Positions 1 through 64,000 of a DNA stretch of 64,000 bases are shown in pieces (the first letter of the stretch is position 1; the number at the start of each line of letters is the position of its first letter). Location: the NCBI GenBank assembly GCA_951406725.2, contig OX597822.1, positions 75,330,001-75,394,000 of the forward strand, read 5' to 3'. This DNA comes from Octopus vulgaris (taxonomy: Eukaryota). Made by a program: the position numbers and the translations under genes. The notes beneath the pieces are model-generated. The model ran no database searches and had not been told where the DNA came from. It saw only the letters and a list, made by a program, of their open reading frames with translations.

Positions 1-880
1 TCCTGAAACATACTTTTCAGCATTTGATGTGTTATATTTTGAACTGCATCGCTAATAAGATTTCGGAATACTGCTACATCTTTAATTCTTCTATTTGTGT
101 TAAATCGGGCGAGCGTGCTACTCAAGGTTGTGTTCCTCCGTGACCAGTCCAGTAACGAGGGAAGGCGTCTGTCAAGATATTAACGTACAATATTTGCATA
201 ATGCCATGGCACTCTATCCCATTGAAAAACTACTGTATCAGGAATGCAATCTGTAATTGATGTTCGAAGGATTGTTCAAACATATCACGATAGACGGTTC
301 TAGAGACTGTAGTCTCTGCGAAGATGGAAGGTCCATACCCCTTTGACTTTGTCATACCATGTCAAACATTCACTTCCGGTGTATTTGGTTCTCATTGAAT
401 AAACCTAGCTTCTCGCTTTCTCAATTGATATAATCATAACGATTAAACTTTCCACGCGTGTGGAAATTCGTTTCATCATTGAACAGAATTTTGTTGATTA
501 AATCGGCACCTTCAATTTGATCAATAAGCTCAAAGCACGTCGCTGATCTGCCCAGATAATCCTGTTCTTGTAAGATGTGAAAAACTTTACTGTGATAATA
601 CATTTTGCTCAGATAACTTCGTTGGATTCTAACATGTTAGCTGCCCTACGAGTCGATAATTGCAGACCCTCTTCAAATGCTTCTCCAACCAATTTTCTTG
701 GATATCCAGTTCTGCTGTCCGCTGTATATCTACAGATATCTTCATGAGATACTGCTGGGTAGTTAAATTCGCCTCGCAGTCACATATTACCGGATGCGTT
801 GCTATTACTTGATCCATGTGCAAGGGTTTATTACAATTAGCGTTCTGCTGTGACGAATCGCACGTGATTAAATCTTAGCG
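1..880 (-). pseudogene. Decayed Tc1/mariner-superfamily DDD/E transposase
   Basis: Minus-strand fragments in mixed frames: ILFNDETNFHTRGKFNR (first catalytic Asp, cf. FSDEAHF), VVFQWDRVPWHYANIVR..FPRYWTGHGG (cf. FQQDGAPPH..FPNRWIGRGG), and ARSPDLT (cf. WPARSPDLTP) near 100-120. Multiple stops and frameshifts. Confidence 0.75.
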
Positions 881-931
881 GAAGTTAAGTGTGTGAATGA
901 CCGTCGTAGGCGTTTGTTTATACATGTGTGT

Positions 932-1201
932 CAGTGGCGGATGCAAGAGTGGTGCCCTAGTTGCCCGGACAACACCCTTTCTAGCCGAGTCGACACAAAA
1001 AAACAAAAAACAAAAGAAGAAACAGGACCAAGGTTTATTTCCAGGATTTTCACAGCATTACTCTATCCTATGCATATGGTCAGCTGCCACAAAGAATACA
1101 TAAAAATGCGTCCATTTGTTACAAATTGCGATTCCTACCTTATATAGTATTTTTCGAAACTCTTGGGCAACACCCAAAACAAAATTCTGAATACCCGCCA
1201 C
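932..1201. mobile_element. Possible MITE
   Basis: Imperfect terminal inverted repeats cagtggcggatgc ... tacccgccac. Confidence 0.35.
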
Positions 1202-1279
1202 CCGTGAGTATGCCATTGTGCATATATTTGTGTGTTTTATATATTTCCAGTAGACACATAGACGACAATATCTAAATAC

Positions 1280-1770
1280 CTAAAAGCGAAGTCCCGGCGG
1301 TGGGTTCTATCTTGAAACAAAACACTTTATCTCCAGTTTACCCTGCTGGCAAAAATAAGTGGAACCCGTAATTGAAAGGGTCAGCTTTGTCCCATTTTGT
1401 ATCACGCTGAACCACCCTGAGAACTACATTAACCCATTAAGTCCCATTGTCCTATAAATAGGACACCAAATGAAAACATTAAATAAGCTATATCACATCG
1501 TCTCAGTGTCCTATTTATAGGACATCGAGTATTTCCATTTCTACTTGAAGTAAAGGAGTTTTAATAATTATTTTTTCATTTTAACTTATTTTCAATCATC
1601 TGTAAAAAATTTAAAAGCAATATTCAGAAATTTAAGTACTCTGGGACTTAATGGGTTAAGAGTACGCGTATCTGTAGAGTACTCAGCCACTTGCAAGTTA
1701 ATTTCACGTGTAGACTGTTCCATTGATCGGACCAACAGGAATATTCGTCGTCGTAACCAACGGACTGACA
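1280..1770 (+). mobile_element. SINE family 4 copy interrupted by a piggyBac-like MITE
   Basis: Matches copies at 3045-3210, 11846-12030, 15992-16292, 21943-22102, 25433-25755 and 42400-42562 (consensus tail ggaaccctcgtcgtcgtaaccgacggag). Confidence 0.7.
1433..1655. mobile_element. piggyBac-like MITE
   Basis: TTAA duplicated at 1429-1432 and 1656-1659; perfect 14-bp TIR cccattaagtccca/tgggacttaatggg. The empty site (gaactacgttaagagt) is visible in the SINE copy near 3100. Confidence 0.9.
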
Positions 1771-4368
1771 GTTTGGATAAATTTCTTTGAGATAGTAGTT
1801 TTGCACTGAGTTATGGACACTCCCTTGTCACTTTCATCGAAAGAAATGCTGTACACCTCTGTTCGATTTGCTGGAAGTCTGTAACAAATGATTTGCTATT
1901 CATGTATTATTGTATAAAATATGAATTATTAAAGAAAATGTGTGTGATGTATATATATATGTATGGAGAGGGAGATGGAGAGGAAAAGAGAGATAGAGAG
2001 GGAGAAGAAGAGAGATAGAGATGGAGAGAGAGAGTGATAGTTAATGGGAAAGTGTGAGAGAGTTGGTGAGATAAATTAAGCATACTATTTCAGTTAATAA
2101 GGATGAAATTGAGCTGGAGGAAAAACGGAGAAAAATGTTTTGAGGAAGATATTGAATCTGTCATTTTTCTCTCTTCTGTTTTTCTGTCTTTTCTTGTTTT
2201 TGAGCTGTACTCTTTCCTTCTGAAGACATCAATAATTTCTCATAAGACATGAGATAAGAAGACACACATTACACTAAACATATTATGTGTAAGCCTTTGA
2301 AATAATCCCTTGTTGGATTTAACGCTGGATTTAACAGTTTCTCCTTGTTATCCAATTTACTGTGCTGTTTACTATATATTCCAATATCATATCATCTTTT
2401 TATATATTTATTTTTGCCGAGCGATGCTGCAATTTGAATATTTATTATTAATGTAAACACGAGAATGCAGTGGGAAATACAACTACAAAATGTCCTTGAT
2501 GAAGAGAAAAAAAACGATGAAGTATAAATGAAAATATAATATCGAAAACAAAATCGGATTACTAACAGCAAAAACAATGGTTTTCGATTAACATAACAGT
2601 AATCGTTAGAGAGGTAGAAATGTTGATTATGTCCCCGATTGCACTCCATAGTTATGTTTGTCGAAAGCATAACGCTTAAACGCATATAGTTATTTTTCTC
2701 TGGAACCTCGGATCTCGAAGCACATAAAGCTATAAGTAATAGTTTGTAAATATTGGGCTGAAACACCAGTTTTGGAAAGAAAAAGTAGAAGTCTACCCAT
2801 GAGACCTGAACTGACATCTTCTGTAGACATGAAAGGTGTTCTACCATTCAACCAAAGTACTCTTCGAATTTCCCTATCCATTTTAGAAATGTCTTCGACT
2901 TTTTCGGTCCAGGAGGATGTGGAGGTGTGTGACGCGGTGACTAGGGTGTTCGACTCCAGGTGGGGCGTTGTGTCCTTCAGCAAGATAATCTATTTCTCGC
3001 TTCTCTTATTCATTCAGTCGGCAAAATTGAGATGTACCTGTAACTCAAACGGCCAGCCTTGTTACATTCGTTGTGTTGCGCTGAATCTCCCTGAGAACTA
3101 CGTTAAGAGTGCACGTGTCTGTGGAGTCCTCAGCCACTGGCACGTTAATTTCACAAGAACCCTGTTTAGTCGATCGAATCAACTGGAACACTCGTCGTCG
3201 CAACCGACGAAAAGCCAGGCCAGACCAAAAGGGTTTTTCAGCCCAATATTTACATGATATTATTTATAGCTTTATATGTTTCAAGATTCACCGTTCCGAA
3301 AGAGAATTATTTTAAGTTCTCTCGAAAGTTTATAAAATTCTTATGACGTGCATAATTATACTAAAACTTCCGATTATGTCCCAGATTTCGTTCCATAGTT
3401 AAGCTAGTTGAAATCATAAGAATGTGTGTAGTCATGTTAAGCAGTATACGGTTTCAAGCCTCACCGAGGTCGAGTGTATCTTTTTCTTTTTCGGGACCAG
3501 TAAATTAAGCAACAATAATTTCCAGAATTAATTCAATCGACTGTTTTTTACCTAAAATTTATCTTGTGTCAATAGGTAGTGGGTAGAGATTTTCTTCACT
3601 ACTTCAGGGAGTGACGACCCTGCCTGACACGAGTCCTGGGATCAGCTGACTCCGGCTAACAGTACCCGGTATGGGCCCCTATCCAGGGTTACGGAAAGGA
3701 GACAATCTTCAAAGAAATCCGGATTGGAGCCCCGTAGGCGGTTTAGTGTTCGACTCGACACTCTTCCGGTAGCTCCTGCAACCAAGCTAGTGCCAAACGT
3801 AATGTTCTGCACTCCTTTGGACTACATTAGCAAGGTTGAGAGAGGAATTCTGACGATTGGGCTACCCAGGATTTTCTTACATCTAGCCCAGGCCTGCGCA
3901 AGACTGGAGAGGAAACTGGAGAGGACATGAAGTGTAAAGACCAGACTGGATTAGTTTATGCGCAACTCCATTGTCTCCTGAGACAAAATGATGCCAACAA
4001 CAATATCTTGTGTCAAAGTTAGAAGTAACACAAATCCATGGTGTTTTTCGACAGCTTTAGCTCATTAATCTAACAACGAAGCCTGATCGAGAATTTATTT
4101 AATCGACCTTTTAAAGAGGAAATGTAAAAATGATTTCTAAACGATTTGAATTTAATTTCTAATTATTGTTAACGATTCTGCCACTAAACCCATTTTAAGA
4201 AAATATAGAATATTATTAAACGTAGTGGGACCCGTGTAAATACTTCTCTTTTATAAGTATTCATATTTGGCTGCATAAATTTATTGATCAGTGAGGCTCA
4301 AACTGCGGCCCATGAGACTTTCTGAATGATACGTCTAAGTGCTTGCTGCAATAAATTAAAATAATATT

Positions 4369-4726
4369 AACAAGAGCACTCAGAGAGCGCGAACCTCCGT
4401 CAAAGCAACACCAACGTCCCCTCAACGATTAGCCGGAGAAGAAATAGACTCGACTGCTCTCACAAACGAGAATACTGAAAATGAACTCGATCGCCCTCAA
4501 ACATTAAGTGAAAAAAACCCAACAAAAACGAAAATATAATCCAGAATCCTTGTCCGGTACTGGATCGACCCCAGAATCTAATCAGTTTGTGCCAGTCGCG
4601 AGGCCAAATATCTCTGAAAATTTCATTCGAATCCATTCAGCAGTTCTTGAGATATCTTGTCCACGGACAAACAAACAAACGCGACTGAAAACAATAAATG
4701 CGGCGTCGCTTAGGCGGAGGTAATAA
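4369..4726 (-). mobile_element. Helentron-associated (HINE/DINE-1-like) non-autonomous element, copy 1
   Basis: Ends aacaagagcac... and ...ggcggaggtaataa; asymmetric sub-terminal inverted repeat acctccg / cggaggt; short (aaac)n tract. Confidence 0.6.
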
Positions 4727-4727
4727 C

Positions 4728-5056
4728 AACAAGAGCACCGAGACAGCACAAACTTCCGCCAAGGCAAAGCCAACGTCCTCTCAACGATTAGCCAGAGATG
4801 ATTTTTAAAATGAGAATATCTGAAATAAACGCGACTGCTCTCACAAACGAGAATACAAAAAATGAACCCGACTCCTCTCAAAAATTAAGTAAAAAAACAA
4901 AGCGGAATCAATTCGTGCCAGTCACGAGGCCAAACATCCCTGAAAGTTTCATTCGAATCCATCCAGCGGTTCTTGAGATATCTTGTCCACGGACAAACAA
5001 ACAAACAAACACGACTGAAAAACAATATCGCCGCCTTCGCTTAGGCGGAGGTAATA
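4728..5056 (-). mobile_element. HINE/DINE-1-like element, tandem copy 2
   Basis: Head-to-tail diverged duplicate of 4369-4726 with the same termini. Confidence 0.6.
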
Positions 5057-5063
5057 ATTCTCT

Positions 5064-5209
5064 AGGCGCAGGAGTGGTTGTGTGGTAAGTAGTTTGCTTA
5101 CCAACCACAAGGTTCCGGGTTGAGTCCCACTGCGTGGCACCTTGGGCAAGTGTCTTCTACTAAAGCCTTGTGAGTGAATTTGGTAGACGGAAACTGAAAG
5201 AAGCCCGTC

Positions 5210-5261
<52 letters not shown>

Positions 5262-5520
5262 ATGTGTGTGTGTGTGTGTGTGTATGTGTGTGTGTGTGTG
5301 TTTGTGTATCTGTTTGTCCCCCCCACAAATCGCTTGACAACCGATGTCGGTGTGTTTACGCCCCCGTAACTTAGCGGTTCGGCAAAAAAAAAAACCGATA
5401 GAATAAGTACTAGGCTTTCAAAGAATAAATCCAGGGGTCTATTTCTTCAACTAAATGTGTTGCTACAGCAAGGCCGCAGTCAGATGACTGAAACAAATAA
5501 AAGAATAAAAGAAAAAAGAA
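5064..5520 (+). mobile_element. SINE family 1 (tRNA-like head, CORE/V-like segment, internal (TA)n(TG)n, gtaaaaga/ataaaaga tail)
   Basis: Head ggcgcaggagtggttgtgtggtaag with degenerate B-box; ggcaccttgggcaagtg core; more than 12 copies in the window. Confidence 0.85.
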
Positions 5521-5889
5521 TAATATCGATTTTTTTTTTTTTTTTAATTTCACACTATATTTCTGTTCAATTTGCTAAACGCTAACTTTACTATCGTTTA
5601 TTAGGTAGGAGACATCTCATAGTTATTTACTCGCCGAATACTTCTATTTCACTACATCCATAGGATCAACAAACTGCGGCCCGCAGACCAAATCTGGCTC
5701 GTCAATTTATTAAATACCTAACCCTGCCTACATATATAGCAATGCTATTCTCCAGAAATGATATTTCTCTGCTATTTTCAGCCAGTCTAACGATCGTCAA
5801 GATACTCTGCAAAGCTCTCGTTTTCAGCAGCTAAGGTTTGCGCCAGCTCATATTACGAGCTAATAACTGAAATTTTAAAATTCATTTAT

Positions 5890-6152
5890 GCGCCCTTTTC
5901 AAGCCTAGCCAGGCTTTCTATGGCGTATGTGTTCCCCCAGCTGAACGGGACGCCAGTCCATCGCAGCGTTACTTAAGAAACATGAAGAAAGAGTGAGAGA
6001 AAGTTGGGGCAAAAGAGTACAACAGAGGTCGCCACCCCACTGCTGGAGCCTCGTGAAGCTTTAGGTGTTTTCGCTCAATAAACACACACAACGCCTGGTC
6101 TGGGAATCGAAACCGCGATCCTCCGCTCTAATCACTGGGCCATTGCGCCTCC
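5890..6152 (-). mobile_element. SINE family 3-related copy
   Basis: Reverse strand reads ggaggcgcaatggcccagtgattag...ggtttcgattccc; similar to 38460-38760. Confidence 0.7.
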
Positions 6153-6764
6153 AATGACTGAAATTACACCATGTATTTGTGTAGATTTCCATCAGTTTCG
6201 AAAGAATAGCGTCTGGTTTTTATTTTTTTTAATGTTATATTATTTTATTTTTGTCACTCTTTGGTTAGCGAACATTAAAAATTCAATTTCGAAAATAGAA
6301 AAAAAAAACCTATTAATTTTTGTAGCGATTTCTAATGAGTTAATGTTTTATATTAAAAAAGGAAAAAAGAAAGTCACTGAAATTACTCGGTAAAAAAAAA
6401 AAATAATGGTTGTTTCCCCAGGTGTGATATTCCAAGAAGTAAATGTTTTCACCTTTGTAAGTGAATGGGGTGACAGAGACTAACAGTGTCTCATACGTTG
6501 TCGTAATATAGATTACATAAATAATCGAAAAGCAGTAGTGACAAAAAAATGTTTACTTGTCTGTTAACGAAAGCAATTAAACTGGCTGCTGCCGCTGCTG
6601 CTGCTGCTGTTGCATTTGTCCGGAAGTTACAATCGTACTGATTCAGTTTCACTCAGAGAAAAAAAAAAAAAATCATCCATGAAAAATAGCGATTTTTTTT
6701 TACATCATTAAATATATAATGATTTTTTAATAACAGCAAGTGATGTTTCGAAAATTAAAGAAAC

Positions 6765-7160
6765 AAGCATGGCAGTGTGGTTACGAAGCTAGTTTTTACA
6801 ACAATGTGGTTCGGGTTCGCTACCATTGTGCAGCACTTTGGGCAAGTGTCTTTTACTATAGCATCGGGCTGACCAAATCCTCGTGTATGGATTTTGTCGA
6901 CGGAAACTGTATGGAAGTCAGTCATATATGTACGTGTTTCTTTGTCTGTGTTCGTCCCGCTTCCACCGTTTGACGATCCGTGTTGTCCTTTTTACGTCCC
7001 TGTAACTTAGCGTTTCGGTTTGAAAGAACGATAGAATAAATACCAAACTTATAAGTAATAAGTGAGGTCGATTTGTTCGACTAAGCCCTTCGAAGCGGTG
7101 CCACAGCTTGGCCGCAATCGAATGGCTGCAATACGTAGAAGGCAAAAGATCAAAAGAAAA
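6765..7160 (+). mobile_element. Diverged SINE family 1 copy
   Basis: Same head, core and tail motifs, diverged. Confidence 0.7.
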
Positions 7161-7353
7161 CTAGCCCTTTCTATAACTTTGTATGACCAGGGTTTCATTT
7201 TTTGAAAAACTTTGTCCACAACACATAGAAAACATTTCCAAATGTCCCCTCTTCCAAAATATTTGTCTGCCCTTCTTCTATACCATTCAATCTGTACATT
7301 TATTGCAGACAACATGGAGTTACTATCCGTGCTTGTCAAAAAAGGACTAAAAA

Positions 7354-7758
7354 AGCTGTGTGGTAAGTAGCTTGCTTACCAACCACATGGTTCTGGGTTC
7401 TGTCCCACTGCGTGGCACCTTGGGCAAGTGTCTTCAACGATAGCTTCGGGCTGACCAAAGCCTTGTGAGTGGATTTGGTAGACGGAAACTGAAAGAAGCC
7501 TGTCGTATATACGTATATATATATGTATGTGTGTGTGTGTGTGTGTTTGTGTGTCTGTGTTTGTCCCCCAACATCGCTTGTCAACAGATGCTGGTGTGTT
7601 TACGTCCCCGTAACTTAGCGGTTCGGCAAAAGCGACCGATAGAATAAGTACTAGGCTCACAAAGAATAAGTCCTGAGGTCGATTTGCTCGATCAAAGGCG
7701 GTGCTTCAGCAAGGCCGCAATCAAATGACTGAAACAAGTAAGTAAAAGAGTAAAGAGT
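7354..7758 (+). mobile_element. SINE family 1 copy
   Basis: Near-consensus copy with gtaaaaga tail repeats. Confidence 0.85.
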
Positions 7759-8143
7759 ATTAGTTATTGCCTAATATTGTTTCTTTTATTTCTGCCGAGG
7801 TTGACTTTACCTTTCATCCTTTCGAGGTCGATAAATCAAGTCCCAGTTGCGTACTGGAGTCGATATAATTGACTGGCCCCCTTCCACAAAATTTTGAGCC
7901 TTGTGCCTTGGGGCGAAAAGAATATTGTTTGTTTTTTCTTCCCATCACACTTATCTTCATTTAGCTTTTTAATGTGTCCTGTGTTAAATATGTTATCCCT
8001 AACTTCACTAGGCTAAAGCGCGATTAAACAGGAACGATAGGATTGGGATCTTCATATACGTCCGAGAGGACACTTGGACAGTTTAGTTCTAGATATACAA
8101 GAATGCGCAATGAAATGGCTGAAACATTAAGTCCCAGATAATA

Positions 8144-8262
8144 TAGTTCTATATTTAAGAGATGAGGACTTATTTATATTATTTATATTTGACGTATATT
8201 TGTTCTCATCTTGTTTGTTTTTAACACAACGTTTCGACTGATATACCCTCCAGCCTTCATCA
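8144..8262 (-). mobile_element. Penelope-like pseudo-LTR end fragment with hammerhead-like motif
   Basis: Minus strand TGATGAA-GGCTG-gagggtatat-CAGTC-GAAAC resembles the minimal type I hammerhead core found in Penelope-like elements. Confidence 0.5.
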
Positions 8263-8798
8263 TTACTACGAAACACTATCTCTAGTGGATATGCGTGATA
8301 GTTTAATCTGCGGGAGATAGCAAACTAAATCTCCTTCGCATCATACACTACATCATTTAAAAATCTATGATGTAAATCTAAATACACAGATGTTCATATG
8401 AGAGAAAGTACAGATGGTCATATGTGTAATCTGTTGAGAATGAGTTGGAGGTTAAACAACATCATCTTCGAAAACTACGACAAAATGAATTCCCGTACGA
8501 AGATGTCTTTAACACGTGGCTCTATCTCTTTAACATTGCTAACATTAAATCTGATGTTCGCAGATGGAAAATAATGAAATAATTTTTTAGTTAATTCCAC
8601 AAAGTGTATCTTACTCTATCCTCGCTAGTTTATACACAAGAAACAAAACCTGGAATATCTATTGTGATTCTTAAATAACATGCAAACGTTATCTTTCTTT
8701 GAACATCATGCTTTTGCATAACTCAACAGTTTAGATTCGCCATAGTGTCGGCTCAAGCATTTTATGAACAACAAAGGAAGATATTTGTCCATCGTATA

Positions 8799-8870
<72 letters not shown>

Positions 8871-8980
8871 GATATATGTATATATGTGTGTGTGTGTGTG
8901 TGTGCGTATGGATATATGTATATTTCTATATCTGTGCTCATGTGTGCGCGTGCGTGTGTATATAACTATATATAACTATA

Positions 8981-9710
<730 letters not shown>

Positions 9711-10094
9711 GTCAGTTACGGGAGACAACTCTGTATATGTTTCTGAACTGGGTTTTCTCTAACGTCGCTTTGTGGTTAGATTAGGGTTAATGCTTGAGAA
9801 TTGTTTATTTATTAGCGAAATATATTTCAATAACGACCTTCAGAAAGAAGGTTTTTGAAAAAAAAAAAGAAAAAAGAAAAAGAATAAACAAAGAAAAAAC
9901 CTCAAAAATCTCTAAATTTCTATCTTTCAATCGTTGTTGACTAACGTTTTAGTTTTATATAAACCGGGAGGAAAAATTACAAATGGATAAATAAAATAGA
10001 AAAAACATAGTATAAGAGCTGTAATTCAAACCTATTTTCTCAACTATAGTACCACGTTTGACAACGTCAGCAATCAATCAAGTTTGGTAGTTGC

Positions 10095-10970
10095 GGTGGT
10101 GGTGGTGGTGGTGGTGGTGGTGGTGGTGGTGGTGGAAGAGATGGTGTGGTGGTGGTAGTGGAGATGGTGGTGGTGGTGGTAGCGGTTGAAATAATGATGG
10201 CGATTATGATGATGGTGGAGGTGGTAGAGATGGTGGTGATGGTAGTGGTGGTGGTGATGGTGGTGATGGTGGTGGTGGTGGTGATGGTGGTGGAGATAGT
10301 GGTGATGGTGATGGTGGTAGCGGTTGAATGATGATGATGGTGATTATGATGGTTGTAGTGGTAGTGGTGGTGGTGGTGGTAGTGGAGATAGTGGTGATGG
10401 TGACGGTAGCGGTTGGAATGATGATGGCGATTATGATGATGGTGGTGATGGTGGTAGCTGTTGGAATGATGATGATGGTGTTTATGATGGTTGTAGTGGT
10501 AGTGGTGGTAGAGGTGGTGGTAGTGATGATAGTTGTTGGAATGATGATGGTGGTGGTGGTGGTGGTGGTTATGATGGTGATGGTGGGGACAGTAATGGTG
10601 GTGACGATGTTTACGATGATTGTAGTGATGATGAGAACGGTGGTGATGATAAGGACGACGATAATTATGATGATGATGATGATAATGGTGTTGATGATGA
10701 TGATGGTGATGATGATGATGATGATGATGACGATGATGATGGTGATGATGATGATGATGATGATAATGGTGTTGATGATGATGATGATGATGATGATGAA
10801 GATGATGATGATCATGATGATGATCATGATGATGACGACGACGATGATGTTGATGGTGATGATGAAAATGATGATGATGATGATGTTGATGCTGACGATG
10901 ATGATGCTGATGATGATAATAATGATGATGATGATAATGATGATGACGACGACGATGACGATGATGGCGG

Positions 10971-11001
<31 letters not shown>

Positions 11002-11010
11002 GATGATGTT
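10095..11010. repeat. Complex (GGT)n/(GAT)n trinucleotide repeat
   Basis: Directly visible; produces spurious poly-D, poly-M/V and poly-I ORFs. Confidence 0.95.
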
Positions 11011-11845
11011 TTTCTCATACACTGGGGCGTATTTATTTATTTACTCTCTATGCATACACAGAGAGCAAACAGTGCTTTCTTTATATGAATATTTATTACT
11101 AATAAATAAAGCCGGGTTTATCTGAACGAGAAAGAAAGACTCGAAGCAGGCAGAGAGAGAAAGAGAGAGAGAGAAAGGGAGGAGGAGGGGGGTCTGTGGA
11201 AGAAACTGAATGAGTGAAAGATAATTTGTTTTGTTCGAAAGTGAAAATATTTTATATTCATTACAAGTGAAACAAGAATTTGCGCAGTCTTTGTTGCTTG
11301 TGGAGTTGTGTGGTGTTTGTTGCGGCGCGTGCTTGTTGTGGTGTGGTTGTAGTATAACGGTATGATGTACTTTCGCGTAGTGTTGTGCTGTGTGGTGTGA
11401 TGCGTTGTGGCGTAGTGTGTAGTGTGTTGTTATGGAATTTGGGTTGGTGTTTTTCTTTTTTCTCTCCTTTCATTTCTAAGATTAGACTTCTTTAGAAACT
11501 ATGGAATGAACTGCTGTGAACCAACAAGGAATAAATAAAACAGCAATGACGTCATTACACTTGCGTTCTTGGAAGAAAAAAATGTATGGGAATCTATATT
11601 GAATAAGGGATAATGTTTGTTTGATGGAAGCTGATATCTCTCAGAACTTATCGTATTATATGATGTTTGATATTTTATTGGTCGGTATAGTTGTTGCCTG
11701 CTTTTAAATTTTTATTTATTTATTGATTGATTTTTTTTCCAGAAATGTTCATGAACCGGAAGCATTGAAAGATAGATTTATTAGTCACCGATTAAAAGAA
11801 TGAAAAAAAAAAAACTACAAAGACCAGTTATTCCAATATCGTGAC

Positions 11846-12030
11846 ACTCCGTCGGTTACGACGACGAGGGTTCCTGTTGATTCGATCAACGGAACAGCCT
11901 GCTCGTGAAATTAACGTGCAAGTGGCTGAGCACTCCACAGACACGTGTGCCATTTACGTAGTTCTCGGGGGAGATTCAGTGTACTACAGAGTGCGACAAG
12001 GCTGGTCCCTTTGAAACACAGGTACAACAG
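11846..12030 (-). mobile_element. SINE family 4 3' portion
   Basis: actccgtcggttacgacgacgagggtt...; a second copy lies at about 12185-12345. Confidence 0.75.
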
Positions 12031-12046
12031 AAACATGAGAGAAAGT

Positions 12047-12096
<50 letters not shown>

Positions 12097-12479
12097 TATA
12101 TAATGGTAAGACAAAAAAAGAATGAAAGGGACCTCGATATTATGTAAACGGAGGGAGTTATCTGTAATATATGTGGCAAGTATTCGGTTGCCAGTTGATC
12201 CAATCAGCGGAACAGTCTTTTCGTGAAATCAACGTGCATGTGGCTGAGCATTCCACAGACATGTGTACCCTTAACGTAGATCTCGGCCGGAGATTCAGTG
12301 TGACACAGTGTGTGACAAGGCTGGCCACTTTGAGATACATGTACAAAGGGGAAAGAAAGAAAGAGTGAGAGAAAGTTGTGCTGTGGAGAACAAGAGAAAT
12401 TTTCTCAGAAGCAAGTTGAATCTATGCCAGGTTTCAATTCCTGAGTTTAACTCCTTTCACTACTTGTTTGGAATTATAT

Positions 12480-12682
12480 TTGGTTTTAAATCTTGGCACA
12501 AAAGCAGCGACTTCAGGAAGTCGATTATATCGACCCCCAATGCTTAACTGCTACTTATTTTATCGACTCCGAAAGAAAGAAAAGTCGACCATAGCTGAAT
12601 TCGAACTCAGAGCGAAAAGACGGACGAAATACAGTTAAGCGTTTTGTCCGGTGTGCTCACGATTTTGCCAGCTCGCCGCCTT
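12480..12682 (-). mobile_element. SINE family 2 copy
   Basis: Reverse strand head aggcggcgagctggc; diverged family 2 core. Confidence 0.75.
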
Positions 12683-13238
12683 CTCTTTAGTTATATTGCA
12701 AATTCTATTTAAAAACATTAGGATAGAAATTAGGTCTTTGTATTCTTGACATGAGCATTTTTGTTTCCAATTAATTTTTATATTTAAATTCTCTTTTCCC
12801 TTTCTTTGTAGATTAAATTCATAGTAATTAAATTCATATTTTGATTAGGGTTTAGATCAGACTCATATCAGACACTGTAAACTAGATGAATTCAGAAGGG
12901 AGCGTCAGCAACAGAAGCGACAAGAAATATTCGTTCGGTTTATGGAAATGACGCTTGAAGCGGCGTTCGGACGGAATACCAATGATCGTTTGGACAGTTT
13001 CTCTCGGGGCCGACCAAAACCTTGTTAGTGAATTTGATAGACGTAAACAGAAAGAAGCCCGTCGTATAACACGCACCCACATACACACGCACACACATAC
13101 ACACGCACACACATACACACGCACACATACTCACACATATACACACCTACAAGCAAAGATATACTTAAAATGATTTCCCATGAAGTTTCCGTCTGCCAAA
13201 CTCCACTTACAAGTCATTGATTAACCCAAGACTGTAAA

Positions 13239-13404
13239 CACTAGCGTAGCTAGAGTATGGACCACCCGTGGCGGCCCTTCCGTTTTCCGCTCCCGGATCC
13301 CACAAAAAACACATATTGCCTACAGTAGACTCAACAGTAGTGTCACTTTAAAAGTGCCGCCCGGGGCAGACCGCCCCTACGGCCCCGCCCCAGCTACGCT
13401 AGTG
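13239..13404. mobile_element. hAT-like MITE inserted in a SINE family 1 remnant
   Basis: Perfect 13-bp TIR cactagcgtagct/agctacgctagtg; flanks actgtaaa / actgtgac are a 6-of-8 match, consistent with a decayed 8-bp TSD. Confidence 0.7.
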
Positions 13405-14597
13405 ACTGTGACACAATACTCTTGCCCATGGTGCCACGTAGTGAGATCAAAACCGAAGCTGTGTGACCACGAGGCAGCTTCTCACCTTCTTAACCACACA
13501 GCGGTTATTGCAGTCTTGAGATCATTAAGTTCGGTTGATATTTAAGGTTTGATCGATAGAAACTAGTCTTTGCCAGTTCGTATCTGATGTAAGTAAATGT
13601 CTTGAGATTTATGTCTTCAAATATGTGGTTAGCATTTTAGAAACGATAAAGGAAGATATTTGAAGGAGATTGGATTGCACTTGGGACTTTGACATGGTTC
13701 ACAGCTGCATGATCGATTAATTTCATAGAATAATAGAAAATAGCACTTTTCATTTAACTACAAGGCTTACGGAAAATCACTTCGATAAATCATTAAAGGT
13801 CAAGCATAATTCTATTTTCCTGATGGGTGATGTAGTAATACTTTTTTTAAATGCCAGAATATGCGCAAGAGAGTGAGTGAAAGGGAGAGAAGAGAGAGGG
13901 AAAAAAGGGGAGAAGAGAAGAGTGAGAGGAAAAGAGTTCGCATAACAAGGGAGATAATCAACATAGAGTTGTTTTTAGTGATTTATCTACATTTAATGAC
14001 TTGGCCAAGACTGTTAACCGTTAACTGCTGTTTTTGAAGCTATAGATGCTGCTGCTATAACTATTTTGTTTTTAGTTGGTCTGAGGAAGATAGGAAGCGA
14101 ACGTAGGCCGTTGATAGCGCTTTACTATTCTATCAAGATCAATACGATTGATGTCCAGTTTCAAATGCTTCCGGATGATGCTTAAATTTAAAACGTAAAC
14201 AGAAAAGTTACAAAGGGATTCTGTTCTTGAAAGGGTGTATTTACTATGGGTATGTACCGAATGTGAAATAGAATAAGGATGTCCAAATGATGAGAAGCAG
14301 TTGCATCAAACCAACTTCAAAAGAAATGGTTAGCGAGTTCAAAGAAACACACATAGAGATATTACTTGTTTTCGAATATATCTTCTCCGTAAAAGATTTA
14401 TTATCAGGTATGCTGCTGATAAGATACTACCATTTAATATTTGAAAAAGAAACACATCGAAACACACAGAAGATATTTTTACATAAGAATTCCGGATACG
14501 TATTAAATTCTTGTGTACAAGAATACTCTCAGAACTTTAAAGAAGTAATGCATCGAAGTTGTAGCTTTTTAAAATGTTTATTATCATTTATTATCCG

Positions 14598-15330
14598 TTA
14601 TCTTTTCACTTGTTTCAGTCATTTGACTGCGGCTATACTGGAGCACCGCCTTTAGTCGAGTAAATCGACCCCTGGATTTATTCTTTGTATGTCTAGTACT
14701 TATTCAATTGGTGACTTTTGCCGAACCGCTGAGATACGGGGACGTAAACACACAAGCATCTGTTATCAAGCAATGCTGGAGGAGACAAACACAGACACAC
14801 ACACACACGCATGCACACACAGACACACACACGCATACACACAGAGACACACACACACGCATGCATACACAGACACACACACACGCATACACACACAGAC
14901 ACACACATAGACGACGGGCTTTTTTCAGTTTCCGTCTACCAAATCTACTCACAAGGCTTTGGTCGGCCCGAGGCTATAGTAGAAGGCATTTGCCTGAGGT
15001 GCCACGCAGTGAGACTGAACCCGGAACCATGTAGTTGGAAAGCAAGGTACTTACCACACAACCACTCCTTTATTATCTTTTATATTTTTGTTTGTTTTAG
15101 TCATTAGACTACGGGCATGCTGGGGCACCGCCTTTAGGATTTATTCTTTGTATGCCTAGTACTTATTCTATCGATGGGTCAATGCCTGGAAGAGCTTTTA
15201 GTTTAGCGAATCGATCTCTTTCCTTATTTTTATTCTAAGCTTGGGATTTATTCTATCGGTCTCTTTTGCCAAGCTGCTAAGTTACAGGGACGTAAACACT
15301 CCAGCAGCAGTTGTCAAGCGGTGGTGCAGG

Positions 15331-15363
<33 letters not shown>

Positions 15364-15535
15364 CACACACTCGTCCGAGCGCGATAGGCGTCTTTCAGTT
15401 TTCGTCTATTAAGTCCACTCACAAGGGTTTGGTCGACCCAAGGCTATAGTAGGCGACAATTGCCCGAGGTGTCACAGAGGACTGAACCCAGAACTATGTG
15501 ATTGGGAAGCTTCTTATCACACAACCACGAATGCA
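14598..15535 (-). mobile_element. Two tandem SINE family 1 copies
   Basis: About 14598-15068 and 15072-15535, reverse complement of family 1. Confidence 0.8.
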
Positions 15536-15687
15536 CCTCTTCACAGCTACGCCTGAAACTCAGTAACGACTATCACAATATTTGAACCTCGCATTCACTA
15601 TGGAAATGATTGTCCATGTATTGAACAGTTTAAAGTTAGATCTCCCAGTTGTTATTTTTTCTTTTTGTATATATATATATGAGATGT

Positions 15688-15975
15688 GGAGGCACATGGC
15701 CTAGTGGTTAGAACAGCGGACTCGCGGTTCGAATATCAGACCGGGCGGTGTGTGTGTTTATGAACGAAACACCTAAGCTCCACGCGGCTACGGTAGAAGG
15801 TAATGGCGAACTTCTGCTGACTCTTTTGCCACAACTTTCTCTCACTCTTTCCTCATGCATCTTGCAGCTCACCTGTGACGGACCGGCGTCCCGTCCAGGT
15901 GGAGAACCTATACGCCAAGGAAACCAGGAAACCGGCCCTTATGAGCCAGGCGTTTCGAGAAGGAACAAATAACAA
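15688..15975 (+). mobile_element. SINE family 3 (tRNA-derived)
   Basis: A-box tggcctagtggtta, B-box ggttcgaat; similar copies at 31563-31860 and 62020-62320. Confidence 0.85.
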
Positions 15976-15991
15976 ACATATATACGAGATA

Positions 15992-16292
15992 ACTGGCGCT
16001 CCATCGCTTTCGATGACGAGGGTTCCTGTTGATCCGATCTACGGAATAGTCTCCTCGGAGAATATATGTGTGAGTGGCTGAGCACTTTACAGTTCTCAGA
16101 GACATTCAGCATAAAACAGAATGTGACAAGGCCGGTCCTTTGAATTACAGGTACTATTCATTTTTGCCAGCCGAACGGTCTGGAGCCACGTGAAATAAAG
16201 TGCCTTTCCCAAGGACACAATGTGCTACAAGGAATCGAACTCATCTCCTTACGATCATGAGCCGTTTACCCTAACCATTAAACCACGCGCCT
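15992..16292 (-). mobile_element. SINE family 4, full length
   Basis: Reverse strand head ggcgcgtggtttaatggttagg...gagttcgattcc, core tgtccttgggaaaggcactt, family 4 tail. Confidence 0.75.
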
Positions 16293-16563
16293 TCCCTATA
16301 TATGAGATGTCGTTATCAAAATCTAAGCAAGCCAATGATTCTAATTTTGGCAAAAGGTCAGTAACTTTAAGTGAGGTGACACAAAGCGATTATACTGACC
16401 ACAGCACTTAACTGATGCTTTATTCCATCAAACCCGACTAGATAAAAGGTAAAATTTATCTAAGTAGGACGGATTCGAATTCAGAAGGTAAAGAATGGAA
16501 ATAATTACCATAAATACTTGTCCGACGTGCTCAATATTCTGCCTGTTAGCCGCGTCAATAATG

Positions 16564-16632
<69 letters not shown>

Positions 16633-16831
16633 CAGCACGGAATTTTGTCAGTGAATAGGTCGCGGTCTCAAAGCGACGAAAATATTTTGGCAAATTAAAT
16701 TCAAATGTTGAAGTGAATCTAACGGTTTTTGTGTGTATCTTAAATGGCTTATAAACACCTTCCACGCTGCAATTGTTTTCGTTCCAGCACACGATCTCAG
16801 ATCAGGACACTTACTATGCAAGTACATCTCC

Positions 16832-16872
<41 letters not shown>

Positions 16873-16879
16873 TATAATA

Positions 16880-17056
16880 ATCATAGTAGTATTAATGGAG
16901 AAAGAAAGCAAACGATGCTGGATCATAGATATAACTTGTCCAGCTGACAACAACGTATGCGATAAGGAAGAAAGAAAAGTCAATAGATATGACAGGTTAG
17001 CTTGGGAGGTGAAGCAGTTGTGGTCGATAAAAAGGGTAGCAGTAGTACCAATAATT
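16880..17056 (+). pseudogene. Restriction-like endonuclease fragment of an R4/Dong-type LINE
   Basis: IVVLMEKESKRCWIIDITCPADNNVCDKEERKVNRYDRLAWEVKQLW..VVPII aligns by eye with the RLE domain at about 45340-45520; it starts directly after (TAA)n. Confidence 0.75.
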
Positions 17057-17059
17057 GCG

Positions 17060-17335
<276 letters not shown>

Positions 17336-19559
17336 GTGTATCTGTCATTGCTTTTATCTCGATCTCTCAACCAATACACAAGCAACCTAGACAGACGACT
17401 CACAATGATTATTTCCTTACAGTCATTTTAAAATTAATTTCATTTTTGAACAATTCGTCACGAATGCAGAAATTATCCAAGACGATCACACAAGCATTCC
17501 GATTCTAAACATTTTAAATTCACTAAAAAGATTAGTCGTTTGATTGTCAAAGTTTCCGGTCTATTGTATATAATATTACATATATATAAATGAAAAAATA
17601 GAAACTAATATGTATTTTGAATTGGCTGCAAACAATGGGTCATGCACTATTAATAAGAAATTAATATATTCTAGCGTAATGGAGTCGTAACAATACCGAA
17701 GAAACATAGAAATAAATTGAATTAATTTTTTGGCTTTAATAAATCTTAATTAGGAAAAACAACCAAACTGATAAATTTCTTTTTATTAACCATTGTTGAG
17801 GTGTTTAAAAGATTTTTTTTACTGTCTTCGAGTTTATTAGTTTCGAGGGTCTTTTTTTGCCTTGTTATTGTTATTTATCTCTTGATCAACTTTGATCACG
17901 TTAATCTATGAACAAACGCGTTCCAGCCATGTGCATCGCCTCTGTAATGCAGCCATTGTGTTGTACTTACCAGCATTCTGTCGGTTGCGATGACTGTTGT
18001 TCCAGGTGGTCCGGTCAACGGAACAGCCTGCTTGTGAAATTAATGTCGAATACCCTAACCACTTAGCCACGCGCCTCCACTAGTGTTACGTTGAGGACTA
18101 CATCATATCATGTGCCCTTCCCTTTCTTTTTAAGATGTATGCATGGTTACATGGTTAAGGAGCATCTCTTCACATCTCTATGTGTTTCTGGGTTCGATAC
18201 CACAGCATGGCACCTCGGATAAAATATCGTTCATTAGAACTTCAGGATTGGGCGGTGGTCTGGTAGAATTATTAGCTCATTGGACAAAATGCTCAGCTCC
18301 AAGTCTTTACGTTCTATGTTCAAATCCCGCCAAGGTTATCTTTACCCATTTATTTTTTTTAGGGGATAATAAAATAAAGTACCGGTCAAGCATTGGGACC
18401 GATTTGGTCAGCTTGCCCTCTCCTCTCAAAATTACTGACCTTGTACCAAAATTTTCAACAATTATAGCTTCGGGTTAAAAAAGTCGCTCGTGTAAATTGG
18501 TTGACGGAGACTGTGTGGAAGCTCGTAGGAGGAAATGTTCCTGTCCTCGGGTTGTTGAATTAATTTCTCGCCGGTTCAATGCCACCATTCAAATATGTCT
18601 TCAAAATCTGGGTTAGGTTTCCGGATATTGATTTCTTCCCCACCCTTCATCAGTTCCCGAGACTCTGCTTTTCCGCCTCCGATTATCACATCAAAATATA
18701 GTAAAGTGTGACGTGAGGAGATTTGGTTGCTGTTTCTAGCAGGTCAAATTACCACGCAGAGCTTTCTGTCGTTATATATTTAGGTACAGTGTGTATTTCC
18801 TATCAAAAATTTGTCAGACGTTTTGTTCAGTATCAAAGAAAACAAACGAGATTCGACTGATGCACTGAATCAAAAGACACGAGAGGTACTTGTAGTACAA
18901 CCTTAAATATATGAGACTTACACCAGACAACATTAAGTATCAATTCAAAATGACTTAAGCGAGGTTTTTTAATACAAACACAGACTGGTTTACAGACAGT
19001 TAAAACATCTGTTAATAGAACTCTACAGGAAAACTCTGTGTGGATATATTTTCTATTTACCACAAGAATTCTTGTAGCTGCTTCCCTATAGAATACTTGT
19101 TGTTGACACAACTGTTTGTGAAGACAAAATGGACTTTTATTTCAGTGCTAAGATGTCTGGATATCAATAGTGGATGGTATGTGAGCTAAAACAGAACACT
19201 GATGAAATCGGAGTGTACCTTTCACAGAAACTGAACTGAAGCTCTCTCTTAGCACGGTGTTTGATTTTTAGTTTCCGACTCACAAAACCGGTTACCTGAT
19301 TCCTATGGCGTTTAAGTGATCGACACCAGAAGAGTACTTGGTTGGAGCTTCAAGGCTGAAAGGCGAAGTTGACCTCGACGTGACTTTTGGTGCGACATGC
19401 TAATGGTTCTGTCAGCTCGCAGTCAAATAGCTGTATAAGTCTGATCAGATGTTAACAAAAGAGATAAGGCCAAGACAATTGATGTTGATACATCAATATT
19501 AAGCACAATGTTGTAAACACGATTAGAATTGAATGACTTACGAAAATGACATGAAGAGA

Positions 19560-19806
19560 AGTGCAGGCATGGCCGAGTGCTTATTTAAGAAGTTAGCTTC
19601 ACAACCATATGGTTTCGGGTTCAGTCCCACAGCGCCGTTCCTTGGGAAAGTGTCTTCTACCATAACCCTAGGCCGGCTAATACCTTGGGAGTGAATTTGG
19701 TGGAAGGAAACTGTTGTGTGGAAGTTCGTCGCATACACACACACACACACACATACACATGCACATATACAGAGAGAGACAGAGAGAGAGATAGAGAGAA
19801 AGAGAA

Positions 19807-19844
<38 letters not shown>

Positions 19845-20065
19845 GAGAGAGAAATATGTATAGAGAGATGGGTGTATGTGTGTGCCTTTGTGTTTGCCCC
19901 TCTGCCGCTTGACAACTTGTGTTGGGCTATTTACCTCCTCGTAACTTAGTGATTCGACAAAACGGACTGATAGAATAAGTACTGGAGTCTATTTGTTCGA
20001 CTGAACTCATCATGGCGGCAACTCAGCTTTGCTGTCGTCCAAACACTGAAAATAGTCAAAGAATA
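19560..20065 (+). mobile_element. Diverged SINE family 1 copy with (CA)/(GA) core
   Basis: Family 1 motifs. Confidence 0.65.
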
Positions 20066-20088
20066 TTGACCCTGGGTGCACCGATAAT

Positions 20089-20488
20089 CCTTTCTACTAT
20101 AGGCACAAGGCCTGAAATTGGGGATAGGGGGATAGTCGATTAGATCGACTCCAGTACGCAACTGGTACTTCATTTATCAACCCCCACGAAAGGATGAAAG
20201 GCAAAGTCGACCTCGGCCGAATTTGAACTCAGAACGTAACGGCAGACGAAATACCTATTTCTTTACAATCCACAACGGGCTAAACACAGAGAGGACAAAC
20301 AAGGACAGACAAGGGGGTTAAGTCGATTATATCGACCCCAGTGCGTAACTGGTACTTAATTAATCGACCCCGAAAGGATGAGAGGCAAAGTCGACCTCGG
20401 CGGAATTTGAACTCAGAACGTAGCGGCAGACGAAATACCGCTAAGCATTTAGCCCGGTGTGCTAACCATTCTGCCAGCTCGCCGCCTT
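20089..20488 (-). mobile_element. SINE family 2 dimer
   Basis: Two bodies head-to-tail; 12-bp TSD tgcaccgataat at 20077-20088 and 20493-20504. Confidence 0.85.
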
Positions 20489-20640
20489 TAGATGCACCGA
20501 TAATGAGTTCAAAGATCACAATGGTTTCATACATTGGCACATGGTTAAGCATATGGATAAAGATTTACTCAATAAATTGATCCAAAGTATTTGACTGGTG
20601 CTTATACTATCGATCTTCAGAAGAAATTAGATAGCTACAT

Positions 20641-21027
20641 AGGCGCAGGCGCGGCTATGTGGCAAGAAATTTACTTCCCGACCACATGGTTCCGGGTTCA
20701 GTCTCACTGCGTGGCACATTGAGCAAGTATCTTCAACTATAGCTTTGGCCCAACGAAAGCCTTGTGAGTGGATTTGGTCGACGGAGACTGAAAGAAGACC
20801 ATCGTATATATGTTTGAATGTGTTCGTGTGTGTGAGTCTTTGGTCCTGTGTTCACTACTACTGCTTGGCAACCGGTGCTGGTGTGTTTACGTTTCCATAA
20901 CTTAGCAGTTCGGCAAAACAGACGATAGACAAGGTAACTGGTTTAAAATAGTCGATTCATTCGACTAAAATTCCCCAAGGTGCTGCTCCAGTACGGCCGC
21001 AGTCTAATACACTGAAACAAATAAAAT
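20641..21027 (+). mobile_element. SINE family 1 copy
   Basis: Family 1 head, core and tail. Confidence 0.8.
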
Positions 21028-22100
21028 AGTTAAATCATGCAGGATTTGAACGCGGAATGTAAATTGATCGAACGCAATACGGCTAGGTCTTTAAACCGTT
21101 GTTCTTCTATTCTTGTCATTTAACCATTTCTATTGAATGGATTCAAAACAAAACTTAAGAAAAAAAGACATAAAATCATGTTTCCCTTTTTATTATAACG
21201 CATAAAGTCCTTCTCAACAGCGAGGTTTAAGAGAATTCGCCGGAATGCTTAATAATTGTCATGTAGTTTATCAAAGGCAATCAACGGCTGTAGAATTTGA
21301 ATATAACAATAATTGACAGTTATTGCACATTGTGAAAAATATACCTGCTGACGTCATTTCGATTAGATCTAAATTTTCAAACTTGTTCTTGATCTTGCAA
21401 GATGACAGAGTACGATATGAATGGAATTTCGATGGTATATTTAGTAAATAGGGAGAGCATAAAGAAACTATCTCGTTGGCTTGACTCAAGTACATGCAAA
21501 TACATACATACATGCATACATACATACAATCACATGTTTTATGCCAGTAGTTATTTTCCAATCACGGTATCATTCTAGTATTCAGAATTTTGCGCACAGA
21601 GATCTTTAAAGGACTTTTATATCAACTGAAAACGCCATTGTATTTTCAAGCATTTGCTATCAAATTCAGGGTTTTCTTTTGATGTTTCAGCCATTGCAAA
21701 ACTCCGTTGAAGTTTTCTGTGTCTAAACTTTTGGATAATGATACGAAGCCATGTTACTGAAGTAACTACAACCATTAACTGTGGTCTTTAAGGCTCTTTA
21801 CGAATATACATTGAGCATTTCAGCATTTCGTAGACGAGGAGAATTAGCGTTAGCCATTCTGTATACACCCCCTTACATGTATTTATGAACACGTATCTTG
21901 TTTGTTTGTTTGTGTGTGTGTGTATAAATGTATGTATATACTGGCTCTCCGTCGCTTACCACCACGAGGCTTCCAGTCGATCCAATCAACGAAACAGCCT
22001 GCACGTGAAATTAATGTGCAAGTGGTTGAGCATATGTGTACCCTTAACGTACTTCCCAGGGAGATTCAGCGTGACACAGAATGTAACAAAGCTGGCCCTT

Positions 22101-22150
<50 letters not shown>

Positions 22151-22340
22151 ATTTCTTAAATATAGCCACGAAACACGTGTCGTTATTCTACCAAATATAT
22201 ACGTTTTATTTATTATTTTGCACATTACTTAATCATCGGTATATTATTTTTATCTTATATTTAATATTTCTATTATATGTAATTTTCTAGATGGTGTAAT
22301 TTAATTTTTCATTTTGAATTGATAAAAGGAGTTTTTTCTA

Positions 22341-22395
<55 letters not shown>

Positions 22396-22402
22396 CATAT
22401 AT

Positions 22403-22820
22403 ACGACAGGCTTCTTTCAGTTTCCGTCTACCAAATCCACTCACAAGGCTTTGGTCGGCCCGAGGCTATAGTAGAAGATACTTGCCCAAGGTGCCACGCA
22501 GTGGGACTGAACCCGGAACCATGAGGCTGGTAAGCAAGCTACTTACCACACGGAAACTGAAAGAAGCCCGTCGTATATATGTATATATATATATATGTAT
22601 GTATGCATGTGTGTGTATATGTTTGTGTGTCTGTGTTTGTCCCCCAAGAGCGCTTGACAAACGATGCTGGTTTGTTTACATCCCCGTAACTTAGCAGATC
22701 GGCAAAAGAGACTGATATAATAAGTACTAGACTTACAAAGAATAAGTTCTGGGGTCGATTTGTTCCACTAAAGGCGGTGCTCCGCAGTCAAATGACTGAA
22801 ACAAGTAAAAGAGTAAAAGT
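22403..22820. mobile_element. SINE family 1 copy with inverted 5' half
   Basis: 22403-22550 is the minus-strand head; 22550-22820 is the plus-strand body and tail. Confidence 0.8.
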
Positions 22821-24109
22821 GTATATACTAAGTCTTCTGTCCATCCTTGAGCAGGTATAATTTTAACAATTATCTTTTATGACAAATACGCATTAATTAG
22901 AAATGGTTTCAGTAAGAAGTTAAGCTACATACAGTACATCACACCCACCCTTCACCAGAGAAGAATCAGTCACGGTAACGTAATCTTGTTTATCCCCTTT
23001 TATAGTTTGGACGGCACTTCTAATATTGACAAGAATACTCTGGCTTTAGTTAAACAAACACGTTTTACTGAAGCAAAGGAAATGAACTTTACAATACAAA
23101 CAGCGTTAAGGTCAGCTAATCCTACCTAGTCCCCATAACCACCCACACCAAACACTACAATTTAATGCATAGACGCTTGTGACGATTGAGTTCCATCTAG
23201 CTGTCAATTTTGGGGATAAAGAAAATGTATATCCTTCCGTACACCACCGGAAAGCATAACAAAAGGCGCTCTACGAATACTTTTAAAGATCGTTATTATC
23301 AACATCTCTGTTCATTTAAAGCAAGGCATACAGACAACTTTACTTTCGTGTGTGCTAGTATATCTGGAATTTCAGGGAACAAGTATCTGGACTCTTTTCA
23401 TTAATTTAAGAATTCTCCATAAGCTGAGCAGAAGTTAACGGATGGCGAAACCGCGGCTTTGTCTATCTGAGAATTCTAGCTTTATCTCTTAAAAGAAGAT
23501 ACGAAATATTGTCTAGCTGATATGATGAAAGGAAAGAAAAGATGGCGAAAGGGGAAAAAAACGTGTCTAGATTAACATACGCGTGTGTCTTTGTGCCTCT
23601 GTTTGTCCTCCATCACCGCTTGAAGCCGGTATTGGTGTGTTAGTGGCGCTGTAACTCAGCGGTTCGACAAAAGGGACCGATAGAATAAATGCCAGGCCAC
23701 CAGCATAGCCACAGTCAAATGACTGAAACCAAAGATAAAAGATAGGAGACACATACATACACAGATGTATATGTCTGTGAGATATCACATTTACAATGAA
23801 TAAGAATTGAGAGGGTGATGTTGATACTGAAGCCCGGAAAAAGCAATAAGTATCTACAACTGGTAGCACACTGGGTGATCATCTCTCTTTTACACTATTC
23901 GCTATTTATTACTAGAATCTATCAAAACCTATTTATAATTATCTGTATTGAAATTGAATGAAGAAACTATAAAATATATATGAACAGTTGAAGAGGGGAA
24001 AAAAAGCCGGGACATTAGTTTTCTTAGATATTTATTTATCCATTAGAATATTTGACTTGTTTTTAATGATAGAAGTGCTAACAACACAGCTTTATGTTTG
24101 ATTCTCTCA

Positions 24110-24345
24110 TTACCACCGCTGCCACTATCATAGTCATAATCATCATCATCACTATCAGAACCACCACCACCACCACCACCACCACCACCACCACCACCAC
24201 CAACACCACGACCACAACCACCATCACCACCATCACCACCACCATCACCACCATCACCATCACTATTACCAAACCACCACCACCACCACCCACCACCACC
24301 ACCACCACCACCGCCACCGCCGCAGTCACTACCATTAGCGTCACC
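24110..24345. repeat. (CAC)n/(CAT)n repeat
   Basis: Directly visible. Confidence 0.95.
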
Positions 24346-24867
24346 ATTAGACAAATTAATTGGTTTCTATTAGATTCACGTCAGTTTTAAGATTTAATAT
24401 GAGCAGAAAATTAATGTTTCATTTAAAAACTCGTAGCGAATAAATCTACCAATGTATTATTTCCATAAAATTCATGAAAGAAGGAAAGACAAAATTAAAA
24501 TCCATGTATTATCGAAATTTATCTCTAAATGAGATGAAATCACACACATACAGACATACGCACACATACACACACACACTCATACATACACGCACACATA
24601 CACATACACTCATACACTCAAACATACATTCGCACACACTCACACACACACATACACACAAGATGATGTTTACCGCTTTATCATTTCATAGAATCAACAC
24701 CCAAAATGTGTGGAAATAAGATCTTATACTCTGCTGCATGGTTCAGCGTGATTTTATGTCTGAACACCAATAAAATATTCTGTATTTTGAACCTTATGCA
24801 ATCAAATTCATTCCTTGCGTGTCTGTAAAAGAAATATTCTTAAAGATGCATCTAGAAAGATGTTTGT

Positions 24868-25247
24868 TATTTCTTTATTGCTCACAAGGGGTAAACACAG
24901 AGGGGACAAACAAGGACAGACAAACGGATTAAGTCGATTATATCGACCCCAGTGCGTAACTGGTACTTATTTAATCGACCCCGAAAGGATGAAAGGCAAA
25001 GTCGACCTCGGCGGAATTTGAACTCAGAACGTAGCGGCAGACGAAATACCTATTTCTTTACAGCCCACAAGGGGCTAAACACAGAGGGGACAAACAAGGA
25101 CAGACAAACGGATTAAGTCGATTATATCGACCCTAGTGCGTAACTGGTACTTATTTAATCGACCTCGGCGGAATTTGAACTCAGAACGTAGCGGCAGACG
25201 AAATACCGCCAAGCCTTTCGCTAACTATTCTGCAAGCTCGCCGCCTT
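24868..25247 (-). mobile_element. SINE family 2 dimer, both units with Tx1-like tail
   Basis: 12-bp TSD aaagatgtttgt at 24856-24867 and 25252-25263. Confidence 0.85.
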
Positions 25248-25819
25248 GTACAAAGATGTTTGTGTTAATAGGATCATGGACTTTGTGCTATCTTGGCACA
25301 CGGGCAAACTGGGTTGCTGCCCGAGGCCTCACGGAACTAGGATCCGAATTCTGATCTATGTGACCTGAGGTTTTCTGTCAATAAATAAATACTATAGGGC
25401 CCACTTTAATGATTTGTCTGGAGTGGGTGCTACTGGCACTCCGACGGTTACGACGACGACGACGAGGGTTCCAGTTGATCCGATCAACGGAAGAGCCTGC
25501 TTGTCAAGTTAACGTGCAAGTGGCTGAGCACTCCACAGGCACGCCTATCCTTAACGTAGTTCTCAGTGAGATTCTGCCTGGCACAGAATGTTACAAGGTT
25601 GGCCATTTGAATTACTGGTACTGTTCCTTTCTGGCAGCTAAGTAGACGGAAGCAACGTGGAATAAAGTGTCTTTCTCAAAGACGCAACGCGCTGCTGGGT
25701 ATTGAACTCAGAACCTTACGATTGTGAGCCGAATACCTTAACAATTAAAGTATGCTTGTACTATATCATAAGAAATAAGCTCACAGTTCTGAGACGAATG
25801 TCAGTGATTAACAGATGCA

Positions 25820-26295
25820 ACCTACTTATTCAGGGTACTATATCAGGGTACTTATTCATGATACTGCATCAAGGTACTTATCCGGGGTACTGTATCAGGG
25901 TACTTATCCTGGGTACTGTATCAGGGTACTTATTCAGGATACTATATCAGGGTACTTATTCAGGCTACTATATCAGGGTTCTTATCCAGGGTACTATATC
26001 AGGGTCCTTATTCAGAATACTATATCAGGGTACTTATTCAGGGTACTATATCAGGGTACTTATTCAGAATACTATATCAAGTTACTTACAGGCTACTATA
26101 TCAGTGTTCTTATCCAGGGTACTATATCAGGGTACTATAGCAGGGTACTTATTCAGGGTACTATATCAGGGTTCTTATTCAGAATACCATATCAGGGTAC
26201 TTATCTAGGGCACTGTATCAGGGTACTTATTTAGGGTGCTTATTCAGGGTACTGTATCCGGGTACTGTATCAGGTTACTTATTCAGCGTACTTAT
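25820..26295. repeat. 13-bp minisatellite (cagggtactatat / cagggtacttatt alternating)
   Basis: About 35 degenerate units directly visible. Confidence 0.9.
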
Positions 26296-28408
26296 ATCCA
26301 TGAATCAAAACCAACGACGATCATACTGTATGTGATAATTATTTCTTCACGTTAGCAGTTGTGTTGTCACTCATTTAGAATACAGCAGATTAGATTTACA
26401 TCTGGAATACGACAGGGAGCATTAGTTTCGTTCAAAAGATTCCATTTACGTAATGGATACATATCTGAAATTAATGTGAAAACATCAGAGGCACAAATGC
26501 CTGTCATTTGCAATCCCTGACGGCACTAGATGCAAAAGCAGACAGAGAGACATAGCGTTCATGAGAGATGTGTCCTTAACTACAATGAAACGAATAAGAT
26601 TTCAATATACTCAGAAAAATGCGTGGAGCTGGCAGAATCGTTAGCACACCGAACAAAATACTAAGAGGCATTTCGTCCGTCTTTTCGTTCTGAGTTCAAA
26701 TTCCACCGAAGTCGATTTCGCCTTTCGACTTATCCACTACTCGGGAATTGCTGGTCTTGTGCCAAAATTTGAAACAGTTATACAAACAGAATGTAGCCAA
26801 GCTGTTCTCGATTGTCATATGCAAAACGCCGGCATAATAACCTGGGTCCCACAGTCAGGTTGAGCCGTGAACTTTGTTCAAAATTTGTCAAGTCTGCTAT
26901 GTAAACTGCATAAAAACTCATGTACACTTACGTGGATCTTTCTACTTGGAGGTGAAACTAGGAAAACGTGATTGTTGTTAATTAATAGAAGCAGCTTGCT
27001 GATTAATACAACTTTAAAACTTTAGGTCTGTGGAAAAATACATTTATAAGAAAAGGGATCCTCGGTAGCGAAAATATCGGGGACTTGTAAACCAGAAGAT
27101 GATCATGTAGTTCCTTAAAGTTTTAGCTCCAAAATACGACTGGGTGTTATAGTGTAGAGTGTAATGATTACTAACGCGTGGACCAGATGAGATCTTGTAG
27201 AGAACAGGGACTGGAAAATGACCGTGACAAAAAGTTTTATAAATATAACAGACTAGAAAGTAAATTATAAATCAGATAACTTCTATGAAGATACGTATCA
27301 GGGAAAAACTCCGAAAACATTTATCGCTACGTTGTTTTTCATTATAGTGAAAACCAGAGGCGTGTCTTCTATTTATTCATGGACCATTGAATATTCGAGA
27401 ACGCAATCTAATAATGGAACTACTATCCTTTTCTTTCCTGTTTTGTTTTGTTTTTCTAGACAATTCCTTAACGAACCTGGATATCGATCGGAAGTAATTT
27501 GTGCCGGAAATAACTTCAGATTATTCAACGGTTATTAAACATTAATGGTTGCAGACATAATTACTTAAACATTAATGCAGTAGGCTTAATTTATTTCGAA
27601 CAACGTAACATTTAGATAGGCAATTTGTAAGAGGATGGATTGAGGATTATATATACGCATGTAACTACTTATACATATTTCATTCACTCATTTATTCATT
27701 CAGTCACACACAACACATATATGTATATAACTATATGTATATATATGTATTTATGTATGAGGCTCACACAATACACATACATATTTCTATTTTTCTCTCT
27801 CTATCTCTGTAGCTGTATATATATATATATATATGGTGTGTGTGTGTGTGTGTGTAGATATTCATATAATGTATTTAATAACATATAAATGCAACAATAA
27901 TAATGATTACTTCTTAGATTGTTGCAAAATTGCAAATTTATAACGGAAAGATGAAAGACAACACACCTCTCTCACGCTTTCTCTCTCATTCTTTGTATGT
28001 ATGTATGTATGTATGTATGTATGTATGTATGTATGTATGTATGTATGTATGTATGTATGTATGTATGTATGTATGTATGTATGTATGTATGTATAGAGAA
28101 TTTAATAACAGTTTGATTCAGTAATATGCAACATGAAGTCTCGTAGGCATGTAAAACATACCAAACTGGTCAGGCATCTGGAAACATTCCTGACAGATTG
28201 GGTTCGTTCAACGAGCTTACGAAACTTTAAGATGCATGGAGCTTAGTGAAAGTGTTACTAAATAATACATGTAACACCAAACAAATGTTGAGTGCCTCAT
28301 TTTCCACCTTTTGCACTCACTCGTGTATATATATATATGTATATATATTACATGTATATGTATATATATGTATGTATATATATATATATTTATATATATG
28401 TATGTATG

Positions 28409-28445
<37 letters not shown>

Positions 28446-28467
28446 ATATATATATATATGTATGTGT

Positions 28468-28505
<38 letters not shown>

Positions 28506-28830
28506 GTGGTTTTGAAAGAATTTAAAACTCCACTGGATATGTTTTGCTATATTTTTCAGCATTGTTAATATTGAGAATTCAGATGTCTTGAAGCTCTTCT
28601 AATAGTGAATATCTTGCTTTTAATTGCTCCACTATTGTGCCAAGAATTTTGTTGTTGGGCATTTTGTAGTGTTGTGGATCAATAGATCTATTCCTGGTTC
28701 TCTTTATTTGGATCGCTGTATCGATTCCGTATTTTCCTCTGGCGCTTCATTCAATATTGAAAAGTCATTCAATTTATACAATGTCAAGACTTTTAGTCTG
28801 CAGTATGTTAAATAAAACATCAATGAAAGA

Positions 28831-28903
<73 letters not shown>

Positions 28904-28989
28904 TAAATACTTCTAATAATAACAATAACAACAACAAAAACAAAAAAACATAAAATCAAGAGCAACAATAACAATAATAATCTCTCATA

Positions 28990-29703
28990 TCTCTATATAA
29001 AATTCTTTGTCTGTCTGTCTGTCTGTCTGTTCTCTATGCGTTCTAAAATGGCTCCACCAAATCAAATCAAATTTTACAAGGTAATACAATTACACCCCAC
29101 GAGTGTCGACATGTAATTTTAATTTTCATTTTGATTATAACAATATAACATTTTCACGAAAATAATCCTTCTATAGTCAACTATAGTACAGGACGTTTTA
29201 TGCCATGATGACGACGACACGTTTTGTATATGAGCGTCTATGTGTCTGTCAGTGTGTGTGTGATTGCGCGTTCGTTACGTAAAGGACATTTTATACCACG
29301 TATTATATTGAATTTAAGAGGCTTCAGTTTGCAGTCAAAGTAAGTTTTGGTATTTTAATTAACAAATCTCAGAGTCAATCCCTCAAGGTAGCTGGACTTC
29401 ATCTCTCTACTACATGCTTCTCGAACGGCCAACTCTATGTTTGGTTGCTTACGAGTCGGAAGCAGGAACAATTTATTCATTTGGACACCAACAAAAAATT
29501 ACACAACGAATATTGTTTACTCTGATGTGCTTCAAGATTGACAGATTTTCAGTTCATAATTCTATTATCACTACAATATGGGTATTTTTAGATAAAAAAT
29601 ATACGTTTTGAAATAATTATGAGAAAAAAAAATATCTTCATATTCATTATTTACTAATCTGAATGAGAACAGTACTAACTCAGGAAACGCTGGGTAATTC
29701 AGC

Positions 29704-29706
<3 letters not shown>
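28990..29706 (+). mobile_element. Non-autonomous Helitron
   Basis: A|TC 5' end followed by (tgtc)n; 3' imperfect hairpin actcaggaaacgctgggt, then CTAA|T. Confidence 0.6.
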
Positions 29707-29760
<54 letters not shown>

Positions 29761-30047
29761 GAAGAAGAAGAAGAAGAAGCATCCTTTCTACTGGAGGTAC
29801 AAGGCCGCAAATTTGGGGGAAGGGATTAAATCGATTACATCGACCCTTGTGTGTAACTGGTACTTATTTAATCAACCCCGAAAGAATGAAAAGCAGAGTC
29901 GACTCCGTCGGAATTTGAACTCAAAACGTGAAGACGGACAAAATGCCGCTAAGCATTTTGCCCGGTGTGCTAACGATTCTGCCAGCTCACCACCCTAAAA
30001 ATAATAACAATAATGACAACAATAATAATAATAATAATAATAATAAC

Positions 30048-30094
<47 letters not shown>

Positions 30095-30110
30095 TAATAA
30101 CAACAACAAT
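29705..30110. repeat. (AAT)n tracts with an embedded SINE family 2 copy (about 29781-29995, minus strand)
   Basis: Directly visible. Confidence 0.85.
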
Positions 30111-30859
30111 TAACACCAGGAAAACGGGATTTATAAATTGTGGCGGAATCCAGTGGCAGAAATTAAAGTAGACTCATTCTATGCATTAGGATACCCAATG
30201 ATTAAATAAAAAAAAACTGATTAGGAAATCGTAATTTTCTTTTGCGTTATTAATTAGATGCAACGAATAATTCCATCTAGTTACTGTTGCTTTGGGAAAT
30301 CTTTTTAACAATATAATTCGATGCATTGGCTCTTTTGTGTGATTTCGTAAAAAAAAGAAGGTACCCAGTTCATTTGTTGTCGGAAAAAATATCTTTGCAT
30401 TCTTTTGTAGCAGAACATGCTCGTGAAAGAACTAAATTTAGCGTATGGACACAACAATGAATAAAGATCGCAGATTCGTTTCTCCCTTACCTTTGACTGC
30501 AACTCATTTAATTGTCTTTCTATTGTAGCGGCACCTTCACAGGTTTGTGCAATTAATTTATTTCCACACCTCCACGTTTCGATGCTTTTAAAAAACATGT
30601 TTAGATAAAGAATTTTACCGAACGATCTGCGCTAACGTTGCTTCTTAGCAACACCGCGTTTTGAACTATAATGCAAAACAGTCGACAGTTGTGAATAGTT
30701 CGATGCATCGAACGTTTCAACTACAAGGAGAGCAACGGATTCAGCCCTCTTAAGTTCGTTTTCTATTTGATTCAATACCACCTTTTCAATCACATCGATC
30801 AAAGTGATTCTTAATTCTGTTTCAGAGGCCAGAGAGAACAGAAAAATCTACTTAAATGG

Positions 30860-31084
30860 TTTACTCTTTACTCTTTTACTCTTTTACTTGTTTCAGTCAT
30901 TTGACTGTGACCATGCTGGAACACCGCCTTTAGCGGAGCAAATCGACCCCCAGGACTAATTCTTTGTAAGCCTAGTACTTATTCTATCGGTCTCTTTTTG
31001 CCGAACCGCTAAGTTACGGGGACGTAAACACACCTGCATCGGTTGTCAAGCGATGTTGGGGGTGGGGGTGGGGACAAACACAGA

Positions 31085-31125
<41 letters not shown>

Positions 31126-31313
31126 ACATATATATGTATATATACATATATATGACGAGCTTCTTTCAGTTTCCATCTACCACATCCACTCACAAGGCTT
31201 TGGTCAGCCCAAGTCTATAGAAGAAGACACTTGCCCAAGGTGCCACGCAGTGGGACTGAGCCCGGAATCCTGTTGTTCGTAAGCAAGCTACTTACCACAT
31301 AACCACTCCTACG

Positions 31314-31316
<3 letters not shown>
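30860..31316 (-). mobile_element. SINE family 1 copy
   Basis: Near-consensus reverse complement. Confidence 0.85.
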
Positions 31317-31350
<34 letters not shown>

Positions 31351-31562
31351 TTCTATATATTGTATGCTTCAGATTCAAATTAACCGCGAAATGATAATCC
31401 TTGGCCAAGTAAAATAAAAATAAAATAATTACGTCATTCAGTTATTGCAAAAGGAAATTTCGTTTAACCTCTTCATTATGTTACTGTATACACTGTTTTT
31501 TATATTCATCTAACGGTATGTTGTAACAGCAAGTTCCAACTGTATTAAGACCGTGGGTTGTT

Positions 31563-31860
31563 GGTGTTGTTCGTTCCTTCCCGAGGCATGCCTGGCTCAT
31601 AAGGGCCGGTTTCCCAGTTTCATTTGGCGTATAGGTTCCCCACCTGGACGGAACGCCGGTCTGTCACAGGCGAGCTGCAAGATGCAGGAGGAAAGAGTGA
31701 GAGAAAGTTGTGGCGAAAGAGTCAGCAGAAGTTCGCCATTACCTTCTGTCGGAGCCGCGTGGAGTTTAGGTGTTTCGCTCATAAACACACACATCTCTCG
31801 GTTTGAGATTCGTACCTGCGATCCCTCGACCCGCTCTGACCACTAGGCCATGTGCCTCCG
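31563..31860 (-). mobile_element. SINE family 3 copy
   Basis: Reverse complement of 15688-15975. Confidence 0.85.
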
Positions 31861-31904
31861 CTAAGACCGTGAGTGCATTCCTTTATTAGCATGGTGCTAT
31901 ATAT

Positions 31905-32150
31905 ACGAGGTCTGGTCAAAAGGTATTGAGACTGGTGCTATATAAAAAGAAATCTACAACACGTATCAATTTGGCATTTAATCTCCTTCAAAGAGGTCTC
32001 CTTCTGAAGCCACACGCTTTTCCATTGGTGGAGGAATTCCTGGAACTCCTTGCTTTGGGGATGGCGAGCAGCTCTTGGATTTTCTCGACATCAAGAAATC
32101 ATCTTTCTTTCAAGTAGGATTTGATCTTTGGAACGATTCTTGACTGTAAT
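31905..32150 (-). mobile_element. Mariner-like right-end remnant
   Basis: TA plus cgaggtctggtcaaaaggtattgagactg TIR-like end; minus strand encodes EGDLFEGD-stop, cf. mariner C-terminus GDYFEGD. The other TIR was not found. Confidence 0.45.
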
Positions 32151-32879
32151 AACCTTCGAGTCGTGTCTGCTTCCACGCATGAACGCACTCTCCCCTGCCC
32201 CCTCTTCCGCCCCCTCTCTCTCGCCCCTCTCTCCCGCCCCCTCTCTCTCTGCCCCTCTCCCCTCCCCATCTCACACGCACGCACATTCACACTTTCTCTG
32301 CCATCGTCGCTGATGGAACCCCTGCGGTGTGGTGAAACGACCACACTCTACACACTTTACTTCCAAGCACTGTTAACAAACAACGGAAATGAACGAGAAC
32401 GTTATACAATTACTGAGTGTGCATTCGTCACCAAGTTCAAGATCAACCTGTGCCAAGCGCTTCCCTGTGCGTACGCTAGTTCAGTTACCATAACAACAGT
32501 TTCGATGCATTTTGATCAGGTTTCGTAGATCATTTAAATCATCGTAACCCGATAGTATCAATTCAATAAGTTGTGTAACTCATTCCTATTTATAGATCTA
32601 CACAAATTGTTCCGCTCTATCCGTATTCTCATTAAATAGAAATATACACATCACTTAGTCTAACAGCCATACATGTACACAATTAAAATCATGATCCCAA
32701 CTGTGATTAAATCTTCAGGAATCTGAGGCGTACAAGTCATCGACAATTTTTTCTCACCTCTTCTTGACTCCGGGCTGCCTTTTTTGTTTCCCTGAAATAT
32801 GGTCTGTCGGCCTTCCGGCCTTTCCATCACTGAGTGGGGACCTTCTTCTCTTAGGTCTGGCTAGCTTTGAAATGTTTTT

Positions 32880-33140
32880 TGTCTTTTACATCAGTCATTA
32901 GATTGCGCCCCTGCTGGGGCACCGACCTGAAGAATTTTAGTCGAGCAAATTGAACCAACTACTTATTTTCTGTTTTAAAGCCTGGCGGTTTTTCTGTTAT
33001 TGGGACGTAAACACCATGTTACGAACCGCGATGTTATTGGGACGTAAACACTCCAAGTTGTCAAGTGGTGGCGGGAGACAAACGGTGACACAGATACTCG
33101 CACACAAACACACAGACAAAGATAGACAGACAGACAGACA

Positions 33141-33205
<65 letters not shown>

Positions 33206-33335
33206 TGGACGGATTTCTTTCAGTTTCCGTTTACTAAATCCATTCAAAAGCCTTTGGTAGGCCCGAAGACACTTTCCCAAGGTACCACGCCGTGGTATTG
33301 AATCTGGAACAATGTGGTTGGAAGCTGTAAGTTTG
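32880..33335 (-). mobile_element. Diverged SINE family 1 copy
   Basis: Family 1 motifs. Confidence 0.7.
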
Positions 33336-33394
33336 CTATTTCCAGATAGGAGTGGTGGTCTTACGCAACACCGTTTTATCTCTGGGAAAAGATG

Positions 33395-33525
33395 ATCCAT
33401 ATTAGCCTGGCCTCAAGCCTGTGACCTGTCCAGCATGGGAGCCCTTATGGGGAACTTGAGTTCTGCTGGCATAGCTCTAGAGACCATTAAGGCATACAGG
33501 CCACCGCATCGCAACAAGGACTGGA
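33395..33525 (-). mobile_element. RTE-clade LINE 5'-UTR-like fragment
   Basis: Reverse strand ccttgttgcgatg...agagctatgccagc...ctcccatgctggacaggtca resembles RTE/BovB 5' ends as recalled; not verified by alignment. Confidence 0.4.
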
Positions 33526-33740
33526 CCTTGTGATGCAAATAAGTAGATCCCTTAATTGTAATGTAATATATTTTTAATAATGCGGTAATTGGTTACGTGG
33601 TAATAAGCGTGCTTGCTCTCCATATAATTCAAGGACCCCGCCTCGTTGCGTGACATCTTGGGCAATTGTCTTCTAGTCTAGCCTCGGCACGATCAAGGCT
33701 TTGTGAGTGGATCTGATAGCCGGAAACTGAAAGAAGCCTG

Positions 33741-33802
<62 letters not shown>

Positions 33803-33964
33803 TGGTAACATGTGCTGAGAAAGCTGAGGCTGTTATGCCAGTGCAGAAACCGGTCCACGTAAGACCAAATACTTGAATGTATGCAAGGAGATTGTCATAG
33901 CCCGTTTGCCTTCGGACGGTTGATTTTTTTGTAGTTATTAGCAGTATATTTGGGCGATTTAAAT

Positions 33965-33990
33965 GTATGTGTTTGTGTGTGTGTGTGTAT

Positions 33991-34042
<52 letters not shown>

Positions 34043-34109
34043 TTGTGTGTGTGTGTATGTGTGCGTTTGTTTGTGTATGTGTTTGTGTGTGTGTGTGTAT
34101 GTGTGCGTT

Positions 34110-34145
<36 letters not shown>

Positions 34146-34314
34146 TGTGTGTATGTGTTTGTGTGCGTTTGTTTGTGTATGTGTTTGTGTGTGTGTGTTT
34201 GTGTGTTTGTGTGTGTGTTTGTGTACTTGTGTGTTTGTGTGTGTGTTTGTGTGTTTGTCTGTGTGTGTTTGTGTGTGTTTGTGTGTATGTTTGTATATGT
34301 GTGTGTTTGAGTGT

Positions 34315-34380
<66 letters not shown>

Positions 34381-34500
34381 TGAGTTTGTGTGTGTTTGTC
34401 TATGTGTGCATGTGTGTATTTGTGTGTGTTTGTGTGTATGTTTGTATATGTGTGTGTTTGAGTGTATTTGTGTATGTGTGTGTGTGTGTGTGTGTGTGTT

Positions 34501-34538
<38 letters not shown>

Positions 34539-34552
34539 GTATGTGTGTGTGC
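33965..34552. repeat. Degenerate (GT)n array
   Basis: Directly visible. Confidence 0.95.
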
Positions 34553-35059
34553 GCCCACCAAATTGCTCACCCCGAATCTACAGTTGTCGAAAGCACCCAA
34601 TCTGCAGTGCAATCAAATCGATCCCTGCTTCTTCGCGGTCAGGCAGTGAACATTATATACTTGAAGCAGAACTATTTAACCATATATTTAACTCAATTTT
34701 ATGGCCATTGAATTTACACCTACACCCTTCCTTGCTACATACAACCCCGTGTGTGTCTATGTATACGTAAGCATTTATGAATATGCATACGCAGATGGGT
34801 GTACGTGTGTGCGTGTGCCTGGCATGGAATAAACAGTTTCTCAAATGCTTAATGTAGATAATATTCAAGTGTTCTATGAATAAAGAACATCTAAGTTTGC
34901 AGAAGATGTTTGGTAAAAGATGTTAACAACATAAATACATACTTTATAGTTTTTTTTTCCTTAAAAAAAAAAAAACATAGACAGTCAATTTCGATTTTGA
35001 CTGCCTTGACACGACCTGTAAATTCTGACGGTTTTGTATATTGATTACCATCGATGTAA

Positions 35060-35135
35060 ATACATACATACATAGATACATACATACATACATACATACA
35101 TACATACATACATACAAACATACATACATACATAC

Positions 35136-35166
<31 letters not shown>

Positions 35167-35212
35167 TGTATGTATGTATGTATGTATGTATGTATGTATG
35201 TATGTATGTATG
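35060..35212. repeat. (TACA)n followed by (TGTA)n, an inverted microsatellite
   Basis: Symmetry centre catatg at about 35135-35140. Confidence 0.9.
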
Positions 35213-35519
35213 TTTGCGTGCTTGTGTATGTGCATGTGTGTATATGTATGCAGAGGGAGAATGAAAGATTGGGGGGAAGAGAGACAGAGAAAGAAAATTA
35301 AGGGGTGTGGGAGAGAGCTTGCGAAATAGTGGAGAAATATATAAAGAGATATGAAAATAGATTAGGAGAGAGATAAATTGACTGATGTCGAGAGATAAAT
35401 TATCTATCTGTCTGCCTATCAATCTAACCTATATATTTTTCTTTATGTTGTCCGCGTTGCGTTTAAGTCTGACTTCCTGTCTGAACACCCGCTTATTACT
35501 CTCTCTATTTATCTATCTG

Positions 35520-35597
<78 letters not shown>

Positions 35598-36155
35598 AAT
35601 CTACCGATCTATCTACCACCTTACAGACCAGGCCACTGAATCAACATACATCAATAGGCGCTTAAATGATTACTCTATTACTGGTCGTATTGTGGAACAG
35701 TTCCCAGAGGGCAACACTATATCAAGGTATTGATCGGAAACTGAAGACTTTCAAAAACGTCCCTTTCTCCCCCTGCCACACACTCCCACCAACATTATCT
35801 CGAGATTTATGTCACATCAGAAGTAGGAAAGACGTCTTTAGCACTGAGTGGACGTCAGTCAGAGGTGGAGATTTGTCCAGGAAGGTTGGTCACTGGTGTA
35901 TTCGTTATAATAAACCTGCATGACTTATGTTAGAAATGCACATATTTAATATTCGCTCTCCCCCTCTCCCTCTCTCTTTCTTTCTCTCTCTCTTCCTCCT
36001 TCTCTCTATTTCTCAGCAAGCACACACATTCACACAAACTCTCTCACACACATACATTTGCTTGCAGATATAAGCACAACCACATGCACAATCATATATG
36101 TATGCATAATCACATATATATATATATATATATATAAAGAAAACAAGTACATATA

Positions 36156-36721
36156 TTTGGTTGTTCGGAAAGTTCGTGCCGATTTATAGAAGCTTACCTT
36201 TCGACTTATTTTAGAACATGGTTGAGTCCATAAAATAGGATTTGACTACACCTCCATTTAGAGCGTAGTTTAAGCTATCTTTTCGTGGAAGAAGGTTTAT
36301 GTTCCTATAACATGTGTTAATTCTGTAACCCTTTAAAATGGAAGATAAGAAAGTTCATTTTCGGCACTTGATGCTTTGGGAACCAGACAAAAATTGCTGC
36401 AGCTCGGCTGGGATATGTTACTCCACCCTCCATATTCACCAGATATTGCACTTTCGGATTTCCACTTATTCAGGTCTCTGCAGAATAGTCTTAATAGTAA
36501 AAATTTCAATTCCTTGGATGACATAAAAAGATACCTTGATGAATTCTTTGCCATGAAACCACCTCAATTCTGGGAAGAGGGTATTTTCAAGTTAAAGGAA
36601 GGATGGAGACGCATTGTGCAACAAAATGTTTCATATTTGGTTGATTAAAAATGTAATGGCAAGTATTTATTGACCTTTTTCTTTCCTTTAAAAATCGGCA
36701 CGAACTTTCCGAACAACCCAA
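36156..36721 (+). mobile_element. Internally deleted mariner element
   Basis: About 29-bp TIRs tttggttgttcggaaagttcgtgccgattt / aaatcggcacgaactttccgaacaacccaa with TA on both sides. Transposase N-terminus MEDKKVHFRHLMLWE is joined out of frame to the C-terminus HPPYSPDIALSDFHLFRSLQNSL...YLVD. Confidence 0.92.
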
Positions 36722-36842
36722 TACAAGTCACCTACATGATAGAGGAAGACGCCAATGTCTAAACAGGACCTAGCGTATCACCATAAAATCATGAATCTGT
36801 TTTGCTTATTTGCACGAGTAGGGCGCGTGTTTTATTTTATGA

Positions 36843-37237
36843 CTAGCAGTATCGCCCGGCGTTGCTCGGGTTGTAAGGGAAATAACTATATAAGCATTTT
36901 TAGAGAGTTATAGCCAAAAAATAGCAAAAAAATGCATTAAAAATTGAAAAAAAAATTAAGGTAAATTTTTTTTAAATCGTTGACACATCGTAGATATTTT
37001 TAGAGAGTTACTTCCCTTATATAAAAGCGAAAAAAATGCATTAAAATGGAAAAATATGATGGTAAATTTTTTTAAAATCGTAGACTCATCGTAGACGCGC
37101 GCTAATACCCAGAAGGGCTCGATATGAATCACGACTATAAGATACCCGCTTTTGGTTAAACTGCACCGCAAAATGTGGGAGTAGTTACGAATCTAAATCG
37201 TAGGAGACAGACACACAACTTCACTCTTATATAAAGA
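36843..37237 (-). mobile_element. Non-autonomous Helitron
   Basis: Minus strand A|TC start; 3' hairpin cccgagcaacgccggg, then CTAG|T. Same 3' end as 58581-58609. Confidence 0.8.
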
Positions 37238-37239
37238 TG

Positions 37240-37563
37240 CTTTTTTTTTTCAGTCATAGAGTTAGATTTATGAAGGTCTTCAGTAGAAAATCCTTCGAAT
37301 TCTGACTCGCTGCTTGATATAATGAAATTCGTATCCATTTTTTGTCAGAATTACAAATTTTGAAAACACAATAGGAACAAATTTCGGAAAAAAATCTCCC
37401 ATAATTCACGGAATTAAAATTACACTTCGATTTTTGTACAAAACTGTATTTGAAGTGTTTACGAAGTATAATACGTGTTTTCGTGAATGTACTAAAGAGA
37501 TTTACTCTGATATTCTCATTTAAATATGAATAGGTAAATTCGGGCAGTTTGGTAACGAAAGGG
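37240..37563 (-). mobile_element. piggyBac-like left-end remnant
   Basis: Terminus ccctttcgttacc on the minus strand, followed by ORF start MDTNFIISSSESEFEGFSTEDL, an acidic N-terminus resembling piggyBac transposases. Confidence 0.45.
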
Positions 37564-37569
37564 TTTATA

Positions 37570-38016
37570 TAAGTGTCGTCTGTTTATACATAAACACTGT
37601 TTCATACTTTCAGTTTAGTCTTCCTCAAATCACTCTGTAGCTATTTACTCTCTTCCAAGAACATTTTCACTCACTCTTATCTGTTAGCTTGCCATACATT
37701 TTACTCATGTATCTATCAGCGTGATAGACAGAAACAAATATTACATCTAGTTTCCCTTTATTCGTTGCACACTGTGTGTGTGCGTTTGCGTGTGCTGTAA
37801 ACCAGACTAAGAAAAGCATTTGACATACACACCAGAATGTGAGTTTTCTGTAAATTTTGCTTAATTGAGTTTAAATTTTAAAAACTGGCCCTGGCATGAC
37901 CCGATGCATTCTACTCTTAAAAATGCTAGGTAAATTGTAATTGAAGAAATCCTATATTGTAGATTTCTATAAGTTACAAAGGGAGGCAGATAAAATCTGC
38001 CTTTTATAATAAGAGA
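37570..38016 (-). mobile_element. Helitron-like 5' portion
   Basis: A|TCTCTTATTATAAAA start on the minus strand with hairpin aggcaga..tctgcct; 3' end not found. Confidence 0.4.
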
Positions 38017-38168
38017 TGATATGTTAGGTAGTTTTTAGACATTGGCGTCTTCTTCTAGCATGTAGGCGACTTGTATACGTACTTGTTTGTCTTTGATATA
38101 TACTTATAAATTAATTTGACCTTAGCCGGATGATTGCATACTAAAATCTAACGTAGGTTTTATCCTTA

Positions 38169-38210
<42 letters not shown>

Positions 38211-38402
38211 TTATAGAAGTCAGTGGACAAATAAAAGAAGGGCATTCGACACATTTATTTGGAGTTACATGTATGGATCAAAACAGTTTGATTCAAATTC
38301 GTTAGTATTTCGAGTTTCAATCGTGATGCTAGCCTTCAGCCATTTTGAATTGGAAGCACGTTTGAAACTCGGAGAACCAACGAAATTAAATCAAACTGTT
38401 TT

Positions 38403-38453
<51 letters not shown>

Positions 38454-38459
38454 CACGTG

Positions 38460-38758
38460 ATCACGTGACCGACCAGACCATCAGATGTTGCAACACATCG
38501 CTGGTCACAATGCGTTCGCATTGTTTTAGCCTTCAAATGAGCCCACCCTGCCGGCTAAGCGAGCAGGCCAACAGAAGAAAGAGTGAGAGAAAGAGTGGTG
38601 AAAGAGTACAGCAGGGATCACCCCCACCCCTGCCGGAGACTCGTGGAACTTTTTAGATGTTTTTGCTCAATAAACACACACAACGCCCGGTCCAGGAATC
38701 GAAACCACGATCCTACGACCGCGAATCCGCTGCCCTAACCACTGGGCCATTGCGTCTC

Positions 38759-38760
<2 letters not shown>
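38460..38760 (-). mobile_element. SINE family 3-related copy
   Basis: Head ggagacgcaatggcccagtggttagg, B-box ggtttcgattcc. Confidence 0.75.
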
Positions 38761-38799
<39 letters not shown>

Positions 38800-38806
38800 T
38801 TCTATG

Positions 38807-38842
<36 letters not shown>

Positions 38843-39108
38843 CGTATGTATGAATGTAGTATGTATGTGTGTGAGAGAGTTTGTGTGAACGTGTGTGCTT
38901 GTGGAGAAATAGAGAATGCATGCACTTGAATACCCATGTGTATTTACGCATAGATGTTGAGTAAAATTCCCCAGTAAATAGCCCACACACTCACAAACGG
39001 AATGCGTGCACCAGAATAAGAAAGCGAATGAGAAGCGGAGAGAAAGAGATAGGAAAATTTAAAGAAGCGATTGGAGTTTGGCAGAAGAGAGAGAGAGAGA
39101 GAAAAGGG

Positions 39109-39150
<42 letters not shown>

Positions 39151-39817
39151 AGAGAAAGAGAGAGAGAGGGAGGGAGGGAGAGAGGGGTGGTAGAATTGGA
39201 TGGGGAATTGGAAAGGAAGAAATTAGAAACGTAATGAGAGAACGAGAAAGTGTTCGTGTGTGAGAAATAATGAAGAAAGAGAAAAAGTTTTGAGATCCTG
39301 ATATCAAAATTTTCTGTCCTTTTGTCAGTTAATTCTGTTATTGGATAAAAGCTTCCCTGTGTTTTACAGATGCGGCATGTGACATGTGAATTTCCATTCC
39401 GAGCATTGTAGAATGTATGGATGACTAGAATTTCTGATTAGGCTTTCATTTGATGTTGATAGCAGATGAAGTCGGATTTGAATAAAACAAAACAAAGAAA
39501 TAAGCAAAAATATACGGGAAAATGTACAAAGGAAGTCCTAAAACGAAGTAGGCCCATGTCTTTTGCATCCATGATTTGATTTTGTTATTCTGAGAAGAGA
39601 TGTACCTTTAACATTCCTAGGAATTCTTTACGCAGAATGTTTTGCAGATGTAAGGGTGGTCGGGGGAATTAATGGGAGATAACTACTGTAGGCATGAAAC
39701 GTTTACAGCCCGGAAAGATCTAGAATGATTCTGCTCTGGTGAATAAGGCAAATTACGGCAGTGTACTATGCAGGATAATGGTAAGACAAAAAGTTGTTAC
39801 TCTGAATAGAAAAAATT

Positions 39818-40286
39818 GCGACGAGCTGGCTGAAACGTTTGCACGCCGGGTGAAATTATTAGCAGTATTTCGTCTGCCGCTACGTTCTTAGTTCAAATTC
39901 CGCCGATGCCGACTTTGCCTTTCACCCTTTCCTGGGTCGATTAAATAAGTACTAGTTACGTACTGGGGTCGATGTAATCAACTTAATCCGTTTGTCTGTC
40001 CTTATTTGTCCCCTCTTTGTGTAGCCCCTTGTGGGCAATAAGGAAATAACAAACGTTAGCACGCTGGCAGAAACACTAGCACGCCGGGCGAAATGCTTAG
40101 CGGTATTTCGTCTGCCGTTACGTTGTGAGTTCAAATTCCGCCGAGGTCGACTTTACCTTTCATCCTTTCGGGGTCGATAAATTAAATACCAGTTACTCAC
40201 TGGAGGTCGATGTAATCGACTTAATCCGTTTTTCTGTCCTTGTTTGTCCCCTTTATGTTAAGCCCCTCATGGGCAATAAAGAAATA
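39818..40286 (+). mobile_element. SINE family 2 dimer with Tx1-like tails
   Basis: TSD agaaaaaatt at 39808-39817 and 40287-40296; tails gccccttgtgggcaataaggaaata and gcccctcatgggcaataaagaaata. Confidence 0.85.
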
Positions 40287-40945
40287 AGAAAAAATTACGA
40301 CAGAAACCACGTTTATAGTCGGGGTAAATATATGGCTAGAATGTTTACAAAAGCAGAAATCGCTGTGGAACCCAGGGAAGAAGAGATTCAGTGGAAGAAA
40401 TAACGAGTTGTTATAATAATAGTTGCAAAGTGCAGAGCAAGGTGTTTGGTGTAATGGAAGTATGAACGCCGAGAGGACAACGTTTTACATGTAAACAAAA
40501 GAACATCAGTTAAATTCAACTAAAAGGCGGTGCTCCAGCATGGCTGCAGTCAACGACTGAAACAAATAAAAGAATAAAACAATATGCTAAATGAAGTTTT
40601 TACAGTGAATACTTTTTTATTTTCAGAGTAGACAATCGGATAGATTACAGAAATTATGGACGTAAACTGCATGTGAGAACAATTTACTTTGCAACCCATA
40701 AAATACTGGTGGTCCCAGTACAATCGAATTTTTTTCGGGGCTGAAATACTATGGAGGGAAATTGCTACCTAAACGGGGTTTTATCGGCGGTGTATGTCTC
40801 AAGAGAGCGTTTACTGACTTATAAGACGGCGCATGTTTTTATACTGAAATGCATCAAAAATGGCCTTGTGTCTAATGCGGACGTATTAATGTCGTAGTGT
40901 AGGGAGCAGGATAAACATAACACCGCTTAGATTAGTAATTGGTAT

Positions 40946-41155
40946 TACTCCTTTACTCTTTTTCTTGTTTCGGTCATTTGACTGTAGCCATGCTGGAGCA
41001 CCGCTTTTAGTCGAGCAGATCGACCCTAGGACTTATTCTTTGTAAGCCTAGTACTTATTCTATCGGTCTCTTTTGCAGAACAGCTAATTTACGGGGACAT
41101 AAACACACCAACATCGGTTGTCAATCGATGTTGGGGGACAAACACAGACATACAA

Positions 41156-41192
<37 letters not shown>

Positions 41193-41811
41193 CATATACG
41201 ACGGACTTCTTTCAGTTTCCTTCTACCAAATCCACTCACAAGGCTTTGGTCGGCTCGAGGCTATAGTAGAAGACAGTTGTCCAAGGTTCCACGCAGTGGG
41301 AATGAACCCGGAACCATGTGGTTGGGAGTAAAAATTGGTTTCAAATTTTGCCACAAGAGCAGCGACACTGGGAGACGGGAGTAAGTCGATTACATTGACC
41401 CCAGTGTTCATCTAGTGCTTATTTTATCGACCCCGAAAGGATGAAAGGCAAAGTCAGCCATGGTGGAATTCGAACTCAGAGAGTAAAGACGGACGAAATG
41501 CTACTAAGCGTTTTGTCCGGCGTGCTAACAATTCTGCCATTTCGCCACCGTAAATAGATGCAATTAAGTATCCCAGTTTTTTTTTGTCCAACATTCAGCC
41601 AATTCTGTCATTGAACTCTTTTACTTGTTTCAGTCATTTGACTGCAGCCATGCTGGAGCACCGCCTTTAGTCGAGCAAATCGACCCCGGGACTTATTCTT
41701 TGTAAGCCCAGTACTTGTTCTATCGGTCTCTTTTTGCCGAACCGCTAAGTGACGGGGACGTAAACACACCATTATCGGTTGTCAACCAATGCTAGGGGGA
41801 CAAACAGAAAC

Positions 41812-41844
<33 letters not shown>

Positions 41845-42012
41845 CATATATACGACAGGCTTCTTTCAGTTTCCGTCTACCAAATCCACTCACAAGGCAT
41901 TGGTCGGCCCGGGGCTATAGCAGAAGACACTTGCCCAAGATACCACGCAGTGGGACTGAACCCGGAACCATGTGGTTGGTTAGCAAGCTACTTACCACAC
42001 AGCCACTCCTGC
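40946..42012 (-). mobile_element. SINE cluster: family 1 (40946-41328), family 2 (41335-41548), family 1 (41615-42012)
   Basis: Family motifs on the minus strand. Confidence 0.8.
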
Positions 42013-43639
42013 TCAAAACGAGCTGATACATTACAATATCTCAGCACCAACTTAAGCAAAATTGTATGAAGTGGTTACATCAGCTCATTATCTCTTCTCA
42101 TACGTATTACACACCTGATACTTTATTTAATAACTGCATTACAGTTAAGAAATCTTTTACCCCGTTGCCTCAAGGAGAATTTCCATCCATCGTCTATTAG
42201 CAACGAGTGGATAACAACAAAACCATAGCAGTAGAGCTTCATCCTGCTGGCAGAGGGTGTGGTTGCACAAAACATTACAGGCCAAAAATATGTGTTTCAA
42301 GACGGCGAGCTGGCAGAAACGTTAGCACGCCGGACGAAATGATTAGCGGTATTCCGCTGAGGTCGACTTTGCCTTTCATCCTTTCCTGAGTCGATTTCTG
42401 TTGTACCTGTATTTCAAAGGGGCCAGCCTTGTCACACTCTGTGTCACGCGTTAAGTGTACACGTGTCTGTGGAGTGTTCAGTCACTTGCACGTTAATTTT
42501 ACGAGCAGGCTGTTCCGTTGATCGGATCAACTGGAACCCTCGTCGTCGTAACCGACGGAGTAATATATATATATATTTAAGTATAACCTCCTCATACAGT
42601 GATTATTTTCTGGTTTGGTAAACTTATTGGAGAAACAGAAAAACTGTATCTCAAACAGTATCTTTCCCCATATGAATTGTGTTTATATTTTATCGAAATA
42701 GGAAAATGAAAAGTAGCTGGGGAGAGATAATCTTTAAGACACGCGCACACACAAACGCACACTGTAAATATTATTTTATAAATATGTATAGATATCATAG
42801 GAATTATCTTGAATATTGAATGATAGAGTGAGGAAATGATGAATAGCTCCTATGATATAATGCGTTTTGATTTTCAATAAGGACAAATATCAGCTTATGG
42901 ATTTCTCAGATTCGTTATTAAAGAAGCAAAGCAATTAATATACGATAAATAATGTGATACAAACTACATTATACAGTAGTCTCTTAAATAAACTAAACCA
43001 CCTGTGTTTACCAGTATATTTCACTGCAATTACTTCATTTGCGAATTGGTTATATTTACCTGTTCACAAGACTTCGTCGGCCTACATTGTGTAGATGTAA
43101 ACACACCTGTAAAGCGGTAGAACGTGTGTTGTAAGTTAAGCGTTAGAAGGCAAATACTTCAACGCAATCTCTGAAATGTTTGTATTATTTTTTCACCATT
43201 TCGTCCAGATATTGCAAAGAAGAAGATGACGTAAAATTCAAGCCTTACTTGATAGAACAACCAGTGTCAGTTCCAGAATGGCATTCTCGGAATACAGTTG
43301 TTTCGGTTTAAAAATTTGTCGTATTTCAAGAGAAAATGCATTACAGAAACAAAGAAAAAAGAAAGAAAGGGGAAAAAATCATTGTCGTGGATGTGGGGTT
43401 AATTAGCTTTCTTTCCCAACTCTGGTCTTGGATTCAATCCCACGGTGTGACACTTATGGCAAGTATTTTCTATTATAACCCCATGATTATAGTCCCGGAA
43501 TTAGTAGCCGGATAGACAAAAAAAAAGAAAACAAAAAACAAAACAAAAAAAAAAACCCCTGAAACTTTGCGAGGCGAAAAGGAGTATATTAGCAAAAGTG
43601 AAAGGAAGTGTAGTGCAAGGGCGGTAGGAAATCTGCCAA

Positions 43640-43698
<59 letters not shown>

Positions 43699-44160
43699 GA
43701 TGGGCTACAGCAAATATTCTGCTCAATACAACAGATTTGCTTGTCAGTTGTTTGACCTTAATCAGTTGAGCATTTCCCTTAGTGGCTGACGATATGTGCA
43801 TCTCTGATCACGAGCAGAAGTAGTGGGGGAGCATCATAGCCATGTGTTGAGAGGGATTCTTTGGGGTTTGAATAATTCACCTCTGGAAACATGGGTGGTT
43901 CTTTCAACATCCTTAAACAATCCTTATTCAGGGACCTTTTGAGCGGGATGGGCTACTCAACCTGAAGAAAATTCTAACTGGGCCCCACCCGCAAGGTCAT
44001 GTGCTGTTTATCTTGATATGAGATCACCATGTCGCGCACATATGGTTGTGATGCATGTGCCTGGTGTACCTTTATCAGACAGGTAGTCATGATGGGTATA
44101 TTGGGCTTCGTATATTTTACCCCAGAGTCACTTTGATGGCATGAACTGCTCTCTCACTCA
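43699..44160 (+). mobile_element. Non-coding (TAA)n-inserted element, copy 1 (5'-truncated)
   Basis: Similar to 45938-46373; ends tctcactc followed by (aat)n. Confidence 0.75.
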
Positions 44161-44177
44161 ATAATAATAATAATAAT

Positions 44178-45821
44178 GTAGGAGTTCGGGATGGAGTTTG
44201 GGCTTGAGAAGTGTGCCAAGGCCACTTTCCAGAAAGGGAAAGTGAAGACCACAAATTCAGTCATGTTAGACGTTGACACAGTCATAAGAGAGCTTGAGCA
44301 AGAACAAACATACAAATATTTAGGGATAAATGAAGGCTCTGGTATTCAGCATGCAAGCATGAAAGAGAAGATCAGGAAGGAATGTTATAGGAGAGTTTGT
44401 GCAGTCCTGAAATCTGAACTAAATGCACGTAACAAGGTGTTAGCTATAAATTCCTTAGCAGTTCCAGATGTTACTTATAGCTACAATGTGTTGAACTTGA
44501 ATATGAGTGAAGTAAAGAATATAGATAGGAAAATACGCAAGCTGCTGAGTTGTAATAGGATGCACCACCGAAAGCAGACGTAGATTGCCTTTACCTCCCC
44601 AGAGCCCAAGGAGGTCGAGGCCTGACCCAATTTGAACTATCTTACAAAACAACCACAATTGGACTGGCCAAATATCTTGAAATAACGAATGACTGGATGC
44701 TAAAGCTCGTGGAAAATCACGAGAGACGAAAGAAGCTTCATTCTATCATAAAGGAAAGCAAAAAAATTGCTATTGATCTCGTGCAGGATACCCAAACTGA
44801 ACAACCCGAGGGAAGTACGGCAACTATTGTTGCAAAGAAGGTGAAATAATGGCAACGAGAAAAGCGCACGAGCAATTGGCTGATAGGTGGGAGGAGAAAC
44901 CTCTGCACGGCAAATATGTGACCCATAGCAAACAAGCTGATGTTGACCAGAAGCAAACCTATCAGTGGCTACGGAGCTCAGGGCTAAATGCAGAGAGCGA
45001 ATGTTTCATCCTGGCTGCTCAAGATCAAAGCCTATTAACCCGGAACTACCAGGCCAATGTGATGAAAAATGGAGCAAACCCAAAATGCCGATTCTGCAAC
45101 GACATGATTGAAACAGTGAACCACCTAATCTCTGGATATAAAGTCTTAGTACCAGTGGAGTATAAATTAAGACATGACAGAGTTGGCCAATATCTACACT
45201 GGCTAATAAGTCGGCATTACAATATCAAAACTGCCGACAAGTGGTATAATCACCACCCTGAGGCTGTAACTGAAGGAGAAAACGTAACGATTCTGTGGGA
45301 CTTTCCATTACATACGGACCGAACCATCAAAACCAATAAACCGGATATTGTTGTGAAAGACCAAAACAATAAAGTTTGCTTATTGATCGACATGGGCATC
45401 CCCTGTGATCATAATATCTTGGCGAAAGAGTTTGACAAGCTCAGAAAATATAAAGACCTGCTCATTGAAACTGAGAAAATGTGGCATCTCAAGGCGGTTA
45501 CAATACCAGTGATCGTAGGAGCACTAGGAATGATCAAGAAGGGAACCGAAAATAATATGAGAATGATCCCTGGCTTACCATCCCTGCAAGAAGTGCAAAA
45601 GATTGTCTTAACTGGTACATCACACGTATTGAGAAGAGCATTGTCGATGTGAGTACTATTACTACCCATGTATTTTAATTTAACTTAAAAAAAAAAATGG
45701 ACGAACTAGTGAGTTTAGTTTAATGGCCTACCAATGTATACTATGAGTTTCTTTGCCCTAGGAGTCGGGAAGACACTCGGCAAGGAATGGAAGCAAATTT
45801 GAAAGAAGAAGAAGAAAAAAG
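44178..45821 (+). mobile_element. 5'-truncated R4/Dong-clade RLE non-LTR retrotransposon
   Basis: RT thumb FGMEFGLEKCAKA, YKYLG, LYLPRAQGGRGL; knuckle CRFC..ETVNHLISG; RHD; RLE WDF..TDRTIKTNKPDIVV..LLID..K..KY. Frameshifts near 44575 and 44850. Flanked by (TAA)n on both sides. Confidence 0.9.
44849..45652 (+). pseudogene. R4/Dong ORF C-terminal part (zinc knuckle plus restriction-like endonuclease)
   Basis: 267-aa ORF with the motifs above; the last knuckle Cys is mutated to Tyr. Confidence 0.85.
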
Positions 45822-45841
45822 ATAATAATAATAATAATAAT

Positions 45842-46373
45842 ACATGTCGTGATGCAGTGCCAGGCAGTGGCTCTCGCGGCTTCTGATCTTAACTGAGTGG
45901 AAGTGATATCATGTACATTGTTTTGTCTTGGTATAAAAGATGGGCTACAGCAAATATTCTGCTCAATACCACAGATTTGCTTGTCAGTTGTTTGACCTTA
46001 ACCAGTTGAGCATGTCCCTTGGTGGTTGAAAATATGTGCATCTCTGATTACGAGCATGTGTTGAGAGGAATTCTTCGGAGTTTGAATAATTCATCTGTGG
46101 AAACTTGAGGGCTTCGTTCATCATCCTTACACAAACCTTATTCAGGGACCTTTTGATCGGGATGAGCTACTTAACTTGAAGAAAATTCTAACCGGCTCCC
46201 TCCTGAAAGGTCATGCGCTGTTTATATTGATAAAGGGTCACCATGTCATGCGCATATGGTTATGGTGCATGTGCCTAGTGTACCCTTATCAGACGGGTAG
46301 TTATGATGGGTATATCGGGCTTCGTATATTTTACCTCAGTGTCACTTTGATGACATGCGTTGCTGTCTCACTC
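45842..46373 (+). mobile_element. Non-coding (TAA)n-inserted element, copy 2
   Basis: Longer copy of 43699-44160, between (AAT)n tracts. Confidence 0.75.
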
Positions 46374-46415
<42 letters not shown>

Positions 46416-46593
46416 TCTTCTTATTATTATCATTATTTACTGCAATAAACGTAGTTATAATAGTTATAATAGTTGTAAAAATAATGATGCAGATACTAAC
46501 GACAGTAATAATATTATTATTCCCAACACACACACACGCACACACACACACACACACTCACACATACACACGCGCATACATACACATACATAT

Positions 46594-46764
46594 ATAGTTC
46601 AAATGTATAGAAAACAAAAGACAAAGGTAGGTGAGGGAGTAACAAGGACGAGTAATAGTTTGACGCTCGAGAAAAATACGAAAGTCTTAGACGTTTCGAG
46701 CCTATGCTCTTCGATAGAAAGGGATGAGAGGAAAAAGGGAGAGCGTATTGGTATTAACATCATA

Positions 46765-46814
<50 letters not shown>

Positions 46815-46923
46815 AGGCTCGAAACGTAAAAGACTTTCTCACTTTCTCGAGCATCAAACTAATACACCTGCTTGTTGTTTATACACCCGTCTTTGTCTTT
46901 TGTTTTTCTGTAAATTTCAACTA
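46594..46923. mobile_element. Inverted pair of Penelope-like pseudo-LTR ends
   Basis: 46594-46720 and 46812-46923 are diverged inverted copies carrying a GAGC-atag-GCTC-GAAAC hammerhead-like stem; set in TA/CA microsatellites. Confidence 0.55.
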
Positions 46924-46925
46924 TG

Positions 46926-46999
<74 letters not shown>

Positions 47000-47249
47000 T
47001 AAGACTCGCTCATTGAAGCGATCTCTCATTTTTTTAAGTCTTTAAAGAGAACTCCGAAGGTTGGCCTCCAACCCAGGAACTTTTCAGAATTCCGTCGTAT
47101 ATATATATTTGTACTTACATACACAGTTGAGGTAGGATCAACAAGAAAAGTACTCCATCCAGTTGGAGATAAATATCATTTAATTGAAACTGTATTAAAA
47201 TAAGTGCTGATAGTACTTTTTGCCATTGAAACACGTGGTCAGGCAGATT

Positions 47250-47486
47250 TTTATGGCGCAAATCATGTCTCCAAGCAATCTTCAGCCACGTATGAACCTC
47301 AAGGGAAACTGCACACCACGTGGAAATATATGCCATATGTAAATGGATATAAGAAATGCAGCTTATGCTTTGCTTGAAGATCGGACATTCTTTTTAGAGT
47401 CAATAATTCTACAACAATACTTAGTTCCAGATCAGAAATTTTCAGCAAATGCAAACATGCGGGAAAATTTCTTTTGCCGAACTGAA
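47250..47486 (+). pseudogene. Penelope-like element GIY-YIG C-terminal remnant
   Basis: PYVNGYKKCSLC ... TTILSSRSEIFSKCKHAGKFLLPN-stop, cf. the Penelope-type C-terminus PY..K.C.LC..EK..LN.RSE..SKCRH..KFLL; frameshifted. Confidence 0.6.
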
Positions 47487-47966
47487 AGACATCTACCTCC
47501 CCGGATTGAACACTTATCTCGCAAACTCGGAATCCTCTTCGTTGAATTATTCTACAATAAGTAGTTTAAATATGATTTCTACGGTCAAAGGCAACGTAAG
47601 TCTAATTTTCCTTCTTTCCTTTCTTTTCTTTTCTTTTTCCCCTCTTTAGTTACTCTTTGTTTTTTCATTTCATCTTTTGCATCAACCTTCTCGTTTATTT
47701 TTTTGGAACTTCTCATGTGTCAGCGTCCTGATTTTCAGATAGAAAAAAAACATGTGACCAGAGCCTGTAGATTGCATGGAGACACAAGGCACAATATAAG
47801 AATCTACCTAACCACATGTCTGAGTGGGAAGAAACTATTAGTAGCTTTCATTTTAATACGGTGTATTTAATACAGTGTACATTAAATAATACACAACAAA
47901 CGCCCACGGGCACACAAACACACACACATATTTGTAAAATAAAATCTCTCTTTCTTTCTCTCTCTC

Positions 47967-48013
<47 letters not shown>

Positions 48014-48747
48014 TAGCATTAAAGACCCGTCGTTGCCGGGTCATAGTGCTAGTGCATGTATATATGTGTATATATATGTGTACATATTACATGTACATCT
48101 ATATATATATACATCTACACATAAAATACAAAATACAAAGTTATATCTTGATATCGCTAGTGATAACAATACTAAAAATATATAACAGACTGGAATTGTT
48201 AGCCCGTCTCTTGTAATTTCGATCAATTGTATCTTGTCCTCCCTCTTGTATAGAAGTGTGGCTACAATCCAGCCTACCTCTACTTCAGGGGGGCGGGCAT
48301 TTTCAATTTTTTCCGGGACGTCCTACGTCCCAGATATAAAGGTAAAAGTAAAATATTTCCACTTTGCAAGTTCGAGTCGAGTATTCCCTTGCACGCTCCA
48401 TTGACTCGAACTTTGCTTCTATTGTGGCGAATTTACCGCCTCTGATTAGATACCTTTCATAGTCGCACCAAGACACTTTTCGAAGGTGCTTTCCTCCATG
48501 TTGTTTTATTATTACCCACAAGGGGCGAACATAGATGGGACAATACAATCTGATGATGGGGTCAGACACACGAATGGGTTTTTACAATAAATCGAATTTA
48601 AAAATTTTCATGAATTACAATAAATGGACAGAAATCGAATGATGGGACAGACCGGAAGACATTACGGGTGGAGTGGGTGCGGGTTTAGCTCGGACCCCAC
48701 GAGCCCCGCCTCCCCACTGATACTTTTGGTTGCGCTTGGTATTACAT

Positions 48748-51700
48748 TTATGTTGTATCTTTCACTCGCAACTTTCGTGCTACATCCTTCCATCGTTCTT
48801 CATACACTCTCCTAGTCAGGCATATTCTCTCCAGCCCTATCTTCCTTTTCAGGTGAAAGATGAAATAATTCATCAAACCAGGGCCGGAGATGAACTTGCC
48901 TGACTGTAAACCTTTCATTCTCGTCTTCCATATCACCTCTTTCGCAATTGCTACTACAACGAGAAAACGAAACTTACCTTCATTCACGAGGAAATCCGGT
49001 GGGTCAATTTTTGTAATCGACTCAGTCGACAGCTGTACTCTTCGTGTACCTGACAACAGCTGTTCGGCATAAACCCACACCTCAGACACGTCCGGACAAT
49101 GAACAATAGCGTGCGGGACGGTTTCCCTATCCCGCCCGCATCTTGGACATATCGGACTGTCTTGGCCACCGTGCCTTGCGAGTTTATCCCGAACAGGTAG
49201 AGCTCCTCTGTAGCATTGCCATGCCAGAGACTTCTGGAAGTTGTCCAGTGTCCTCGGCTTGAACGTACGTCGGAACAGACTGGCCAGCTGATTATCGTCG
49301 AGACCTAGGGTTTCCCCCAAGGTATCTTCACATTCCGCCTCTACCAACCCTCTATAGAAGAATGTGGTGGAACCCCCACCGCAGGCGTTGCCCGAGCGAC
49401 GGAATAGCAGGAGAGCCTTGCGACACTCCGTGTACCAAGTACCAAGTTTCGATCTACGATTCAGCCAGGTTTCCCATCCACCGAAACTAGTGAACTTGGG
49501 AAACATCAGTTTTGCTAGCGAAGACCACACCCGTTCACCATCCAGGTAGAGCCACAGATGTCTTAACCTCAGCGCATGTCTGCGCATCATCAGCCAAGGC
49601 ATCCCTAGCCCACCCTTTAACGGTTGTTGACAGCAAGTAGAGCGTTTCACAAGTGGTTTCCCGCCCTTCCACAAGAAGTAGAAGAGCTGTCTTTCCAACT
49701 TGATCAACCACGAATCAGGGCAAGGAACGACGGAAAGGCGGTAGGTGATAACCGATGCGATAAACACATTGGCCACCTCCGCCCTCCCTTTCAGGGATAG
49801 CCACCGCCAAGACCAGGTCTTGGCTACTGCAGCCACCTTGCTCGTTACCTCGCCCCAATTCTTCTCTATTTGGAGGTCTGGACCGAACCAGACCCTAGCA
49901 GTTTAATCGGACCCTCCGTCCAACGTCCCACGACGCTGTCAGGAGGCATCGACTTGCCTCTCCAGGTGCCGAGTTGCAAGCCGACTGACTTTTCGCGATT
50001 AACTTTTGCTCCTGTCACCGTCTCGTAAACCTCTATGGCCTTGCCTACTTTACATAGGTGGTCCATTTCGGTTACGATGATGGTGATGTCATCCGCGTAC
50101 GCTGACACTGATTTTCCATTACCTGGCTGTCGGGATGCCGCTCAGTTTTCGCAGTAATGGCTCAAGAGCCATCACGTACAAAAGCGGGGAGAGCGGACAC
50201 CCTTGACGAACCGAGCGTTTGATTTTGAACGGCTTCGACAAGAAGCCGTTCACCCGAACTACCGAGTCGATGTTATCATAAATTTGGATAATCCACCTGA
50301 GGAAGCCAAGGCTCAGCCCGAACTGTGCCAGGGCAGATACCAGGTAACGATGGTCGACCCTATCAAAAGCTTTAGATTGGTCTAAATGGACCAGTGCCCC
50401 ACCCTTGCCAGAATCACTATTAAACCCCTCTATAGTGTACCGCATTAGATGGAGATTATCCTGAATGGATCTGCCCGGAACGGCACATGTCTGTGCCTCT
50501 CCGATCAGACCATCCGCGACACGCGCCAATCTTTTCGATAACACTTTGGCCAAAATCTTCAACTCTGTGTTTAGCAGAGTGATGGGCCTGAAATTATCAA
50601 TGCACTCCCCCTTGCTCGGGTCCTTTCTGACGAGAGTCACTACTCCCCGGCGCACAGATCTGGGTATAAGCCCGTTCTGCTGCCAGTTCGCATAGACCTC
50701 CGCCAGTAGGTGCCCGAACAAGTCTGGCATACTCTTATATAACTCATAGGGTAGACCATCCAAACCCGGCGCCTTGCCCGCGCCGCAGTCCGCCATTGCT
50801 TCAACCACATCCTCAGGCGTGATTGGCCCTTCACAGCCCTCCGCATCTCGCCCCGATAAGCGCGGCAGCCCGTCGAGTAGGTCCGTAAAGGTCCTCCTCC
50901 TATCCAGTCCGCCGCACTCACCGAAAAGCTGAGCGAAGTGCTCCTGAAAGGCCTCACACATCTCCTCGGGTTCGTTTATCAACTCACCTTGTTGGTTCGT
51001 CAAAGATCGAATCGTGGCATCGTTACCATGCTGAGCTTCCACCACTCGGGCCCATCTCACGGCGTTGATTCCTTCACATCCCATATGGCGGATTCTAGCC
51101 CTGACAATGCAGCCCATGTGTTTGGCCTCGAGGTGCTGGTTTAACACCAGTCTCTTGGACGCCACCTGAGCCGCAGAGCCAGTTTTCATGGCTTCCTCTA
51201 ATTCCTTAACTAGAGTAGTTTCCCTTCTAGCCTCTCTAGCCACTACTCCTATGCTATATCTAATAGACTCAAACTTGATGGCTCGTTTGAGGGCGTACCA
51301 CCATTTGTTATTAATGATGGTACCAGATAGTGCCCTCTGAATTATATTCCTAATCCGGTCTTTGTACTCCTTAATCGCCAAAAGGGACGTATTAAGTTTC
51401 CAGTAACCGGATCCTCTATTTTTAACCTTATCTATGTCAAGCTTACAAGTGACCATTTTATGATCACTGTAGCTGATCGGGTAAAACTGTGGACACTTAG
51501 CTATTTTACTGTCTACTTTTCTAATTAGTATTCTATCTAAATATGACCTGGAAGATCCGTCGCTGTTTGACCATGTCCACAATGGAGCGTTCGGAAATTC
51601 CAGCCTATAAGGATCTGCTAGCTCAAAGCGGCTTAGCAGTTCCATGAAGCCACTGTTGCCTTTTCTATCTGGACGCGAGCCAACACAATCTACATCCGCT

Positions 51701-52140
51701 TTGCAAATTGTGTTAAAGTCTCCTAGCACCACTAATGAATGCGAAGTACCAAGAAAGTTTTCTAGTTCACGAAAATAATCACTTTGCCCTGTATGGTTGG
51801 GTGCGTAAATTGCAACCAGTCTGATAACTTTACCATTACTGAACGTCAAATCCATGACGACCAGCCTACCTTCTGGATCTGCAAAAATTAACTTTTTCTC
51901 AGAAACCCGGTTTCTTTTTAATAGGACCAACACCCCACTCCCGCCTGTAGGACTGCCAGGAGAGAAAAAACTCTCGTAGCCGTCAAACAGCGGGAGTAGA
52001 CCTCTTGGCCCCTCTAACCGGGTTTCTGTAGCAACAATAACATCTAAATTACGCGACCTGATATCATGCAGGAAGCGACCTTGCTTCCAGCCTGCTCCCA
52101 GGCCGCGCACATTCAAACAACCAACATAAATGTAATCCAT
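48748..52140 (-). pseudogene. Tx1 ORF2: APE endonuclease, reverse transcriptase and C-terminal zinc finger (2 frameshifts)
   Basis: LNVRGL, ATET, IYAPN, GDFN, YLDRI, SDH (APE); KAPGLDG, FRPITLLN, DQSKAFD, RQGCPLSPLLY, YADD (RT); GGLG; CPRC..ETVPHAIVHC. Frameshifts near 50125 and 49892. Confidence 0.93.
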
Positions 52141-52149
52141 TACTTACCT

Positions 52150-53527
52150 TTATATCAGTGGTTCGGTTTTCTCTTGTTCTTCTAACTCTTTTTCTGGGCC
52201 TCGTGGGGGAGTCTGACGTAGGCCCTCGAATATATGTGGAGATGTCACATCCAATCTAAGTGGGCCTACGTCATGGAAGAATTCTGACTTTATCCGCCCG
52301 TAATCCTTCCGGCCTATTCTGTAAATTACAAAGTCGTTTTTTTTCACTACTTTCTCCACTTTGGCCATGGCTGCCAACACGTTTCCGAGTCTGCTATTTG
52401 CTGCCTTTACGGCCATATACGAGTTCATTGACTCTTTTTTCTTTTTTAAAATTACTCTGGGAGGGGTGGTTTCCGTTTTTCTTTTTTTTTTCCCGGTAAT
52501 TTTTGCCCACCCCTCCTCATTTATCTTTTCCTCGCTCTTTTTTTCCTCCGCCGCTGGTTCTGCTGTCACCGTCACCTCCACACCTTCAGTCTTCCTTCTG
52601 GGCCGTCCGACGCTGCTTCTGGTGACACATTATCTTCTTTTTCTTTTGGCTTAGGTGCTTCCTGCGGTTTGGGTTGGGGTTGGCATTCCGCCCTTACATG
52701 ACCCTTCTTGCCGCAGCCGAAGCACCTCGGCTTCCTGCCCTCCACGAAAACTGTTATTTTCTCGTCTTCACTAATCTTTACCGTTTCTGGAATTTCTTCC
52801 AGTGTTTGCACCTCCGCCTGAATGGCTATCACTATTTTCTGCCCTTTCCAAAACTCCTCTTCCTCCACTGTGGCCTGGAGGATGTTTATTTTTTCCTCCA
52901 GACCTACCATCACTGCTGCCACCAGACATTCTGCATCTGCCTCTGGCGGTATGTTGTTCATTGAAATTTTCGACGTCCTTTTTCCTTTATACAATGGTAG
53001 TAAGACAATGTTTTCTGTTTTGATCGGCTCCATCGATAGTTTTTTCGCTATCTCCTCCGTAGTAAAACGCACCTCCACTGTGCCGTATCTTTTTCCTCTG
53101 TTTATATACGTTATTTTATCCATAAAAGGTTTTAGACAAAACTCTATTTTTTTTCTTCGATTTTTTGGATCATTTTTGTCGTTGTGTCGTAAGTTTTATA
53201 TATTATTCTTTTTTTTTCTATATCGTCATGTTTTTGTATGTTTGTGGCCACAGTCACTTCTGTGCCCTCTTTTTTTACACAGTCTGCAAATTTTTCCAAA
53301 TTTTCTATATTTATTTTTTTAATCTTTTTCCCAGCCACTTCAGCGAATTTTTTCGCTGGAGTTGATGCTGGTACTGGTTTTTCCATTTTCTTGGGCGACG
53401 CCGCCTCTTTTTTCTTCGGCGACAACGCCTCTTTTTTTCTTGGCGACAACGCCTCTTTTTTTCTTGGCGACAACGCCGGGTATTCATCCTCGCTCGTCAC
53501 GGGCGAATAAGAGATGGGGGACTCCAT
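52150..53527 (-). pseudogene. Tx1 ORF1 (gag-like: RRM-like region plus CCHC knuckle), 2 frameshifts
   Basis: Three consecutive ORF pieces; knuckle CFGCGKKGHVRAEC; ATG at 53527; stop 9 bp before the ORF2 ATG. Confidence 0.85.
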
Positions 53528-53743
53528 CTTGAACAAATGGCTTTAACAAGCCTTTGGTAAATCCAAATTAATTGTAGTTTTCCCCCACGGAGGGGGGAAC
53601 ACCAACGCGAAGGCCGACTTCGTCAGTTAGACAACAATAGACAAAACAGGTAGACCAACAGTATATAATAACAGAGATAATAGTACGAGAGCAAAAATAT
53701 ATCAACTTACTAATAAACGCAAAAAATTGATTTCCTCCATGTT

Positions 53744-55417
53744 ATTTCTTTATTACCCACCAGGGGCTACGAAGAATGGCGGACATAACAAAACATGGGG
53801 GACATAGAACAATATGATTAAATTTATGAGCAAATGAAAATGAAAAAATGATAATATGAAAGCGATGCTAACGGCCCCCTCCGCCAGCATCACTTATCTG
53901 TCCTTTTGTTTTCACTGTCACCTGAATGTTCATTCCCAATACGAAGACCATCCATATCCATTCTTACTCCGAAACTGTCCTCCATATATTCCACGAATTC
54001 ATCGCTCATTCTTGTATCTTTCACCTCCCAATTCTCCCTTCACACCTCAACACAAACTCATCTATATTCTTCTTTTCCAGCACTGCATATCTGGTCCCAT
54101 CCATTTCATACCATTCATACTCCTCCATTACCCTTTCAACCTCTTTCTGTTCAGTCACAATATAAATGTTCGGCCTGGGTTCGTTTTCAAACTCTTGTCT
54201 GTCTGTATTATTATTTTTCTTTTGTTTTCTTGTTGGAGGGGAGCGGGTGGGTTCACTGTCTGCAGGGGGAAGGGTGGGATTCAGAGGGTGCGGGTGGTGT
54301 TGGGGTGGGTTGGGGCTTCGCACAGTTTTTCTTTTTCTTTCTTTTTCTCTTTTTTCTTCCTTCTTCCCACTCTTGTTGCATCTCCTCTTCTTCTGTCGTT
54401 TCTTTTCCGTTTGGTTCTCTTTGGTTTCTTCCTCTTTTGGGGCTTCCGCGACGATTTCCTTTTCTTTTTCCTTTGGTGGGGGAGGGCAGTAGGCTCTTAT
54501 GTGACCCCTCAAGCCACACTTGTAGCACCTGGGCGCCCTACCCTCCACCCACACTCTCATAATAATATTTCCAGTTTTTATACTGTCCGTAAGCTTTTCT
54601 ATAACTTCCGCCTCCGTCTGTATGTTCATTACTAGTGTGGCACCTCTCACGCCTTCATATTTCATAATGGCGTGGAGGATGTCCACTTTATCTTCATTTC
54701 CTTTGATAACCGCAGCCGTTATTAATTCGCCCTCTAGGTGTGGAGGTATTCCTTCCACCCTAATTCTGGTGGTCCTTCTATTCAAATACGAGGGGAACAA
54801 GTAAAACTTTTCTGTACTCACCACCTTGGCTGCTATATTCCTGGCTGCTTTCTCACTTTTAAATTGTACCGTTATGGTTCCATATTCTAATCCTTTTGTC
54901 ATGTACACAATTTCTTCTCCTGTCTGTTTGAAAGCCTCTTCAATTGCTTCCATGTTAATCACTTCCATTTTTCTACCTCCATTCATAAATACTTTATATT
55001 TAATGGTTCTACGATGGAACCAGTCTCCGCGCCCTGCTAGAGGCAACAGCTCAACCTCTCCGTTCTCCTCCTCCTTCATGAACTCCTGGAAGTCCGTCAA
55101 CTTAGCCAGGTCTATCTCTTTTTCTGTTGACTTCTTCGTTATACCTGCGTAGGTGCTTTCCATTTTTTCACCGCCAACTCCTCCTCAGATGTCGACGAAT
55201 TTTCAGAGAAATTTCTCCCTTCCATCTCATCCGTTTGGTAGAGGCGGCTCATAGTCGCCTCAGACCGAAAAACGGCCTCCCGAACAGAAAACGTGCGACG
55301 CACAGAACCAGTGCGACGCGAAACCGCACCAAAACGACGTTCCAATTCCGCAACCACAATTCACTTTTTGTTCTTTTTTCTTTTTTAACCGAATTTTACA
55401 GAGCGCAAAAAAACGCG
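53744..55417 (-). mobile_element. ORF1-only non-autonomous Tx1-derived element (unit B)
   Basis: 5' end cgcgttttttt; ORF1 with CYKCGLRGHIRAYC; about 145-bp 3' UTR ending tagcccctggtgggtaataaagaaat; no ORF2 sequence. Confidence 0.85.
53890..55163 (-). pseudogene. Unit B ORF1 protein (frameshift near 54035)
   Basis: 380-aa ORF continues in another frame as ENWEVKDTRMSDEF...KRTDK-stop at 53890; collinear with unit C. Confidence 0.8.
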
Positions 55418-57131
55418 TATTTCTTTATTACCCACTAAGGGGCTACGAAGAATGGCGGACATAACAAAACATGGGGACATAGAACATTATAATTAAACTT
55501 TATGAACATGAATTGTTAAACGAAAAAAATGATAAAATGAAAGCGATACCAACGGCCCCGTCCGTCAGCATCACTTACCTGTCCTTTGTTTTTCATTGTC
55601 ACTTGAATGTTCTTTGCCAATACGAATAAATTCCATATCCATTCTTACTCCGAAATACTCATCCATATTTTCCACGAATTCATCGCTCATTCTTATATCT
55701 TTCACCTCCCAATTCTCCCTTTCACACCTCCCCATAAACTCACCTATGTTCTTCTTTTCAATCACAGCATACCTAGTCTCTCCAACATCATACCATTTAT
55801 ACTCTTCCATTAGACTTTTAACTTCTTTCTGTTCAGTCATAGTACAAATGTACGGCCTGGGTTCGATTTCAATCTCTTGTGTGTGTGTATTCTTTTTTTT
55901 CTTTTGTTTTCTTGTTGGGGGGGAGCGGGTGGGTTCAATGTCTGCATGGATAGGGTGGGACTCAGAGGGTGTGGGAGGTTTTGGGGTAGATTGGAGTTCC
56001 ATATTATTTTCTTTTTTTCCACATATTCTTCTCTTCCTCTTACTTCCAGCTTCCTTCCATTTCTGTGTATTCTCTTCCTCTGTTTCCTTCTCCTCTGGTT
56101 TCTGCTTCTCTCTCTCTGGTTCGGGATCCATTTCTTTCCCTGGGGGAGGGCAGAAGGCTCTTATGTGACCCCTCAGGCCACACTTGTAACAACGTGGAGC
56201 CCTGCCCTCCACCCACACTCTCATGATCACTTCTCCCAGTCTGATGCTTTCCGTCAGGTCCACCAGTACCTCGGTCTCTGCCTGTACGTTCAGCTCCACT
56301 GTTACGCCTCTCCAGCCCTCGGACTTAACCGAGGCATGGAGAATATCCACTTCGTCCTCGTGGCCGCTGATCACAGCCGCCACAATCCATTCTGCCTCCA
56401 CGTTTGGTGGCACTCCCTCCACCCTTATTCGTGTAATCCTCCTGTTTAAATACGTAGGTAACAGTGTTACCTTTTCCGACTTCACCGCCTTCGCTGCCAT
56501 CTTCCTCGCTGCAGATTCACTTTTAAAGTGCACAACTACGGTCCCGTACTTGATCCTCGAGTCAGAAAATTTATTTCCTCCTCAGTTCTTCGCAGGGCTT
56601 CCTCTATCCATTCCATGGATACAACTTCTACCCTCTTCCTTTCGTTTGCGCACACCCTGTAAACAATGGTCCTCTTATCATACCATTCTTTTCTCCTGGG
56701 TGTCGGTGATAGTTCCACCTCACCGCTTTCCTTTTTCATGTATTTCTGGTAACTTGGCAACTTGGCCATGTCGACCCCTTTCTCTTCCGCCTTCTTGGTT
56801 ACACCGGCATAGGTATAACCCAGCTTGTCTTCCATTTCCTTGCTGCTATTTCTAGCTCCTCTCAGACGTAGGCAAGTCTGTAAAGACTCGAAAACTCAGC
56901 TTTCCTCCATCAGCTTCACTGCAATTGCCAGTTCCTCATCCGTCGTGGACAGGGAGACTCATAGTCCATTTCCTTCTGTCTGACAGACCGAAAACGGCCG
57001 CCAAAACAGAAAAAGTGTAACGCGCTGAACGAGCGAAACGCGAAACCGCGTCAACGCCGTTCAGAATTTCCACAACAACAACAACGCTTTTTGTTCTTTT
57101 TTACCGAATTTTCAGGAGCCGAAAAAACGCG
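55418..57131 (-). mobile_element. ORF1-only non-autonomous Tx1-derived element (unit C)
   Basis: Same 5' start (cgcgttttt) and near-identical 3' UTR to unit B; ORF1 with CYKCGLRGHIRAFC. Confidence 0.85.
55571..56835 (-). pseudogene. Unit C ORF1 protein (frameshift near 56550)
   Basis: 99-aa and 320-aa ORF pieces homologous to unit B ORF1. Confidence 0.8.
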
Positions 57132-57775
57132 ACCTTTCTCTACATTGTATACTTTATAGACAATAGTCTTTTCTTTAATTTAATTTTTTATTATCCATCT
57201 GGACTATTCCATTTCTGCACGCTAATTTTATTTTAAATTTATTCCCATTCATGTGAAACCACTTATTCAAGTTCAAATCACTGATGCAATTTTATACCGA
57301 TTGCTATTTTTACTTTTGCCATGTTACTTTAGTTTGATTTTAATTATTAGTTACTACATATAATTCAATTGTTATTATTATTTTTATTGTTAAAGTAAAA
57401 GTATCTGACATAAAATAGAGAAACGTTTTTGTTTCACTTTTAACACGTAATACTGAAATAGTGGAGAAGATATGATATTGCTATGGGCTCGCTCTAGGCA
57501 AGAAATTGAACACTTTTTTGCCCATGAAACTACATGGACCCTAAGTAAGGCATGTGTAAAATTTGAATGGAATTGGTTGTGTAGTTCTCAAGTTTTAGGG
57601 AATCGTAGTGGAGAAGATATGATATTGCTGTGGGCTTTTTTGCCGATGACACTCCCCGGAGTAAGGCATGTGTTAAATTTGAATAAAATTGGTTGTATAG
57701 TTCTCAAGTTTTAGGGAAACACACAGACAGACAGTCAAACACACATTCTCAGTTTTATATATATAAAGATATATA

Positions 57776-58235
57776 CGAGAAAAACGCACCCCACGTCCAA
57801 TTGACGTTGCTGAGTTGTCAAACATTTAAACCAAATTTTCTCAAAACAACATGTCCGGCTATCCCATAGGCCTCCCCTTTGAGAAACACTGATTTAACCT
57901 AAATTTGAGACACCAGCGAAAGAAGAAATAAAGATAGACATTTTTTCTATTCCAAAGAAAAACGATTTTATTCACACAAATATGTAACCGAAGAGTTTAA
58001 AGTACCAGTAAGTACATCGCGACAGCTGATGTGCTTGCGCGTACAAATGCACGTTCCCACGGGTTTATCGATCGCATTCTCACCTGGAATCGATTTTTGT
58101 AATTTTACCAAGACTTATACACGCTCTGATACCGTCGGTATCTACATATCAAATTTGAGCGCAATCGGATGGAGGATGCCCGAGATCCTAGAAGACACAC
58201 ATACAGACAGACAGAACGGATTTTATATAATATAT
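57776..58235 (-). mobile_element. Helitron-like non-autonomous element
   Basis: 5' tataaaatccgttctgtctgtctg on the minus strand; 3' hairpin acgtcaattggacgt and CTCG|T end. Confidence 0.45.
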
Positions 58236-58608
58236 ATATATATAAATAAAAAGATGAAGTTGTCTGTGTATGGCAGGTTTGGTAGCCTTCAACTAACACT
58301 ATCTCCTCCGAGACCCTGCAGCGCAAGTTGACCAAAATTGAGAGTATGATAGAAGAACGCTTGTTCTTCCTTCCGTAGAAGAAAAATTTCAAATCGGATC
58401 ATGTTAACACCAAAAATTATTTACATCAAAAATCCCTATTTTTTACGATTTTTTGACTGCTGTGTCGCCATTTTTCGGTGTATTCCAACCAGAAAAAAAT
58501 GTTCACTTAAAGAGAATAACAAGCTACATAATGCAAAATTTTTACTTTTCAAAAATTCCAATTCTAAAGGGTCGAAACAAACCCGAGCAACGCCGGGCGA
58601 AACTGCTA

Positions 58609-58609
<1 letters not shown>
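58236..58609 (+). mobile_element. Non-autonomous Helitron
   Basis: 3' acccgagcaacgccgggcgaaactgCTAG|T; 5' region gaagttgtctgtg resembles the 5' end at 37237. Confidence 0.75.
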
Positions 58610-58673
<64 letters not shown>

Positions 58674-59235
58674 ACACGCTCACAATATGATATAGTGTTC
58701 TGAAAGACCTTCATCAAATATATTTGTTATAAATACGTATAAATCAGTTTGGACGCACTCACAATGCAACAAGTCATTGTTTTTGTCGAGTATCAGACAT
58801 CTTTTGTTTCTCTGAAATAATTGTATGCAAAACAAGCGTATCACTCTATATTTCCCGAGCAGCAGCAGTAGTAACAGCCGCAGTAGTTGTAGAAATATTG
58901 ATTTAAGTGCATTTATAATAACTATTTTTATGAATTCCTTTGTGACTAAACTTGGTATTAGTTTTAGAATAACTATTTTCACCGTGGAATATGTATTTTT
59001 GATCGAATCGACCACTTTTGTTTCATGACTGTAGCTTTAACCGATATTAGTAAAGAGAATAAAATAAAAGGGAGGAAGAAAAAAAACATTAAATTTCGAG
59101 GAAATAAGTGATTATCATTGTTGATCAAATAAATAAATAAATGAATAAATAAATAAATGAAGTTTTGAAATCTGTAAAATGTTGATGTTTTGACTAAACG
59201 AATGGTACGAAGGTTGGGAGAATACATCTCCACGA

Positions 59236-59672
59236 AGGCGGTGAGCTGGCAGAAACGTTAGCGCACCGGGCGAAATACTTAGCAGTATTTCGTCTGCCGT
59301 TACGTTCTGAGTTCAAATTCCGCCGAGGTCGACTTTGCCTTTCATCCTTTCGGGTCGATAAATTAAATACCAGTTGCGTACTGGGGTCGATCTAATCAAC
59401 TGTCCCCCTCCCCCCCCAAAATTTCGGGCCTTGTGTCTTGAGTAGAAAAGAATTATTGTGAACTTTAAGGTGGTGAGCTGGTAGAAACGTTAGCACGCCA
59501 GGCGAAATGCTTAGCGCTATTTCGTCTGTTTTCGCGCTCTTAATTCAAACTCCGTCGAGGTCGACTTTGCCTTTCATCCTTTCGGGGTCGATAAATTAAG
59601 TACCAGTTGCGTACTAGTGCCCCCTCTCCTCCAAAATTTCGGGCCTTGTGCCTAGAGTAGAAATGAATTATT
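59236..59672 (+). mobile_element. Two SINE family 2 copies with tail B
   Basis: The second copy is flanked by aattattgtga duplicated at the tail of the first. Confidence 0.85.
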
Positions 59673-60290
59673 GTGACATTTCTGTGGCAAATAGAATTCA
59701 TTGTTAGAAACTTGACTTTACAAACGGCCTGTCAACAACCGTCTTATCTTTTATCTCTTAATTGTTATAGTAACTGGACTGCGGCCATACTGGAGCATCG
59801 CCTCAAAGGTTTTAGTCAAACAGGTGGGACTAAGTACTGATTTGATCGTCCTCTTTTGCTGAACTGCTATAATGGGGACGTAAGCGATTCTGTCAGTTCG
59901 CCGCCTTACTAATATCAAATACATAGAACTTGTAATTTTCCAATAATGATGATAATGCATCGATATGCATAAATGGGACCAAGACCGTTGTATCACTCAT
60001 CCTAAGGAAAAACTAGAGATTTCAATTTATAATAACCAAATAAAAACTCAATAGCACTTCGAAACCGGGTACGAATCGTGTACTTTTATACTTACCCTCT
60101 CAACAGTTATTTTGATTACCTGTGAAATCGTCATCAATTTTAGTGATATAATTAATAGCAACAGAAGCAGTTTTAGTTCCAAAATGTAATATTTATTCGC
60201 ACTTTAAAGTGCATCAGGCCAAGGAAGGCCAAAATCACATGACCTGGTAGTCTCGGCGATGATGGTGAACGCTTATCTCCTGCTAGCGGT

Positions 60291-60346
60291 GAGTGCTTAA
60301 ATGCGAGTGCTTAAATGCCAGTGCTTAAATACGAGAGCTTAAATGC
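60291..60346. repeat. 14-bp tandem repeat x4 (gagtgcttaaatgc)
   Basis: Directly visible. Confidence 0.85.
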
Positions 60347-60660
60347 ACCACGACTCATATGAAAGGTTCTCTCATGGTAACTAACATAGTATTCTGTGTT
60401 CTAACACAACATCTACGCATGAGTGGGGATAAATATCACTTTATAGTAATATATGTTTACTGTCGTGAGAATTAGAATATTCTGAATTACTTCGAATTGG
60501 AACAAAATGAAAATAAAAACCCGGTCCTTATTGTAGAATACTTTCTTATAATACGGGGTGCAATAATAAATATCTCTGATGAGTTAGCTGAACTATGCCG
60601 AGTAGTCTAGAACTAACGAAAGGAGAATTTTCAAGTTGAGAAAATGCAGAAAAAATTGCT

Positions 60661-61040
60661 AGGCGCAGGAGTGGCTGTGTGGTAAGTAGCTTGTTTACCA
60701 ACCACATGGTTCCGGGTTCAATCCCACTGCGTGGCACCTTGGACCGACCAATGCCCTGTGAGTGGATTTGGTAGACGGAAACTGAAAGAAGCCTGTCGTA
60801 TATATGTATATATATATATATATGCGTGTGTTTGTGTGTCTGTGTTTTTCCCCCATAGCATTGCTTGACAACCGATGCTGGTGTGTTTACGTCCCCGTCA
60901 CATAGCGGTTCGGCAAAAGAGACCGATAGAATAAGTACTGGGCTTACAAAGAATAAGTCTCGGGGTCGATTTGCTCGACTAAAGGCGGTGCTCCAGCATG
61001 GCCGCAGTCAAATGACTGAAACAAGTAAAAGAGTAAAAAA
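60661..61040 (+). mobile_element. SINE family 1 copy
   Basis: Near consensus. Confidence 0.85.
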
Positions 61041-61762
61041 AAGAGAAAGATAAGAAAATAATACTATGGGAAAAATGTTTTCTGGAGAAGCTCAGCTCAT
61101 TACATCTTGCAAAAAGGAGCAGACTTTGAGATAAGGACCTCTTAATATATCATCCTTGTTTTTCATCGTTTCGTGATCGATAAGATAAGTACCAGTTGAG
61201 TACTGGGGTCGATGTAATCAACTTGCCCTCCCCCCTGCGAACTTGCATGCCTTGTACCAAAATTTGAAACCGATATTTTTTCCTTGTTGCGTGAGCAGTT
61301 TGAGAAAGCATATCAAATAAATACATTTGAAGTTTGGTCTGTATTGGATCTTTTTTTTTTTTTTTTTGAATCAGAAGAAACCTTCGATGATTTTATTTTG
61401 GCATCGACAACACAAATTAAATTACAAAATACAAAGAGAACATGAACTCTGACAAGAAAAAGCACATATTTAATAGCTCAACATGTTAAGTCAAAATTTA
61501 AAGAAATACGAGCAGCCGAGATTGCGGAAAATTCTGACTGTTTCTAATGACATCTTACACTTTCTTGGTATCTGCATAATGTTTCAAGCATCAAATGTTT
61601 ATTGCGAAAGTGGATTCAGTCTTTTAGAGAAACACTAAAAGATGTAATGAAATAAAAATCAATCAGACGTCAGAATCAATTCCTTCAAATATATCCAGTC
61701 CTCAGGTTTTCTGGTCTTGTTCCATTGGAATAAATAATCGTTTTATTATAAGTTTCTACACC

Positions 61763-61980
61763 AAGGCGGCGAGTTGGCGAATCGTTACTGCACCGGACAA
61801 AATGCTTAGCGGCATTTCTTCCGGCTTTACGTTCTGAGTTCAAATGCTGCCGGAATCGACTTTGCCTTTCATCCTTTCGGGATCGATAAAATAAGTATCA
61901 GTCGAACACTGGAATTAATGATATCAACTTACCCGCAACCCTAAAATGGCTGGCCTGGTGCGAAAATTTGAAACTGTTAT
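61763..61980 (+). mobile_element. SINE family 2 copy (tail aaaatttgaaac)
   Basis: Head aggcggcgagttggc and family 2 core. Confidence 0.8.
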
Positions 61981-62019
61981 TAGTATTAATCCCTCCCAAA
62001 AATGGACAATTCTATGATT

Positions 62020-62320
62020 GTGTGTTCCTTCTCGAGCCACGCCTGGCTCATAGGGCCGGTTTCCCGGTTTCCTTGTCGTATAGGTTCTCCACCTGGACGG
62101 GACGCCGGTCCTTTGCAGGTGTGCTGTAAGATGCAGGAGGAAAGAGTGAGAGAAAGCTGTGGCGAAAGAGTCAGCAGAAGTTCGCCATTACGTCCTGCCG
62201 GAGCCGCGTGGAGCTTAGGTGTTTCGCTCATAATCAAACACATCGCTCGGTCTGAGATTCGAACCCGCGATCTCTCGACCGCGAGTCCGCTGCTCTAACC
62301 ACTAGGGCATGTGCCTCCAC
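62020..62320 (-). mobile_element. SINE family 3 copy
   Basis: Reverse complement of 15688-15975. Confidence 0.85.
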
Positions 62321-63092
62321 ATAATTCTATGATTAGATCATCAAAAATTGGTTACAAAAAAAATATAGGCAAGAAGAGGATCTAATAGGCTTGCAAGGAA
62401 TTTCATGGAAAAGGATTAGGCGAACAGTTGAGTACAGGCAGAAACGACTAGATTTGACAGACAACAAATGGTGGTACTCCTGGACATGGATATCACATAA
62501 CTGACAATTGAGAAGAATAAGGATACGTGGTGTTCCCAGAGAAGATGTACGGAAGGCGTGATCGTAAGTGTGACATGTTATTATTAACCTAGGTTTGTTT
62601 GTGTAGCAGCTATCCTGTCTCAGATATGTGAAAAGTGCACTTAGGTGGGGCTATTGTTATCAATAGGTCAATTCTAATCGAAGTTACTTATGACAAAATG
62701 TATACCAGCTATGACTATCGTTTTAATTAAAATGGTAGTATCATTTATAGGTCGGAAATTTCACTGTAAGTTCTGGCAGATTAGATGATCTTGTAGAGGG
62801 TCTCGTCTTGATATCTAGATATATGGGTTTTTATGGGATCTAGATATATGGGTTTTGTGGTATGTCATGAAAATGGGAAACTTAGAAATTCAAGAAGCTG
62901 TAGGGTTCAGTTGTGAGTCATTCACAGGTGGAGATGTACTGATGTTATTGCATTTTTGTTTTTGTAATTGGGTGCTGCCAAACGGAATCAAGTTATCTTA
63001 TTTCTATTGTTTTATTCTTTTGTGGGGTTTATGTTCATGTCTAGGCATCTCTACTGTTGTACGATTACAGTACAACAATTACACCAATGAAT

Positions 63093-63708
63093 AAGGCAGC
63101 GAACTGGTAGAAATGTAAGCACGACTGGCGAAATGCTTAGCGGTATTTCGTCTGCCGTTACGTTCTAAGTTTAAATTCCGCCGAGGTCGACTTTGCCTTT
63201 CATCCTTTCGGGGTCGATAAATTAAGTACCAGTTACGCCATGGGGTTGATGTAATCGACTTAATCCCTTTGTCTGTATTTGTTTGTTCCCTCTGTGTTTA
63301 GTCTCTTGTGGGTAGTAAAGAAATAGGTATTTCGTGTGCCGTTACGTTCTGAGTTCAAATTCCGCCGCGGTCGACTTTACCTTTCATCCTTTCGTAGTCG
63401 ATAAATTGAGTACCAGTTACGTACTAGGGTCGATGTAATCAACTTAATCCCATTGTCTGTCCTTGTTTGTCCCCTGTATGTTTAGCCATTTGTGGGAAAT
63501 AAAGAATTAAGAAACGTTAGCACGCCGGGCGAAATGCGTAGCCGTATTTCATCTGTCGTTACGTTCTGAGTTCAAATTCCGCCGAAATCGACGTTGCCTT
63601 TCATCCTAACAGGGTCGATAAATTAAGTACCAGTTGCGTACTGGGGTCGATCTAATCGACTGGCTCCCTCCCCACAAAATTTCGTCTCTTTTGCCTAGAG
63701 TAGAAAAG
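63093..63708 (+). mobile_element. SINE family 2 trimer (tail A, tail A, tail B)
   Basis: 16-bp TSD aattacaccaatgaat at 63077-63092 and 63709-63724. Confidence 0.85.
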
Positions 63709-64000
63709 AATTACACCAATGAATCTGATTGAACGAAACTGTCGACTACATTTTGTGTATGGCAATATAGTGTCTTTCTCAACCTCGACGGAATTTGAAT
63801 TCGGAACGTAAAGACGGACGGCATGCTGCTAAGCATTTTCCCCAGCGTGCCAACGATTCTGCCAGATTGCCATCTTGCTTTTGTCGGTATATTGTTTTGA
63901 GACTTAAAACATATAACACGTGACCGCTACTTCAAGTGTTACCTGGGAGAGCCTTGAGAAATATGTGGCTGATTGATAGAGTACGCAGCAAGTACGGAAA

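Follow-up and report, generated by a model that had tools for sequence, protein, structure and literature searches.

The origin and persistence of LINEs that encode only ORF1 is an open question in the field, and the locus described here raises it in concrete form: are two short ORF1-bearing units next to a full-length element the products of a local deletion, or families that multiply as ORF1-only elements? The window, a stretch of 64,000 nucleotides of Octopus vulgaris contig OX597822.1, carries on its minus strand, in this order, unit C, unit B, an 11-bp copy of a target sequence, the full-length element A and a second copy of the target (Table 1). B and C are head-to-tail units with the common start CGCGTTTTT. 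They align at 76.7% over 1168 nt, whereas their last 65 nt differ by one substitution, two 1-nt indels and one end gap, so that the common start and the almost identical ends over diverged bodies, described in an earlier note on this DNA, were seen again. The length of about 420 aa which that note gave for ORF1 needs correction, as intact copies elsewhere give 454 aa for B and 472 or 454 aa for C, the frameshifted window copies having longest open stretches of 380 aa (B) and 309 aa (C). The note was right that the two units are real; it overlooked the Helitron that hosts them, the further families and the long arrays found across the genome.

Table 1. Positions in the window of the C-B-A array and of the Helitron arms around it (a caret marks an element boundary).
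Feature	Position	Strand	Remarks
Helitron 5' arm	57135..57769	-	Starts A^TC; final ~40 nt belong to a decayed ORF1-like fragment
GGT at 5' junction	57132..57134	-	At least 12 bases found before the target in empty Helitrons are absent here
Unit C, ORF1-only element	55418..57131	-	3' tail abuts the 5' end of B directly
ORF1 of C	55571..56969	-	472 aa in intact copies; frameshifted in window copy
Unit B, ORF1-only element	53744..55417	-	5' end adjoins the tail of C
ORF1 of B	53890..55252	-	454 aa in 11/30 copies; frameshifted in window copy
Shared 3' tail ending B (CCCC-loop-GGG, then AATAA)	53744..53775	-	Motif also ends C (55418-55450) and A (48501-48530)
Upstream copy of target duplication CATGGAGGAAA	53731..53741	-	Same duplication at the A-only loci L205, L208 and L215
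Unit A, full-length APE-RT non-LTR element, L1/Tx1 group	48501..53730	-	
Reading frames of A	ORF1 from 53527; ORF2 52140-48748	-	Both frameshifted in window copy
Downstream copy of target CATGGAGGAAA, 11 bp	48490..48500	-	
Helitron 3' arm	48013..48500	-	Rest of the ORF1-like fragment, hairpin 48024-48042, CTAG^T end

Searches of the genome gave 39 matches to B with at least 90% identity over at least 1500 nt, on 18 contigs (a lower bound, 39 of 571 candidates having been scored), and 53 matches to C in 18 scored regions. B-type tails occur exactly 51 times and A/E'-type tails on the target 86 times. A 26-nt motif common to B, C and a further family, F, has 318 occurrences, mostly in polar head-to-tail arrays, and the 100 motif matches listed represent 30 loci of 1-14 units. 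Amongst these 100, 66 have another unit within 2.1 kb, 30 are terminal units that end in the tail or adjoin a Helitron arm, one more was read within its array, and two gaps of 2.7 and 3.5 kb are too short for ORF2. No ORF2 follows 99 of the 100, the remaining one being an inverted match; an autonomous parent varying within the motif would escape this count, which covers 100 of the 318 matches. Additionally, tblastn detected no trace of ORF2 in any of 96 half-element units (96/96).

Eighteen arrays read in detail contained the further ORF1-only families E, E', F and G, with units of 1.67-1.93 kb, and at least five ORF1-only families (B, C, E, F and G) are present. The order within arrays is stereotyped, (G/F/C)n-B-(E)n-A, with half-elements downstream of A in only 1 of the 11 fully read arrays containing A and, in the arrays read, no B-B pair among the window-type B copies. 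The loci are mostly far from contig ends and not telomeric. The longest array among the 100 listed matches (G000:C2:138769614-138792484) has 14 consecutive C-type motif matches about 1.75 kb apart, followed by A. Another array (G000:C1:74677611-74683803) includes one inverted motif match, possibly a product of twin-priming or rearrangement. At G000:C4:80136746-80145303 (L073-L074), five C units form an array, and a Helitron arm was detected at neither end of it, which suggests that they stacked on a founder outside the target.

Adjacent ORF1-only units would also result if ORF2 had been deleted locally and the remainder then multiplied by tandem duplication or unequal crossing-over. Some of the relationships between units have this appearance: the nearest relative of 7 of 55 array units, including a run of F, is a unit of the same array, and the runs of F indicate that units are sometimes duplicated locally or drawn repeatedly from one source. 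The other 48 units, however, are nearest to a unit of a different array, the array label undergoes 41 changes against 41.5 after shuffling, and synonymous change between B and C is saturated. As a general cause, local deletion is therefore refuted, and we leave it hardly any probability.

Direct evidence of retrotransposition came from the tails. Of the 51 exact B-type tails, 30 were examined. Twenty-six of these adjoin the target or another unit, and the four others end off-target copies that are truncated at the 5' end and bordered by duplications of 6, 15, 16 and 18 bp at ACAT-like sites. Two off-target copies, of 317 and about 1400 nt, extend far enough to include the junction of ORF1 with the 3' UTR. 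The precise 3' end, the 5' truncation and the target duplications support the amplification of half-elements as ORF1-only units by retrotransposition. The earlier note had read B and C as a non-autonomous ORF1-only lineage without ORF2, and had proposed a search for copies with their own target duplications. Such copies exist, in the form of the four off-target ones. The findings that it had listed as contrary to its reading, namely single-copy units or relatives with ORF2 between ORF1 and the 3' UTR, were not encountered, B and C both being multicopy and the 99 matches mentioned being free of ORF2. Together with the selection on ORF1 described below, these observations uphold the lineage over a local deletion.

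Full-length ORF1 has been kept in 11/30 copies of B (454 aa), 22/57 units of C (453-472 aa), 6/11 of F and 4/9 of G. The dN/dS of the ORF1 core is 0.11 for B-F, a comparison that is unsaturated (pN/pS 95% CI 0.06-0.24), and 0.11 again for B-C, which is near saturation (pN/pS 0.27-0.41). Within C, two copies gave about 1, at a distance at which the ratio is uninformative. The values of about 0.11 between families indicate that purifying selection acts on the half-element ORF1 cores; a value near 1 had been named beforehand as evidence to the contrary. With synonymous change saturated between them, B and C thus fit the proposed pair of diverged, constrained subfamilies better than a fresh duplication. 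The homology of their ORF1 to that of the adjacent autonomous element was also recovered, at 33-41% identity to A-family copies, as was the CCHC knuckle, present once as CX2CX4HX4C with a weak Pfam zf-CCHC match (E 0.04-0.06).

A structure predicted for the core of B ORF1 from a 7-sequence alignment (mean pLDDT 77, pTM 0.50) resembles tandem-RRM proteins (best Z 9.5, rmsd 2.1, 81 aligned), a resemblance to generic RRMs, and the predicted architecture of B ORF1p is two RRM-like domains and one CCHC knuckle. L1 ORF1p was absent among the fold matches listed for this model. Mammalian L1 ORF1p is not known to have a CCHC knuckle. The core of B is F-like (93% aa) and its C-terminus C-like (dS 0.41 vs 2.4 in the core), which indicates exchange of modules between families; tails and C-terminal modules appear to have been swapped among them. 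A further subfamily (L129, L131, L133, L135 and L140) was observed to have a C-like body (88-89%) with a B-type tail.

The ORF1 tree has three groups, each flagged as supported: A; B/C/F plus one relative; and E/E'/G. These are separate deep branches, 27-41% identical, and Octopus bimaculoides proteins nest inside the E/E'/G group, so that the ORF1 lineages are old. A word-based protein search with B ORF1 returned only three partial octopus matches, whereas a profile search returned 1680 at E 0.001, and among the 10 of these that were looked up 7 were from Octopus and 1 from Argonauta. The named relatives come from these two genera. Three ORF1 relatives (P0153, P0165 and P0001) carry host-gene annotation, one of them being named EPM2A-interacting 1-like.

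The whole C-B-A array sits inside one non-autonomous Helitron (57769-48013), recognisable by its 5' TC, 3' CTAG, subterminal hairpin and insertion at A^T. Among fetched loci, A^TC was found in 47/57 distinct 5' termini and CTAG^T in 81/87 distinct 3' termini. Empty copies of this Helitron read ...GATTTGAACA^CATGGAGGAAAGCACC at the target, and the genome contains 391 exact occurrences of the empty junction and 359 of its downstream half. Amongst the exact Helitron sites on contig C1, 11/30 are occupied, 8 of them by A, 1 by B and 2 by E. Part of the Helitron is a decayed ORF1-like fragment (tblastn E to 2e-11 against A-family ORF1), and it is here that the target is located; the ancestral target may have been the ORF1 of a related element. 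In the window, this Helitron middle (57132-57170 and 48200-48500, minus strand) consists of a decayed piece of ORF1 from the same LINE group; the site of insertion in it matches the position where the ORF1 of B also reads AACATGGA. Just upstream (about 58230-58610, plus strand) is a second short Helitron-like element in the opposite orientation, with a hairpin and a CTAG^T end, 77% like the end of the host Helitron.

The units might instead be passengers that owe their numbers to the rolling-circle transposition of a composite Helitron, itself the product of a few founding insertions. A base-identical 5' junction at many loci fits this explanation, as does the correlation of B and flank distances (rho 0.60), although star-like trees would give the latter too. 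The ages do not agree with it: B copies are 1.3% apart and the 3' arms of their Helitrons 6.5% (same 17 loci), and in the comparison with 5' arms the values are 1.2% and 3.0% (same 11 loci). The flanks are thus 2.4-5 times more diverged than B, which supports B copies being younger than the Helitrons around them. Filled and empty Helitrons are moreover intermixed on the flank trees, which are star-like with few supported branches. Fill state on a weakly resolved tree of 78 3' arms changes 36 times, against 36.7 after shuffling, and one supported clade of that tree holds empty, A-, B- and C-filled copies. Support values on such star-like trees are compatible with a junction class having arisen once. 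The arrays differ in content at almost every locus, and the off-target copies with duplications and the five-unit array with no Helitron arm detected likewise speak against passengers. We consider this explanation largely refuted and very improbable.

How units come to be joined can be read from their junctions. Insertion of A duplicates 11-13 bp, as seen at 3 A-only loci among the 12 loci fetched, and where B, C, F or G occupies the first position, at least the last 12 bases before the target are replaced by GG(T). Across 116 junctions in 18 arrays, the tail type predicts the sequence that comes next. ACATG-type sites follow 19/19 A/E tails and 13/13 B tails (11 classified automatically and 2 read by eye), F and G tails mostly precede a CGCG/CGTG start (20/23), and each of the 7 units with its start at C position 98 comes after one and the same variant of the C tail (7/11 vs 0/105; 4 arrays). 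Because the tail type sets the next site, the upstream unit would seem to have chosen it, pointing to sequential insertion with growth mainly upstream. Against upstream growth, for which the case is one of junction logic, no age gradient was seen along the arrays (private mutations, rho 0.10, p 0.48, n=50), and in one array half-elements lie on the downstream side of A. Seven internal junctions contain pieces of the Helitron 5' arm, and two junction variants are found in 13/26 filled loci and 0/39 empty sites, scattered on the flank tree. These pieces and variants suggest Helitron-derived 5' extensions on the RNA; host-derived 5' extensions have been argued for SINEU and R2 in the accessible text of PMC4494074.

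The same arrays could be cDNA concatemers, in which the reverse transcriptase of A starts at the target and jumps end-to-end onto further RNAs in one event, leaving A last. A is indeed the 3'-most unit in 10/11 fully read arrays containing it, many junctions lack a target duplication, and the missing age gradient and the lack of a significant between-array difference likewise favour single events. Template jumping is documented for R2 in the part of PMC3414825 consulted. The tail type, however, fixes the exact joining position in the next unit, a rule more readily explained by sequence-specific insertion than by random jumps. A is missing from several arrays, and one array mixes units 78% to 100% identical to their references. 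Sequential insertion is preferred for these reasons, and concatemers are an unlikely source of the arrays.

The enzymes required for such insertion would be supplied in trans. The ORF2 of A matches Pfam Exo_endo_phos, RVT_1 and zf-RVT, that is, an APE endonuclease, a reverse transcriptase and a C-terminal zinc finger, a combination also found in the L1 clade, and among solved structures it is closest to L1 ORF2p (E 9e-65). At least 120 further relatives were listed, none of them bearing a clade name. A has a fixed site in the Helitron and hence a target-sequence preference, which is typical of the Tx1 clade according to passages of PMC4494074, and within the L1/Tx1 group it likely belongs to that clade. 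ORF2 of A is intact (1131 aa) in 2/11 copies and its ORF1 unbroken in 0/11. Runs of six or more A in ORF1 number 13-16 in A, 2-3 in B, C and F, and 9 in G. A dependence of A on half-element ORF1p was considered and rejected, since the breaks in A ORF1 fall at different A-runs and dN/dS is 0.03 between A subfamilies. An unrelated non-LTR element is represented in the window by a broken C-terminal part (44191-45652, plus strand) with a weak zf-RVT match; from its motifs, we take it to be of the restriction-like endonuclease type.

All families share the CCCC-loop-GGG-AATAA tail, which is likely a signal for the ORF2p of A and is also found in an abundant SINE-like repeat. Its hairpin is weak (about -4.5 to -10 kcal/mol) with alternative folds, and Rfam gave no match in window 39000-64000. 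The SINE-like repeat occurs at window positions 39825-40291, 63142-63506 and 24865-24913, often as tandem pairs, with the tail for example at 40025 and 40263, and may be copied by the enzyme that serves A, B and C. From the common tail and target we infer trans-mobilisation of B and C by the ORF2p of A, the A family, as the sole autonomous family weighed, being the likely enzyme donor.

A different autonomous family could be the donor of these otherwise real half-elements, or the constraint on ORF1 could have been inherited from unseen autonomous parents. The deep separation of the ORF1s of B/C/F, E/E'/G and A would be in keeping with this, and PMC13282606, in the text available, gives O. vulgaris 80 L1-Tx1 consensus families. 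Against it, A has the same target and tail as the half-elements, 99 of the 100 listed B/C/F motif matches are without a following ORF2, and many young copies have a full ORF1 (in the proportions given for B, C, F and G). We regard other donors or parents as improbable and retain A.

Altogether, we consider it probable, and with good confidence, that the ORF1-only families insert at one Helitron site and at the 5' ends of resident units, using the enzymes of A by way of the shared tail; of the direction of array growth and the identity of the donor we are less sure. In the proposed mechanism, transcription of a unit likely begins within the Helitron arm upstream of it or within the preceding unit, and its RNA is likely coated by the half-element's own ORF1p, predicted as RRM-RRM-CCHC, which would be why ORF1 stays under selection. 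The ORF2p of A would then bind the tail and nick at A^CATG or similar sites. A and E, by duplicating CATGGAGGAAA, would regenerate the target, whereas B would consume it and leave a CGCG start as the base for stacking by C, F and G, so that arrays likely grow mainly at the upstream end and acquire the order observed. The 5' junction likely arises when Helitron-derived sequence on the RNA anneals.

Each ingredient of this system is known from HAL1, HeT-A or transposon-targeting Tx1 elements, and ORF1-only LINEs, transposon-targeting Tx1 and tandem arrays at targets have all been described in the source texts as available (including PMC4640811). We found no report of the combination, which is apparently unreported within the published text searched; this text contained no description of ORF1-only Tx1-type families, of a Helitron target or of such cephalopod arrays, and Repbase, Dfam or supplements could hold consensuses. 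Such units are liable to be annotated as host genes or truncated LINEs. The Helitron joins the targets of site-specific LINEs, and the arrays provide a natural set of tail-to-target rules. There are at least three deep ORF1-only lineages away from telomeres, with hundreds of young copies and with empty and filled sites side by side, which makes the persistence of ORF1-only LINEs testable by population genomics and a trans-mobilisation assay.

As in elements of the HAL1 and HeT-A type, ORF1 is present in the octopus units, ORF2 is absent, the units have been retrotransposed and ORF1 appears to be under purifying selection. HAL1 (half-L1) and the CR1-derived Ag-Sponge are non-autonomous LINE derivatives encoding only ORF1p, as described in portions of PMC5753468 and PMC5786205, and in this respect they resemble B and C. 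The source clades given in those portions are L1, Jockey and CR1, and not Tx1. Unlike HAL1 and Ag-Sponge, the octopus units have a fixed Helitron target and build long arrays.

Closer to A are Xenopus Tx1L in Tx1D, crocodilian Tx1-Mar and SINEU in Mariner-N4, and Tx1-9_AMi in Harbinger, which, in the available text of PMC4494074, target non-autonomous DNA transposons and have partners that share the target, form tandems and can carry host-transposon 5' extensions. In those cases, the partners are non-coding SINEs and the hosts given in that text are piggyBac, Mariner, Harbinger and LTR elements rather than a Helitron, whereas the octopus target lies within a captured ORF1-like fragment. The R1 arrays of 28S rDNA, as presented in part of PMC3414825, likewise intersperse an autonomous element with non-autonomous ones (R2/R1 SIDEs) in tandem at one target, with target duplications between them. 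SIDEs, however, are short and non-coding and their target is rDNA, whereas most C/F/G junctions use the 5' end of the previous unit and not a duplicated host target.

The telomere elements of Drosophila, HeT-A, TART and TAHRE, offer the nearest parallel. In the sections available of PMC5537684 and PMC13534243, they combine ORF1-only elements and autonomous partners in same-direction head-to-tail arrays, and include several ORF1-only families, some derived from other ORF1-only families; polar arrays of this composition and multiple ORF1-only families are also features of the octopus loci. HeT-A proper was rejected as an identification of the octopus units, their loci being mostly far from contig ends and the partner ORF2 L1-like. 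The Drosophila elements belong to the Jockey clade, occupy chromosome ends and have a long 3' UTR, whereas the octopus units are interstitial, on many contigs, with a 3' UTR of about 150 nt and endonuclease-type junctions with target duplications. Whether the octopus system is an interstitial counterpart of the Drosophila one, with ancient ORF1-only lineages, one autonomous family, a Helitron as landing pad and promoter and family-specific stacking rules, is to us an evenly balanced matter. If so, the Tx1 clade would have yielded its first ORF1-only group, and the loss of ORF2 would be favoured by life in shared-target arrays and not by telomere function, for comparison with a 2026 survey whose accessible text describes repeated ORF2 loss in telomeric but not in non-telomeric Jockey elements (PMC13534243).
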